Shown: piece by piece, positions 1-64,000 of the stretch
Layout of the letters: each line of letters begins with the position of its first letter
Position numbering within the stretch: position 1 is the stretch's first letter
Assembly: GCA_951406725.2 (NCBI GenBank)
Contig: OX597826.1
Span: forward strand, 81,344,001-81,408,000
DNA: 64,000 nt
DNA from: Octopus vulgaris
Lineage: Eukaryota
Direction: 5' to 3'
Position numbers and translations under genes: made by a program
Notes under the pieces: generated by a model
Database searches by the model: none
What the model saw: the letters and a program-made list of their open reading frames with translations, nothing else
What the model was told of the DNA's origin: nothing

Positions 1-486
1 GATTTGTGTGATAAATCATTCTCTCGAATTGATACTCTAACAGTTCACAGGCACATTCATACAGGAGAGAAACCATATTGGTGTGATATCTGTGGTAAAT
101 CATTCCCTCGAAATCGTGCCTTGATTGATCACAAATGCATTCATACTGGGGAAAAGCGATTCCATTGTGATGTTTGTGGTAAAGCATTCGTTCAAAGTAA
201 TGTTTTAAAGGGACATATACTCATTCATACTGGGGAAAGACCATATCACTGTGATATCTGTGGTAAATCATTTGCTAAAAGTACTGCTGTAACTGTACAC
301 AAACATATTCACACTAAAGAAAAGCCATATCATTGCGATATCTGTGGTAAATCATTCTCTCGCAGAAATTATCTGGCTAAGCACACGAGTATTCATACAG
401 CTTCAAGACTACATCACTGTAATATCTGTGATAAATCATTCTCTCAGCATGATGAATTAACTAATCACATATGTATTCCTACATGA
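1..486 (+). CDS. C2H2 zinc-finger gene 1 (5' part outside window); last 6 fingers
   Basis: Cx2C-x12-Hx3H repeats with TGEKPY linkers; near-identical to 7519-8007; TGA at 484-486. Confidence 0.92.
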
Positions 487-854
487 GACAAAACACATCA
501 TTGATACAAACATTGTATCAGCACTCTGATGCTGATGATCTTAAGAGAAAAGTTGAGCATAAGAGGCATGAGATGTGGTGTGAAAGAGAGATGACTGTGA
601 TGCGTATGGATGAGGACAGGAAGCAGTGCAGTTTGGGAGATAACTAAGGGTGTACCTTAGGGTGGAAGGAAATTATGAAACTAAATAGGAACCTGCAAGT
701 GTCGTTGTTATATTAATCTTTACATAAAAACAAAATGTGTGGAATTATCATCATCAACATTTCTCTAACATTTTGTCATTTCATTAGTTTGAAATTTAAA
801 ATTCCAGAGTTCTGGCTGCACCAATCCTTGTGAATATTCTTGATTTGAAATCGA

Positions 855-860
855 AATAAA
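855..860 (+). terminator. Putative poly(A) signal in a conserved 3' UTR block (paralogous sites 9497, 34119, 43049, 50208, 60866)
   Basis: AATAAA inside the shared block CCAGAGTTCT...AATAAAA(C/A)TGGTTTACTCT found downstream of six ZNF genes. Confidence 0.55.
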
Positions 861-955
861 ACTGGTTTACTCTTAAAGTGTTCTCGTTTTTTATCAAATA
901 AATGAAAGTTTTTACTGATTTCAACATCATTTTACAGGCATTTTAAATACATATA

Positions 956-1132
956 TGTAAAAAGCACCCACTACACTCTCGGAGTGGTTGGCATTAGGAA
1001 GAGTATCCAGCTGTAGAAACTCTGCCAGATCAAGATTGGAGCCTGGTGCAGCCATCTGGCTCGCCAGCCCTCAGTCAAAATCGTCCAACCCATGCCAGCA
1101 ATGGAAAGCGGACGTTAAACGATGATGATGAT
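956..1132 (+). mobile_element. RTE LINE 3' tail fragment
   Basis: AAAAGCACCCACTACACTC...CCAACCCATGC...GGACGTTAAAC(GAT)n, the same terminus as the longer RTE copies. Confidence 0.8.
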
Positions 1133-1268
1133 ATGTGTGATTACTTTTATATCAAGAGCAATCGACATTACAACACGAAAATTACTTATAAGATATGGTA
1201 ATAATTTGAAGAAGAATAACAATTGCTGGAAACTTTATTCGTTTTTTATGGAGTGCTATTAACATTAT

Positions 1269-3458
1269 TATCATCATTTAATGTCCTTTTTCCATACTAG
1301 CATGGGTTGGGTGGTTCGACTGGGGTCTCGGAAGCCAGATGCTGCACCAGGCTCCAGTCTGATCTGGCAGTATTCCTATTGCCAACCACTGCGTGAGTGT
1401 AGTAGGTGCCTTTTATGTGCCACCAGCACAGGGGCCAGAGGAGGCTGGCAACAGCCATGATCAGTTGGTGCTTTTTATGTGCCACTGGCACGGAAGCCAG
1501 TCAAGGCAGCACTGGCATCAGCCACGTTCGGATGGTGCTTTTTATGTGCCACTGGCACAGGTATCACAACTACAATTTCCATTTGATTTTCATTTTTATG
1601 TTGATGTACTTGACTCAATAGGTCTCCTCAAGTACAGCAGGTCACCCTATGATCCAAGGTACTTTTGAATGGGCTGGGGCTGGTTATGTGAAACTGGTGT
1701 AGGATATAACCATGAACTCACTTTATTTGCCGGGACTTCACAGACACAGCATATCTCCAGAGGTCTCGGTCTTTCATTATTGCCTCTGTGAGGCCCAACG
1801 TTCAAAGGTCATGCTTGACCACCTCACCCCATGTCTTCCTGGGTCTGCCTCTACCCTGAATTCCTTCAACTGTTTGGGAGTGGCACTTCTTCACACATCT
1901 CTCCTCATCCATCTGTAGTACATGAGCGTACAAACATCCTCTCTTGCACACCACATCTGATGCTTCTTATGTCTAACATTTCTCTCAGGGCACTTACACA
2001 TTACACATCCAGCGGATCGTGCTAGCTTCATTTCTTTCAAGCCTACACATGCCCTCTGCAGTCACAGCCCATGTTTCACTACCGTGAAGCATGGCAGTTT
2101 GCACACATGCATCGTACAATCTGCCTTTCACTCTGAGCGGGAGACCCTTTGTCACTAGTAGGGGTTGGAGCTTTCTGAACTTTGCCCAGGCTATTCGTAT
2201 TCTAGTGGTGACACTCTCTGAGCATCTACCTCCACTACTAACTTGGTCACCCAGGTAGCGGAAACTATCAACTACTTCTAGTTTCTCCCCCTGGAGTATG
2301 ATGGAATCTGTTTTCTGAGTATCTGTGGTGTCTATGGTCCCTGTGCATCTGCCGCACACAAAAGCTATCTTCTTGGTTAATCTTTCTTTCATGTTGCTGC
2401 ACCTCTTATGTGTCCATAGCTTATACTGGGTACATCTTATGGGGTTTCGACCTACACCTTTTCTACAGATCAAGCAAAGCCACCTACCTGAAGGGGTGTG
2501 TGATGAGTTTGCCTTCTTACTAGAACTTTGGTCTTTGCTACATTGACTCTAAGGCCTTTTGATTCTAAACCTTGCTTCCACACCTGGAATTTCTTTTCTA
2601 GTTCCAGTAGTGATTCTGCTATGAGGGTCAGGTCATCAGTATAGAGGAGCTCCCCGGGGCAACCTGTCTTGAATTTGTAAGAATTAGCACTTCCTTCTCT
2701 AAGCCTTGATTCAAAATCGAATCCAAGAATCCTCGGTTGTCCAAACCAATGCAATTAAAGGCGCGAAAGCAAGAACCCCTTTGTTCTGTCAAAAAGTGAT
2801 TGATCATCTCCCTTTGACCTACGACCTCAGCCATGTCAGGCTAAGTTCAACTGGACAAGTGCTGACCTAAATAACCACTGTTTCTGTTGCGATATGTCTG
2901 TTTTTCTAGCTGTCACAAATATTATAAATACAAGGGAAAAACAGAAGGGACAAACGGGAGACGAGATAGATCTATCTACGCCCCAAGTTTATGGCAGACG
3001 ACAGACAGAGAGAAATGCTCACAGTGTCTATCGACTACTGTTTTGAATGAAACATGCACACAAACATATTCATTTTTAATATGTGCTCTATACAAGCAAT
3101 TCGTAGCATTTGCTTACATTTGTATGTAGTGTACTTATAACCCTGTAAATAAATTCCTTTTAATCATGAAGCGGTTTATGTATTTGTTTACGTACACACA
3201 TATCCACTACAAATTCCTCTGTTATTGGCTGGAGGTCTATGATGAATAAAAGGGGACTGAGGGCTGAACCTTGGTGGACCCCTACTTCTACCCAGAATTC
3301 TTCACTATACTCATTGCCAATCCTAACCTTACAATCAGCCTCTCTGTATAGGGCCTGTACAGCCCTTATTAACCATTTGTTAGTTTCCGCATCGCCCACC
3401 AGATAAGAGATCAGGGGATCCTGTCAAAGGCTTTCTCCAAGTCCACAAAAGCTAGGTA
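1269..3458 (-). mobile_element. 5'-truncated RTE LINE (RT palm/thumb plus 3' UTR), split by a solo LTR
   Basis: ORF fragments GVHQGSALSPLLF, ELLYTDDL, FRYLG, LHGSETW; collinear with 53092-54740. Confidence 0.9.
2676..3211 (+). mobile_element. Solo LTR (536 bp), Gypsy-like
   Basis: TGTA...TACA ends; 4-bp TSD AATT (2672-2675 and 3212-3215) splits the RTE sequence GAATTCCTCT; TATAAATA 2923-2930; AATAAA 3148-3153. Confidence 0.8.
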
Positions 3459-3970
3459 TCTATGTTTTTATTAAACAAATCAATAGAAAATAGTAGCTGT
3501 AACATACTAAAATGGTTCCATTGCAGAATATTGCCAAGTGCAATAAATTCATAACGTCATTTCAGCTTTAATGTATTTTATGAAAAATGGATAGGATTTG
3601 CATTTTCAGTAAAATTGCAAATATTTGGGAAATGAAGTGTTGGAGTGTGGCATATATTAACCACAGTATATTATCATTAATTATTAATTAACCCTAGTCA
3701 AACGAAATCAGTAGTTGAACTTGGTAAAAAAAAAACTGGACAAAACACAGGATTTGAAGAGCAAACTTAATTAGTGGTTTGTTATGTAAAGAAATGGCCT
3801 GTATCTTTACCATGTGTTTCTTTAGAAAGCTAAAATAACCAGCAATCATTCATCAGTTGAATAATTGAAATAATTTGAGATTTTAAAGAATATTGTTAAT
3901 TATTGAAGAAAAAAATTGTTAGCTTCAGACCCTTTCTGTTAGTTTCATCAGATTAGATTGTTTTTTTCGA

Positions 3971-4543
3971 TTCCTGTTGGGGCAAGTGAAATCGGAAACG
4001 AAATTGAACCAATCCTATGACTGGCACCCGGCAGTTGCCAGAGCCGCTCGACTGACTCCTGTGCAGGTGGCAAGTAAATAAACAGTGTTTCGACCCTGTG
4101 CTTGAGGAGACCTATGGAGTCAAGTACCCCAACATCAAGAATCAATGGAAACTGTACTTGTGATCCCTGTCCCGGTGGAACGAAAAAGCATCATCCGAAC
4201 ATGGCCGATGCCAGCGCCACCTAGACTGGCTTCCGTGCCGGTGGCATGTAAAAAGCATCATCCGAATGTGGCCGATGCCAGCGCCGCCTTGAATGGCTTC
4301 CGTGCCGGTGGCACGTAAAAAGCACCAATCCGATCGTGGCCGTTGCCAGCCACGCCTGGCACGTAAAAAGCACCCACTACACTCACGGAGTGGTTGGCAT
4401 TAGGAAGGGCATCCAGCTGTAGAAACACTGCCAGATCAGACTGGAGCCTGGTGCAGCCTCCTGGCTTCCCAGATCCCTGGTTGAACTGTCCAACCCATGC
4501 TAGAATGGAGAACGGACGTTAAACAATGATGATGGTGATGATG
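3971..4543 (+). mobile_element. RTE 3' UTR with internal ~55-bp tandem repeats
   Basis: Repeated AAAAGCA..ATCCGAA..TGGCCGATGCCAG..GGTGGCACGT units, ending in a (GAT)n tail. Confidence 0.8.
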
Positions 4544-5354
4544 AAAGCATTGTGATAATCAGAAAACCTCTTTTCTTCACCATTTTAAGTTACGCACGTA
4601 TATTAAAGTTTTATTGTTTGGAAAATGGTGAATTATAAGATTAATTTATTTTTAATTTGTTCTGGCAGAAATTTGTCAGTCCAAGTTGTGCTTTGGGATC
4701 TGAGCAAACATTACAAGTCAAGGCAGGGGTACGTTGTGCAAGGCATTTGGGTATCCTGACTTCTGGAGTTATCATTAGTAGTCTACATTTTGGCTTTCTT
4801 TAGTGTATATATGTATGTTATACAAAACTGTGTTTGTAATTATACTTCATAAATTTGATGTTGGAAATTCTCTTGTCCAAATCAGTTTCTCATCTTAAAA
4901 TTTGGGGTGGGTTGGTGATGGAGGGTGAAATTCCATTGATTTTGCTTTAAAAAATTACTGCCTCAGAATCATGATTTTCAAATTTTAAATTTAAGTCATC
5001 ACAAACATATTAGGTTATGTTTAAAAACTCCTTATTTTTTTTTATTTTTTTTAACGTAAGTTTATATTCTTGAATATGTTTAACAAATCTTCATCTGTTG
5101 TAAGCTTTAGAGTTTATCATTTTAGAGAAATCAGAAAAGGAGAAATGCGAACAACGCAAGTATAATTTGAAATTGGGTCCAGGCTAGCCCTGGCGGTAAT
5201 TTGGAAATCGATTTTAGATGACCGGGTGGTAACTTGAAATGAAGGGAACGTTGAAGGCTTTACACCGGGTTATTATCGTCATCATAATGATTACGAAACT
5301 GTGGTTGACAATAAACCTCTGTCTCCTTTTATGTTAATTGCATTCGTTTCCCTG

Positions 5355-5450
5355 ATTTTCGCCGATTCCGACCAAAGTCTGCTGCAACGATTGCCAAAGA
5401 TGTCATAGTGTTAGCCAAGCGAATTACCATTATGTAAAGAAAACGTGAGT
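5355..5450 (+). promoter_or_regulatory. Diverged promoter/non-coding exon 1 of ZNF gene 2; donor GTGAGT 5445-5450
   Basis: GTGAGTATTTA...GGAGAGTTTCGGAAT context matches the donor at 13636; upstream TACGAAACT motif; acceptor TTTCAG ends at 6652. Confidence 0.5.
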
Positions 5451-5860
5451 ATTTAAAGGAAATTCAAAACTACATAAATTATTTCCAAGCGGAGAGTTTC
5501 GGAATCCCACATCGACAAGTACCTGCTGCCCATCGAGTACCGTCAGCTATTCTAAAGCTCCACCGTTCTCAATATTTCCGTTTCTCCTTTGCAATTTTCA
5601 CTTTCTGTAGATTTCTTTCCCACCCATAGCTACACCTCGGACTCCGCATAGAAATCCCACCCTACTCTACCAAAGTCAATTCCTTCTCGATGGGAACAGG
5701 GTCTTCTCTTCTTTCCTATTTACTAATACATTAATTTTCGCTGTCTGTCGATTGTTTCCATGCTTGAAAGGGAGTAGAGCATCAGAATAAGGGGCTACCC
5801 CTTAGCAGCAGGCCTTAAAGTCTTTTGTTGGGGCTTAGAGAACTATAACGAACAGAAACT

Positions 5861-5897
<37 letters not shown>

Positions 5898-7062
5898 CCT
5901 GGTGCAATCCCCTCTTCCCGCTGTATTCGTAGCCATACTCTTTCTTAAGTCTCACTTTGCTCCCTATACATCGCTTGTGTGGCTCTCACAAGGCATTATT
6001 CATCTATTCCAGATGCCTTCGGTTTTCACCAGACCACAGCTATGAACCCTATCATAGTTACTTGGGCAACAAATGCTAGGTGTAGGGGCCAAGTCATGGC
6101 TAGATACTTCTCGGTTTTGACACTAAATAACATTGCTTTATATAAATATCAGTCACTTCTTGAAAAAGGATTTTCAATGTCAACTACCTAAACAACATCA
6201 ATTCGTTGCAGGCGAAATTTTCCCCTTTCATTTTCAAAGTTTCTCATTGTCCATTAATGTTTACATTCGCTATTTGCAAACAACTACGACAAATTACTGA
6301 AAGAAATATTTACTACAAATTTAAATCTTTGATATAAGATAGTTTTTACCAGTAAGGTAATATTGTTTGTTGGTCAGAGATGTGTTTATGCAAAACTAGA
6401 AACAAATGATGTTTTTCGCTTGGTAGTGACCCTTGCTTCCAACAATCAAGACAAGTAGACATTTCTTTTCTGTGGTATGATATGTATCTCTATTAGATGT
6501 TAATTTCTGCTCTGTTATGTATGAAATCATGTTGTGATACGCTGGACAAGTTCAGTTGTATTCTAAAATTTATCACCATAAAAATGTGAATTTTTGGTGA
6601 TTCTCTAGTTTAATTATTCTTTATATCTTTTACTGTTTCTCTATCATTTCAGGTCCTTGATGAAACTGGTATCGAAATATTATCTTACATCAGAAGCATC
6701 ATCAATATTTATCAGCTTTTAAAGATAAAGGAAGATTCTGTATAAGAAATATGATACTTGTATAAATCTGGGGAAGCATGGCAAAATGTTTCACTCTGGG
6801 TGAGATTATTAGCAACATTTTTGAAGGTCACTGTCTGGAATGAGAACAAAATTCTGCATTCTAAATAAATATATTTATAAATTACTTTACATCATCTTCA
6901 GATATTGGTAAAGACTGCAGCTGATGGGAATATAACTGAAGGAATACTTGTTAAAAATAATTTATAAAAAGAAAAGCAAGTGAAGTGTTCTTTTATTGTG
7001 GAGAAATAAGAAAAACTTATGTTATGAGTTAAAAGATTGCTTTAAATGTTTGTCCTTCAGAA

Positions 7063-8007
7063 ATGGCCAAAAAATTAGGAAAGTCCTCACCTGAGTGTGA
7101 TATCTGTGGAAAGTTATTCACTACAAAGGATCATCTTACTACTCATATACGTATTCATACAGGAGTGAAACCATATCAATGCGATATCTGTGGTAGATCA
7201 TTTTCTCGGTCTACTGAATTAACTACTCACAAACGTGTTCATACAGGAGAGAAACCATATAAATGTGATATCTGTGGTCAGTCATTTACACGTAGAGATG
7301 TTTTAACCAGACACAGACGTATTCACACAGGAGAGAGACCTTATCAGTGTGACACGTGTAGTAAATCATTCCCCAATAGTACGAACCTGACTGCTCACAA
7401 ACGTATTCATACTGGAGAAAAACCATATCATTGTGATTTTTGTGGTAGATCATTCACTCAAAATAACCAGCTAACTAAACACAAACGCATTCATACAGGA
7501 GAAAAGCCCTATCAATGCGATTTGTGTGATAAATCATTCTCTCGAAATGATAATCTAACAGCTCACAGGCACATTCATACAGGAGAGAAACCATATTGGT
7601 GTGATATCTGTGGTAAATCATTCCCTCGAAATAGTGCCTTGATTGATCACAAATGCATTCATACTGGGGAAAAGCGATTCCATTGTGATGTTTGTGGTAA
7701 AGCATTCGTTCAAAGTAATCTTTTAAAGGGACATATACGCATTCATACTGGGGAAAAACCATATCAGTGTGATATCTGTGGTAAATCATTTGCTAAAAGT
7801 ACTGCTGTAACTCTACACAAACATATTCACACTAAAGAAAAGCCATATCATTGCGATATCTGTGGTAAATCATTCTCTCGCAGAAATTATCTGGCTAAGC
7901 ACAAGAGTATTCATACAGCTTCAAGACTACATCACTGTAATATCTGTGATAAATCATTCTCTCAGCATGATGAATTAACTAAACACATATGTATTCCTAC
8001 ATCATGA
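7063..8007 (+). CDS. C2H2 zinc-finger gene 2, 314 aa, 11 fingers (last degenerate)
   Basis: Intact ORF; short N-terminus [11 protein letters not shown], then a tandem finger array. Confidence 0.93.
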
Positions 8008-8044
8008 GACAAAACACATCATTGATACAAACATTGTATCAGCA

Positions 8045-8646
8045 CTCTGATGCTGATGATCTTGAGAGAAAAGTTGAGCATAAGAGGCATGAGATGTGGT
8101 GTGAAAGAGAGATGACTGTGATGCGTATGGACGAGGACAACTGCATAAAGAAGTGCCAATCTCTAACTGTGGAGGGTAGCTAGGGTAGAGGTAGACTCAG
8201 GAATACATGGTACGAGGCAATGACTAGTGACCGAGACCTTTGACAATATGCTGTGCTTGAGAAAACTTGTCAAGCAAGGTGAAGTCGTAGTTGTGGATAA
8301 TGCTGGTTGCATGTAAAAAGCAGCTTTTGAGTGTTTGACCACACGGGGGCAATCACAGAGGCCTTTGGCATTGCGCCGTGCTAGAGAATAAAAACCATCA
8401 AGCCAAGTAAAGTCACAGTTGTGGAAGATACCGGTGTCATGCAAATGGCACCCGTGCCAGTGTGACTTAATAGCACCCATTACACTCTCAGAGTGGTTGG
8501 CATTAGGAATAGCCTTCAGCTATAGAAACCATGCCAAATCAGACTGGAGTCTGGTGCAGACTTCCCGCTTACCAGCTCTGGTCAAACTGTCCAACCCATA
8601 CCAACATGGACAACAGACATTAAATGATATTGATGATGATGATGAT
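8045..8646 (+). mobile_element. Degraded RTE 3' end within the 3' UTR of gene 2
   Basis: RMDEDNCIKKCQSLTVEG remnant, RTE tail and (GAT)n. Confidence 0.75.
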
Positions 8647-8689
8647 ATTACCAACAGTTTGGTTGTTGGTAATATCTTCAGTATTTCTT

Positions 8690-8880
8690 GTCCATGTTTA
8701 ATGCTGGAATGGGTTGAATAGTCTGAGAGAGGATCTGATGGGACGAAGGGCTGCATGGTGCTTCACTGTCTGCTTTGGCCTGGTTTCTATCTTTGGATGT
8801 CCTTCTTAATGCCAGCCACTTCACAGCATGTGCTGGGTACCTGTTCTCCATGATACCAGTGCTCATGAGGCTGTCATGAA
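8690..8880 (-). mobile_element. Degraded antisense RTE tail
   Basis: ATGCTGGAATGGGTTG...TTTCTAT..TGGATGTCCTTCTTAATGCCAGCCAC. Confidence 0.6.
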
Positions 8881-10019
8881 GTTTGTAAGGTTTCAAACCC
8901 AGGGAGGTGGGGGGGGAACTTTATGATAGGAGCTGAGGGGCATAAGATGGATAAGCATGAGGCGGATAAGAGGGACAGATGGAAAGTTGTGGCTGCTGAC
9001 TTCAACGGGGAATGAGGCCGCATGCCATCCCATGACACGGAGCTTGTTGGCTAAGTCCTGATATTTCAATTCCTTTAGCTGGTGGTAAAGTCAATCCTCC
9101 TGGGGCAGTGTGAGTCTGACCATGATGATAGTTTTTGTATTCCTGGAGTGCAGGAATGCAAATTGTATTGGTGGGGGTGGAGTAGAGAAGAGTATTAATG
9201 GACGAAAAGTGGGAAACAAGGGAAATGGTGCTGGACAGTAAGAAAAGAAAGTGGTTACATGGAAGCAGTGCAGTTTGGGAGATAACTAAGGGTGTACCTT
9301 AGGGTGGAAGGAAATGGTGAAACTAAATAGGAACCTGCAAGTGTCGTTGTTATATTAATCTTTACATAAAAACAAAATGTGTGGAATTATCATCATCAAC
9401 ATTTCTCTAACATTTTGTCATTTCATTAGTTTGAAATTTAAAACTCCAGAGTTCTGGCTGCACCAATCCTTGTGAATATTCTTGATTTGAAATCGAAATA
9501 AAACTGGTTTACTCTTAAAATGTTCTCGTTTTTTATCAAATTAATGAAAGTTTTTACTGATTTCAACATCATTTTACAGGCATTTTAAATACATATATGT
9601 AAAAAGCACCCACTACACTCTCGGAGTGGTTGGCATTAGGAAGAGCTGTTAATAAAACAATTTCGATTTTATTATATAAACATGTTAAGGTGAAATAAAT
9701 ATATGTAAAAAGCCCCTGTTCTGATACCACAAATAAGTGCCCTGTAAAGTGGTTGGTGTTAGGAATAGCATCTTGCAATAGAAATCTTGCTAAAACAGGT
9801 AATTGGAGCCTGGGCGGCTCTCCAGCCTTGCCAACACCTGTCAGACTATCCAGCATTAAATGAAGATGAGGAGTTGAACTGGTTTTTTATAAGTTACTAT
9901 GAAATATCCAGCAAGGAACTCATTTATTTTTAGCAGTAGAGTTGATGGAGACTGTGTAAAGCCATCTTTAATATTCTTCTTTAGGAAGAATATTACAGCA
10001 TTGAGCCTCATGGAGGCAA

Positions 10020-11086
10020 AGTTCCTTTCAAGTGTTGGGCATCACGGAGGTAAAGTGGCTGAGTTCCTTGTGAGTGTGGGTCCTCACAGAGGCAATGGCC
10101 AAGACCTTTGGCATTACTGTGTGCTTGAGAAGAAGACCCACCAAGCTGAGCAAAATCGCTGTCATGGCAGATACCAGTGTCATGCAAACGGCACATAAAA
10201 GCACCGATTACACTTTCAGAATGGTTGGCGTTAGGAAGGGTATCCATCGGTAGAAAGCCAAGTGAAATCAGACTGGAGTCTGGTACAGGCTTCCAGCTTG
10301 CCAGCCCATACCAACATGGATAAAGGATGGTAAATGATGAAGGCATTGCTGTGAGTGGAATTCTTACTGTGCTGACCATATTTAAATGACCAATCAATAG
10401 AAAATAGTAGCTGTAACATACTAAAATGGTTTCGTTGCAGAATACAATGCCAAAAGCATCAAATTCATTACATAAAGTCATTTCAGTTGTAACAGACATG
10501 AGTTGAAATAAGAAGAGCAATAAACATGGGAAGAACAAATATACATAAAGTACCTGAGTTTATTTGGGGAAAAAAAAAATCACTATCCCGAAATGTAACA
10601 ATATTTGTTTCGACACGATTTCACATCAGGAATTTTGCAAAACAAATTGATAAATATGCTGCTTGCGAAGAACTGTTGAGGAAATCGAAATCAAATCAAA
10701 TTCAATGACTGGCACCGAAGCCAGTGAAGTACTAAGAGCACCATCCGAGTGTGATCATTGCCAGAGCAGCTGACTGGCTTCCGTGCCAGTGGCATGTAAA
10801 AATGCCAATGGCAGATGAAAAAGCATTCGAGCAAGGTCATTGCCAGTGCCGCCTGACTGGCTCCTGTGCAGGTGGCATGTAAAAAACACCATTTGAGTGT
10901 GGCCATTGCCAGTACGGCCTGACTGGCCCTCATACCGGTGGCACATAAAATCACCCACCACACTCAGCTGTAGAAACTCTGCCAGATCAAGATTGGAGCC
11001 TGGTGCAGCCATCTGGTTCACCAGTCCACAGTTAAATCATCCAACCCATGCTAGCATGGAAAGCGGACGTTAAACGATGATGATGA
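10020..11086 (+). mobile_element. Two RTE 3'-end fragments (about 10020-10340 and 10690-11086)
   Basis: RTE 3' UTR repeats and (GAT)n tail. Confidence 0.7.
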
Positions 11087-11344
11087 AAGTTTTAATATAT
11101 TTACATTTTCAGTAGTGTAAAATTACAAATATTTGTGAAATGTGGTATTACTTTTAATTATTAATTAACCCCAATTAAATGAAATCACTAGTTGAACTTG
11201 GTAAGAGAGATATGACAAAGAAGTTCTACTGGAAAGAATATTAGCTTTGGATGGTTTTTAAAGTACCAATCCTTGAAGTACCTTAGAATTTAAGTACTGA
11301 AGCGGATATATATATACCCAACTTTTCAATGTGTACATTTGTAT

Positions 11345-11675
11345 TAATTTTTTCATGCACATCCACTTTGCTTTGTGTCTTTCCAGCCTTCTCAAATTCT
11401 CTGCATTTGAGGCCCATGTCTCACTACCATACAGCATTGCAGTTCTAATACAAGCATCATAGAATCAGCCATTCTCCATTAGGGAAAAGACCTTTGCTGT
11501 TAACAGTGTTAATAGCTCTGAACTTTCTCCAGCAGCTATACTTTCAGAACAACTACCTCTTTTGCTAATTACATCTCCAAAGTAACAAAAGCTATCAACT
11601 ACTTTTAATGAGCCATCAAGACATTTAAGGGACTCAGTTTCGGGTGTACTCACCCATACTGCCCCGGTGCAGCTA
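11345..11675 (-). mobile_element. Old RTE ORF remnant (paralogous copy at about 22485-22850)
   Basis: LKVVDSFCY(F/L)GD and LHGSEAW motifs. Confidence 0.7.
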
Positions 11676-12377
11676 CATTTTCAGATTTTGTAAACTTACA
11701 TAATAAGCTGTCTGGAATTATTATTTATTAGTTCCATTGGAATATGCAGTGTTGGAGCACTGGGGCTGGAGTCAGCATTTGTGTCTAAGACCCCTACCCT
11801 TCTAAAATGCTGTCTTAAGTGAAAAATTGTTATTCATTAGCCCCAGGTCAGCCCTGTTGAGCAGACATAGGATTAAAGATATTCCAGTCTGACCAATTTA
11901 TGAGGGTGGGCTGAAAAGTTCATATTCTGATTATGAAGTGGTGATGCTAGAGCTGTGAAATCTTGCATATATTAATTTCAATGCTTCTTATTGGTAGCTG
12001 CATTGTTTCCTTCCAGGTAAACTGACATCTGACTGTTCAAAGAAAACTTCAAAAGTAACAAACACAGTCTCACTAAATATGTTTGTTATATGTAATCATA
12101 AACACATTGCATGTATTATTAACAAACACGGGCCCAGCATGATGGCGTTTTATAGCGAGAAATGCATTAATGAATATAGTCTGCCCTTTCAAGATTGAAT
12201 GAGATAACTTGAGGGAAATTTGACTGCTATTTTTAGGAGACCATGCAAGTAGAAGTGGTACTATTGCTGCTACATAAATGTTTAGCCTCCTGCATAGCCA
12301 TAGCTACCCTAGTAAGCAGACATTGGATCAAAAACCATTTTGTCCTTTCCTCTGGTATTTTATATTACAACCTTAAA

Positions 12378-13180
12378 CTATGGAGTAAAGAAAAAGACTC
12401 CTCTAGCAAGCAATGTGAAACAACTCTTTGCACCCTGAGTCACATTTTGACAGGATGCCCTTGGACACTAAGTGAAGGTTGATACAGGCGGGGACAGGAC
12501 AAGGTTCTTGCAAATATTACAAAGTGGTCTGCTCTGCAAAGGATGAAGACAAATAGACACCAGCCAGCCCAACCAAAGGGCATCATATTCCCAAAGGAAA
12601 GGGACAAAACAACCAATATGAAAATAATGGGAGGAGATACGTTTTCTATTTTGTGTTCAGCCTCAGAATGGGTGATGCAAGTTCGCCTGAGGGGCTGACT
12701 TGTCTTCCCAGAGGAAATAATGGTAATATCACTCTGACTAGGCATGATCTTGCCCTCCAGGAATACAAAACAATCCTCATCGTCAAACTCACAATGCCTC
12801 GGAGAGACAGACACGATATTTCCCAGGTAAAGAAATCGAAATATCAGGACTTAACCGACGAGACTCTTGTCAAGGGTTGGCATGCAGCCTCATTCCCCGC
12901 TGAAGTCAGCTGCTGTGACTTTCCGTCTAGGTGGGTGTGCACTTTCTAGCACAAGTTAGGTCTGGAACCCAGATAATTGAAGAGAGCCATTAAAGAGATA
13001 GGTGAGTCAGCTGAAACTAAGTTAAGTTGGCTATGGTTGATAACAGACCCCAAATGGAACACTGCTACAGATGAAGACTAGCTCAATCGTCTCCGCCCGC
13101 TCGGGTGAAGCGCACGGACGAAACGCTTGTGACCGTGAGATACCCGCTGACGATACGGAAAGGTTTACAGCATTGAAATC
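12378..13180 (+). mobile_element. Degraded HERO-like (R2-group) non-LTR element: CCHC knuckle plus restriction-like endonuclease
   Basis: LSHILTGCPWTLSEG*YRRGQDKVL and ILIVKLTMP...KKSKYQDL...GW...FPAEVSCCDF resemble the HERO C-terminus. Confidence 0.7.
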
Positions 13181-13529
13181 GATTTAGAAAAGCTTGCAAA
13201 ACCTCTGAGTATCTCCTGCAGTTCTTGTGTGCGGGGAGTAAAGCCTCTCAGATGTTTATTTTTACCTGCAGGAGTACATAAATAAATGTCAAGACTGTAC
13301 GGTATAATCTGAGGGAAATGAGGCTGCTGTTTCTAGCAGATTGTGCAAGTACATAGTGGTTCCATTGATAATGTGAAGTTGTTTAGTACCAGAAAAGCGA
13401 CGACTGAGCAGACTTGGCTACTACACGCTGCTGGTTAATCCATTATTGTTGTGAACGGAATAACTACGAAACTACGTGTAATTAGGAATCACAATTAGTG
13501 TCGACATATTTCTTCTTTTCTCTCCTCAG

Positions 13530-13641
13530 AACCGTTTCCGCCCAGAATCTACCAAAATCATTTCCGGCGGAGAACAACATTTTCTCGTCTTGTGAAAAGA
13601 ATTTAGCAAAGAAAACACAAAGATAAAAAGGAGAAGTGAGT
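13530..13641 (+). promoter_or_regulatory. Promoter/non-coding exon 1 of ZNF gene 3; donor GTGAGT 13636-13641
   Basis: TTCCGCCCAGAATCTACCAAAATCATTTCCGGC motif; acceptor AG 16197-16198. Confidence 0.65.
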
Positions 13642-14995
13642 ATTTATAGTGTTTCAATTTACATAAAACATTTTAAAAGGCGGAGTTTCGGAATAATTGT
13701 CCTTTCCTCACGAGGAAAGGCTGAAGAATTTAATATTCTGCGAAAGTCCGCCAAAATTTGTATCCGAATCGTAATTTCCTTTGCATCAAATTGTAATTTT
13801 AGAAGAAAAAAATGAGGACATCTGTCACTAAGAAAATACTTTTTCTTCGTGGGGGTTTTATCGGCATTTTTTCAGTATTTTCAATATTTTATGGAATCCC
13901 GCTTTGCTAAACAGTTGTGAATCGCTACAGTCTTTTGGTTTTAGGTCTATAAACTCGTCGGACAAAATCCGAAGCTGGACAATATGAGGGAGATTACAAA
14001 AATAAATCTGGGGTCTCCCGACAAAGCGAAACAAAAATACTTGACTAACAGAAATACATTAATTTAATGTTCTTTCGACCAAATCTTTACAAATATATTT
14101 TTCTAACTTCCTAGAAGTGTTTACAGATTGGCAACGGGCTTGCAGAATCGTCACCACACTTCGTTCTGTTTTATTCTGTCTCTTTATGTACTGAGTTCGA
14201 ATTCCGCTGAGGTCAGTTTTCCCTGTCATCCTCTCGGGTCGATTAAGTATTATTAGCACAGTCCTGGATTCGATGTCATTCACTTGCTGCCTCGGCACCA
14301 AAACTTGAATGAATTAATATTATTGTTGCTGTTGTTCTTTTTTGAGGTCGGTTTATTGTCGGAAGTAAAAGACATGGACTTCACCGCAGGATGTGGCAGG
14401 GAGCAAAAAAATCACAGACTTTTCAAAGTTACTTTGTTGCATTTTTAGCCTTGCAGATACCGAAAGCCGAAGGTCGGATGAATCGCTTTTGCTAATTACT
14501 TTTTTCCTTTTTCAATATTTTGTGGTCTTAGCAGCCACCTCCCTCTCAGTCGCACCTTCTGCAATGGCTTCCATTATTATAATGGTTATATTTATTTTCT
14601 TTGCTATATTTCATCATATGATAATACTCCATATTCTGAAGCACTTGTTATAGACTTGTAATTAGCATTAAAACACCTTCTTCCCCCCCCCCAACCCCAA
14701 TCAATGTCTTTTCTAACTCCTTAACATCCTTCCCACCACCCTTCATCCTCAAGTGCCATTCTTGAAAACATATTTTGTTGCCACTAGTACCAACCACCTT
14801 TTTTCTTTTCTTTTTTTCTTCACTCTTTTGCCGTTCTTTAAAATCTTTTTCTTTTCTATATGCCACAAGAAGTAAATGAATTTAAGTTGTGCAAGTTTGC
14901 CCCACATGTTCATTAATTCACCACTTGTTCATTAATTATCTTTTTACCTGTGAAATTACATATCTTTCTCACTTGCCATTCTGCAAGAATTTTTT

Positions 14996-15905
14996 CATCA
15001 TCATCAGACGTCCATTTTCCATGCTGTCATGGGTTGGACTGTTTGACAGGAGCTGGCAGCTCAGCTGTAGAGTCTGCTTCTGCATGGCTTCTATGGTTAG
15101 ATGCCTTTCTAACGACAACTACAGTATGTACTGGGTGCTTTTTACATAGCACCGGCAGTAGTGAGGTCACTTGCAATACGAAACCCTTTAACTTAGGGGT
15201 GAGTAGTATTGAGGGAGGTGGCTTTGTGCCAGGAGATGAGAGGGAAAAGAAATGGGTATCTTGCAATAAGTGAGATACGTGGCTACCTGTGTTGGAGGGA
15301 GATGAGAAGGTGAAGATGTCTCAGGTGGGGTACGCTCAAATTACTAGTAGACATATATAAGTGAAGTGGAAGCAAGGATTGGATGGGGTGAGTGAAGTTC
15401 ACAAGAATGTGGAAGGTAAAGGAGAGCGAATGTAGTGAGTGGACACAAATAGATGGAAGGGGTGTTGGAAGAAGGGGTTCAACAGAGACACATTAAGTGC
15501 AAGTAGGCTTGCAGGGATGTGAAGGGTGAGTGAGAGAGGGGGAGGGAAATACAACTGAACTTGAGTGGGGGGGATGGGGACGTTTAGGAAGATGGGTAGT
15601 TGGGGAGGGGTTTGTCAAGGACAGTATGCAGCAGAATGGACATAAATAACATACCTGTGTGGTCTTGTTTTACTTAACTGGATAGGTCTTCTCAAGCACA
15701 CCAAATCGCCAATCAACTTGACCCTTTGTCAAGCTCCTCTGTGAGGCTCAACATCTGAGGATCAGATTTTACCACTTCATTCAATGTTTCCCTGGGTCTT
15801 CCTCTTCCCACCACATTTTGAGATCTGCACTTCTTTATGCAGCTGTCTTCATATGCATCACATGACCGCATCAGTGCAGTCTTCTCTCTTGCACACTACA
15901 TTCGA
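14996..15905 (-). mobile_element. Degraded RTE 3' remnants in the intron of gene 3
   Basis: CATCATCATCAGACGTCCATTTTCCATGCTG tail at 14996; ORF-end remnant at about 15675-15905. Confidence 0.55.
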
Positions 15906-16603
15906 TGTGTCTTCTAACCAAATTACAGGAACGAAGAGAAAACCAAGAATTTATTAAGGTTTACTTCATTCCACCAGTTTAAGTTTGCCATGAATTTTGT
16001 TCACTAAAGCCAAGAATAATAAAGAGACACATTTTATGATATGTTTCTCTACTCTGGCATATAAGAGCATAGGGATACACTGGAAGAGTTCACTTGTTAG
16101 GGGTCAAGGTTCACTTCTACAGTTTATCTTTATAGAAACGAAGTGAATTTCCACTATTTAATTATCCTCTAAGTCTTGTACTGTTTTTCTTATTTCAGGA
16201 TCCTTACTGAAGCTGGCATAAAAATAAAAGCGTTTTGATATCAGAAGCATCATCACTATTCACTATCTTTTCAAGACTCAAGGACGATGTTATGCAGAAC
16301 AAATATAACCATGTTTATATAAGTCTTGTGAATTATGGTGAAAGGTTTCTACTGGCTGAGATTATTTGCAACATCTCTGTAATTCACTGTCTGGAATGAG
16401 TACAAAATACTTTTGCATTGTGAAAAGATAAATCTATAAAGGATTTTGTAGAATAGAGTAGAGTTGATGGACCTACAGCAGAAGGAATATTTGTTAGAAA
16501 TAAATTGCAGAAAAGGAAAGCAAGAAGCCTATTCATATGTTGTGGTGAAAGAAGGAAAATTGTTGTTCAGTGGTTTAAAATATTAATTCTTTATCCTGAA
16601 GAG

Positions 16604-17899
16604 ATGGCAAAAGATGTAACAAAATTCTCATATGAGTGTGATATCTGTAACAAGTCATTCAGTAAACAATGTCAGCTCACCACTCATATACGTATTCATA
16701 CAGGAGAGAAACTACATTACTGTGAATTCTGTGGTAAAGCGTACATTCGAAATGATGAGTTGACTATTCACAAGCGTATCCATACAGGAGAGAGACCATA
16801 TCACTGTGATGTCTGTGGCAAGACTTTCTATCGAAGTGGTGAGTTAACTATTCATGTACGTGTTCATACAGGAGAGAAGCCATATCAGTGTGATATCTGT
16901 GGCAAATCCTTCACTCGTACAGATATTTTAACCACACACAAACGTATTCACACAGGAGAGAAACCATATCAATGTGATATGTGCAGTAAATCATTCCCCA
17001 ATAGTACGAACCTAACTGATCACAAACGCATTCATACAGGAGAAAAACCATATCATTGTGATATCTGCGGTAAATCATTCAATCAAAGTAATCAGTTAAT
17101 TAAACACAAACGTATTCATACAGGAGAAAAGCCTTATCAATGTGATATCTGTGACAAATCATTCTCTCGAAATGATGAGTTAACTGCTCACAAATATATT
17201 CATACAGGAGAAAAACCTTATCAGTGTGATATCTGTGGTAGATCATTCCTTCAAAATAGTGCCTTGACTGGACACAAGCGTATTCATACAGGAGAAAAGC
17301 GATTTATTTGTGATGTTTGTGGTAAAGCATTTCCTCGAAGTAATAACTTAACTGCTCACAAACGTATTCATACCAAAGAAAAACCATTTCATTGTGATGT
17401 GTGTGGTAAATCCTTTTCACACAGTAATTCCTTAACTGATCACACTCGTATTCATACTGGAGAGAGACCATATCACTGTGATGTCTGTGGTAAATCATTC
17501 CCTCGGAGTAATTCTTTGAGTGATCATAAGCGCATTCATACTGGAGAAAAACCGTATCATTGTGATATTTGTGGTAAAGCATTTATTCGGAGTAATGAGT
17601 TAAAGGTCCATAAACGTATTCATACAGGAGAAACGCCGTATTGCTGTGATGTCTGTGGTAAATCATTCTCTCAAAATAATTCTTTGACTAATCACAAACG
17701 CATTCATACTGGAGAAAAACCATATGATTGTGATATCTGTGGTAAATCCTTCTCTAGAAATAATTCCTTGGCTGACCACAAACGCATTCACACTGGGGAA
17801 AAACCATATCAGTGTAATGTCTGTGGTAAATCTTTCTCTCAGCATGCTGCTGTAGCTGTACATAAACGTGTTCATGCCAGAGAAAAGCCACAGCATTGA
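16604..17899 (+). CDS. C2H2 zinc-finger gene 3, 431 aa, 15 fingers
   Basis: ATG at 16604 (MAKDVTKFSYEC) is homologous to the paralog starts; degenerate finger remnants follow to about 18049. Confidence 0.93.
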   Translation: MAKDVTKFSYECDICNKSFSKQCQLTTHIRIHTGEKLHYCEFCGKAYIRNDELTIHKRIHTGERPYHCDVCGKTFYRSGELTIHVRVHTGEKPYQCDICGKSFTRTDILTTHKRIHTGEKPYQCDMCSKSFPNSTNLTDHKRIHTGEKPYHCDICGKSFNQSNQLIKHKRIHTGEKPYQCDICDKSFSRNDELTAHKYIHTGEKPYQCDICGRSFLQNSALTGHKRIHTGEKRFICDVCGKAFPRSNNLTAHKRIHTKEKPFHCDVCGKSFSHSNSLTDHTRIHTGERPYHCDVCGKSFPRSNSLSDHKRIHTGEKPYHCDICGKAFIRSNELKVHKRIHTGETPYCCDVCGKSFSQNNSLTNHKRIHTGEKPYDCDICGKSFSRNNSLADHKRIHTGEKPYQCNVCGKSFSQHAAVAVHKRVHAREKPQH

Positions 17900-18967
17900 T
17901 GTATCTGTAGTAAATTACTCCCTTACTGTATAATCTGTTAATTAAACACAAAGGTATTCACATGGGTGGAGAAAAATGATCTTACTGTAATATCTGGTGA
18001 ATTTTTCTGTCAAACTGATTTAGCTATTCATGTCTGTAATTTTACATGAGAGAAAGAACTTCATTCTGAGAGGTGGGAGACTAAAAAATCTCTTAATTGT
18101 TTGCATTGATAAACGATTGTGGCCCTGAATAATAAGGAAAAGAAACAAATAAAGTACAGTATTTCCTTATACTATTAAGCTGATGAATAAATTTGTTCCT
18201 TTCTTTCCCGTATCCTTTCAATTAACATGAAAAATATTCTTATCATAATGTTTTCTTGTTTATTTGTAGCTCTTTTCTTCCTGTACAATTTTCGTTTATT
18301 ATTTTCCAAGTTTGAACAAAATTCTATCTCTTTTCGGATGATGAGGGAATGCCAGTTCCATCATCTTAATTGGTATTCCATCATATGATGATGAAATGCT
18401 AATTAGAAAGAAAAAACCCCAAATGTTTTTAATATCTACTTTTATTTGCATTCAATTAAGACTCCGAGCTGATGCAGAGCCGTTGGAGACATTTGTGCTG
18501 TGTACTGGAAAGACACCATTACTGAAAGAACTTCACAGAAATAGTTTCCAGCCTTCAAAGAGGGGGAAATCCAACCACAAAAGCCATTTGTGTTCTGGCC
18601 GACATATTTAATTCAAATGAGAATTGATTGAATGAGCTCATCCTTGAGGATCCGTGCCAATCCACGAGGGGATTGACCAAGCTGATGGGATGGTCTCCTG
18701 ATACTGTTGTCTGTCGCCTCTTGATGGGTAAGGTGGATTGGTGCATGAATGCCATGCATACTGTGAACAAAAGAGGCAAACTCCAGTGCTCCTTTCTCAC
18801 TGCCAGGTTGCTCATGAACACAGACTGGAATTTCTTTACTGCATTGTCACCAGCAATGAAAAGGGGTGTGTTTACATCGATATGATGCAGAGGGAAAAAA
18901 AGGACTGAATCCTGACACGGTCTGGGTCAGCAAGGCAATCCAGCTAAAACGACCTGACTGGCATCAT

Positions 18968-19368
18968 AATAATAATAATAATAATAATAATTGTGTACAG
19001 TGCTCAGGTGCACTACAACTCATCTAAAGTGTATATATAATCAGGTGTAGTTTCGGCGGATTTCGGAAAGCATGAGGGCCTTAAAAGATGCAGTGTCATG
19101 GCAGTCAACAACTGACGCAGGCAGTTTATTCCATGCTTCAGCAACTCTGAGCGTGAAAAAATGTTTCCGAAAGTCATGAGAGCTGTATTGTTTTCTGACT
19201 TTGTAGGCATGTCCACGTGTGTTAGACACATGGAGATCAAAAAGGTGTTCAGTGTTGTTGTTGGTGAGGTGGTTGATAACTTTGTGGGTGTTTACCAAGT
19301 CCGTCGCCAGACGCCGGAGCTTCAGTGAATCCATGCCCAGGGAAACAAGGCGCTCAGAATATGGTAGG
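18968..19368 (-). mobile_element. 5'-truncated CR1-clade LINE with (TTA)n tail
   Basis: TRGHAYKV...RKHFFTLRVAEAWNKLP C-terminus; 13-bp TSD TGACTGGCATCAT at 18955-18967 and 19369-19381. Confidence 0.88.
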
Positions 19369-19542
19369 TGACTGGCATCATGGCATATTTCTCCAACACA
19401 ACATTGCTTACTCCCAAATATCTAATTTGCTGAAAAATGCTATTCAGGTCCTTGGATGGGAAATCCTGCACTCACCATATTCTGATATAGCTCTTTTAGA
19501 TTAACATCCTTATCGGTAGTTCAGCAGACTGCATGGCATTTG

Positions 19543-19615
19543 TGAGAATTAGCTCAGATGGTAGAGCACTCACTCAGCATGCAAGAAGTACCAGGTTCAA
19601 TGCTCAGATTCTCTA
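19543..19615 (+). pseudogene. tRNA-Ala(AGC) pseudogene
   Basis: 73 nt collinear with eukaryotic tRNA-Ala AGC (GAATTAGCTCA.ATGGTAGAGC..AGCATGC..ATTCTC.A); anticodon and T stems mispaired. Confidence 0.8.
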
Positions 19616-20260
19616 TGTGTTTTTGATATTTGATTTTTGGTAATGTCAACGTGCATATACGACAAATGTAAGTGATTTGGGAGAAAAACTGGTTATACAA
19701 GGCATCGGATGTTGTGTGCAAGAGAAGAATGCACTGGTATGGTCATGTAATGCGTACGAATGAAGACAGTCGCATCAAGAGGTACCGATCTCTAATTGTA
19801 GAAGAAACATGTGAAAGGAGTAGATCCAGGAAGATGTGGGACTAAGTGGTGAGAAAGGACCTACGGACATTGGGACTCACTCTGTAAAGTGGTTGGTGTT
19901 AGGAAGGGTATCCAACCATAGAAACCAAACCAAAACAGACATGGAGCCTGCACCCACCATATTCTGATATAGCTCTCTTAGATTAACATCCTTTTTGGTA
20001 CTTCTCCAACAGACCACAAGGTGTTTTGTTCAACATGGTGAGGAAACCCTAGCTTGATTGAATTCTTTGAGTCAACAGCCTGTCATTTCTGCCATCAAGG
20101 CATTGACAAGTCAGTGGAACATTGGTAAGAAGTCATTAGCAATAAAACAGAACATACTGAATTGCTAAACTTATCGGTGAAAAATTAGGATCAAAAGAGA
20201 TGGAAAAAAGCAAACGAAGCTGGCCACCCTATGTTATAGGATATACTTATATCTCACAGA

Positions 20261-20470
20261 TCATCATCATCATCTGTTTTCCTGGGTTGGATGGTTCGAC
20301 TGGGGCCAGGGAAGCCAGAAGGCTGCACCAGGCTCCAGTCTGATCTGGCAGTGTTTCTACAGCTGGATGCCCTTCTTGCTCATGCCAACCACTCCGAGAG
20401 TGTAGTGGGTGCTTTTTACGTGCCACCGGCACAGGTGCCAGGCGAGGCTGGCAACAACCACGATTGGTTG
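20261..20470 (-). mobile_element. RTE 3' tail fragment
   Basis: (CAT)n followed by GGGTTGGATGGTTCGACTGGGG...GTAGTGGGTGCTTTTTACGTGCC. Confidence 0.8.
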
Positions 20471-20518
20471 GAAATTTGACAATATTATTATTATTATTAT
20501 TACTATTATTATATAAAA

Positions 20519-20938
20519 GTGAGCTGGTAGAATCGTTAGTTCGCCAAGCGAAATGCTTAGCGGTATTTCATCTATCTTCATGTGCTTAGTTCAAATGCTG
20601 CCAGGGTTGATAAATTAAGTACCAGTTATGCACTAGAGTCGATATAATTGACTTAATCCCTCCCACAAATTTGAGGCCTTGTGCTTCCAGTAGAAAGGAA
20701 TATTATTATTATTCTATACAAAGGCAGTGAGCTGGCACAATCGTTAGTGCAGTGGATGAAATGCCTGGCAGTATTTCTCCTGTCTGAGTTCAAATTCCAC
20801 CAAGGTTGACTTTGCTTTTCATCCTTTCGGGATCGATAAAATTAGTACCAGTTATGCACTGGGGTCAATGTGATCGACTTAATCTCTTCCCCCAAATTTG
20901 AGGCCTTGTGTTTCCAGTAGAAAGGATTATTATTATTA
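20519..20938 (+). mobile_element. Two tandem tRNA-derived SINEs (Meta-domain-like core)
   Basis: A box GCTGGCA.AATCGTTAG, B box GAGTTCAAAT, core TTTCATCCTTTCGGG.TCGATAAA..AGTACCAG, (TTA)n tails. Confidence 0.75.
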
Positions 20939-20989
20939 TATATATATAGAAGCAGTGGCTTGAGGGAGGTTTTTTTGGTTTGGGAGACA

Positions 20990-21612
20990 ATCTGTCATGG
21001 AAAATTGTGATGTAGGAAAGAAGTGCATTGGCATGGAGGATGGTTCATTTGTTGTTAGTGAATCTGCAAAGAAAGGCTTGGAAGAGCCACTATTAAAGGC
21101 TGCTAAATGTAGAGAATGGATGGGTGAAGAAGAGTCTGCTTAGTGTGGATCCAACAGAGGGAGCAGCTATTTGAATAGGGAGTAGCTTGGGAGATAGAAG
21201 ATAGGAAGAGCCATAGACCCATCAGGAATCACTGCTGAGGTGCTTAAAATATCTGGTGGATTGGAATACGGTCTGGTCACCTGTATAGTTAATCGGGTCC
21301 TCCATAAGGGAGTTGTAGCCAATGACTGGTGTAGCAGCATTATAGTCAGCTATAATGTTAAAAGTGACACCTTAACCAGATATAATTACAGAGGTATCAA
21401 ATTGCTGAACCAGGTGATGAAAGTAAGAAAGCAGGTCGTCGCTCAGCTAATTAGGAAGAGGGTCTTGATGAGAGACGGTTTGGTTTTCTGCCAGGGAGAA
21501 GCACTGCTGATGCTGCATTCCTGGAAAGGCAGCTACAGAAGTACTTAGCCAAGAATAAACCTTTATATTTGATTTTTGTTGACCTGAAGAAAACCTTTGA
21601 CAGGACCCCACT
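20990..21612 (+). mobile_element. Degraded RTE RT remnant
   Basis: NDWCSSIIV...NYRGIKLLNQVMKV. Confidence 0.75.
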
Positions 21613-23595
21613 TCCTTATATATGGAGACATACAGAGTGTCCATAAATCATGAGTACACTTTGAATGGCATGAAGTAAATGATAAGTAATGATAACAACT
21701 GGATAACTCAGCAGAGTTAATTAGAAATATCCAAACATTTCCATGTAGCCCCCTTTGGTTGCATGCAAAACATCTAGACGATTCCTGCTTTCTGACCATG
21801 TGCACCGGAGCATCGCTCCATCAATGATGCATGTAGCTTGGTGTGTTTGTTTACTTTTGAGGTCTTCAACATTATTTATGATAGACTCTGTATTTATAAT
21901 GGCCCCATAAGAAAATGTCTTGAAGGATTATATCTGGTGACCTATGTGGCCAGTGTCCTGGACTGCGTCTGGGACACTCAACCGACAGTGGGGCAGTGCA
22001 CCATGTTTTTGGAAAGTAACTGTTGGTTGCATTTGGTGCAGCTGTAGCTCAATGAATTCTTGTAAAAGATCAAGGTAAGTGTTGGAATTAATTGTTTCTT
22101 CTGCAAAGAAGAATGGGCCAATTTCTCAATGAAACACGAGGCTGCATCAGGCATTGATTTTTGGATTGTTTCTCTCCAGTTCTCTTTAGATCCTGCGGTT
22201 GGTCGCTTTTGTCATTCCTGACACGACAAGTTGTTTCATCACCGAAACAAAATCTTTTCAAAGAAGCTTTCTTCTTCATGATATAGAACTTAACATGTCC
22301 ACCACAAATTGTTTTCTTTGATCTGATATGCTTGCAAAAGTTGCATTTTATAAGCATAGAATCACGGTTTACTGTGCAAAACTTCATGAATTGTTGACTG
22401 TGGTAGACTTCACTGTTTACTTGCAGTATGTCGTATGGATAATCTATGGATACCAAGCATATCTGGATTGTATGTACAGTTTTTATGTTTTGTGCATTCT
22501 TTCCACAAATTCTTTGAAACATATCCACTTGTGCAGACTTGCTTTGTTTCTTTCCAGCCTTACCAAATTCTCTACATTCGAGGCCCATGCCTCACTACCA
22601 TGCAGGATTGCACTTCCAACACAAGCATCATAAGACCAACCATTCACCATTAGTAAAAGATCTCTGTAGTTAATAGTGGCAATAGCTCTGAACTTTCCCC
22701 AACTAGTACTTACCCAAGCACCTCTCTTGCTAGTTACATCTCCAAGGTAACAAAAACTATCGACTACTTTTAATGAGCCATAAAGACATTTGAGAGACTC
22801 AGCTTCCGATGTGCTCCTCACATGTACTGCTCCACTGCAGCCACTTTCAATTGGGTTGGCTTGCATTTAGGAAATTACAGAACAGCGGACAATAGCATAG
22901 TAATCTCTTTGGAACTCTCATTTACCGTTATTTGTTTGCTCCATTGGATCTGACGGTGTCAGAGCAGTAGACTCTCATCTCTCTGGAGCTTATGAAATAA
23001 AGTACCAGTTAAGTGCTAGAGTCAGCACTTGTGTCTAAATCTCTCCTCCCAGATTACTGCCCTTACGTTTAACTTAGAAAAAGTTAGTCACTAGCCCCAG
23101 CTCAGTCCAGCTGAGCAGACATAGGTTCAAGATATTCTAGTGTGAGCAATTTAGTTGTTACCTCTGGAGAACTTGTTAAATTTTCTCCAATCAGTTGATG
23201 TTTTTCAAACTTTTATAAAATTCTTTTTTTAAAAAAATCAATCTAGTCTTATGTTCTGGAGATGAAAATCGTATTCATATTTTCCTTCTAGAACTTAATA
23301 AAGAAGTCACAAACATATACAGTTCTGTAATGTAGGCCAATCAAAGACATTTATTGCCAACGTACTTTAGGTGGGACCTGTCTGTTGTCATGGAAATCGG
23401 CAAAGACAAGAAAGATGAAAACTTTACGTGGTCTCTAAACCTACTAGAAATAGCAGTCAAATTTTCCTTAAACTACACCGAGAGGGGGTCGGGGCATATT
23501 TTTTTCGTTCATAATGAGAGTACGAATTCATCATCCGTTTGAATGCACAGTGACCCTAAATATGTTTATTATATGTAATAAACATTAAAGCGTAA

Positions 23596-23880
23596 AGGGT
23601 AAGGTAAAGACCCACTTCCGTCATGAATGACCATAGGTTGCTCCTAGAAACATCCCCTCTGAGGCACAAGATCCGGGCAAGGTTGTTTATGGACGACCAG
23701 CAGTCGCCCTAGCATATCAGCCTCCGCTCACCTTGCTTATCCAAGGGAATGTCTAAATCCGATACAGGTTGGCACCAGTGACATTGCAACGCATTTCTAC
23801 AGCTGAGTAAACTGAAGCAACATGAAATAAAGTGTCTTGCTCAAGAACACAACACACAGCCTGGTCCAGGAATCGAACTC
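23596..23880 (-). mobile_element. tRNA-derived SINE, 5'-truncated (paralog at 27688-28475 is interrupted)
   Basis: Reverse strand reads GAGTTCGATTCC (B box), then GTGTTCTTGAGCAAGACACTT. Confidence 0.6.
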
Positions 23881-24574
23881 CTGATTGTAGTATATTTTCA
23901 CAAATATATTGTATGTATTAATAACAAACACGTACACAGCATTATGCCATTGTATAGCGAGGAATACATTAATGAACGTAGTCCTCCGATCCAAGATTAA
24001 CAGTATCACTTGAGGGAAATATGACAATTATTTCGAGCAGATTGTGCAAGTACGTAGAGGTTCCATTGCTCCTACGTCGTCGTTTAGTCCAAGAAAAACT
24101 ATAACTGATCAGCTCTACCTATTCAGTGCAGGTCAATCGATAGTTGCTAACAGAATAACTATGAAACTACGTGTAATAAATGTCGAAGTGGGCGAAGGTG
24201 AAACGTGTGCAAAACATCCGACGAAAGTGAAACAGCTGGAGTTTTTCAGCTTTTTGAAAGCGGGGAAGTCGTGAGTGGGCGACCTTGGGGGAGGGGCCTT
24301 GACTCTTTCTTTTAAGAAAAAATAAATTTAAAAACAGAAATTCCTAGATTCATAATTTCTGTATTTTTAGAATTCGGAAAAAATTAAGAAATGATGGGGG
24401 GTAAAATTTTGGGTAAGATCTTATTCTCCTACATAGAAAGCATAGAAAACCGGAAAAAATCTTGGGTATAATTAAATAAAATAAAAAACATCGGAAATGG
24501 ATGGAGTGCACGCGACTCTAAGTATATCCAAAATTTGGTTTTCTCATTATAATAATAATAATAATTGTTTTATT

Positions 24575-24656
24575 CGGATTCTGTTACTTCCGCCCAGAAT
24601 CTACCAAAATCATTTCCAGCCAAGAACTTTCTTTCGTCTTAATCGAATTTATAAAG
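24575..24656 (+). promoter_or_regulatory. Orphan ZNF promoter/exon 1 lacking the donor and the gene
   Basis: ACTTCCGCCCAGAATCTACC motif, near-identical to 29057-29140, diverging before GTAAGT. Confidence 0.7.
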
Positions 24657-24891
24657 GTGCATCTTCATCCTCTCTAATAACACCATCAGCCATCTTCTCA
24701 GTTATAGGAGGAGCCTGATGTTTTACATTTATTTAAAAATATTGTGGTATAGAATCATATAAGATTGCAAATTGTATCAAGAACAAAGAACAGGAGAATG
24801 CAAAACCTCTGCTTTATGAGTCATTGCAATATTCAGAAGCAGAACAACGGAATTTGCTGCAAATCTTATTTGTTCTTTGGGGCAAATTCTG

Positions 24892-25912
24892 ATTTCCGCC
24901 CATTTGGGGATTTTCAAAGATTAAATGTTATTTCGAACCCGGGTAGATACCCTGTTTCACTACTGCAGAACTTTTCTTCTACTTTGCACAGTAGTACCGT
25001 CTTTTCTAAGATCGATGTCTTCCGGGCGTATCTCCAGATTCCTTTAGATCTACATGGTATGTCAAAGGCTGCCATTACTACCCCCTTTTGGTTCATTCGA
25101 AATCCTTTCAATGCCTTTTGGGTTGGTTAATGCAACTAGCACCTTTCAAAGGTTTATAGATGACCTCATTTGCAGTCTCGACATCATCTCTGCCCACATT
25201 GATCCCTTACTCATCACCAGTCCTAAGGAGGAAGGGCATCTTCGCCACCGAATGCTTTTTCACTGCCCACACGATTATTGAGCTAAAATCAAACCAGTGA
25301 AGTGTGTCATTGGTTTTGTGTCGCTCGTATTTTTGCGCCACATCGTCGACCGTGATGGAATTTTTCCTCTCCCAGAGAAGGTACAGGCAGCTTCCTCTTC
25401 TATCTTCTGTTAAGCAGCTTCATCATTTCCTCGGTTTGGTCAATTTTTATCGTTGATTCATCCCAAATTGTGCAGAAAAATTCAGTTCCCTTAACACCAT
25501 TACTGAAGACTCGTAAAAAGAAGAACGAAGTTACCTCCCTTCCACTACCACTTGTTACAAGTTTTCAGGCTTTCAAACAGACCTTCTCTAACATTTCAAT
25601 GCTAGTACACTCCGAATCTGATGGAAAGCTTTCACTTGTGGTCGATGCATTGGATGCAGCTACGGTGCAGTATTACAGCAAGCTGACCCAGAAATTCTCT
25701 AACTGCTGGCATTTTATTCCCACCAGTTCAAGCCTGCAGAGAAGCACCATAGCATGTTTGGAAGACAATTTCTCACCATTTATCTTGCAGTGAAGCATTT
25801 TAGTCAGGAGGAAAGAAGTTTACAATATTCACGGACTACCAACCCCTTACTTTTGCTCTGTTTACCAATTCGCTGAGAAAGATCCAACATCTTCATTATA
25901 TATCACAGTTTT
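24892..25912 (+). mobile_element. Degraded Gypsy pol fragment (RT plus RNase H)
   Basis: RPFGDFQRLN, VFSKIDVFRAYLQIP, MPFGLVNATSTFQRFID, LVVDA, IYLAVKHF, FTDYQPL. Confidence 0.85.
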
Positions 25913-25913
25913 C

Positions 25914-26210
25914 TAGCAATACCAGCATCGCCTTACTGGCACCTGTGCCGGTGGCATGTGTAAAAGATTCGAACGAGGTCGTTGCCAGTACCACCTGACT
26001 GGCCCCCGTGTCGGTGGCACGTAAAAAGCACCCACTACACTCTCGGAGTGGTTGGCGTTAGGAAGGGCATCCAGCTGTAGAAACTCTGCCAAATCAAGAT
26101 TGGAGCCTGGTGCAGCCATCTGGTTCGCCAACCCTCAGTCAGATCGTCCAACCCATGCTAGCATGGAAAGCGGACGTTAAACGACGACGATAATGATGAT
26201 GATGATGATA
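25914..26210 (+). mobile_element. RTE 3' tail
   Basis: RTE 3' UTR and (GAT)n. Confidence 0.85.
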
Positions 26211-26850
26211 TGATGACTCCATATGCTGTACCCTGACTTTTATGCATCTTGGCATACTTCGATGCATTTTATTTGAACATTTTAGTATGCTTTGACTTTT
26301 CCCACATTTTGTCATTTTTTCATGTGGCCCACGCCTTGTCTTCAAACTTTTGGAACCTCTGTGTTAATTTTTGCAGGTTTTATTTTCTCTTTTCCTTGTT
26401 GGGGCTGTTTTTATCTCTTTTCCTTCCACTATGTACATGCCTTTCCTGATATTTTCACTTCTGTTCTGTTCCCCACAACAAACCTCCTTTTCGACTTACA
26501 GCTTTGGTGGGGGTGGGGGCGGAGTAGTGTAGCAAGGGCCATAAGTGCTAAAAGGAACAGGGCAGAATCATGCTCCCTCATTCTGTCGTCGGTAGGCTGC
26601 ACTGCATGGCACCACCACCGCTAGCGAGGCGTAAAAACGTTCGAGCGACGACGGATCTTTCTCTCTTCCCGCTGATCTCCCTCGTCAACCGACGACAGCC
26701 CAGCTCCCTTTCCACTTGGCCCCATTATTGCTTCCGCATTATGTCGCGGGCGCATTTCTTACTCTCTTCTTCTGTTTCAGCCTCAATCACATACAATGTA
26801 ACCACATTTCAACAACTTTTATCTATTCACATCCGCTTTTATAGGTAATA

Positions 26851-27037
26851 CTAGCGAACAGTGGTCCCGGTGCGCGCACTCGCATAGTCGCGCATCCGCG
26901 CTAGCTAGTCGTGACTAGTCGATCCTACAACGACTACCTAGCAAAGTAAATGAGACACAAAAACACAAAGGATCGACTAGTCATGACTAGCTAGCGCGGA
27001 TGCGCGAGTGCGCGCACCGAGCCTACTGTTCTCAATG
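26851..27037. mobile_element. CpG-rich palindromic MITE with TA flanks
   Basis: Inverted arms 26856-26926 and 26969-27031; TA at 26849-26850 and 27038-27039. Confidence 0.7.
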
Positions 27038-27893
27038 TATCGACGCCAGAATTGTTTTTTCACTTGTTGCAGTTATTAGACTGCGGCCATGCTGGGGCAC
27101 CACACTGAAGAATTTTTTGCTGCAGAAAAATCAGCATTTTAAAATCTAGATCTAAAGATTTTTGTTTTCTCCAACAGAATTCTGGTGTCGAAGGCGAATC
27201 ATTGAAACTCACTTCTTGAAGAAAATGTTTTCTTTCTTGTTAGAATTCAGACAATATCTAGATTGAGTATTAAAGAGTCTTCTGTTCTGTTATTCTATTC
27301 TACTTATTTATTTTCGATTGAATAGATTTGTTTACTTCAAAACTGGAATTTAGGAAAACAAAATGTTTTTATAAACGCGATTTCCGATTTTGTTTAAGAG
27401 AAATTTTTTTTTTTAATTATTTTTTAATGTTTGGCTGTTATTTCTAGCATGTGAGGATACAAAGGCTTAACTTCATGTGCTGGTTGAAAATCACCTAAAA
27501 ATGATTCTGGGGTCGATACATTCGACTAAAAATTCAAGGTGGTGCCCCAGTATGGCCAAAGTCTAGTGATTACAACAAATAAAAAGTTTTAAAAAAGGCA
27601 AGTATAACCTTAGGGCCCTTGTCCACTTTCGCGCTTTAACTATGGGGCTTTTGTCCGGATCCCGTTTATTATATGCAGTAAATATGAAAGGGTAAGGTAA
27701 AGACCCACTTGGGTTATGAATGATCATGGGGGTTGCTCCTAGAAAGTTTCCCTCCGAGGCACAAGATCCGGGCAAGGTTGTTTATGGACGACCAGCAGTC
27801 GCCCTAGCATATCAGCCTCCGCTCACCTTGCTTATCCAAAGGGATGTCGAAATCCGATACAGGTTGGCACCAGTGACATTGCAACTCATTTCT

Positions 27894-28449
27894 TATTTCT
27901 TTACTACCCACAAGGGACTAAACATAGAGGGGACAGACAAACGGAATAAGTCGATTACATCGACCTTAGTGCAAAACTGGTACTTATTTAATCGACCCCA
28001 AAAGGATAAAAGGCAAAGTCAACCTCGGATGAAATACCTATTTCTTTATTACCCACGAGGGGCTAAACATAGAGGGGACAAACGAGGACAGGCAAACGGA
28101 ATAAGTCGATTACATCGACCCCAGTGCGTAACTGGTACTTATTTAACCGACCCCGAAAGGCAAAGTCTACCTCGGCGGAATTTGAACTCAGAACGTAACA
28201 GCAGACGAAATACCTATTTCTTTATTACTCACAAGGGGCTAAACACAGAGGGGACAAACAAGGACAGACAAAGGGATTAAGTCGATTATATCGACCCCAG
28301 TGCGTAACTGGTACTTAATTTATCTACTCCGAAAGGATGAAAGGCAAAGTCTACCTCGGCGGAATTTGAACTCAGAACGTAATAGCAGACGAAATACCGC
28401 TAAGCATTTCGCCCGGCGTGCTAACGACTCTGCCAGCTCGCCACCTTGA
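27894..28449 (-). mobile_element. Trimeric SINE (Meta-like core) inserted in another SINE
   Basis: Three head-to-tail units; 13-bp TSD GCAACTCATTTCT (27881-27893 and 28450-28462); empty site at about 23786. Confidence 0.85.
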
Positions 28450-28701
28450 GCAACTCATTTCTACAGCTCAGTGAAGTGCATTAACGTGGTTTTAATTACA
28501 AACATGTACACAGCATTTTAGTATTGTGTAGCGTGAAATACATTAATGAATTCCAATCAAGATTGAATGGTATAACCTGAGGGAAAATCTCATAGTTATT
28601 TCTGGCAGATCGTCCAAGTACGTAGAGGTTCCATTCCACCTACGTAGTTGTTTAGTCTAAGAAAAACCCCGACTGAGCAGCTCTGCCAATTCAGTGCTGG
28701 T

Positions 28702-28932
28702 TAATAGGCGGCGAGGAACTGGCAGAACCGTTAGCACGTCGGACGAAATGCTTAGCGATATTTCGTCTGCAGTAACGTTCTGAGTTCAAATTACGCCGAG
28801 GTCCACTTTGCCTTTCATCCTTTCGGGGTCGATTAAATAAGTACCAGTTATGCACTGGAATCGATATAATCGACTTAATCTGTTTGTCTGTCCCCCTCTG
28901 TGTTTCGCCCCTTGTGGGTAATAAAGAAATAT
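28702..28932 (+). mobile_element. Monomeric tRNA-derived SINE
   Basis: A and B boxes; TSD ATTCAGTGCTGGT at 28689-28701 and 28933-28945. Confidence 0.88.
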
Positions 28933-29056
28933 ATTCAGTGCTGGTCGATCCATACTTGTTAACAGAATAACTACGAAACTGTGTAATAATAAATCACTAA
29001 TTGTATCCATAATTTGGTTTTCCCATTATAATAATAATAGTAATGATTGTTTTATC

Positions 29057-29156
29057 CGGATTCTGTTACTTCCGCCCAGAATCTACCAAAATCATTTCCG
29101 GCGAAGAACTTTCTCTCGTCTTAATCGAATTTATAAAGCTACAAAGAAAAGTAAGT
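29057..29156 (+). promoter_or_regulatory. Promoter/non-coding exon 1 of ZNF gene 4; donor GTAAGT 29151-29156
   Basis: Conserved ACTTCCGCCC motif; acceptor AG 31531-31532. Confidence 0.65.
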
Positions 29157-29696
29157 ATTTATAGTGTTTAAATGGATATAAAATATTTTGAGGACGGATC
29201 TTCGGAATAACTCTTTGGGGCAATGAAAAGAGCAAAGAATCGGGAAGGTTTTTTCTTCGTCATTTCAATATTTTACGATTCTCCGCCAAAATTTCGATCA
29301 GAATCAGAATTTCCTTTCTATCAAACACAGAAATACGAGGAAAAAGTGCGCTGGCTTTCGAAATAGCTGTCGCAAATAAAAGGGAATTGCTCAGAGATTT
29401 CTTTTTTTAGCATTTTTCACCATTTTATAGAATCTCACTTGGCAAAACAAGATATTAATCGCCTTCTTAAAAAACGAAAAAAGAAAAGAAATTGAGTATC
29501 TTTGCTTCTTTGGAAATGTCTCAGTCTCTCTGTCCCTCTCAGTTACGCCTTCCGAATAACTGCCACGATTCACAGGAATTAATTTCCTTCCCAATTTCCC
29601 GTCTCTTCTGAAATATTTACAATTCACATTAGAAATAATACAAAATAACAAAAACCACCAAATGCACCTCACACTTCATCGCACCTTTCACCATCT

Positions 29697-30043
29697 GTAT
29701 CTTATACTTGTTTCAGTCATTAGACTGCGGCCAAGCTGGGGCATCGACTTCAAAGGTTCTGTCGAACAAATCAATGCCAGTACTTATTATATCGGTTACT
29801 ATTTCTCCAACCGTTAAGTTACGATGACGTAAACAGATCGTCTTCAGTTGTGAAGCGGTGGTGAAACACATCCATCCATACATATACACAACCGGCTTCT
29901 TTCAGTTTCCGCCTAACGAATCCTTTCATAAAGCTCTGGATCATAGTAGAACACACCTGTCCAAGGTGCCATGCAGCTGGACTGAACCCAGAAGCATTGC
30001 AATCAGGAAGCAAACTTCTTACCTCACAGCCACCCCTGCACCT
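29697..30043 (-). mobile_element. tRNA-derived SINE of a second family, in the intron of gene 4
   Basis: Reverse strand reads AGGTGCAGGGGTGGCTGTGAGGTAAG...GGGTTCAGTCC...GGCACCTTGGACA; related tail fragments at about 27075 and 27540. Confidence 0.7.
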
Positions 30044-31929
30044 TTCTATTTTTTTTCCCATCATTCTTCTGTATTTCTCATTTTGAAAGACTTGTAATAT
30101 ACTTTACATTTTTGTTTTCATTTTTTTTTTTTTGCAAAACATACATATTTTTTAGAAATTCTTCACCATCCTTCATCCTGAAATTGCCATTCCATTCCTA
30201 AGAAAACAATTGTTTAAAATTCCATTTTTTTTAACATTTCGTCTTCACCTTTTTTTTCCCACACTTATGCCATTTCGTAGAATCTTTTCCCCTTTTCTTT
30301 CCCAAGTTGCCAGTAAATATCACAAAGAAACCATGCCTACCACATATTTATTGATTATTTTTCATCCCAAAATTACACTTTTTTCACACTTTTGCCCTCT
30401 AAATAAAATTTTGCTTGTATGACATGATAAAAAGAAAGAGAAAAAAATGAGAAACAGGAATTTACTAAGCCAACTTAATACATCAGTTTGATTTTCGACA
30501 TCAACTGATGAACTTTTTATGACTATTTTCCCCATTAAGCATCCTCCAGAAAATGTGAAGTTTGAGTGAGAGGAAAAATTCTGCTGCACTGCAACAGGTT
30601 TTGTCAGAGAGTGCTATTTGCAAGATATTTTATCCAAGACTTCCACAAGTGGATGTGTGAAGAATATGGTTGGAATTCTGAAAGTAGTATCTATAAACTG
30701 ATAATTTCAGTTGTTTAAAAAGTAGAAGAGAATATTTGTAACTGAAGAAAAGTATATAATATCATTGCTGTCCACGTGGTTGTTGAATCACTTTCAGAAC
30801 CCAAAGGTTGTTCCTTGTCCTGAAGAATTGTTGAGATTGTGGAATGAGACAACTACAGATTGCATGTGATAGCATGGACAGTTCCCTCTTATTGGTTTCT
30901 TACGGGTAGTCATAGCTTCTAGTAGTCATAAGTCAAAGATAATCTTATATATATGCACAGTATTATATGTGCCATAATATAATGTGGATGTACACAGTAT
31001 ATTCCTGCATGCCATAAGAGACGAAAGGGTTTGTATCAGGAAACTCCTAGAGACAAATGATTTGGACAGCATGGAAAAGCTGACATCAACATGATGACTT
31101 ATAAACTTGTCTAGTATATAATAACTTTGTGCCTTTTTTTTCTTTTTTGTTCGTCTTAATGTCCAAGGATTGAGGCAGGTTTTCTATTGTCTGCAACCTT
31201 CACTTGTTTCCAAGTAAGGTAAAGCTGTCCCTTCACTGGTCATGTTCGCAGAAGACTGGAAACAAACGACACTTGTTGCATGATCCTGTGACTCTTGCTT
31301 CCAACCATCAGGCAACACGAAGCCAAGCAGGCAGTTATCTTTTTAGGATATGATGTATTGTTAAAATATATTTATTTCTCTGCTCTGTTATATTTGTAAA
31401 CTGATAGAGATACGCTGGAGGAGTTCATTCGTTCTAGTCAAGGTTTCACTTGTACAATTTATAAGTATAGCAATAACATTGATGCTGTTTATGTATCCTT
31501 GAAAGCTTATACTGTTTTCCTTCTTATTTCAGAATCAAAGCTGGAACTGGCATCAACATTTTTGTTTATCATACAACAGAAGCATCAACAATATTTATCA
31601 TCTTTTAAAGACAAAAAATGTTATACTGAACAAATCTGACCATTTTCACATAAATTTAATGAATGATGTTTGAAAGATTTCCCCTGGGTAAGATTATTAG
31701 CAACAGTTGTGTGTGTCATTCCCTGGAATGAGTACAATACAATTCTGCATTGAAAATATATGAAGATCGATTTATGAAGCACTTTGCATCCAGATGATGG
31801 ACTTGTAGCAGAAGGAATATTTGTTAGAAATAAATTATAGAAAGGAAAGCAGCAAACATAACATATTGTGGTGAGAGAAGGAAGAATTATTATTCAATGA
31901 GTTAACTGTTATTTTTTGGTTCTAAAAAG

Positions 31930-33375
31930 ATGGCAAAAAGCTTAGCAAAGTCTTCATATGAATGTGATGTCTGTAAAAAGTCATTAAGTTCAAGAGGTAC
32001 ACTAACTGCTCACATACGTATTCATACAGGAGAGAAACCATATCACTGTGATATCTGTGGTAAAAGATTCACTAGAACAGATGACTTGACTGTTCATGTA
32101 CGTGCTCATACAGGAGAGAAACCATATCAGTGTGATATCTGTGGTCACTCATTCACTCGTAAAGATATTTTAACTACACACAGACGTATTCACACAGGAG
32201 AGAAACCGTATCAATGTGATATGTGTAGTAAATCATTCGCTAAAAGTACTAACTTAACTGATCACAAACGAATTCATACTGGAGAAAAACCATACCATTG
32301 TGATTTTTGTAGTAAATCATTTAATCAAAATAATCAGTTAATTAAACACAGACGCATTCATACAGGAGAAAAGCCCTATCACTGTGATATTTGTGACAAA
32401 TCATTCTCTCGAAATGATGAGTTAATTGCTCACAAACACATTCATACAGGTGAGAAACCTTACAGGTGTGATATCTGTGGTAAATCATACACTCTAAATA
32501 ATGCCTTGACTGTACACAAACGTATTCATACCGGAGAAAAACGATTTATTTGTGATATTTGTGGCAAAGCATTCATTCGAAATTATTCTTTAGAAGCACA
32601 TAAAAGAATTCATGCTGCAGAAAAACAATATCATTGTGATATCTGTGGTAAAGCATTTACACATAGACATGATGTAACTGTACATAAACGTGTTCATCCC
32701 AAAAAAAAGCCATTTCATTGTGATATCTGTGGTAAATCATTCTCTGGTCGTACTGCGGTAATTGTGCATAAACGTATTCATACCGGAGAAACGCCATATC
32801 ACTGTGATATCTGTGGTAAATCATTCCCTCAAAGCGTTTCCTTGACTCATCACAAACGTATTCATACTGGAGAAAAGCCGTATCAGTGTGATATCTGTGG
32901 TAAATCATTCTCTCAAAGTCCTGCTGTTATTGTACATAAACGCATTCATACAAGAGAAAAGCCATATCATTGTGATATCTGTGGTAAAGCTTTTCCTCGA
33001 AGCAATACTTTGACTCATCATAAACGTACTCATACCGGAGAAAAACCATATCATTGTGATATCTGTGGTAAATCATTTATTCGAAGTAACGATGTAAAAG
33101 GACATAAACGTATTCATACTGGAGAAAAGCCGTATCAGTGTGATATCTGTGGTAAAGCATTTTCACAAAGTCCTGCTTTAACTGTACATAAACGTGTTCA
33201 TACCAGAGAAACACCATATCATTGTGATATCTGTGGTAAATCATTCTCTTACAGTAACCTATTAACTAAGCACAAATGTATTCATATGGCAGAAAATTCA
33301 TATCGGTGTAATGTCTGTGGTGAGTCCTTCTCTCAACAGGAGGATTTAGCCAATCATGTCTGTGTTATTCCATGA
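31930..33375 (+). CDS. C2H2 zinc-finger gene 4, 481 aa, 17 fingers (last degenerate)
   Basis: Intact [15 protein letters not shown] start. Confidence 0.94.
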
Positions 33376-35276
33376 GAGAAAGAATTTCCTTGTGGCGGGT
33401 AAGAGACATCTCTCAACTGTCATAAGCAAATCATAAAATATAGCATTTCATCACAGTATACTCTAAGACAGAAGTGTATCATGTGCTTGTCTATCTGGAT
33501 TGTGTATGTTATATGTATATATACTTTCAACAGGAGGATTTAGCCAATCATGTCTGTGTTATTCCATGAGAGAAAGACTGAGAAATCTCTCAACTGTAAG
33601 CATTCATACCTATGTCTGATACTAAGTAAGAAGGAACAAACAATTCATAAAATATAGTATTTCATTAATCTATACTATAAGACAAGTATATCATGTGCTC
33701 ATCTGGTTTGTGGGTACACTTTCTCTGTATGTTGTGTATATTCTTTCAGGTGTACTATCTTGATTATTGGTTTATCCTTATTGTATTTTATCAAGAGACC
33801 AATTCTGTTGTTGGTAATGTCTGTAATTTAAACTATGGCATGGTTCCTTCAGGTGTTTATGGTGAAAACTAATGTTAATTTGTCATTGTTGTATTAAACT
33901 TTGCATAAAAACGAAATTGGTGGAGCAATTTTTTTGAATTATCATCATCAGTGATTTTTCTATGTCCATTGACGATGCTGGAATGTGTTGGACCACTTCA
34001 TCATCATCATCATTTCTGGATGATGATTTTTATCTCAAGCATTTTGTCATTTCAAGTGTGAATTCCAGAGTTCTCACTGCAACAGTCTCTTTGTATTTTC
34101 ATATTAATTTGAACTCTAAATAAAAATGGTTTACTCTGAAATTATTCTCTTTTTATTTTTCAATAAGCAAGTCTTGTTTGCACGTTTTCTAAACTGGTTT
34201 TCACCGACTGTTTACTTTAAAGCCATTTAATTTATTGACACTGTTTGATACAAGATGTGATCTGATGTTACGAGGAAGTGAAAGAGATGTAAATAATAGG
34301 ATGATATTGTAGATGAAATGGTGATGACGGTGGCTTTGTAGTGGTGATGCAGTGAGTTGGTTGATGAGAGCCAAGTGAGAGGCTGTGTAAGGACAAGATA
34401 TTTCCCCATTCTCAGATGATATTGGTTTCAAATTTTGGCACAAGTCCGGCAACTTCAGGTGAGTCGGGGTTAAGTCGATTACATTGAGGCCAGAGTTCAA
34501 CTGGTACTTTTCTTATTGACCTGAATTGATGAGAGCAAAGTTGGCCTCAGCGGAATTTGAACCCAGAACATAAAGGCAGATGAAATGTCGCTGATCATGC
34601 TGCCAGATCACTGCTTTCAAGAATCCTCAGATAATATTAAAATGTGATATTACCATTATTTTACATTTATTTAAAAATATTGTGGTATAAAAACATATAA
34701 GATTGCTAATTGTATCAAAAATAAAGAACAGGATAATGCAGAACCTCTGCTTTATGAGTCATTGCAATATTCAGAAGCAGAATAAAGGAATTTGCTGCAA
34801 ATCTTCTTTCTTCTTTTGGGCAAATTCTGTTGAAACATCAAAGCATTGGTTCACTGGACAGACAACATTTCTCATTCACTCACGGTAAAAAGGCTTTTTC
34901 TAATATGAGTGCAGATTCTAATATTTAAGCTGTAAACAAAGAACCTGCATTTCATCATTTAACCATATTAGAAACAGAAAAAAGGAATATATTCTATGTG
35001 GGCGTAGTTTATATGATTCACTCTAAAATATTCAACAGGGTCAGTCGTTTCTTTTAAACTTGTTTGTTGTTAGCAATGGAGGTTGGTGGAGATGAGAAAA
35101 GCATTATTGAAAGATATTTCAGTTTATTGTATTTTAAGAACAATGGACAAAATAACTTTTGTCCACTTTTCCGTGGCCATAGCCAATTTCAACGTTTAAC
35201 AGTAACTTGACTTATTTTTCTCGTTATTTTCCCCTTTAACTTTTATTTATTTTTTTAAACACCTTATACTGAAAGA

Positions 35277-37258
35277 GGATCAGGTAATGAAGGTTACGGA
35301 GAGGGTCATAGCCCAACTGATTAGAGAGAGAGTTAGTTTAGATAAGATGCAGTTTGGGTTCATGCCAGGGAAAATAACCACTGATGCTATATCCCTAGTA
35401 AGACAGCTGCTGGAGAAATACCTAGCCAAAGATAAGCCCCTGTACCTGGCTTTCGTTGACATGGAGAAAGCCTTCGACAGGGTCCCCTAATCCCTTATCT
35501 GGTGGTCAATGAGGAAACTAGGGATAGATGAATGGTTAGTGAGAGCTGTGCGAGCCATGTACAGGGACGCTGCTAGTAAGGTGAGGGTTGGCAACGAGTA
35601 CAGTGAAGAATTCTGGGTAGAGGTAGGGGTCCACCAAGGTGCAGTCCTCAGCCCCCTCCTATTTATCATAGTCCCCCAGGCAATAACGGAGGGATTCAAG
35701 ACAGGATGCCCTTGGGAGCTCCTCTATGCTGATGACCTTGCTCTAATTGCTGAGTCACTGTCAGAACTGGAGAAGTTTCAGGTGTGGAAGCAAGGATTAG
35801 AATCGAAGGGCCTTAGAGTCAACCTAGCTAAAACCAAAGTCCTAATAAGTAGGAGGTAGACAAATCACAAACGCCTTCAGGTAGATGGCTCTGCTTGATC
35901 TGTAGAAAAGGCATAGGTAGAAACTCTATAAGATGCACCAAGTGTAAGCTATAGACACATAAGAGTTGCAGCAACATTAAAGAAAGGCTAACTAGGAAGA
36001 TAGTTTTTGTATGTGGCAGATGCTCAGGAGTAATAAACACTGAAAATGCACAGAGACCAACTTCCGCCACATTCCAGGGAGAAAAACTAGAAATAGTTGA
36101 TAGCTTCTGTTACCTAGGTGACCAAGTCAGTAGCGGGGGTGGGTGTGTTGAAAGTGTAGCTGCTAGAATTAGAATAGCTTGGGCAAAGTTCAGAGAGCTC
36201 TTACCTCTGCTGGTGACAAAAGACCTCTCGCTCAGAGTAAAAGGCAGACTGTATGATGCATGTGTACAAACAGCCATGCTACATGGTAGTGAAACATGAG
36301 CCGTGACTGCTGAGGACATGCATAAGCTCGCAAGAAATGAAGCCAGTATGCTCTGATGGATGTGTAATGTCAGTGTGCATACTCGAGTGTAAGTACCTTG
36401 AGAGAAAAGCTGGACCTAAGAAGCATCAGTTGTTGTGTGCAAGAGAGACGTTTGCGCTGGTATGGTCATGTGGCGAGAATGGATGAAGATAGGTGTGTGA
36501 AAAAGTGCCAATCCCTAGCAGTTGAGGGAACCCGTGGAAGAGGTAGACCCAGGAAAACCTGGGACGAGGTGGTGAAGCACGACCTTCGAACTTTAGGCCT
36601 CACTGAGGAAATGACCAGCGACCGAGACCTTTGGAAATATGCTGTACGTGTGAAGACCAGGCATGATGAGTCCAGCCCACTTATGCATACCTTTCCTCCT
36701 TTGGACACACAAAGACCTGTTGAGGCAAGCGAAGTCGATATCAAACCTCATCCGACAACAGGCACCCATGCCAACCCTCCTTTGCTTGCGAAGACCTGTT
36801 GGTGCAAGTGAAATCGGAATCGAAATTGAACCAATCCTATGCCTGGCACCCGGCAGATGCCAGGACCCCTAGACTGGTGGTACGTAAAAAGCACCATCCG
36901 AATCGTGGCCGATGCCAGCGCCGCTTCGACTGGCTTCCATGCCGGTGGCACGTAAAAAGCACCATCTGAATCGTGGCCGAAGCCAGTGCCGCCTCAACTG
37001 GCTTCCGTGCCAGTGGCACGTAAAATGCACCAATCCGACCGTGGCTGATGCCAGCCTCGCCTGGCACCTGTGCAGGTGGCACGTAAAAAGCACCTACTAC
37101 ACTCACGGAGTGGTTGGCGTTAGGAAGGGCATCAAGCTGTAGAAACATTGCCAGATAAGACTGGAGACTGGTGCAGCCGTCTGGCTTCCCAGATCCCCGG
37201 TCGAGCCGTCCAACCCATGCTAGCATGGAGAACTGACGTTAAACGATGATGATGATGA

Positions 37259-37262
<4 letters not shown>
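35277..37262 (+). mobile_element. 5'-truncated RTE LINE with stops and frameshifts
   Basis: QFGFMPG, FVDMEKAFDRVP, ELLYADDL, RWYGHVARM...GRPRKTW; 3' UTR repeats; (GAT)n. Confidence 0.92.
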
Positions 37263-37348
<86 letters not shown>

Positions 37349-37421
37349 ATGTATGTATGAATGTATATGCATGTATCTATCTATGTAGCTAGCTAGCTAG
37401 TTAGCTATATATATATATATA
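37262..37421. repeat. (TA)n/(TATG)n microsatellite
   Basis: Directly visible; similar tracts at 44750-44995, 46400-46500, 52626, 53018, 57916, 63690. Confidence 0.95.
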
Positions 37422-37650
37422 ACCATTCGTCGAAAATCATGTGGGATGGAGTAGAAGTAGTATATGTGCAGGGAGAAGAGAGAAAATAGTAATTCAGTGA
37501 AGGAGAAGTAGTGAGAGAAAGTAATAGCAATGAGGGGGGGGCGTAGTGGCAGAGCGCATGTAGTTGCTGTATCGTCTGTTTTTCTCCGTCACAACATAGG
37601 AATGAGAAAGGAAAGGGTGACAGCTGAATGACAAAGGAAGGGGTGAAAGA

Positions 37651-37688
<38 letters not shown>

Positions 37689-37834
37689 AATGGCCATGTC
37701 CATTGTTTAATGCTGTGTAAAAAGTTACTTGTTTCACTAATTATCTCGCAACTTAATTTTTAATTACTTTTTAATATTACCATATTGAACGATTTACGGC
37801 AAATTTTGTTTTTCTATTTATGAAAATATTTCTT

Positions 37835-37946
37835 CGGATTCTGTTACTTCCGCCCAGAATCTACCAAAATCATTTCCAGCCAAGAACTTTCTCTCGTCTT
37901 AATCGAATTTATCCAAGAAATTATAAAGCTACGAGGAAAAGTAAGT
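37835..37946 (+). promoter_or_regulatory. Promoter/non-coding exon 1 of ZNF gene 5; donor 37941-37946
   Basis: Conserved motif plus GTAAGT; acceptor AG 40346-40347. Confidence 0.65.
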
Positions 37947-38636
37947 ATTTATAGTGTTTAAATGGATATAAAATATTTTGAGGACGGATCTTCGGAATAA
38001 CTCTTTGGGGCAATGAAAAGAGCAAAGAATCGGGAAGGTTTTTGTCTTCGTCATTTCAATATTTTACGATTCTCCGCCAAAATTTCGATCAGAATCAGAA
38101 TTTCCTTTCTATCAAACACAGAAATACGAGGAAAAAGTGCGCTGGCTTTCGAGATAGCTGTCGCAAATAAAAGGGAATTGCTCAGAGATTTCTTTTTTTA
38201 GCATTTTTCACCATTTTATAGAATCTCACTTGGCAAAACAAGATATTAATCGCCTTCTTAAAAAACGAAAAAAGAAAAGAAATTGAGTATCTTTGCTTCT
38301 TTGGAAATGTCTCAGTCTCTCTGTCCCTCTCAGTTACGCCTTCCGAATAACTGCCACGATTCACAGGAATTAATTTCCTTCCCAATTTCCCGTCTCTTCT
38401 GAAATATTTACAATTCACATTAGAAATAATACAAAATAACAAAAACTACCAAATGCACCTCACACTTCATCGCACCTTTCACGATCTGTCGTCTATACTC
38501 GAGTAGAAGCCGATCCCCTATTTTGGGCAAAAACTTGGTAATTTTCCATGGATCCTGTATAAAAGTTGACCCTAGTATTTGACGAGTAACATTTGTGGGT
38601 CCAGATGCAGTATAATCCTGTACGTAGAAGTAACTT

Positions 38637-39032
38637 TTTGTTTCATTTCTACTGTAGGCACAGGGCCCAATATGTTTTGGGTGGGTGTCAGTCGATTAGA
38701 TCGAACAAGTACGCAACTGGTATTTAATTTATCGACCCCGAAAGGATGAGAGGCAAAGTGGACCTCGGCGGAATTTGAACGTAGGACATAAAGACAGATG
38801 AAATGCCTATTTCTTTCCTATCCACAAGGGGCTAAACACAGAGGGGACAAACAAGGACAGACGAACGGATTAAGTCGAGTATATCGACTCCAGTGCGTAA
38901 CTGGTACATATTTAATCGACCCTGAAAGGATGAAAGGCAAAGTGGACCTCGGCGGAATTTGAACTCAGAACGTAGCGGCAGACGAAATAGGGCTAAGCAT
39001 TTAGTGCTAACGTTTCTGCCAGCTGGCCGTCT
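38637..39032 (-). mobile_element. Heterodimeric SINE (copy at 56381-56776)
   Basis: 18-bp TSD TGTACGTAGAA(G/A)TAACTT at 38619-38636 and 39033-39050. Confidence 0.85.
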
Positions 39033-39158
39033 TGTACGTAGAAATAACTTAGAAAACTATGTATCCTGCTTTTAGGTGGAATGCTTGGTGCTTATAATGG
39101 AATGTTCAGTGCACCATTTAATAGAGTACACTACACATAAGTGAAGGAAAACTGCAAA

Positions 39159-39629
39159 CAAGAGAAATAATATCCTTAAGGTTATAAACCTGGAAGATTA
39201 CAAGACAAGTTATTACCCCTAAAAATAGTTGAGGACAGCTTATTACAGAACAGGAAAATTTTTACTTAAAATATTGCAGCCAAGGATAAAATTTCAAATA
39301 AAATATTTAGAATTCGAAATTTGCCTACCATATATACTATTCTATTTTGCATAAAACTTTAGCTATATTGATACTTCTGGCTCTCATTTTTTAAATATTC
39401 TAGTGTGTCAGTATTTTAACAAAATGATGATACCTCTTTTAATTATAATGTAAATTAAAATCAAATAATTTTAAATTTTCAAATTTTATCCTTAGCTGCA
39501 ATATTTTAAGTAAATATTTTCTTGCTCTGTATTTTACCAGATGTAATAACCTGTTCTGAACTTTTCCAAGTGTAATAACTTGTCCTGCAATTTTCCAGGT
39601 TTATAATCTTAAGAATATTATTTCTCTTG
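39159..39629. repeat. AT-rich long inverted repeat or MITE in the intron (copy at 56903-57373)
   Basis: CAAGAGAAATAATATCCTTAAGGTTATAAACCTGGAA.. pairs with ..TTCCAGGTTTATAATCTTAAGAATATTATTTCTCTTG; inner arms are also complementary. Confidence 0.8.
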
Positions 39630-40170
39630 CTCAAATTTTCCCATGTAATCCACGTTTTTTCCATGCTGTGCTGTTATGCTAATTAATAACGTGTCAATTA
39701 GTGGTGTCGTTGATAATTTTTCCTTACCCCAATAACATCGGTGACGTATATTAAAAGTCCCCTTATAGGACTATATTCATAGAAAGTATAGAACTATACT
39801 ATCACCCTCAAATTGCAGAAACAAACACTCTTTACCTTTTTCATTTAAAACTTCATTGCATGAGATTGATACCTTGAAGCTCCTTGAATCGATCTCTATC
39901 AATTAAGCCTAATTAAAATATAGTCTGTTTATAAAATTTAATAGTTAATTATACTACAGTGTTGCTATAAGTTTTGATGTAAACTTTTTTCTACTGGATC
40001 AAATCTCAATGATTTTTATGCCAAGATGTAGCTAGGGACCAGCCCTCTTCAAAAATGGTAACAGTTTTCAGTTCAGTTAAGAACCGAATTAACAACAAGC
40101 TCTGAAAAATGCTGCATGGGAGCAAACTGTGGCTTTCCCAATATTATTCAATTACTACTGTAGTTGAATG

Positions 40171-40203
<33 letters not shown>

Positions 40204-40744
40204 TATATGCACAGTATTATAGAGATACGCTGGAGGAGTTCATTCGTTCTAGTCAAGGTTTCACTTGTACAATTTATAAGTATAGCAATAACATTGATGC
40301 TGTTTATGTATCCTTGAAAGCTTATACTGTTTTCCTTCTTATTTCAGAATCAAAGCTGAAACTGGCATCAACATTTTTGTTTATCATACAACAGAAGCAT
40401 CAACAATATTTATCATCTTTTAAAGACAAAAAATGTTATACTGAACAAATATGACCATTTTCACATAAATTTAATGAATGATGGTTGAAAGATTTCCCCT
40501 GGGTAAGATTATTAGCAACAGTTGTGTGTGTCATTCCCTGGAATGAGTACAATACAATTCTGCATTGAAAATATATGAAGATCGATTTATGAAGCACTTT
40601 GCATCCAGATGATGGACTTGTAGCAGAAGGAATGTTTGTTAGAAATAAATTATAGAAAGGAAAACAGCAAACATAATATATTGTGGTGAGAGAAGGAAGA
40701 ATTATTATTCAATGAGTTAAGTTTTATTTCTTGGTTCTAAAAAG

Positions 40745-41860
40745 ATGGCAAAAAGCTTAGCAAAGTCTTCATATGAATGTGATGTCTGTAAAAAGTCATT
40801 AAGTTCAAGATGTAAACTAACTGCTCATGTACGTATTCATACAGGGGAGAAACCATATCACTGTGTTATCTGTGGTAAAATGTTCTGTAGATCTGATGAA
40901 TTAACTATTCATATACGTCTTCATACAGGAGAGAAACCATATCAGTGTGATATCTGTGGTCACTCGTTCATTCGTAAAGATATTTTAACTACACACAGAC
41001 GTATTCACACAGGAGAGAAACCATATCAGTGTGATATGTGCAGTAAATCATTTGCTAAAAGTACTAATTTAACTGATCACAAACGCATTCATACTGGAGA
41101 AAGACCATACCATTGTGATATCTGCGGTAAATCATTCAATCAAAATAACCAGTTAGTTAAACACAAACGCATTCATACAGGAGAAAAGCCTTATCAATGT
41201 GATACCTGTGACAAAGCATTCTCTCGTAATGCTGAGTTAATTGCTCACAAACACATTCATACAGGAGAAAAACCTTATCAATGTGATATCTGTGGTAAAT
41301 CATTCCGTCAAAATAACAAGTTAATTAAACACAAATGTATTCATACTGGAGAAAAGCGATTTCATTGTGATGTTTGTGGAAAAGCATTCTCTCAGAGTAC
41401 GACTGTAAAAATGCACAAACGTATTCATACCAGAGAAAAACCATATCACTGTGATATCTGTGAGAAATCATTCATTCGAAGTAATGATTTAGAGGTCCAT
41501 AAGCGCATTCATTCTGGAGAAAAACCATATCATTGTGATATCTGTGGTAAATCGTACGCACAAAGTAGTGCCTTAAATTATCATAAACACATCCATACTG
41601 GAGAGGCACCATATCAGTGTAATATCTGCGGTAAATCATTCCCTACAAATAATTCCCTGAGTGGTCATAAACGTATTCATACTGGGGAAACACCGTATCA
41701 TTGTGATATCTGTGGTAAATCTTTCTCTCAAAGTACTGCTGTAACTGTCCATAAACGTATTCATACAGGAGAGAAGCCATATCATTGTGATATCTGTGGT
41801 AAATCATTCAATCAAAATAACCACTTAATTAAACACAAACGTATTCATACAGGAGAATAG
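40745..41860 (+). CDS. C2H2 zinc-finger gene 5, 371 aa, 13 fingers, ending at TAG in a linker
   Basis: ORF ends HTGE*. Confidence 0.88.
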
Positions 41861-42476
41861 CCCTATCACTGTGATATCTGTGACAAATCATTCTCTCGTA
41901 ATGATGAGTTAATTGCTCACAAACATGTTCATACAGGAGAGAAACCATGTTGCTGTAATATCTGTGATAAGTTGTTCCCTGTAAATAATGCCTTGACTCT
42001 ACACAAACGTATTCATATTAAAAGAAAGTGATATACTTGTGGTAAAGTGTTTGTTCAAAGTTTTGGTTTACAGGGACATAAAATCATTCATTCTAGAGAA
42101 ATTCTATATCGTGGTATTTGTGGCAAAGCATTTTGGCAAAGTCCTTGTGTGACTGTACACAAACGCATTCATACAAGAGAAAAGCCATCATTCCGTCAAA
42201 GAGATACTTTGCACGATCACAAACGTATTCATACTGGAGAAAAACCAGATGAATATGATGTCTGTGGTAAATCATTTATTCCGAGTAACCATTGAAAGGG
42301 ACATAACCATATTGATAGTGGAGAAAATGCCTAGCATTGTGATATCTTTGGCACGTCATTCTCTTACCGTAAGCAGTTCACTGAGCACAAATATATTCAT
42401 ATCAGTGCAATATGTCTGTGGTGAGTCCTTCTCTCAACAGCATGATTTAGCTCTTCATTTCTGTATTCCTCTATGA
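41861..42476 (+). pseudogene. Post-stop finger tail of gene 5 (two in-frame fingers to TGA 42029-42031, then decayed)
   Basis: [24 protein letters not shown]...; frameshifted remnants end HFCIPL*. Confidence 0.8.
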
Positions 42477-43555
42477 GAGAAAGAAGTACCTTGTGCAAGT
42501 TAAGAGGCTAAAACATCTCTCAACTGTAAGCATTCATATCTATGTCTGATACTAAATAAGAAGGAACAAACAATTCATAAAATATAGTATTTCATTAATC
42601 TATACTATAAGACAAGTATATCATGTGCTCATCTGGTTTGTGGGTACACTTTCTCTGTATGTTGTGTATATTCTTTCAGGTGTACTATCTTGATTATTGG
42701 TTTATCCTTATTGTATTTTATCAAGAGACCAATTCTGTTGTTGGTAATGTCTGTAATTTAAACTATGGCATGGTTCCTTCAGGTGTTTACGGTGAAAACT
42801 AATGTTAATTTGTCATTGTCGTATTAAACTTTGCATAAAAACGAAATTGGTGGAGCAATTTTTTTGAATTATCATCATCAGTGATTTTTCTATGTCCATT
42901 GACGATGCTGGAATGTGTTGGACCACATCATCATCATCATCAGTTCTGGATGATGATTTTTATCTCAAGCATTTTGTCATTTCAAGTGTGAATTCCAGAG
43001 TTCTCACTGCAACAGTCTCTTTGTATTTTCATATTAATTTGAACTCTAAATAAAAATGGTTTACTCTGAAATTATTCTCTTTTTATTTTTCAATAAGCAA
43101 GTGTTGTTTGCACGTTTTCTAAACTGGTTTTCACCGACTGTTTACTTTAAAGCCATTTAATTTATTGACACTGTTTGATACAAGGTGTGATCTGATGTTA
43201 CAAGGAAGTGAATGAGATGTAAATAATTGGATGATATTGTAGATGAAATGGTGATGACGGTGGCTTTGTAGTGGTGATGCAGTGAGTTGGTTGATGAGAG
43301 CCAAGTGAGAGGCTGTCTAAGGACAAGATATTTCCCCATTCTCAGATAATATTGGTTTCAAATTTTGGCACAATGCCAGCAAATTCAGGGAATGGTACTT
43401 TTCTTATTGACCTTAATTGGTGAGAGCAAAGTTGACTTTGGTGGAGATTGAACCCTGAACATAAAGGCAGATGAAATGTTTGCTGAGCATTTCATCTGAT
43501 GTACTTATCATTCTTCCAGGTCACAGCCTTCAAATATTGTCAGATAATATTAAAA

Positions 43556-44150
43556 TGTGTGTTCCCAGAAGAAGACCAGCATGGAAAAGAAGGGTCTGGA
43601 AGCTGAAGGATCTTGTGAATGAACAAAGATTGTGAGATGTATTAAAGTTTTTGATAAAAAAGAGGAGGATATACCATCACAATTTGCAAGACAACTGGAG
43701 GTTCCTATGAGGCGACCTGTTGAGGGCTGTTGACCAGATCTGCGGATGGTGCAAAGTCTGCTCTCAACCTAAGGTAACACGGTGGCAGAACAATGTAGTT
43801 GACAGGGTTATTAGGGAAAAGAAACAAGCATGGTGGCAGGGAACTGTATCAGATTGCTGGAAGGGGAGCTAGGTGACCACCAATGTTGTGTGTCATGAGG
43901 ACCAGAGACTTGAAGTGTTTCGTGTTGCCAGACTGTGTGTGAAAGAGAATTGTGATTTCATAGGAGAGAAATGTGTCTGCATAGATGATGGTTCACTTGC
44001 GTTTAATGATGCTGTGAAGTGAGGGACTTGGAGACTATGAAAGGTTGCTAAATGAAGAAATATCAAGCCAACAGAGGGAGCAGCTATTCAAATTGACAGT
44101 ACTTTGATAGATAAAGCAATTAAGGGTCTGAAGACAAGGAAAATCCCCAA
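43556..44150 (+). mobile_element. Old RTE remnant (longer paralogs at 50714-51722 and 61372-62390)
   Basis: RRVWKLKD, CVCIDDGSLAF, IDKAIKGLK..IPNDW. Confidence 0.75.
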
Positions 44151-44409
44151 CAGGAAATCACTATTTTCTCTCACACACTGTCTAGCAATGTATGTATGAA
44201 TGTATGTGTGTGTGTATAGATATATATATATATAAGTTATAAAATGAGATAGGGGTTGAAAATTCAACCCACTATGGGATAACATATATCCAATATACTG
44301 CTAGAGAGGTACCCAACAAGACTAATACATAAATGTTAAAAATTGCCATGCAATTAATTCATATACTGTATTATGTGGGCAAGGGTAAAAATATTACCGT
44401 AAATTAATA

Positions 44410-44748
44410 ATACAAAATGAGAAAATGGAGAAACATACTTAAATCAATCAAACATCAACCATCAGATAATACCCAATCAATACTTTATTACACCATTACA
44501 TAACAGCAAAGGCATTATACAAAATATATTGTAACTATAATTAGACAAGGAAATAGAAATATAAAATACAATTACAAATGTAAATGTAATTGTATTTTAT
44601 ATTTCTATTTCCTTGTCTAATTATAGTTACAATATATTTTGTATAATGCCTTTGCTGTTATGTAATGGTGTAATAAAGTATTGATTGGGTATCATCTGAT
44701 GGTTGATGTTTGATTGATTTAAGTATGTCTCTCCATTTTCTAATTTTG

Positions 44749-44751
<3 letters not shown>
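44410..44751. repeat. Near-perfect 342-bp palindrome (167-bp arms, 8-nt loop)
   Basis: Arms 44410-44576 and 44585-44751; about 3 mismatches by eye. Confidence 0.92.
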
Positions 44752-44781
<30 letters not shown>

Positions 44782-44941
44782 GTATGCATATATATATATA
44801 TGTGTATGTATGTATATATATATATGTGTATGTATGTATATATATATATGTGTATGTATGTATGTATATATATGTGTATGTATGTATGTATATATATATA
44901 TGTGTATGTATGTATGAATGTATATGCATGTAGCTAACTAG

Positions 44942-44987
<46 letters not shown>

Positions 44988-44988
<1 letters not shown>

Positions 44989-45385
44989 TATATATAAAAG
45001 TCAAGTTGTGTGTCTGTCTGTCTCCTACGATTTAGATTCCTAACTACTCCCACATTTTGCTGTGCAGTTTAACCAAATTCGGGTATCTTATAGTCGAGAT
45101 TCATATCGAGCCCTTCTGGGTATTAGCGCGCGTCTACGATGAGTCTACGATTTAAAAAATAATTTACCACCATTTTTTTCCATTTTAATTTATTTTTTCG
45201 CTATTATATAAGGGAAGTAACTCTCTAAAAATGTCTATGATGAATCAACGATTTTAAAAAAATTTACCATCATTGTTTTCCCATTTTTAATGCAATGTTT
45301 TGCTATCTTTTGGCTATAACTCTCTAAAAATGCTCTTATAGTTGTTTCCCTTACAAACCCGAGCAACGCCGGGCGATACTGCTAG
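44988..45385 (+). mobile_element. Non-autonomous Helitron
   Basis: 3' hairpin CCCGAGCAACGCCGGG, then CTAG|T; absent at the paralogous site near 37410. Confidence 0.75.
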
Positions 45386-45788
45386 TACATATATATATAA
45401 GCATTCGTCGAAAACCATGTGGGATGGAGTAGAAGTAGTATATGTGAAGGGAGAAGAGAGAAAATAGTAATTCAGTGAAGGAGAAGTAGTGACAGAAAGT
45501 AATAGCAATGAGGGAGGCGTAGTGGCAGAGCGCATGTAGTTGCCGTATCGTCTGTTTTTCTCCGTCACAACATAGGAATGAGAAAGGAAAGGGTGACAGC
45601 TGAATGACAAAGGAAGGGGTGAAAGAGTGTGTGTGTGTGTGCAATGGCCATGTCCATTGTTTAATGCTGTGTAAAAAGTTACCTGTTTCACTAATTATCT
45701 CGCAACTTAATTTTTAATTACTTTTTAATATTACCATATTGAACGATTTACGGCAAATTTTGTTTTTCTATTTACGAAAATATTTCTT

Positions 45789-45900
45789 CGGATTCTGTTA
45801 CTTCCGCCCAGAATCTACCAAAATCATTTCCAGCCAAGAACTTTCTCTCGTCTGAATCGAATTTATCCAAGAAATTATAAAGCTACGAGGAAAAGTAAGT
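45789..45900 (+). promoter_or_regulatory. Promoter/non-coding exon 1 of ZNF gene 6; donor 45895-45900
   Basis: Conserved motif plus GTAAGT; acceptor AG 47516-47517. Confidence 0.65.
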
Positions 45901-46396
45901 ATTTATAGTGTTTAAATGGATATAAAATATTTTGAGGACGGATCTTCGGAATAACTCTTTGGGGCAATGAAAAGAGCAAAGAATCGGGAAGGTTTTTGTC
46001 TTCGTCATTTCAATATTTTACGATTCTCCGCCAAAATTTCGATCAGAATCAGAATTTCCTTTCTATCAAACACAGAAATACGAGGAAAAAGTGCGCTGGC
46101 TTTCGAAATAGCTGTCGCAAATAAAAGGGAATTGCTCCAACTTCGTGTATTTCCGTCGTCAGGTTTATAACTTCGTTAACTTCCGTCTTATCTGCTCTGT
46201 CATACTGTTTGAACTTTATAAATAAATATATTCTTGCAGTGTATGTATATGTGGCTATATGTCTGACTAATGTGTGTGTGTCTGTATTTATTGTATGTGT
46301 GTATAAGTAGTTATATGCTTATATTATCCATTATAGTAATATTTGTCTGTTGAAATCCGTTTTAAGGCGGTCAATAGTTTAATTAAAGATGTGTCT

Positions 46397-46438
<42 letters not shown>

Positions 46439-46573
46439 GTGTATATATATATGTATACACATGTATATATACACATGTATATATATATATATACATATAT
46501 AGACACATCTTATACACACACAATAAATATAGGCACACACATTATTCAATTACTACTGTAGTTGAATGATATA

Positions 46574-46926
46574 TCATCATCATCATCATTTACCGTCCGT
46601 TCTCCATGCTAGCATGGGTTGGACGGTTCAACTGGGGTCTGTGAAGATGGAAGGCTTCATCAGGCCCAGTCAGATCTGGCAGTGTTTCTACGGCTGGATG
46701 CCCTTCCTAACGCCAACCACTCCGTGAGTGTAGTGGGTGCTTTTTACGTGCCACCTGCACAGGTGACAGACAGAGCTGGCAAACGGCCACGAACGGATGG
46801 TGCTTTTACGTGTCACCGGCACGGGGCCAGGCAAGGCTGGCAACGGACATGAACGGATGGTGCTTTTACGTGCCACCAACACGGGGGCCAGACAGAGCTG
46901 GCAAACGGCCACGAAACGGATGGTGT

Positions 46927-46928
<2 letters not shown>
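46574..46928 (-). mobile_element. RTE 3' tail in the intron of gene 6
   Basis: (CAT)n plus 3' UTR repeats, inserted in a TA tract. Confidence 0.82.
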
Positions 46929-46964
<36 letters not shown>

Positions 46965-47915
46965 CCATAATATATTATGGATGTACAAAGTATAGTCCTG
47001 CATGCCATAATAGACAATTAAAAGGGTTTGTATCAGAAAACTCCTAGAGCCAAAACATTTTGACAGTAGAGAAAAACTGACATGAAAGTGATATATCAAC
47101 ATGTCTAGAATATTATAACCTTTTTTTTTTTTTGTTCGTCTTAATGTCCAAGGATTGAGGCAGATTTTCTATTGTCTGCAACCTTCACTTGTTTCCAAGT
47201 AAGGTAAAGCTGTCCCTTCACTGGTCATGTTCGCAGAAGACTGGAAACAAACGACACTTGTTGCATGATCCTGTGACTCTTGCTTCCAGCCATCAGGCAA
47301 CACGAAGCCAAGCAGGCAGTTATCTTTTTAGGATATGATGTATTGTTAAAATATATTTATTTCTCTGCTCTGTTATATTTGTAAACTGATAGAGATACGC
47401 TGGAGGAGTTCATTCGTTCTAGTCAAGGTTTCACTTGTACAATTTATAAGTATAGCAATAACATTGATGCTGTTTATGTATCCTTGAAAGCTTATACTGT
47501 TTTCCTTCTTATTTCAGAATCAAAGCTGGAACTGGCATCAACATTTTTGCTTTATCATACAACAGAAGCATCAACAATATTTATCATCTTTTAAAGACAA
47601 AAAATGTTATACTGAACAAATCTGACCATTTTCGTATAAATTTAATGAATTATGGTTGAAAGATTTCCCCTGGGTAAGATTATTAGCAACAGTTGTGTGT
47701 GTCATTCCCTGGAATGAGTACAATACAATTCTGCATTGAAAATATATGAAGATCGATTTATGAAGCACTTTGCATCCAGATGATGGACTTGTAGCAGAAG
47801 GAATGTTTGTTAGAAATAAATTATAGAAAGGAAAACAGCAAACATAATATATTGTGGTGAGAGAAGGAAGAATTATTATTCAATGAGTTAACTGTTATTT
47901 CTTGGTTCTAAAAAG

Positions 47916-49031
47916 ATGGCAAAAAGCTTAGCAAAGTCTTCTTACGAATGTGATGTCTGTAAAAAGTCATTAAGTTCAAGAGGTACACTAACTGCTCATG
48001 TACGTATTCATACAGGAGAGAAACCATATCACTGTGTTATCTGTGGTAAAAGATTCACTAGAACAGATGACTTGACTGTTCATGTACGTGCTCATACAGG
48101 AGAGAAGCCATATCAGTGTGATATCTGTGGTCAGTCGTTCACTCGTACAGATATTTTAACCACACACAAACGTATTCACACAGGAGAGAAACCATATCAA
48201 TGTGATATGTGCAGTAAATCATTCGCTAAAAGTACCAACTTAACTGATCACAAACGCATTCATACTGGAGAAAGACCATACCATTGTGATATCTGCGGTA
48301 AATCATTCAATCAAAATAACCAGTTAGTTAAACACAAACGCATTCATACAGGAGAAAAGCCTTATCAATGTGATACCTGTGACAAAGCATTCTCTCGTAA
48401 TGCTGAGTTAATTGCTCACAAATACATTCATACAGGAGAAAAACCTTATCAGTGTGATATCTGTGGTAAATCATTCCGTCAAAATAACAAGTTAATTAAA
48501 CACAAATGTATTCATACTGGAGAAAAACGATTTCATTGTGATGTTTGTGGAAAAGCATTCTCTCAGAGTACGGATGTGAAAATGCACAAACGTATTCATA
48601 CCAGAGAAAAACCATATCACTGTGATATCTGTGGTAAATCATTCATTCGAAGTAATGATTTAGAGGTCCATAAGCGCTTTCATACTGGAGAAAAACCACA
48701 TCATTGTGATATCTGTGGTAAATCATTCACACGAAGTAGTGCCTTAAATTCTCATAAACGCATCCATACTGGAGAGGCACCATATCAGTGTAATATCTGC
48801 GGTAAATCATTCCCTACAAATAATTCCTTGAGTGGTCATAAACGTATTCATACTGGGGAAACACCGTATCATTGTGATATCTGTGGTAAATCTTTCTCTC
48901 AAAGTACTGCTGTAACTGTACATAAACGTATTCATACAGGAGAGAAGCCATATCACTGTGATATCTGTGGTAAATCATTCAGTCGAAATAACCACTTAAC
49001 TAGACACAAACGTATTCATACAGGAGAATAG
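47916..49031 (+). CDS. C2H2 zinc-finger gene 6, 371 aa, 13 fingers, TAG in a linker
   Basis: ORF ends HTGE*; two in-frame fingers to TGA 49200-49202; decayed tail to 49635. Confidence 0.88.
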   Translation: MAKSLAKSSYECDVCKKSLSSRGTLTAHVRIHTGEKPYHCVICGKRFTRTDDLTVHVRAHTGEKPYQCDICGQSFTRTDILTTHKRIHTGEKPYQCDMCSKSFAKSTNLTDHKRIHTGERPYHCDICGKSFNQNNQLVKHKRIHTGEKPYQCDTCDKAFSRNAELIAHKYIHTGEKPYQCDICGKSFRQNNKLIKHKCIHTGEKRFHCDVCGKAFSQSTDVKMHKRIHTREKPYHCDICGKSFIRSNDLEVHKRFHTGEKPHHCDICGKSFTRSSALNSHKRIHTGEAPYQCNICGKSFPTNNSLSGHKRIHTGETPYHCDICGKSFSQSTAVTVHKRIHTGEKPYHCDICGKSFSRNNHLTRHKRIHTGE

Positions 49032-49316
49032 CCCTATCACTGTGATATCTGTGACAAATCATTCTCTCGTAATGATGAGTTAATTGCTCACAAACATATT
49101 CATACAGGAGAGAAACCATGTTGCTGTAATATCTGTGATAAGTTGTTCCCTGTAAATAATGCCTTGACTCTACACAAACGTATTCATATTAGAGGAAAGT
49201 GATATATTTGTGGTAAAGTGTTTGTTCAAAGTTTTGATTTACAGGGACATAAAATCATAGAGAAATTCTATATCATGGTATTTGTGGCAAAGCATTTTGG
49301 CAAAGTCCTTGTGTGA

Positions 49317-49454
<138 letters not shown>

Positions 49455-52397
49455 TGAAAGGGACATAACCATATTGATAGTGGAGAAAATGCCTAGCATT
49501 GTGATATCTTTGGCACGTCATTCTCTTACCGTAAGCAGTTCACTGAGCACAAATATATTCATATCAGTGCAATATGTCTGTGGTGAGTCCTCTCAACAGC
49601 ATGATTTAGCTCTTCATTTCTGTATTCCTCTATGAGAGAAAGAAGTACCTTGTGCAAGTTAAGAGGCTAAAACATCTCGCAACTGTAAGCATTCATACCT
49701 ATGTCTGATACTAAGTAAGAAGGAACAAACAATTCATAAAATATAGTATTTCATTAATCTATACTATAAGACAAGTATATCATGTGCTCATCTGGTTTGT
49801 GGGTACACTTTCTCTGTATGTTGTGTATATTCTTTCAGGTGTACTATCTTGATTATTGGTTTATCCTTATTGTATTTTATCAAGAGACCAATTCTGTTGT
49901 TGGTAATGTCTGTAATTTAAACTATGGCATGGTTCCTTCAGGTGTTTATGGTGAAAATTAATGTTAATTTGTCATTGTCGTATTAAACTTTGCATAAAAA
50001 CGAAATTGGTGGAGCAATTTTTTTGAATTATCATCATCAGTGATTTTTCTATGTCCATTGACAATGCTGGAATGTGTTGGACCACATTATCATCATCATC
50101 AGTTCTGGATGATGATTTTTATCTCAAGCATTTTCTCATTTCAAGTGTGAATTCCAGAGTTCTCACTGCAACAGTCTCTTTGTATTTTCATATTAATTTG
50201 AACTCTAAATAAAAATGGTTTACTCTGAAATTATTCTCTTTTTATTTTTCAAAAAGCAAGTCTTGTTTGCACGTTTTCTAAACTGGTTTTCACCGACTGT
50301 TTACTTTAAAGCCATTAAATCTATTGACACTGTTTGATACAAGATGTGATCTGATGTTACAAGGAAGTGAGTGAGATGTAAATAATAGGATGATATTGTA
50401 GATGAAATGGTGATGACGGTGGCTTTGTAGTGGTGATGCAGTGAGTTGGTTGATGAGAGCCAAGTGAGAGGCTGTCTAAGGACAAGATATTTCCCCATTC
50501 TCAGATGATATTGGTTTCAAATTTTGGCACAATGCCAGCAAATCCAGGGAATGGTACTTTTCTTATTGACCTGAAATGGTGAGAGCAAAGTTGACTTTGG
50601 TGGAGATTGAACCCTGAACATAAAGGCAGATGAAATGTTGCTGAGCATTTCATCTGATGTACTTATCATTCTTCCAGGTCACAGCCTTCAAATATTGTCA
50701 GATAATATTAAAATGTGTGTTCCCAGAAGAAGACCAGCATGGAAAAGAAGGGTCTGGAAGCTGAAGGATCTTGTGAATGAACAAAGATTTAGAGATGTAT
50801 TAAAGTTTTTGACAAAAAAGAGGAGGATATACCATCACAATGTGCAAGACAACTGGAAGTTCCTATGAGGCGACCTGTTGACCAGATCTGTGGATGGTGC
50901 AAAGTCTGCTCTCAACCTAAGGTAACACGGTGGCAGAACAATGTAGTTGACAGGGTTATTAGGGAAAAGAAACAAGCATGGTGGCAGGGAACTGTATCAG
51001 ATTGCTGGAAGGGGAGCTAGGTGACCACCAATGTTGTGTGTCATGAGGACCAGAGACTTGAAGTGTTTCGTGTTGCCAGACTGTGTGTGAAAGAGAATTG
51101 TGATTTCATAGGAGAGAAATGTGTCTGCATAGATGATGGTTCACTTGCATTTAATGATGCTGTGAAGTGAGGGACTTGGAGACTATGAAAGGTTGCTAAA
51201 TGAAGAAATATCAAGCCAACAGAGGGAGCAGCTATTCAAATTGACAGTACTTTGATAGATAAAGCAATTAAGGGTCTGAAGACAAGGAAAATCCCCAACC
51301 CACCAGCAGTCACTGCAGAGATGCTTAAACTATTTGGTGGTGTAGGCTATAGTCTAGTCAACCGGATGATACATGAAGGAATCATACCCAATGACTGGAG
51401 TAGCAACACCATAGGGTTGGCAACAAGTATAGTGAAGAATTTCTGGTAGGAGTAGGGGTCCACCAAGGATCAGTCCTCCTGGCAATAACAGGGGAATTCA
51501 AAACAGGATGCCCCTCTATGCTGTTGATCTTGTTGTAATAGTTGAGTCACTACTAGAACTAGAGGAGAAGTTTCAGGTGTGGAAGCAAAGTTTAGAATTG
51601 AAATGCCTTGGAGTCAATCTAGCAAAAACCAAAATCTGAGTAAGTAGAAAGGCAGACAAATCAGAAATCTCTTCAGGTAGATGGCCCTGCTTGATCTGTA
51701 GAAAAGGCGTAGGTAGAAACTCTTCAGAATGCACTCATATATAAGCTACAGATGCAACCACTACAAAACTCATTGGATATTTTCAACTTGCAGCCAAGTA
51801 CCGAATCTAACTACCTCGATGTATATTTAGAAATTAAGTCATGCCTCGCTACACCCTGTCGCCTTGAACACTTTTATCTCTGATGTGCCTACTACTTCAT
51901 GTGTGATCAAGAAATAAATTGTTGTTGATTAACAAAAAGGAAAAAACGTTGCCTTCTGATATTTCTCGTTACCTTCATGTAAAACATAATATTTATATAT
52001 TTCAAACCTTCCGACACGTACACATCTAAATATAGTTTCTAACGAGGTAATCCCAGGTCTTAATCTTCCTCTTGTTACAGAGTTTTACAGGGATTGAACC
52101 CACTACTTCATGGTTGTGGTATATATTATAAATATATTGTATATATTAGTAACAAACACAGACACAGCATTATGGCATTGTATAGCGTGGAATACATTAA
52201 TGAACATTGTACTCCAATCAAGATTGAATGGTATAACTTGAGGGAAATTTGACAGTTATTTCTAGCAGATCATACAAGTATGTAGAGGTTCCATTGCTCC
52301 TACGTCATTGTTTAGTCCAAGAGAAGCCATGGTTGACAAGCTCTGCCTATTCAGTGCTGGTCAATCCATAGTTGTTAAGAGAATAACTATGAAACTA

Positions 52398-52650
52398 TCT
52401 CCCAGTATAATAATGAGCCTAGTACTTTTATATATCTTTGTCCGTTTTTCTGTCTCCATTTTTTTCTCCTTGTTTCTCTCGTTTTTTTCTGTGTCCCTTT
52501 CTGTAGAAGAGCATAGGCTCGAAACGTAAAAGACTTTTTCTATTCCTGAGCATTATACTAATACATCTGTTTGTTTAGTACACCACCTGTCTTCGTCTTT
52601 TGTTTTTTTTTTCGTAAACTCTCCCTATATACATATATATATATATATAT
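52398..52650 (+). mobile_element. Penelope-like terminal fragment ending in (TA)n (copy at about 63066-63322)
   Basis: Carries a PLE-type minimal hammerhead motif; T-rich; adjacent to a TA tract. Confidence 0.55.
52493..52534 (+). ncRNA. Minimal type I hammerhead ribozyme-like motif (variant core CUGUAGA)
   Basis: CTTT-CTGTAGA-A-GAGC atag GCTC-GAAA-CG-TA-AAAG; stems I and II pair; palindromic ACGT stem III. Confidence 0.6.
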
Positions 52651-53010
52651 ATTTAATTTACGAAGGTGTCATAGATTAATCTTTGGTGAATTATTTTTCT
52701 CGTAAATTGTATCGAGATTCTTTTACACTGGTGGCTGCTGTGATTTCGGTGCGAAACGAATCAGTTGCAGCACAGACTTCGGAACAATGGGTTGGGAATC
52801 TCTAATTATGGTAACGCGTGCTGAAGAAGTTAAGGCTTCTTTTGGCAGTGCAGACACGCGTCCACATGAGTCCAGATACTTAAATAGATAGTCTTAACCT
52901 GATTTTGCCTTCGTTTTGATTTCTGTAGTTTTCATCAAAGTATTTTTGGCGATTTAATAAGAGTTTTGACTCTTATTTCAAGCAGGTAGACATACTTAGT
53001 ATGTCCTTTG

Positions 53011-53054
<44 letters not shown>

Positions 53055-53091
53055 TGTATGTATGAATGTATGTATATATATATATATATAT

Positions 53092-55348
53092 CACCATCAT
53101 CATCATCATCATTTAGCGTCCATTCTCCATGCTAGCACGGGTTGGACAGTTCAACCGGGGTCTGGGAAGCCAGAAGGCTGCATCAGGCCCAGTCTGATCT
53201 GGCAATGTTTCTACAGCTGGATGCCCTTCCTAACGCCAACCACTCCGCGAGTGTAGTGGGTGCTTTTTACGTGCCACCGGCCACGTTCGGTTGGTGCTTT
53301 TAACGTGCCACCGGCACGGAAGCCAGTCGATGCGGCACTGTCATCGGCCTCGTTCGGATGGTGCTTTTTATATGCCACCGGCCCAAGTATCACAACTACT
53401 ATTTCCATTGATATTTATTTCGATGTTCATCTACTTGACTCAATAGGTTTCCTCAAGCACAGCGGGATGTTCTGGTATCGAAGGTACTTTGAATGGGCAG
53501 GGGCTATGCGGGACTGGTGCAGGAAGCAGCCCGGGCCTTTGCAGCGATCTCGGTCCTTCGTCATTGCCTGTGTGAGGCCGAACGCTCTGAGGTCATGCTT
53601 GACTACCTCATCCCATGTCTTCCTGGGTCTACCTCTCTCCCTGATACCTTCAACTGTTTGGCAGCGGCACTTCTTCACACATCTCTCCTCATCCATCCGC
53701 AGTACATGACCATACCATCGCAAGCGTCGGTCTTGCACACCACATCTGATGCTTCTTATGTCCAGCATTTCTCTCAGGGTGCTTACACTCGGTCGTGCGC
53801 GCACACTGACATTACACATCCAGCGGATCATGCTACCTTCATTTCTTTCAAGCCTACGCATGCCCTCTGCAGTCACAGCCCATGTTTCACTACCGTGAAG
53901 CATGGCAGTTTGCACACATGCATCGTACAATCTGCCTTTCACTCTGAGCGAGAGACCCTTTGTCGCCAGTAGGGGTAGGAGCTTTCTAAACTTTGCCCAG
54001 GCTATTCGTATTCTAGTGGTGACACTCTCTGAGCATCCCCCTCCACTACTAACTTGGTCACCTAGGTAGCGGAAACTATCTACTACTTCTAGTTTTTTCC
54101 CCTGAAGTGTAATGGAATCTGTTTTCTGAGCATCTGTGGTGTCTATTGTCCCTGTGCATCTGCTGCACATGAAAGCTATCTTATCAGTTAATTTCCCTTT
54201 GATGTTGCTGCACCTTTTATGCATCCATAGCTTACACTGGGTACATCTTATGGAGCTTCTACCTACACCTTTCCTACATATCGAGCAGGGCCACCTGCCC
54301 GAGGGTGTGTGTGCTGAGTTCGCCTTTCTGCTTACTATAACTTTGGTCTTTGCTACATTTACTGTAAGGCCCTTTGATTCTAACCCTTGCTTCCACACCC
54401 AAAATTTCTTTTCTAGTTCCGGTAGTGATTCTGCTATGAGAGCCAGGTCATCAGCATAGAGGAGCTCCCAGGGGCAACCTGTTTTGAATTCCTCTGTTAT
54501 TGCCTGGAGGACTATGATGAATAAAAGGGGACTGAGGGCTGAGCCTTGGTGTACACCTACTTCTACCCGGAATTTTTCACTATATTCGTTGCCAATTCTA
54601 ACCTTGCTGACAGCCTCTCTGTATAAGGCCTGTACAGCCCTTATTAGCCATTTGTCAATCTCCAGTTTCCGCATCAACCACCAGATAAGGGATCGGTGGA
54701 CCCTGTCAAAGGCTTTCTCCAAGTCCACAAAAGCTATGTAGAGGGGTTTATCATTAGCTAGGTACTTCTCCTGCAGTTGTCGGACCAAGAATATAGAATC
54801 AGTGGTGCTTCTACCTGGCACAAATCCGAACTGCATCTCATCTAAGCAAATTCTCTCCCTAATGAGATGGGTTATAACCCTCTCTGTGACCTTCATCACC
54901 TGATCCAACAGTTTAATACCCCTGTAGTTATTTCTATCTAGAGCATCACCCTTACCCTTGTAGCAGTTGACTATGGTGCTGCTACGCCAGTCATTGGGTA
55001 TGATTCCAATATGAACTACCTGGTTTACAATGCGGGTGACTAGGCCATAGCCCACATAACCAACTGTTTTAAGCATCTCAGCAGTGATACCTGATGGGCC
55101 AGGGGCTTTACCTGGTTTCATACCCTTAATTGCCTTAACTACAAGGGAGCTGTCTATTCGGATAGCTGGTCCCTCTACTGGGTCAACATTTGGCAGGCTC
55201 TCCTCCTCCCATTCATTCTCCACATTCAGCAGTCTTTCATAATGGCTTCTCCAAGCCTCTTTCTTTTCACCAACATTAAAAGCAAGTGCCCCGTCATCCA
55301 TGCGGACACATTTCTCTCCTGTAACATTACTATTTTCTCTCACACACT
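53092..55348 (-). mobile_element. Young 5'-truncated RTE LINE
   Basis: (CAT)n tail, 3' UTR repeats, long open RT frame. Confidence 0.95.
53427..55343 (-). CDS. RTE reverse transcriptase ORF fragment (638 aa; no endonuclease; PHD insert)
   Basis: KAPGPSG, NYRGIKLL, QFGF, FVDLEKAFD, GVHQGSALSPLLF, YADD, FRYLG; no true start, and the C-terminus is likely frameshifted. Confidence 0.85.
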   Translation of the reverse strand: MRENSNVTGEKCVRMDDGALAFNVGEKKEAWRSHYERLLNVENEWEEESLPNVDPVEGPAIRIDSSLVVKAIKGMKPGKAPGPSGITAEMLKTVGYVGYGLVTRIVNQVVHIGIIPNDWRSSTIVNCYKGKGDALDRNNYRGIKLLDQVMKVTERVITHLIRERICLDEMQFGFVPGRSTTDSIFLVRQLQEKYLANDKPLYIAFVDLEKAFDRVHRSLIWWLMRKLEIDKWLIRAVQALYREAVSKVRIGNEYSEKFRVEVGVHQGSALSPLLFIIVLQAITEEFKTGCPWELLYADDLALIAESLPELEKKFWVWKQGLESKGLTVNVAKTKVIVSRKANSAHTPSGRWPCSICRKGVGRSSIRCTQCKLWMHKRCSNIKGKLTDKIAFMCSRCTGTIDTTDAQKTDSITLQGKKLEVVDSFRYLGDQVSSGGGCSESVTTRIRIAWAKFRKLLPLLATKGLSLRVKGRLYDACVQTAMLHGSETWAVTAEGMRRLERNEGSMIRWMCNVSVRARPSVSTLREMLDIRSIRCGVQDRRLRWYGHVLRMDEERCVKKCRCQTVEGIRERGRPRKTWDEVVKHDLRAFGLTQAMTKDRDRCKGPGCFLHQSRIAPAHSKYLRYQNIPLCLRKPIESSR

Positions 55349-55578
55349 ATTTTCTCCGTCACAACATAGGAATGAGAAAGGAAAGGGTGACAGCTGAATG
55401 ACAAAGGAAGGGGTGAAAGAGTGTGTGTGTGCAATGGCCATGTCCATTGTTTAATGCTGTGTAAAAAGTTACCTGTTTCACTAATTATCTCGCAACTTAA
55501 TTTTTAATTACTTTTTAATATTACCATATTGAACGATTTACGGCAAATTTTGTTTTTCTATTTACGAAAATATTTCTT

Positions 55579-55690
55579 CGGATTCTGTTACTTCCGCCCA
55601 GAATCTACCAAAATCATTTCCAGCCAAGAACTTTCTCTCGTCTGAATCGAATTTATCCAAGAAATTATAAAGCTACGAGGAAAAGTAAGT
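55579..55690 (+). promoter_or_regulatory. Promoter/non-coding exon 1 of ZNF gene 7; donor 55685-55690
   Basis: Conserved motif plus GTAAGT; acceptor AG 58092-58093. Confidence 0.65.
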
Positions 55691-57912
55691 ATTTATAGTG
55701 TTTAAATGGATATAAAATATTTTGAGGACGGATCTTCGGAATAACTCTTTGGGGCAATGAAAAGAGCAAAGAATCGGGAAGGTTTTTGTCTTCGTCATTT
55801 CAATATTTTACGATTCTCCGCCAAAATTTCGATCAGAATCAGAATTTCCTTTCTATCAAACACAGAAATACGAGGAAAAAGTGCGCTGGCTTTCGAGATA
55901 GCTGTCGCAAATAAAAGGGAATTGCTCAGAGATTTCTTTTTTTAGCATTTTTCACCATTTTATAGAATCTCACTTGGCAAAACAAGATATTAATCGCCTT
56001 CTTAAAAAACGAAAAAAGAAAAGAAATTGAGTATCTTTGCTTCTTTGGAAATGTCTCAGTCTCTCTGTCCCTCTCAGTTACGCCTTCCGAATAACTGCCA
56101 CGATTCACAGGAATTAATTTCCTTCCCAATTTCCCGTCTCTTCTGAAATATTTACAATTCACATTAGAAATAATACAAAATAACAAAAACTACCAAATGC
56201 ACCTCACACTTCATCGCACCTTTAACGATCTGTAGTCTATACTCGAGTAGAAGCCGATCCCCTATTTTGGGCAAAAACTTGGTAATTTTCCATGGATCCT
56301 GTATAAAAGTTGACCCTAGTATATGACGAGTAACATTTGTGGGTCCAGATGCAGTATAATCCTGTACGTAGAAGTAACTTTTTGTTTCATTTCTACTGTA
56401 GGCACAGGGCCCGGAATTTTTTGGGTGGGTGTCAGTCGATTAGATCGAACAAGTACGCAACTGGTATTTAATTTATCGACCCCGAAAGGATGAGAGGCAA
56501 AGTGGACCTCGGCGGAATTTGAACGTAGGACATAAAGACAGATGAAATGCCTATTTCTTTCCTATCCACAAGGGGCTAAACACAGAGGGGACAAACAAGG
56601 ACAGACGAACGGATTAAGTCGAGTATATCGACTCCAGTGCGTAACTGGTACATATTTAATCGACCCTGAAAGGATGAAAGGCAAAGTGGACCTCGGCGGA
56701 ATTTGAACTCAGAACGTAGCGGCAGACGAAATAGGGCTAAGCATTTAGTGCTAACGTTTCTGCCAGCTGGCCGTCTTGTACGTAGAAATAACTTAGAAAA
56801 CTATGTATCCTGCTTTTAGGTGGAATGCTTGGTGCTTATAATGGAATGTTCAGTGCACCATTTAATAGAGTACACTACACACAAGTGAAGGAAAACTGCA
56901 AACAAGAGAAATAATATCCTTAAGATTATAAACCTGGAAGATTACAGGACAAGTTATTACCCCTAAAAATAGTTGAGGACAGCTTATTACAGAACAGGAC
57001 AATTTTTACTTAAAATATTGCAGCCAAGGATAAAATTTCAAATAAAATATTTAGAATTCGAAATTTGCCTACCATATATACTATTCTATTTTGCATAAAA
57101 CTTTAGCTATATTGATACTTCTGGCTCTCATTTTTTAAATATTCTAGTGTGTCAGTATTTTAACAAAATAATGATACCTCTTTTAATTATAATGTAAATT
57201 AAAATCAAATAATTTTAAATTTTCAAATTTTATCCTTAGCTGCAATATTTTAAGTAAATATTTTCTTGCTCTGTATTTTACCAGATGTAATAACCTGTTC
57301 TGAACTTTTCCAAGTGAAATAACTTGTCCTGCAATTTTCCAGGTTTATAATCTTAAGAATATTATTTCTCTTGCTCAAATTTTCCCATGTAATCCACGTT
57401 TTTTCCATGCTGTGCTGTTATGCTAATTAATAACGTGTCAATTAGTGGTGTCGTTGATAATTTTTCCTTACCCCAATAACATCGGTGACGTATATTAAAA
57501 GTCCCCTTATAGGACTATATTCATAGAAAGTATAGAACTATACTATCACCCTCAAATTGCAGAAACAAACACTCATTACCTTTTTCTTTTAAAACTTCAT
57601 TGCATGAGATTGATACCTTGAAGCTCCTTGAATCGATCTCTATCAATTAAGCCTAATTAAAATATAGTCTGTTTATAAAATTTAATAGTTAATTATACTA
57701 TAGTGTTGCGATAAGTTTTGATGTAAACTTTTTTCTTCTGGATCAAATCTCAATGATTTTTATGCCAAGATGTAGCTAGGGACCAGCCCTCTTCAAAAAT
57801 GTTAACAGTTTTCAATTCAGTTAAGAACCGAATTAGCGACAAGCTCTGAAAAATGCTGCATGGGAGCAAACTGTGGCCTTCCCAATATTATTCAATTACT
57901 ACTGTAGTTGAA

Positions 57913-57948
<36 letters not shown>

Positions 57949-58494
57949 CTATATGCACAGTATTATAGAGATACGCTGGAGGAGTTCATTCGTTCTAGTC
58001 AAGGTTTCACTTGTACAATTTATAAGTATAGCAATAACATTGATGCTGTTTATGTATCCTTGAAAGCTTATACTGTTTTCCTTCTTATTTCAGAATCAAA
58101 GCTGGAACTGGCATCAACATTTTTGTTTATCATACAACAGAAGCATCAACAATATTTATCATCTTTTAAAGACTAAAAATGTTATACTGAACAAATCTGA
58201 CCATTTTCACATAAATTTAATGAATGATGGTTGAAAGATTTCCCCTGGGTAAGATTATTAGCAACAGTTGTGTGTGTCATTCCCTGGAATGAGTACAATA
58301 CAATTCTGCATTGAAAATATATGAAGATCGATTTATGAAGCACTTTGCATCCAGATGATGGACTTGTAGCAGAAGGAATGTTTGTTAGAAATAAATTATA
58401 GAAAGGAAAACAGCAAACATAATATATTGTGGTGAGAGAAGGAAGAATTATTATTCAATGAAATAAACAACTGTTATTTTTTGGTTCTTAAAAG

Positions 58495-59694
58495 ATGGCA
58501 AAAAGCTTAGCAAAGTCTTCATATGAATGTGATGTCTGTAAAAAGTCATTAAGTTCAAGAGGTACACTAACTGCTCATGTACGTATTCATACAGGAGAGA
58601 AACCATATCACTGTGTTATCTGTGGTAAAAGATTCACTAGAACAGATGACTTGACTGTTCATGTACGTGCTCATACAGGAGAGAAACCATATCAGTGTGA
58701 TATCTGTGGTCAGTCGTTCACTCGTACAGATATTTTAACCACACACAAACGTATTCACACAGGAGAGAAACCATATCAATGTGATATGTGCAGTAAATCA
58801 TTCGCTAAAAGTACCAACTTAACTGATCACAAACGCATTCATACTGGAGAAAGACCATACCATTGTGATATCTGCGGTAAATCATTCAATCAAAATAACC
58901 AGTTAGTTAAACACAAACGCATTCATACAGGAGAAAAGCCTTATCAATGTGATACCTGTGACAAAGCATTCTCTCGTAATGCTGAGTTAATTGCTCACAA
59001 ATACATTCATACAGGAGAAAACCCTTATCAATGTGATATCTGTGGTAAATCATTCCGTCAAAATAACAAGTTAATTAAACACAAACGTATTCATACTGGA
59101 GAAAAACGATTTCATTGTGATGTTTGTGGTAAAGCATTCTCTCAGAGTACGGATGTGAAAATGCACAAACGTATTCATACCAGAGAAAAACAATATCACT
59201 GTGATATCTGTGGTAAATCATTCATTCGAAGTAAAGATTTAGAGGTCCATAAGCACATTCATTCTGGAGAAAAACCATATGATTGTGATATCTGTGGTAA
59301 ATCGTACGCACAAAGTAGTGCCTTAAATTCTCATAAACACATCCATACTGGAGAGGCACCATATCAGTGTAATATCTGCGGTAAATCATTCCCTACAAAT
59401 AATTCCCTGAGTGGTCATAAACGTATTCATACTGGGGAAACACCGTATCATTGTGATATCTGTGGTAAATCTTTCTCTCAAAGTACTGCTGTAACTGTAC
59501 ATAAACGTATTCATACAGGAGAGAAGCCATATTATTGTGATATCTGTGGTAAATCTTTCTCTCGAAGTACTGCTGTAACTGTACATAAACGTATTCATAC
59601 AGGAGAGAAGCCCTATCACTGTGATATCTGTGGTAAATCATTCAATCGAAATAGCCACGTAACTAGACACAAACGTATTCATACAGGAGAATAG
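58495..59694 (+). CDS. C2H2 zinc-finger gene 7, 399 aa, 14 fingers, TAG in a linker
   Basis: One extra 84-bp finger relative to genes 5 and 6; two in-frame fingers to TGA 59863-59865; decayed tail to 60298. Confidence 0.88.
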   Translation: MAKSLAKSSYECDVCKKSLSSRGTLTAHVRIHTGEKPYHCVICGKRFTRTDDLTVHVRAHTGEKPYQCDICGQSFTRTDILTTHKRIHTGEKPYQCDMCSKSFAKSTNLTDHKRIHTGERPYHCDICGKSFNQNNQLVKHKRIHTGEKPYQCDTCDKAFSRNAELIAHKYIHTGENPYQCDICGKSFRQNNKLIKHKRIHTGEKRFHCDVCGKAFSQSTDVKMHKRIHTREKQYHCDICGKSFIRSKDLEVHKHIHSGEKPYDCDICGKSYAQSSALNSHKHIHTGEAPYQCNICGKSFPTNNSLSGHKRIHTGETPYHCDICGKSFSQSTAVTVHKRIHTGEKPYYCDICGKSFSRSTAVTVHKRIHTGEKPYHCDICGKSFNRNSHVTRHKRIHTGE

Positions 59695-59930
59695 CCCTAT
59701 CACTGTGATATCTGTGACAAATCATTCGCTCGTAATGATGAGTTAATTGCTCACAAACATATTCATACAGGAGAGAAACCATGTTGCTGTAATATCTGTG
59801 ATAAGTTGTTCCCTGTAAATAATGCCTTGTCTCTACACAAACGTATTCATATTAGAGGAAAGTGATATATTTGTGGTAAAGTGTTTGTTCAAAGTTTTGG
59901 TTTACAGGGACATAAAATCATTCATTCTAG

Positions 59931-60113
<183 letters not shown>

Positions 60114-63100
60114 TGAAAGGGACATAACCATATTGATAGTGGAGAAAATGCCTAACATTGTGATATCTTTGGCACGTCATTCTCTTAACGTAAGCAGTTC
60201 ACTGAGCACAAATATATTCATATCAGTGCAATATGTCTGTGGTGAGTCCTTCTCTTTAAACAGCATGATTTAGCTCTTCATTTCTGTATTCCTCTATGAG
60301 AGAAAGAAGTACCTTGTGCAAATTAAGAGGCTAAAACATCTCGCAACTGTAAGCATTCATACCTATGTCTGATACTAAATAAGAAGGAACAAACAATTCA
60401 TAAAATATAGTATTTCATTAATCTATACTATAAGACAAGTATATCATGTGCTCATCTGGTTTGTGGGTACACTTTCTCTGTATGTTGTGTATATTCTTTC
60501 AGGTGTACTATCTTGATTATTGGTTTATCCTTATTGTATTTTATCAAGAGACCAATTCTGTTGTTGGTAATGTCTGTAATTTAAACTATGGCATGGTTCC
60601 TTCAGGTGTTTATGGTGAAAACTAATGTTAATTTGTCATTGTCGTATTAAACTTTGCATAAAAACGAAATTGGTGGAGCAATTTTTTTGAATTATCATCA
60701 TCAGTGATTTTTCTATGTCCATTGACGATGCTGGAATGTGTTGGACCACATTATCATCAGTTCTGGATGATGATTTTTATCTCAAGCATTTTCTCATTTC
60801 AAGTGTGAATTCCAGAGTTCTCACTGCAACAGTCTCTTTGTATTTTCATATTAATTTGAACTCTAAATAAAAATGGTTTACTCTGAAATTATTCTCTTTT
60901 TATTTTTCAAAAAGCAAGTCTTGTTTGCACGTTTTCTAAACTGGTTTTCACCGACTGTTTACTTTAAAGCCATTAAATCTATTGACACTGTTTGATACAA
61001 GATGTGATCTGATGTTACAAGGAAGTGAATGAGATGTAAATAATAGGATGATATTGTAGATGAAATGGTGATGACGGTGGCTTTGTAGTGGTGATGCAGT
61101 GAGTTGGTTGATGAGAGCCAAGTGAGAGGCTGTCTAAGGACAAGATATTTCCCCATTCTCAGATGATATTGGTTTCAAATTTTGGCACAATGCCAGCAAA
61201 TCCAGGGAATGGTACTTTTCTTATTGACCTGAAATGATGAGAGCAAAGTTGACTTTGGTGGAGATTGAACCCTGAACATAAAGGCAGATGAAATGTTGCT
61301 GAGCATTTCATCTGATGTACTTATCATTCTGCCAGGTCACAGCCTTCAAATATTGTCAGATAATATTAAAATGTGTGTTCCCAGAAGAAGACCAGCATGG
61401 AAAAGAAGGGTCTGGAAGCTGAAGGATCTTGTGAATGAACAAAGATTTAGAGATGTATTAAAGTTTTTGATAAAAAAGAGGAGGATATACCATCACAATG
61501 TGCAAGACAACTGGAGGTTCCTATGAGGCGACCTGTTGAGGGCTGTTGACCAGATCTGTGGATGGTGCAAAGTCTGCTCTCAACCTAAGGTAACACGGTG
61601 GCAGAACAATGTAGTTGACAGGGTTATTAGGGAAAAGAAACAAGCATGGTGGCAGGGAACTGTATCAGATTGCTGGAAGGGGAGCTAGGTGACCACCAAT
61701 GTTGTGTGTCATGAGGACCAGAGACTTGAAGTGTTTCGTGTTGCCAGACTGTGTGTGAAAGAGAATTGTGATTTCATAGGAGAGAAATGTGTCTTCATAG
61801 ATGATGGTTCACTTGCATTTAATGATGCTGTGAAGAGAGGGACTTGGAGACTATGAAAGGTTGCTAAATGAAGAAATATCAAGCCAACAGAGGGAGCAGC
61901 TATTCAAATTGACAGTACTTTGATAGATAAAGCAATTAAGGGTCTGAAGACAAGGAAAATCCCCAACCCACCAGCAGTCACTGCAGAGATGCTTAAACTA
62001 TTTGGTGGTGTAGGCTATAGTCTAGTCAACCGGATGATACGTGAAGGAATCATACCCAATGACTGGAGTAGCAGCACCATAGGGTTGGCAACAAGTATAG
62101 TGAAGAATTTCTGGTAGGAGTAGGGGTCCACCAAGGATCAGTCCTCCTGGCAATAACAGGGGAATTCAAAACAGGATGCCCCTCTATGCTGTTGATCTTG
62201 TTGTAATAGTTGAGTCACTACTAGAACTAGAGGAGAAGTTTCAGGTGTGGAAGCAAAGTGTAGAATTGAAATGCCTTGGAGTCAATCTAGCAAAAACCAA
62301 AATCTGAGTAAGTAGAAAGGCAGACAAATCAGAAATCTCTTCAGGTAGATGGCCCTGCTTGATCTGTAGAAAAGGTGTAGGTAGAAACTCTTCAGAATGC
62401 ACTCATATATAAGCTACAGATGCAACCACTACAAAACTCATTGGATATTTTCAACTTGCAGCCAAGTACCGAATCTAACTACCTCGATGTATATTTAGAA
62501 ATTAAGTCATGCCTCGCTACACCCTGTCGCCTTGAACACTTTTATCTCTGATGTGCCTACTACTTCATGTGTGATCAAGAAATAAATTGTTGTTGATTAA
62601 CAAAAAGGAAAAAACGTTGCCTTCTGATATTTCTCGTTACCTTCATGTAAAACATAACATTTATATATTTCAAACCTTCCGACACGTACACATCTAAATA
62701 TAGTTTCTAACGAGGTAATCCCAGGTCTTAATCTTCCTCTTGTTACAGAGTTTTACAGGGATTGAACCCACTACTTCATGGTTGTGGTATATATTATAAA
62801 TATATTGTATATATTAGTAACAAACACAGACACAGCATTGTGGCATTGTATAGCGTGGAATACATTAATGAACATTGTACTCCAATCAAGATTGAATGGT
62901 ATAACTTGAGGGAAATTTGACAGTTATTTCTAGCAGATCATGCAAGTATGTAGAGGTTCCATTGCTCCTACGTCATTGTTTAGTCCAAGAGAAGCCATGG
63001 TTGACAAGCTCTGCCTATTCAGTGCTGGTCAATCCATAGTTGTTAAGAGAATAACTATGAAACTATCTCCCAGTATAATAATGAGCCTAGTACTTTTATA

Positions 63101-63160
63101 TATCTTTGTCCGTTTTTCTGTCTCCATTTTTTTCTCCTTGTTTCTCTCGTTTTTTTCTGT

Positions 63161-63202
63161 GTCCCTTTCTGTAGAAGAGCATAGGCTCGAAACGTAAAAG
63201 AC
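63161..63202 (+). ncRNA. Second copy of the hammerhead-like motif
   Basis: Identical to 52493-52534. Confidence 0.6.
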
Positions 63203-63681
63203 TTTTTCTATTCCTGAGCATTATACTAATACATCTGTTTGTTTTGTACACCACCTGTCTTCGTCTTTTGTTTTTTTTTTTCGTAAACTCTCCCTATATA
63301 CATATATATATATATATATATATTTAATTTACGAAGGTGTCATAGATTAATCTTTGGTGAATTATTTTTCTCGTAAATTGTATCGAGATTCTTTTACACT
63401 GGTGGCTGCTGTGATTTCGGCGCGAAACGAATCAGTTGCAGCACAGACTTCGGAACAATGGGTTGGGAATCTCTAATTATGGTAATGCGTGCTGAAGAAG
63501 TTAAGGCTTCTTTTGGCAGTGCAGACACGCGTCCACATGAGTCCAGATACTTAAATAGATAGTCTTAACCTGATTTTGCCTTCGTTTTGATTTCTGTAGT
63601 TTTCATCAAAGTATTTTTGGCGATTTAATAAGAGTTTTGACTCTTATTTCAAGCAGGTAGACATACTTAGTATGTCCTTTG

Positions 63682-63727
<46 letters not shown>

Positions 63728-63766
63728 TGTATGTATGAATGTATGTATATATATATATATATATAT

Positions 63767-64000
63767 CACCATCATCATCATCATCATTTAGCGTCCATTC
63801 TCCATGCTAGCACGGGTTGGACAGTTCAACCGGGGTCTGGGAAGCCAGAAGGCTGCATCAGGCCAAGTCTGATCTGGCAATGTTTCTACAGCTGGATGCC
63901 CTTCCTAACGCCAACCACTCCGCGAGTGTAGTGGGTGCTTTTTACGTGCCACCGGCCACGTTCGGTTGGTGCTTTTAACGTGCCACCGGCACGGAAGCCA
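63767..64000 (-). mobile_element. RTE 3' end (duplicate of 53092 onward), runs out of the window
   Basis: Near-identical to 53092-53325. Confidence 0.9.

What the first reader, a model, noticed from the sequence alone, without database searches (positions are those of the whole stretch)
1..8007. ZNF genes 1 and 2 differ almost only by amino-acid changes at DNA-contact positions
Seen: comparing 1-483 with 7519-8001 by eye gives 11 substitutions, all non-synonymous and none synonymous. Seven lie in recognition helices, six of them at positions 2, 3 or 6 (RNDNLTA>RIDTLTV, RNS>RNR, QSNL>QSNV, AVTL>AVTV, ELTK>ELTN). Known: C2H2 positions -1, 2, 3 and 6 read DNA bases, and PRDM9 and KRAB-ZFPs show this signature. 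Inference: strong diversifying selection on binding specificity.
Basis: partly seen in the sequence, partly recalled or inferred. Interest (0 to 1): 0.75.

Follow-up and report, generated by a model that had tools for sequence, protein, structure and literature searches.

The report
Young zinc-finger duplicates retuning DNA contacts
Two recently duplicated zinc-finger genes, probably of an octopus, keep their zinc-binding core unchanged while their DNA-reading residues change about twice as fast as silent sites, which likely reflects modest selection for new DNA targets, a pattern already well known from vertebrate zinc-finger families.

Summary
The counts are right: 11 substitutions, all non-synonymous, 7 in helices, 6 at +2/+3/+6. 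The title is not. The window edge hides the 5' half of gene 1. Full length, the pair differs by 10 synonymous and 22 non-synonymous changes (dN/dS 0.70-0.78), only 10 of them at contact positions, and gene 1 has three extra fingers. A contact excess remains: 10/99 sites versus 10/227 synonymous (ratio 2.3, p 0.03-0.05, uncorrected for a hand-picked pair) and 1.4-3.1% flank divergence, with no change in the zinc core. Gene 1 alone breaks three helix residues otherwise invariant in 26 paralogs. Across the subfamily the signal fades: contact dN/dS is about 1.0 in C-terminal fingers and 0.65 in N-terminal fingers, and M7/M8 on the alignable N-terminal block is not significant. The arrays are mosaics, likely from gene conversion, and at least one difference is not fixed. 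No KRAB or SET domain was found, and there is no PRDM9-type array. Verdict: real paralogs with modest, probably episodic contact-site diversification of a known kind; 'strong diversifying selection' is overstated.

The parts
1..486 (+). 3' part of ZNF gene 1: fingers 9-14 of a 397-aa, 14-finger ORF whose ATG lies at window -707 (G000:C13:81343293). The last finger lacks its second His.
28..45 (+). Gene 1 helix RIDTLTV. The changes N>I (+1), N>T (+3) and A>V (+6) are derived in gene 1; N at +1 is present in 25 of 26 paralogs.
487..1003 (+). 3' flank of gene 1, homologous to 8008-8139 and 9261-9645 (7 differences in 517). Gene 1 lacks the 1,121 bp between those two pieces.
2092..7062 (+). Upstream part of the duplicated unit of gene 2, homologous to window -5432..-708 (95 differences in 4018 aligned bases). 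Used as the neutral yardstick. No Pfam domain in the 57 plus-strand ORFs scanned from window 717-7091.
7063..8007 (+). ZNF gene 2: a single 314-aa ORF with an 11-aa leader and 11 C2H2 fingers, no effector domain detected. Its alleles are seen in contigs of two runs guessed to be RNA.
7063..7518 (+). 5' half of gene 2, whose gene-1 counterpart lies outside the window: 10 synonymous and 11 non-synonymous differences, plus the three extra fingers of gene 1.
7180..7578 (+). Fingers 2-6, the N-terminal block shared by 26 paralogs, with near-invariant contact residues in fingers 3-6 and contact dN/dS below 1.
7519..8001 (+).

Best explanation
Genes 1 and 2 are young tandem duplicates of a zinc-finger-only gene whose zinc-binding core is unchanged while DNA-contact residues differ about 2.3 times as often as silent sites, likely because a short episode of positive selection, mainly on gene 1, is retuning which DNA it binds. 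Shown: a roughly 7.5-kb unit was duplicated (flanks 1.4-3.1% apart); gene 1 gained three fingers; gene 1 carries 6 and gene 2 carries 4 derived contact changes; no core residue changed; and gene 1 is the only one of 26 paralogs to lose N(+2) and K(+6) of the fifth block finger and N(+1) of the sixth. Inferred: the new residues (Ile, Thr, Val, Cys, Asn) would weaken or alter base reading, so gene 1 would leave the target shared by its relatives while staying folded. The all-non-synonymous look of the window is this modest excess plus the window edge, which hid a 5' half rich in synonymous differences that were likely imported by gene conversion. What the proteins bind (transposons are the literature's lead) is untested.
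For: Contact 10/98.6 versus synonymous 10/226.6, Fisher p 0.046 (kappa 2) or 0.027 (kappa 3); versus flank rates of 1.4-3.1%, p 1e-3 to 1e-6. Polarised over both branches plus the extra segment: contact 14/224 versus synonymous 12/513 (ratio 2.7, p 0.009) and core 0/357 (p 0.002), so this is not general decay. Both genes independently changed the same contact codon (finger 1, +2: G>S and G>D). Most derived contact alleles have only short exact context (5-15 nt) in the other fingers of a 303-finger set, so they look like new point mutations; the one exception (K>N, 27 nt) runs into the conserved linker. Framework-linked finger pairs beyond finger 6 give contact ratios of 1.20-1.40 (p 0.21, 0.035, 0.0009). 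The same pattern is established for vertebrate poly-ZF paralogs (PMC2604467, passages).
Against: The pair was chosen after the fact, and the p value against dS is borderline. Each branch alone is not significant (p 0.12 and 0.20). The extra-segment ratio depends on polarisation (unpolarised 5/27 versus 9.5/61, about 1.2). Other young pairs give 0.57, 0.94 and 1.37. Family ML gives contact dN/dS 0.99-1.17 (p 0.2-0.9) and 0.63-0.72. A branch-site mixture finds no class above 1 at contacts (LR 1.6 and 2.4, rough optimiser). M7/M8 p 0.17-0.59. Coding synonymous divergence runs above flank divergence, so the flank yardstick likely overstates the excess. Gene 1 also has rare residues at framework sites (+9 R>L, 3 of 303; +8 K>T, 4 of 303). 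Gene 2's K at the last +6 is absent from gene-2-type contigs of two studies. Two of the contact differences are conservative V/L swaps.
Confidence: 0.5

Rival explanations
1. Relaxed constraint in a young duplicate. The fold is still protected but contact residues drift at dN/dS near 1. Unfixed variants, the window edge and the choice of the most striking pair supply the apparent excess.
For: Family-level contact dN/dS is about 1.0 in C-terminal fingers. Under the family's constraints 36-37% of amino-acid changes are expected at contacts, so 6 of 11 (P=0.19) and 10 of 22 (P=0.24) are unremarkable. Other pairs scatter around 1. One contact difference is unfixed. Gene 1's new residues are rare in the family, framework sites included.
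Against: Contact changes are 3-7 times the flank rate and 2.3 times dS in the full pair. Other helix and linker sites run at 0.5-0.8 of dS on the main branches. Zero synonymous among 11 has P=0.001-0.002 under family constraints.
Confidence: 0.33
2. Gene conversion and unequal crossing-over between paralogs and between fingers imported the differences, so pairwise dN/dS has no meaning here.
For: Arrays are mosaic. The nearest gene changes from finger to finger. Gene 0 and gene 2 differ by 2.6% upstream but by 23% at synonymous sites in fingers 1-6. One pair is 0.3% apart upstream and 20% at synonymous sites, with the break near the ATG. Synonymous differences between genes 1 and 2 are uneven (10/112 versus 0/115, p 0.0007).
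Against: Imported tracts would carry synonymous changes, yet the 3' half has none. No donor with matching context exists among 303 fingers for most derived contact alleles (donors elsewhere in the genome were not examined). The site-incompatibility test for recombination is only marginal (p 0.053).
Confidence: 0.1
3. Artefact: the two genes are alleles assembled in tandem, or the differences are consensus errors.
For: Gene 1's derived helix alleles at L001:9029-9044 were not shown on any long listed contig (inconclusive). No ortholog was found to confirm them.
Against: Gene-1-unique pieces match with 0 differences in two DNA runs of different studies (the three-finger junction in X10 and X12), and X12 also holds a gene-1 extra-finger piece with 1 difference. 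X12 holds gene-0-, gene-1- and gene-2-type pieces together. Gene-2 alleles appear in X1 and X4. The units differ by large indels and the region has no N. One of the DNA runs could be the assembly's own source.
Confidence: 0.04
4. Gene 1 is decaying into a pseudogene.
For: Many derived residues are rare in the family. The transcript evidence for gene 1 is thin: two short gene-1-type contigs in X4.
Against: The 397-aa frame is open, and there are 0 changes in 200 core sites on the gene-1 branch against 8 synonymous changes in 287 sites (p 0.014).
Confidence: 0.03

Closest known systems
Lineage-specific poly-ZF / KRAB-ZFP expansions (Emerson and Thomas 2009, PMC2604467; passages)
   Same: Tandem clusters of young paralogs with a conserved framework, faster change at helix -1/+3/+6, gain and loss of whole fingers, and some gene conversion.
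   Different: No KRAB, SCAN or BTB domain detected here. Their M7/M8 tests were strongly significant in vertebrates. Here the alignable block is not significant, like their Drosophila and Anopheles sets, which were not significant either.
Octopus-specific C2H2 expansions (Holzinger et al. 2025, PMC12513265, passages; Albertin et al. 2022, PMC9068888, passages)
   Same: A large clustered C2H2 family in a coleoid-type genome. The closest named hits to the C-terminal 60 residues by identity are Octopus proteins (56-61%).
   Different: The passages seen give no selection test: the word 'synonymous' occurs 0 times in the main text of PMC12513265. Which of their clusters this subfamily belongs to was not determined.
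Zebrafish FiNZ-ZNFs and TE-targeting metazoan ZNFs (Wells et al. 2023, PMC10547256; passages)
   Same: A non-KRAB expansion with contact residues enriched for dN/dS above 1 in some clades (2 of 7). Octopus ZNFs are predicted there to favour transposon sequences.
   Different: They ran dN/dS on zebrafish only and covered octopus by entropy and motif prediction (supplements not seen). No N-terminal domain was found here, and TE binding was not tested.
PRDM9 zinc-finger array (Baker et al. 2017, PMC5519329; passages)
   Same: Changes are concentrated at DNA-contact positions.
   Different: PRDM9 has KRAB-SSXRD-SET domains and near-identical fingers within one array. Here fingers within a gene are 69% identical in DNA, the contact share of diversity (0.29) lies at the low end of the subfamily range (0.26-0.36), and the comparison is between genes.

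Membership tests
Tandem C2H2 poly-zinc-finger genes | Tandem C-x2-C-x12-H-x3-H fingers joined by TGEKPY-type linkers | tested here: met
   13 and 10 canonical fingers plus one degenerate last finger each; Pfam zf-C2H2 and zf-H2C2_2
Tandem C2H2 poly-zinc-finger genes | Clustered, recently duplicated paralogs with finger gain or loss | tested here: met
   27 genes with an MA(K/E) start in 361 kb fetched from C13; a 252-bp gain in gene 1
Tandem C2H2 poly-zinc-finger genes | Sequence-specific DNA binding | not testable with these tools
   Needs SELEX, PBM or ChIP
Positively selected poly-ZF expansions (Emerson and Thomas type) | Site models favour a class with dN/dS above 1 (M8 over M7, M2a over M1a) | tested here: not met
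   N-block of 25 distinct sequences x 133 codons: M2a p 0.50-1.0, M8 p 0.17-0.59, M8 versus M8a p 0.06-0.47 (own implementation, M0 log-likelihood equal to IQ-TREE's). C-terminal fingers are not colinear and were tested only by position class.
Positively selected poly-ZF expansions (Emerson and Thomas type) | Contact residues change faster than synonymous sites between paralogs | tested here: inconclusive
   This pair 2.3x (p 0.03-0.05); other pairs 0.57-1.37; gene 0 versus gene 2 0.8 (fingers 1-6) and 1.8 (fingers 7-11); family 1.0-1.4 in C-terminal and 0.4-0.7 in N-terminal fingers
KRAB-ZFP | N-terminal KRAB domain | tested here: not met
   No KRAB hit in the two ORFs or in 57 upstream plus-strand ORFs of 35 aa or more. 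There is an 11-aa leader and an in-frame stop at 7030-7032. A CAG just before the ATG could serve as a splice acceptor, so a short or more distant coding exon is not excluded.
KRAB-ZFP | TRIM28 recruitment and transposon silencing | not testable with these tools
   No functional data; the feature is recalled and also seen in abstracts
PRDM9 | KRAB, SSXRD and PR/SET domains | tested here: not met
   None in the Pfam scans
PRDM9 | Homogenised minisatellite array with diversity concentrated at contact residues | tested here: not met
   Mean finger DNA identity 0.69; contact share of amino-acid diversity 0.29 in both genes, subfamily range 0.26-0.36 (statistic as in PMC5519329)

The most novel reading that the evidence does not exclude
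This subfamily is a constant-plus-variable DNA reader without any effector domain. A five-finger N-terminal block is held near-invariant across 26 paralogs (a shared target or partner), the C-terminal fingers diversify freely, and arrays are swapped between promoters by crossing-over near the ATG. Gene 1 is caught escaping the shared block under positive selection by duplicating part of it and disabling its invariant contacts.
Probability: 0.2. Interest if true: 0.55.

Novelty: new member of a known kind. Interest (0 to 1): 0.3.

Why it matters
Contact-site diversification of young zinc-finger paralogs is textbook in vertebrates, so the pattern would not surprise a specialist. Its value is local. 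My searches listed no paper that tests dN/dS by finger position in octopus C2H2 genes, so this gives a first, modest data point and a concrete pair for binding assays. It also shows that such tests in this family are confounded by mosaic arrays. The contrast between a conserved N-terminal block and free C-terminal fingers is the more useful lead for the open question of what the expanded cephalopod C2H2 genes bind.

Tried and rejected
Ortholog search failed. The whole-protein search was swamped by vertebrate ZNFs; region searches gave only distant proteins, at most 61% identical; none of 8 exact sequences was in the collection. Laying contigs on gene 1's distinctive helices was inconclusive, because short pieces of other ZNFs dominate and contigs show presence, not absence. 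No holder is on record as RNA (kinds are guesses), so expression is not established. The total-distance finger network (contact ratio 0.4-0.7) is biased downward, so it was redone on framework distance. CpG decay does not explain the high coding dS: 5 of 32 synonymous-codon differences between genes 0 and 2 are CpG-type. The first site-model run had an unoptimised scale and was discarded in favour. The branch-site mixtures used a limited optimiser, and some nested fits are slightly out of order. One control class (the non-helix 'rest' positions of C-terminal fingers) gave a large LR of 30, so such LRs are not specific to contacts. The naive finger-to-finger alignment (11 synonymous, 23 non-synonymous) was replaced by a breakpoint-aware one (10 and 22). 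PRDM9-like and pseudogene readings were rejected. No binding-motif prediction tool was available, so target sequences were not predicted. Albertin 2015 was not held and was seen only as cited.
Full report
1. Observation. A codon-by-codon comparison of window 1-483 with 7519-8001 gives 11 single-base differences, all non-synonymous: seven in recognition helices (+1, +3, +6, +2, +3, +6, +6) and four elsewhere (+9, +8, two linker sites). Gene 1 also lacks three bases just before its stop. One of the six contact sites lies in the last finger, which has no second His.

2. Context. The window is G000:C13:81344001-81408000 in a 2.8-Gb genome. The organism is probably an octopus. This is an inference: the closest named hits by identity are Octopus proteins, and earlier scan notes use the same label. 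In 361 kb fetched around three places on C13 there are 27 genes of one subfamily with an MA(K/E) start. Gene 1 begins at window -707 and encodes 397 aa with 14 fingers. Gene 2 (7063-8007) encodes 314 aa with 11. A third close copy, gene 0, lies at -13352. The duplicated unit spans about 7.5 kb. Pfam finds only zinc-finger-type and weak spurious matches in the three proteins (for genes 2 and 0 only the best 25 of 28 and 34 families were shown) and nothing in 57 upstream plus-strand ORFs. These are zinc-finger-only proteins unless a short or distant exon splices to the CAG before the ATG.

3. The window edge. With the whole of gene 1, the alignment shows a 252-bp, three-finger insertion in gene 1 and many silent differences just outside the window. 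Aligned at the true breakpoint, the genes differ by 10 synonymous changes in 227 sites and 22 non-synonymous changes in 712, so dN/dS is 0.70 at kappa 2 and 0.78 at kappa 3. All 10 synonymous changes lie in the hidden half (10/112 versus 0/115, p 0.0007). Zero synonymous in the window has P 0.04-0.05 under neutrality, 0.03-0.21 at flank rates, and 0.001-0.002 under the family's average constraints. It is unusual but not extreme for a hand-picked segment.

4. What remains. Contact positions (-1, +2, +3, +6) carry 10 changes in 98.6 sites (10%). Other non-core sites carry 12 in 457 (2.6%), and the zinc and hydrophobic core carries 0 in 157. Against dS the contact ratio is 2.3 (Fisher p 0.046 and 0.027). 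Against flanks (95/4018 upstream, 63/2022 distal, 32/1991 proximal, 7/517 downstream) it is 3-7 (p 1e-3 to 1e-6). Polarised with gene 0 and 21 colinear paralogs, gene 1 has 6 derived contact changes and gene 2 has 4, neither significant alone (p 0.12 and 0.20). Adding gene 1's extra fingers gives 14/224 versus 12/513 (p 0.009), with the core at 0/357; unpolarised, that extra segment gives only about 1.2. Gene 1 is the only exception among 26 paralogs at three positions: +2 N and +6 K of block finger 5, and +1 N of block finger 6. Its extra fingers have also lost an Arg(-1) and an Asp(+2) that are 26 of 26 in the block. Most derived contact alleles have no long matching context in 303 fingers, so they look like new mutations. 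Several framework changes in gene 1 are also to rare residues. That Ile, Val, Thr or Cys at these positions read bases poorly is recalled from the zinc-finger recognition literature and was not tested.

5. The family does not repeat the signal strongly. Three other young pairs give contact ratios of 0.94, 1.37 and 0.57; gene 0 versus gene 2 gives 0.8 for fingers 1-6 and 1.8 for fingers 7-11. On 337 fingers with an intact second His, networks linked by framework distance give 0.57-0.94 overall, 0.37-0.52 for fingers 1-6 and 1.20-1.40 beyond finger 6 (p 0.21, 0.035, 0.0009; edges not independent). ML codon models on finger trees (336 fingers, 151 and 160 distinct) give contact dN/dS 0.99-1.17 for C-terminal fingers (p 0.2-0.9 against 1) and 0.63-0.72 for N-terminal fingers (below 1, p at most 0.02), with core 0.02-0.04 and the rest 0.3. 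Branch-site mixtures show no class above 1 at contacts (LR 1.6 and 2.4). An average of 1 can hide a mix of purifying and positive episodes, and finger trees are blurred by recombination, so these tests do not exclude episodic selection.

6. Mosaic arrays. Upstream DNA of paralogs is often far closer than their coding synonymous sites: 0.3% versus 20% for 81413168/81423800, and 2.6% versus 16% for genes 0 and 2. The first pair breaks near the ATG. The nearest gene changes from finger to finger in the N-block, the incompatibility test is marginal (p 0.053), and CpG decay explains little. Conversion and unequal crossing-over are the likely cause (inference). This makes dS too high where tracts were imported and may make the flank rate too low as a yardstick, so the true contact excess in the pair lies somewhere between about 2 and 4 times neutral.

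7. Reality of the differences. Twenty listed runs from nine studies hold gene 2. Laid on gene 1, contigs of X1 and X4 (guessed to be RNA) carry the gene-2 letters at the expected places, including both V>L changes. At the last finger's +6, however, they carry N, not the assembly's K, so that difference is unfixed or private. Gene-1-unique pieces match exactly in DNA runs X10 and X12, and X12 holds pieces of all three genes; one DNA run may be the assembly's source. Gene 1's most distinctive helices were not confirmed on a long contig. No ortholog was found.

8. Mechanism. Shown: a recent tandem duplication, a finger gain in gene 1, a protected core and faster change at contacts in this pair. 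Inferred (0.5): a brief episode of positive selection, mostly in gene 1, moving it off the target shared through the N-block. Main rival (0.33): relaxed constraint at contacts plus unfixed variants and post-hoc choice. Minor rivals: conversion (0.10), artefact (0.04), decay (0.03).

9. Comparison. It works like the vertebrate poly-ZF expansions of Emerson and Thomas (PMC2604467, passages) and the zebrafish FiNZ-ZNFs of Wells et al. (PMC10547256, passages; supplements not seen). It is a member of the tandem C2H2 class and most likely of the octopus-specific expansions (PMC12513265, PMC9068888, PMC12988792; passages). It is not a KRAB-ZFP on present evidence, and it is not PRDM9-like: finger identity is 0.69 and the contact share 0.29, using the statistic of PMC5519329 (passages). 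Searches listed no position-resolved dN/dS test for octopus C2H2 genes; most subscription journals are not covered.

10. Verdict. New member of a known kind; interest 0.3.

Noticed in passing
window 7180-7578 and 25 paralogs on G000:C13 (73.9, 75.2-75.3, 81.26-81.44 Mb): Constant-plus-variable layout: fingers 3-6 have near-invariant contact residues across 26 genes (contact dN/dS 0.63-0.72 for the N-terminal fingers), while later fingers differ from gene to gene (about 1.0).
   Followed up: partly
L005:5000-5800 versus L006:5650-6450 (genes at 81413168 and 81423800): Promoter/array chimera: 2.5 kb upstream differ by 7 bases in 2486, but the arrays differ at 20% of synonymous sites; the break lies near the ATG.
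   Followed up: partly
window 41858-41860, 49029-49031, 59692-59694 and G000:C13:81414368-81414370: Four tandem genes share an in-frame stop in a linker (TGE*PYH), with two more fingers in frame behind it: a truncation that predates their duplication.
   Followed up: no
window 58492-59694 versus G000:C13:81413168-81414367: Two copies 10.7 kb apart with identical coding sequence over 14 fingers and 0.4% upstream divergence: a very recent duplication or an assembly duplicate.
   Followed up: no
window 53427-55346 (-), with a fragment at 1994-2548 (-): A 639-aa open reverse-transcriptase frame (RVT_1, E 1e-27) with a weak, sub-threshold PHD-like cysteine cluster just after the RT domain; related fragments recur through the window. 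Probably a LINE; the clade was not determined.
   Followed up: partly
window 618/619 versus 8140-9260: Gene 1 lacks 1,121 bp of 3' flank that genes 0 and 2 have; a short contig over this junction is seen in X10 and X4.
   Followed up: partly
L001:9056-9113: A 233-246-base contig in X10 and in X15 (organism B) matches these 58 bases exactly but not the sequence on either side: likely another paralog sharing a tract, not among the genes fetched.
   Followed up: no
window 7049-7062: A pyrimidine-rich stretch and CAG two bases before the ATG look like a splice acceptor, although gene-2-type contigs run on upstream through it; an alternative isoform is possible.
   Followed up: no

What the first reader, a model, noticed from the sequence alone, without database searches (positions are those of the whole stretch)
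41858..42031. Shared amber stop in a finger linker followed by two intact fingers: possible RNA-editing or readthrough switch
Seen: genes 5, 6 and 7 all end GGA-GAA-TAG-CCC-TAT (TGE*PY; TAG at 41858, 49029, 59692). Each continues in frame for 56 codons with two fingers that retain all Cys/His ligands before a TGA, and only beyond that do frameshifts and deletions accumulate. Known: UAG is the preferred ADAR triplet, UAG to UIG reads as Trp (HDV amber/W site), and coleoids recode heavily. Inference: editing could toggle 13/14-finger versus 15/16-finger isoforms. Alternative: the TAG is simply the most recent truncation, inherited through duplication.
Basis: partly seen in the sequence, partly recalled or inferred. 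Interest (0 to 1): 0.7.

Follow-up and report, generated by a model that had tools for sequence, protein, structure and literature searches.

The report
Stop codon buried in RNA hairpin
Four recently duplicated zinc-finger genes, likely of an octopus, share one early stop codon that sits in a predicted RNA hairpin; sequencing assemblies show only the unedited stop, so it is likely the working end of the protein, though low-level editing that would add a finger is not excluded.

Summary
A single AAG>TAG change was copied into four genes whose 3' flanks differ by 0.6-1.8%. Linker stops followed by ligand-bearing fingers also occur with TAA and TGA, and amber is not enriched by origin. The 56 codons show 5 amino-acid-changing and 0 silent differences among copies. 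Only finger +1 is pristine; finger +2 has lost its conserved aromatic residue. No A>G appears at the stop in contigs of 7 presumed RNA runs, and unedited depth roughly equals tail depth; the floor is about 10-70%. New: the UAG lies in a predicted 136-nt hairpin more stable than 242 of 242 matched coding windows, and family-private substitutions zip it up (0 of 500 nulls). A second stem region past the TGA shows the same gain, so the structure is not specific to the UAG. Verdict: likely a truncation with a former coding tail reshaped into a structured 3' UTR (0.55). A functional editing switch remains possible (0.2). The scan's earlier notes hold nothing on this DNA.

The parts
40745..41860 (+). 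Gene 5 ORF, 371 aa, 13 C2H2 fingers, ends TGE-TAG
41858..41860 (+). Amber stop from the linker Lys codon (AAG>TAG); editable A would be 41859
   Evidence: 12 of 12 closest paralog windows have A at 41858
41861..42031 (+). 56-codon in-frame extension plus TGA (42029-42031)
41870..41932 (+). Finger +1, a pristine copy of the family's finger-6 type; 5' arm and loop of hairpin 1
41954..42016 (+). Finger +2, finger-7 type; ligands kept, framework degraded; its 5' half is the 3' arm of hairpin 1
41848..41983 (+). Hairpin 1 (predicted), 47 pairs, -43.5 kcal/mol; UAG pairs with 41972-41974 as U.G, A-U, G.U
42105..42255 (+). Second stem region (predicted) in the decayed tail past the TGA; 14 of 15 private changes fall in Watson-Crick pairs
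42032..42476 (+). Decayed finger tail (+3 onward) ending at the family's old stop (TGA 42474-42476); covered by contigs of presumed RNA runs
43049..43054 (+). AATAAA, candidate polyadenylation signal (inferred)
47916..49202 (+). Gene 6: ORF to TAG 49029-49031 (13 fingers), extension to TGA 49200-49202
58495..59865 (+). Gene 7: ORF to TAG 59692-59694 (14 fingers), extension to TGA 59863-59865; gene 8 outside the window is identical in both

Best explanation
One AAG-to-TAG change, shared by four recent tandem copies, is likely the working stop and the latest step in shortening this zinc-finger gene, and the former coding tail behind it has likely been reshaped by selection into a base-paired 3' untranslated region, with at most minor editing of the stop. 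Steps: (1) Shown: the tail is an internal repeat of the family's fingers 6, 7, 8 onward, and decay begins in finger +2, not at the TAG. (2) Inferred: the ancestral gene ended at the TGA after finger +2, and finger +1 was translated until recently. (3) Shown by folding: tail substitutions closed mismatches in stems that the finger repeat already half-forms. (4) Inferred: this reflects selection on the RNA, most likely to bind double-stranded-RNA proteins or mask repeat-borne regulatory sites and so set transcript level. (5) Shown by folding: the A>T that made the TAG itself adds 4.3 kcal/mol to hairpin 1. (6) Shown: the unit was then duplicated to four copies. The bulk product would be the 13- or 14-finger protein.
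For: One origin. No amber excess by origin: 4 TAG origins per 3024 AAG linkers against 4 TAA origins per 4168 AAA, P=0.73 (origins grouped by hand). TAA loci L063 and L064 carry 55 codons with two ligand-bearing fingers. No A>G row at the stop in 7 of 7 presumed RNA runs; unedited depth over tail depth is 0.71-1.40. Extension: 5 nonsynonymous, 0 synonymous, against ORF pN/pS 0.42-0.57. Stem gain of the same size past the TGA: -22.0 to -41.6 kcal/mol, 0 of 500 nulls. G.U pairs are left between closed mismatches (41860-41972, 42149-42172), which fits RNA pairing rather than one copied DNA tract. No comparable gain in 11 windows from 8 other truncated loci, best 2 of 150.
Against: Finger +1 has 0 private changes in 72 nt against 49 in 459 nt further down (Fisher P=0.0008); this reading needs the TAG to be late and hairpin 1 to have tightened while still coding. 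Four of the five stabilising changes in hairpin 1 lie on the 3' arm, sparing finger +1, as an editing model predicts. Contigs drop minor variants, tissues are unknown, and the detection floor is about 10-70% of gene depth. What the stems do is not shown. Two of four tail windows show no gain (358 and 383 of 500). The null test is mildly lenient: 6 of 35 coding controls reach 5% or less. 5:0 is a small sample (P=0.35 under neutrality).
Confidence: 0.55

Rival explanations
1. Editing switch: ADAR edits UAG to UIG (Trp) in hairpin 1 in some cells. Finger +2 was sacrificed to become the complementary strand, finger +1 is kept as protein, and the second stem region may act as an editing inducer element.
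For: UAG paired at 0.996. Window more stable than 242 of 242 coding windows. 5 of 6 private changes stabilise it, 0 of 500 nulls; 1-9 of 1200 with a more cautious ancestor. Finger +1 pristine. TGEWP linkers with 6-7 fingers downstream in open frames at L067-L069. Coleoid editomes contain UAG>UGG events (PMC8382921, passages). TAG also present in organism B.
Against: No A>G in contigs of 7 runs; in X13 the unedited 61-nt contig has depth 111 against 105 for the tail. The target A is in an A-U pair between two wobble pairs, not the A.C mismatch ADARs prefer (preference recalled). Genes 7 and 8 carry a change that weakens the hairpin to -39.1. The best duplex partner of the stop region is no stronger than those of ordinary linkers. 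The 301-nt fold has z=-1.58 against shuffles. The other amber origins have no stable hairpin.
Confidence: 0.2
2. [quoted passage not shown]
For: Most stabilising changes make Watson-Crick pairs, including doublets at 42135-42136 and 42146-42147. The antisense strand also folds well, -37.4 and -37.5. Template switching extends inverted repeats in yeast and humans (PMC3820800, PMC5453318; search listing).
Against: G.T pairs stay unconverted between converted sites, so no single tract explains them. Eleven windows from other truncated loci show no such gain.
Confidence: 0.17
3. Ribosomal readthrough of UAG-C, helped by the upper part of hairpin 1, makes a minor 15/16-finger form without editing.
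For: UAG followed by C; a stem remains from about +12 nt once the ribosome sits on the stop; finger +1 pristine; unedited RNA is what this model predicts.
Against: The C follows automatically from the Pro codon of every linker. The context matches neither UGA-CUAG nor UAG-CAR-YYA (motifs recalled). No purifying signal among copies.
Confidence: 0.08

Closest known systems
Lineage-specific tandem C2H2 zinc-finger clusters of coleoids (PMC9068888, passages)
   Same: Tandem poly-finger genes with TGEKPY linkers; recent whole-gene duplication and finger gain or loss.
   Different: The passages seen describe no post-stop finger tail folded into stems.
Stop-loss A-to-I editing, UAG>UGG, in coleoid editomes (PMC8382921, passages)
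   Same: In-frame UAG between two coding-like stretches, in an animal group with high ADAR activity.
   Different: No editing seen here; that paper's site tables were not seen.
Restorative editing of premature stops in Fusarium (PMC10776026, abstract; PMC4817773, search listing)
   Same: Premature UAG in a protein-coding gene that editing would turn into Trp.
   Different: Fungal editing is ADAR-independent and shown. Here the ancestral codon was Lys, so editing would not restore it, and editing is not shown.
Hepatitis delta virus amber/W site (recalled; one search returned nothing)
   Same: UAG in an imperfect rod-like stem; Trp plus a C-terminal extension.
   Different: Amber/W has an A.C mismatch and measured editing; here the A is predicted in an A-U pair.
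Editing inducer elements (PMC5654063, abstract)
   Same: A second stem near a candidate site.
   Different: Those are long conserved stems beside proven sites; here short irregular stems altered by copy-specific deletions.

Membership tests
ADAR stop-loss editing site | In-frame UAG followed by an open, coding-like extension | tested here: met
   56 codons, two ligand sets
ADAR stop-loss editing site | Target A inside a double-stranded stem | tested here: met
   Predicted only: pairing 0.996; -43.5 against a coding minimum of -40.2
ADAR stop-loss editing site | A>G in RNA but not in DNA | tested here: inconclusive
   No A>G in contigs of 7 presumed RNA runs; floor about 10-70%; tissues unknown; no raw reads
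ADAR stop-loss editing site | Purifying selection on the extension | tested here: inconclusive
   5 nonsynonymous, 0 synonymous among copies, but finger +1 has 0 private changes in 72 nt
ADAR stop-loss editing site | Site and stem conserved across species with compensatory changes | tested here: inconclusive
   TAG present in organism B; not among listed pieces for organism C; no ortholog found in protein searches
ADAR stop-loss editing site | Extended protein detected | not testable with these tools
   No ribosome profiling or proteomics at hand
Programmed stop-codon readthrough | Known readthrough motif at the stop | tested here: not met
   TAG-CCCTAT; reference motifs recalled
Truncated tandem C2H2 paralog with decayed tail | Single nonsense change shared by descent; finger remnants downstream to the old stop | tested here: met
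Truncated tandem C2H2 paralog with decayed tail | Downstream sequence evolves without constraint | tested here: not met
   Two tail windows show non-random stem gain, 0 of 500 each
Described RNA family (Rfam) | Match at gathering score | tested here: not met
   Two weak hits outside the stems, below gathering score

The most novel reading that the evidence does not exclude
A transcription factor gene turned its own spare zinc-finger repeat into the editing guide for an amber codon, so ADAR activity sets the number of DNA-binding fingers cell by cell, with a second repeat-derived stem acting as enhancer.
Probability: 0.2. Interest if true: 0.8.

Novelty: new variant of a known kind. Interest (0 to 1): 0.42.

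Why it matters
If the switch is real, it links two hallmark features of coleoid genomes, the C2H2 expansion and heavy RNA editing, and shows an editing site being built from the self-complementarity of finger repeats. If not, the locus still shows a dead coding tail apparently recycled into structured UTR over a short time, with named base changes that can be tested. One RT-PCR amplicon separates the two.

Tried and rejected
Three independent conserved stops: rejected, one origin. Amber enrichment: site counts suggest it (12 against 5, P=0.025) but it vanishes by origin (P=0.73). A long-range complementary sequence within 6 kb or among inverted repeats: none better than controls, and none of the 25 longest inverted repeats touches the gene. 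A>G rows in laid contigs as editing: 41402, 41820, 42021, 42023, 60155, 60322 and 60379 match genomic alleles of genes 5-8; 41817 matches none of the four and shares its contig depth with other paralog-type differences, so it was read as a paralog. Stem gain as a general property of dead finger tails: not seen. Reverse-transcribed editing as the source of tail changes: only 9 of 49 private changes are A>G (counted). No RNA holder is listed on record as RNA. Exact protein look-up: none of 3 found. Protein searches returned generic finger proteins and no ortholog. Supplement of PMC8382921: no hits for 3 terms, site tables not seen. Liscovitch-Brauer 2017 was not held under the id tried; its site lists may bear on this. 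No joint with GT..AG ends among those shown (lists cut).

Full report
Setting. The window is G000:C13:81344001-81408000 of a 2.8-Gb, 227-contig genome. The window holds seven plus-strand C2H2 genes; 17 such genes lie in the 204 kb examined.

Observation. Genes 5, 6 and 7 end GGA-GAA-TAG-CCC-TAT at 41858, 49029 and 59692, after 13, 13 and 14 fingers, and run 56 codons to TGA. A fourth copy lies at window-equivalent 70368. The 3' flanks differ by 0.6-1.8%, and genes 7 and 8 are identical over ORF and extension. The TAG is therefore one mutation of a linker AAG.

Base rate. Genome-wide exact patterns give 3024 AAG and 4168 AAA linkers, 12 TAG, 5 TAA and 3 TGA, and 5 TGG with a shorter pattern. 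Grouped by hand into origins, TAG and TAA are 4 each (P=0.73; by site P=0.025). Two TAA loci carry 55 codons with two ligand-bearing fingers, and L022 has a TAG followed by further fingers. The anatomy is thus not special to amber.

The extension. It is an internal repeat of the family's fingers 6 and 7, followed by remnants of later fingers to the old stop. Among copies it shows 5 nonsynonymous and 0 synonymous differences, while ORF pN/pS is 0.42-0.57; 5:0 has P=0.35 under neutrality. Changes absent from the six closest paralog units number 1 and 2 in fingers 12 and 13, 1 in unit +1 (the TAG), then 6, 7, 9, 4, 11 and 12. Decay starts about 90 nt after the TAG. Finger +1 is as clean as translated fingers (0 of 72 against 49 of 459, P=0.0008). 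Distal fingers have fewer close relatives, which may inflate their counts. Either the TAG is late, or finger +1 is still translated at times.

Structure. The UAG lies in a predicted rod, 41848-41983, pairing U.G, A-U, G.U with 41972-41974, at probability 0.996 in 900 nt of context. The 151-nt window folds at -43.5 kcal/mol for genes 5 and 6 and -39.1 for gene 7. The 242 same-register coding windows have mean -27.3 and minimum -40.2; the window length was chosen after seeing the hairpin. The register already exists in paralogs. Five of six private changes stabilise it, including the TAG (+4.3), with 0 of 500 nulls as stable and 4, 1 and 9 of 1200 under a more cautious ancestor. Against: z=-1.58 for the 301-nt region against shuffles, and a best duplex no stronger than for ordinary linkers. 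On 35 of 64 eligible coding windows the test is mildly lenient (6 at 5% or less, minimum z -2.95); hairpin 1 has z about -3.8.

The control that changes the reading. Window 42105-42255, past the TGA, goes from -22.0 to -41.6 (0 of 500; z about -4.5), with 14 of 15 private changes in Watson-Crick pairs; alignment near deletions is less certain there. Two other tail windows show nothing (358 and 383 of 500). A coding window just upstream, with 3 changes, gave 2 of 500. Eleven windows from 8 other truncated loci show no comparable gain (best 2 of 150), and the other amber origins have no stable hairpin. So stem gain belongs to this family's tail, not only to the UAG. G.U pairs left between closed mismatches favour selection on RNA over copied DNA tracts (inference).

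Reads. Only assembled contigs were available, for runs guessed to be RNA, of unknown tissue; 8 of the 24 listed runs were laid, and no silent stretch was laid as a control. No A>G row appears at the stop's A in X1, X2, X3, X11, X13, X4 (organism A) or X10 (organism B). Unedited depth over tail depth is 1.40, 0.91, 1.21, 0.86, 1.06, 0.71 and 1.35. Rows need 1% of a pile that includes paralogs, which puts the floor near 10% (X10) to 70% (X11), and contigs drop minor variants. Majority editing is unlikely in these libraries; 5-20% is not excluded. Organism B carries the TAG (62-nt contig, no differences). For organism C (X15, likely DNA) no TAG contig is among the listed pieces.

Mechanism. Best supported (0.55): the TAG is the working stop and the latest truncation, and the tail is a 3' UTR selected for stems. 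The stems' role, binding dsRNA proteins or masking repeat-borne sites, is inferred. Rivals: editing switch (0.2), templated mutation without function (0.17), ribosomal readthrough (0.08). Trp is tolerated in this linker: 3 of 5 TGG loci have 6-7 fingers downstream in frame.

Literature. PMC8382921 (passages; supplement searched without hits) treats UAG>UGG stop-loss edits as real in coleoid editomes. [quoted passage not shown] PMC5654063 and PMC10776026 were seen as abstracts; PMC4817773, PMC5453318 and PMC3820800 as search listings. HDV amber/W, the ADAR mismatch preference and readthrough motifs are recalled. Searches listed no paper on this locus or on editing-gated finger number; published site tables were not seen. 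The scan's notes have no look-alike. Note e1-8672752 prompted the A>G count (9 of 49), which does not fit inherited editing; note e1-8672229 was used only for the organism label.

Verdict. The feature is real and of single origin, and editing is not shown. The non-random stem gain around and beyond the stop is the part worth following. Interest 0.42.

Noticed in passing
L052 (G000:C29:22770198-22770470, minus strand): Four TGE-TAG linkers in tandem at 84-nt spacing: a finger unit containing its stop was amplified after the gene's first stop.
   Followed up: partly
L066-L069 (G000:C28:5.47-5.52 Mb): Genomic TGEWP linkers inside open finger arrays, so Trp at the linker Lys is tolerated.
   Followed up: partly
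window 41933-42391: 22 of 49 private changes in the tail go to G on the sense strand (9 A>G, 13 from C or T); cause unexplained.
   Followed up: no
window 33585-34459 against 42515-43389: Gene 4's 3' flank is 98% identical to that of gene 5 although their coding parts are about 89% alike, suggesting recent conversion or patchwork duplication.
   Followed up: no
window 40745-41857, 47916-49028, 58495-59691: ORF divergence between copies (about 4.6% for genes 5 and 6) exceeds that of the 3' flank (1.8%), with many changes in recognition helices; conversion from paralogs or positive selection.
   Followed up: no
window 44410-44751: 167-nt inverted repeat, 98% complementary, 8-nt loop, about 2.5 kb downstream of gene 5.
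   Followed up: no
window 53427-55346, minus strand: 639-aa reverse-transcriptase-like open frame of a LINE (label from sequence motifs, not searched), repeated in the gene 7 and 8 duplication units.
   Followed up: no
L022 (G000:C13:75.23 Mb): Independent TAG at the Tyr of TGEKPY after 7 fingers, followed in frame by further finger remnants; no stem gain.
   Followed up: partly
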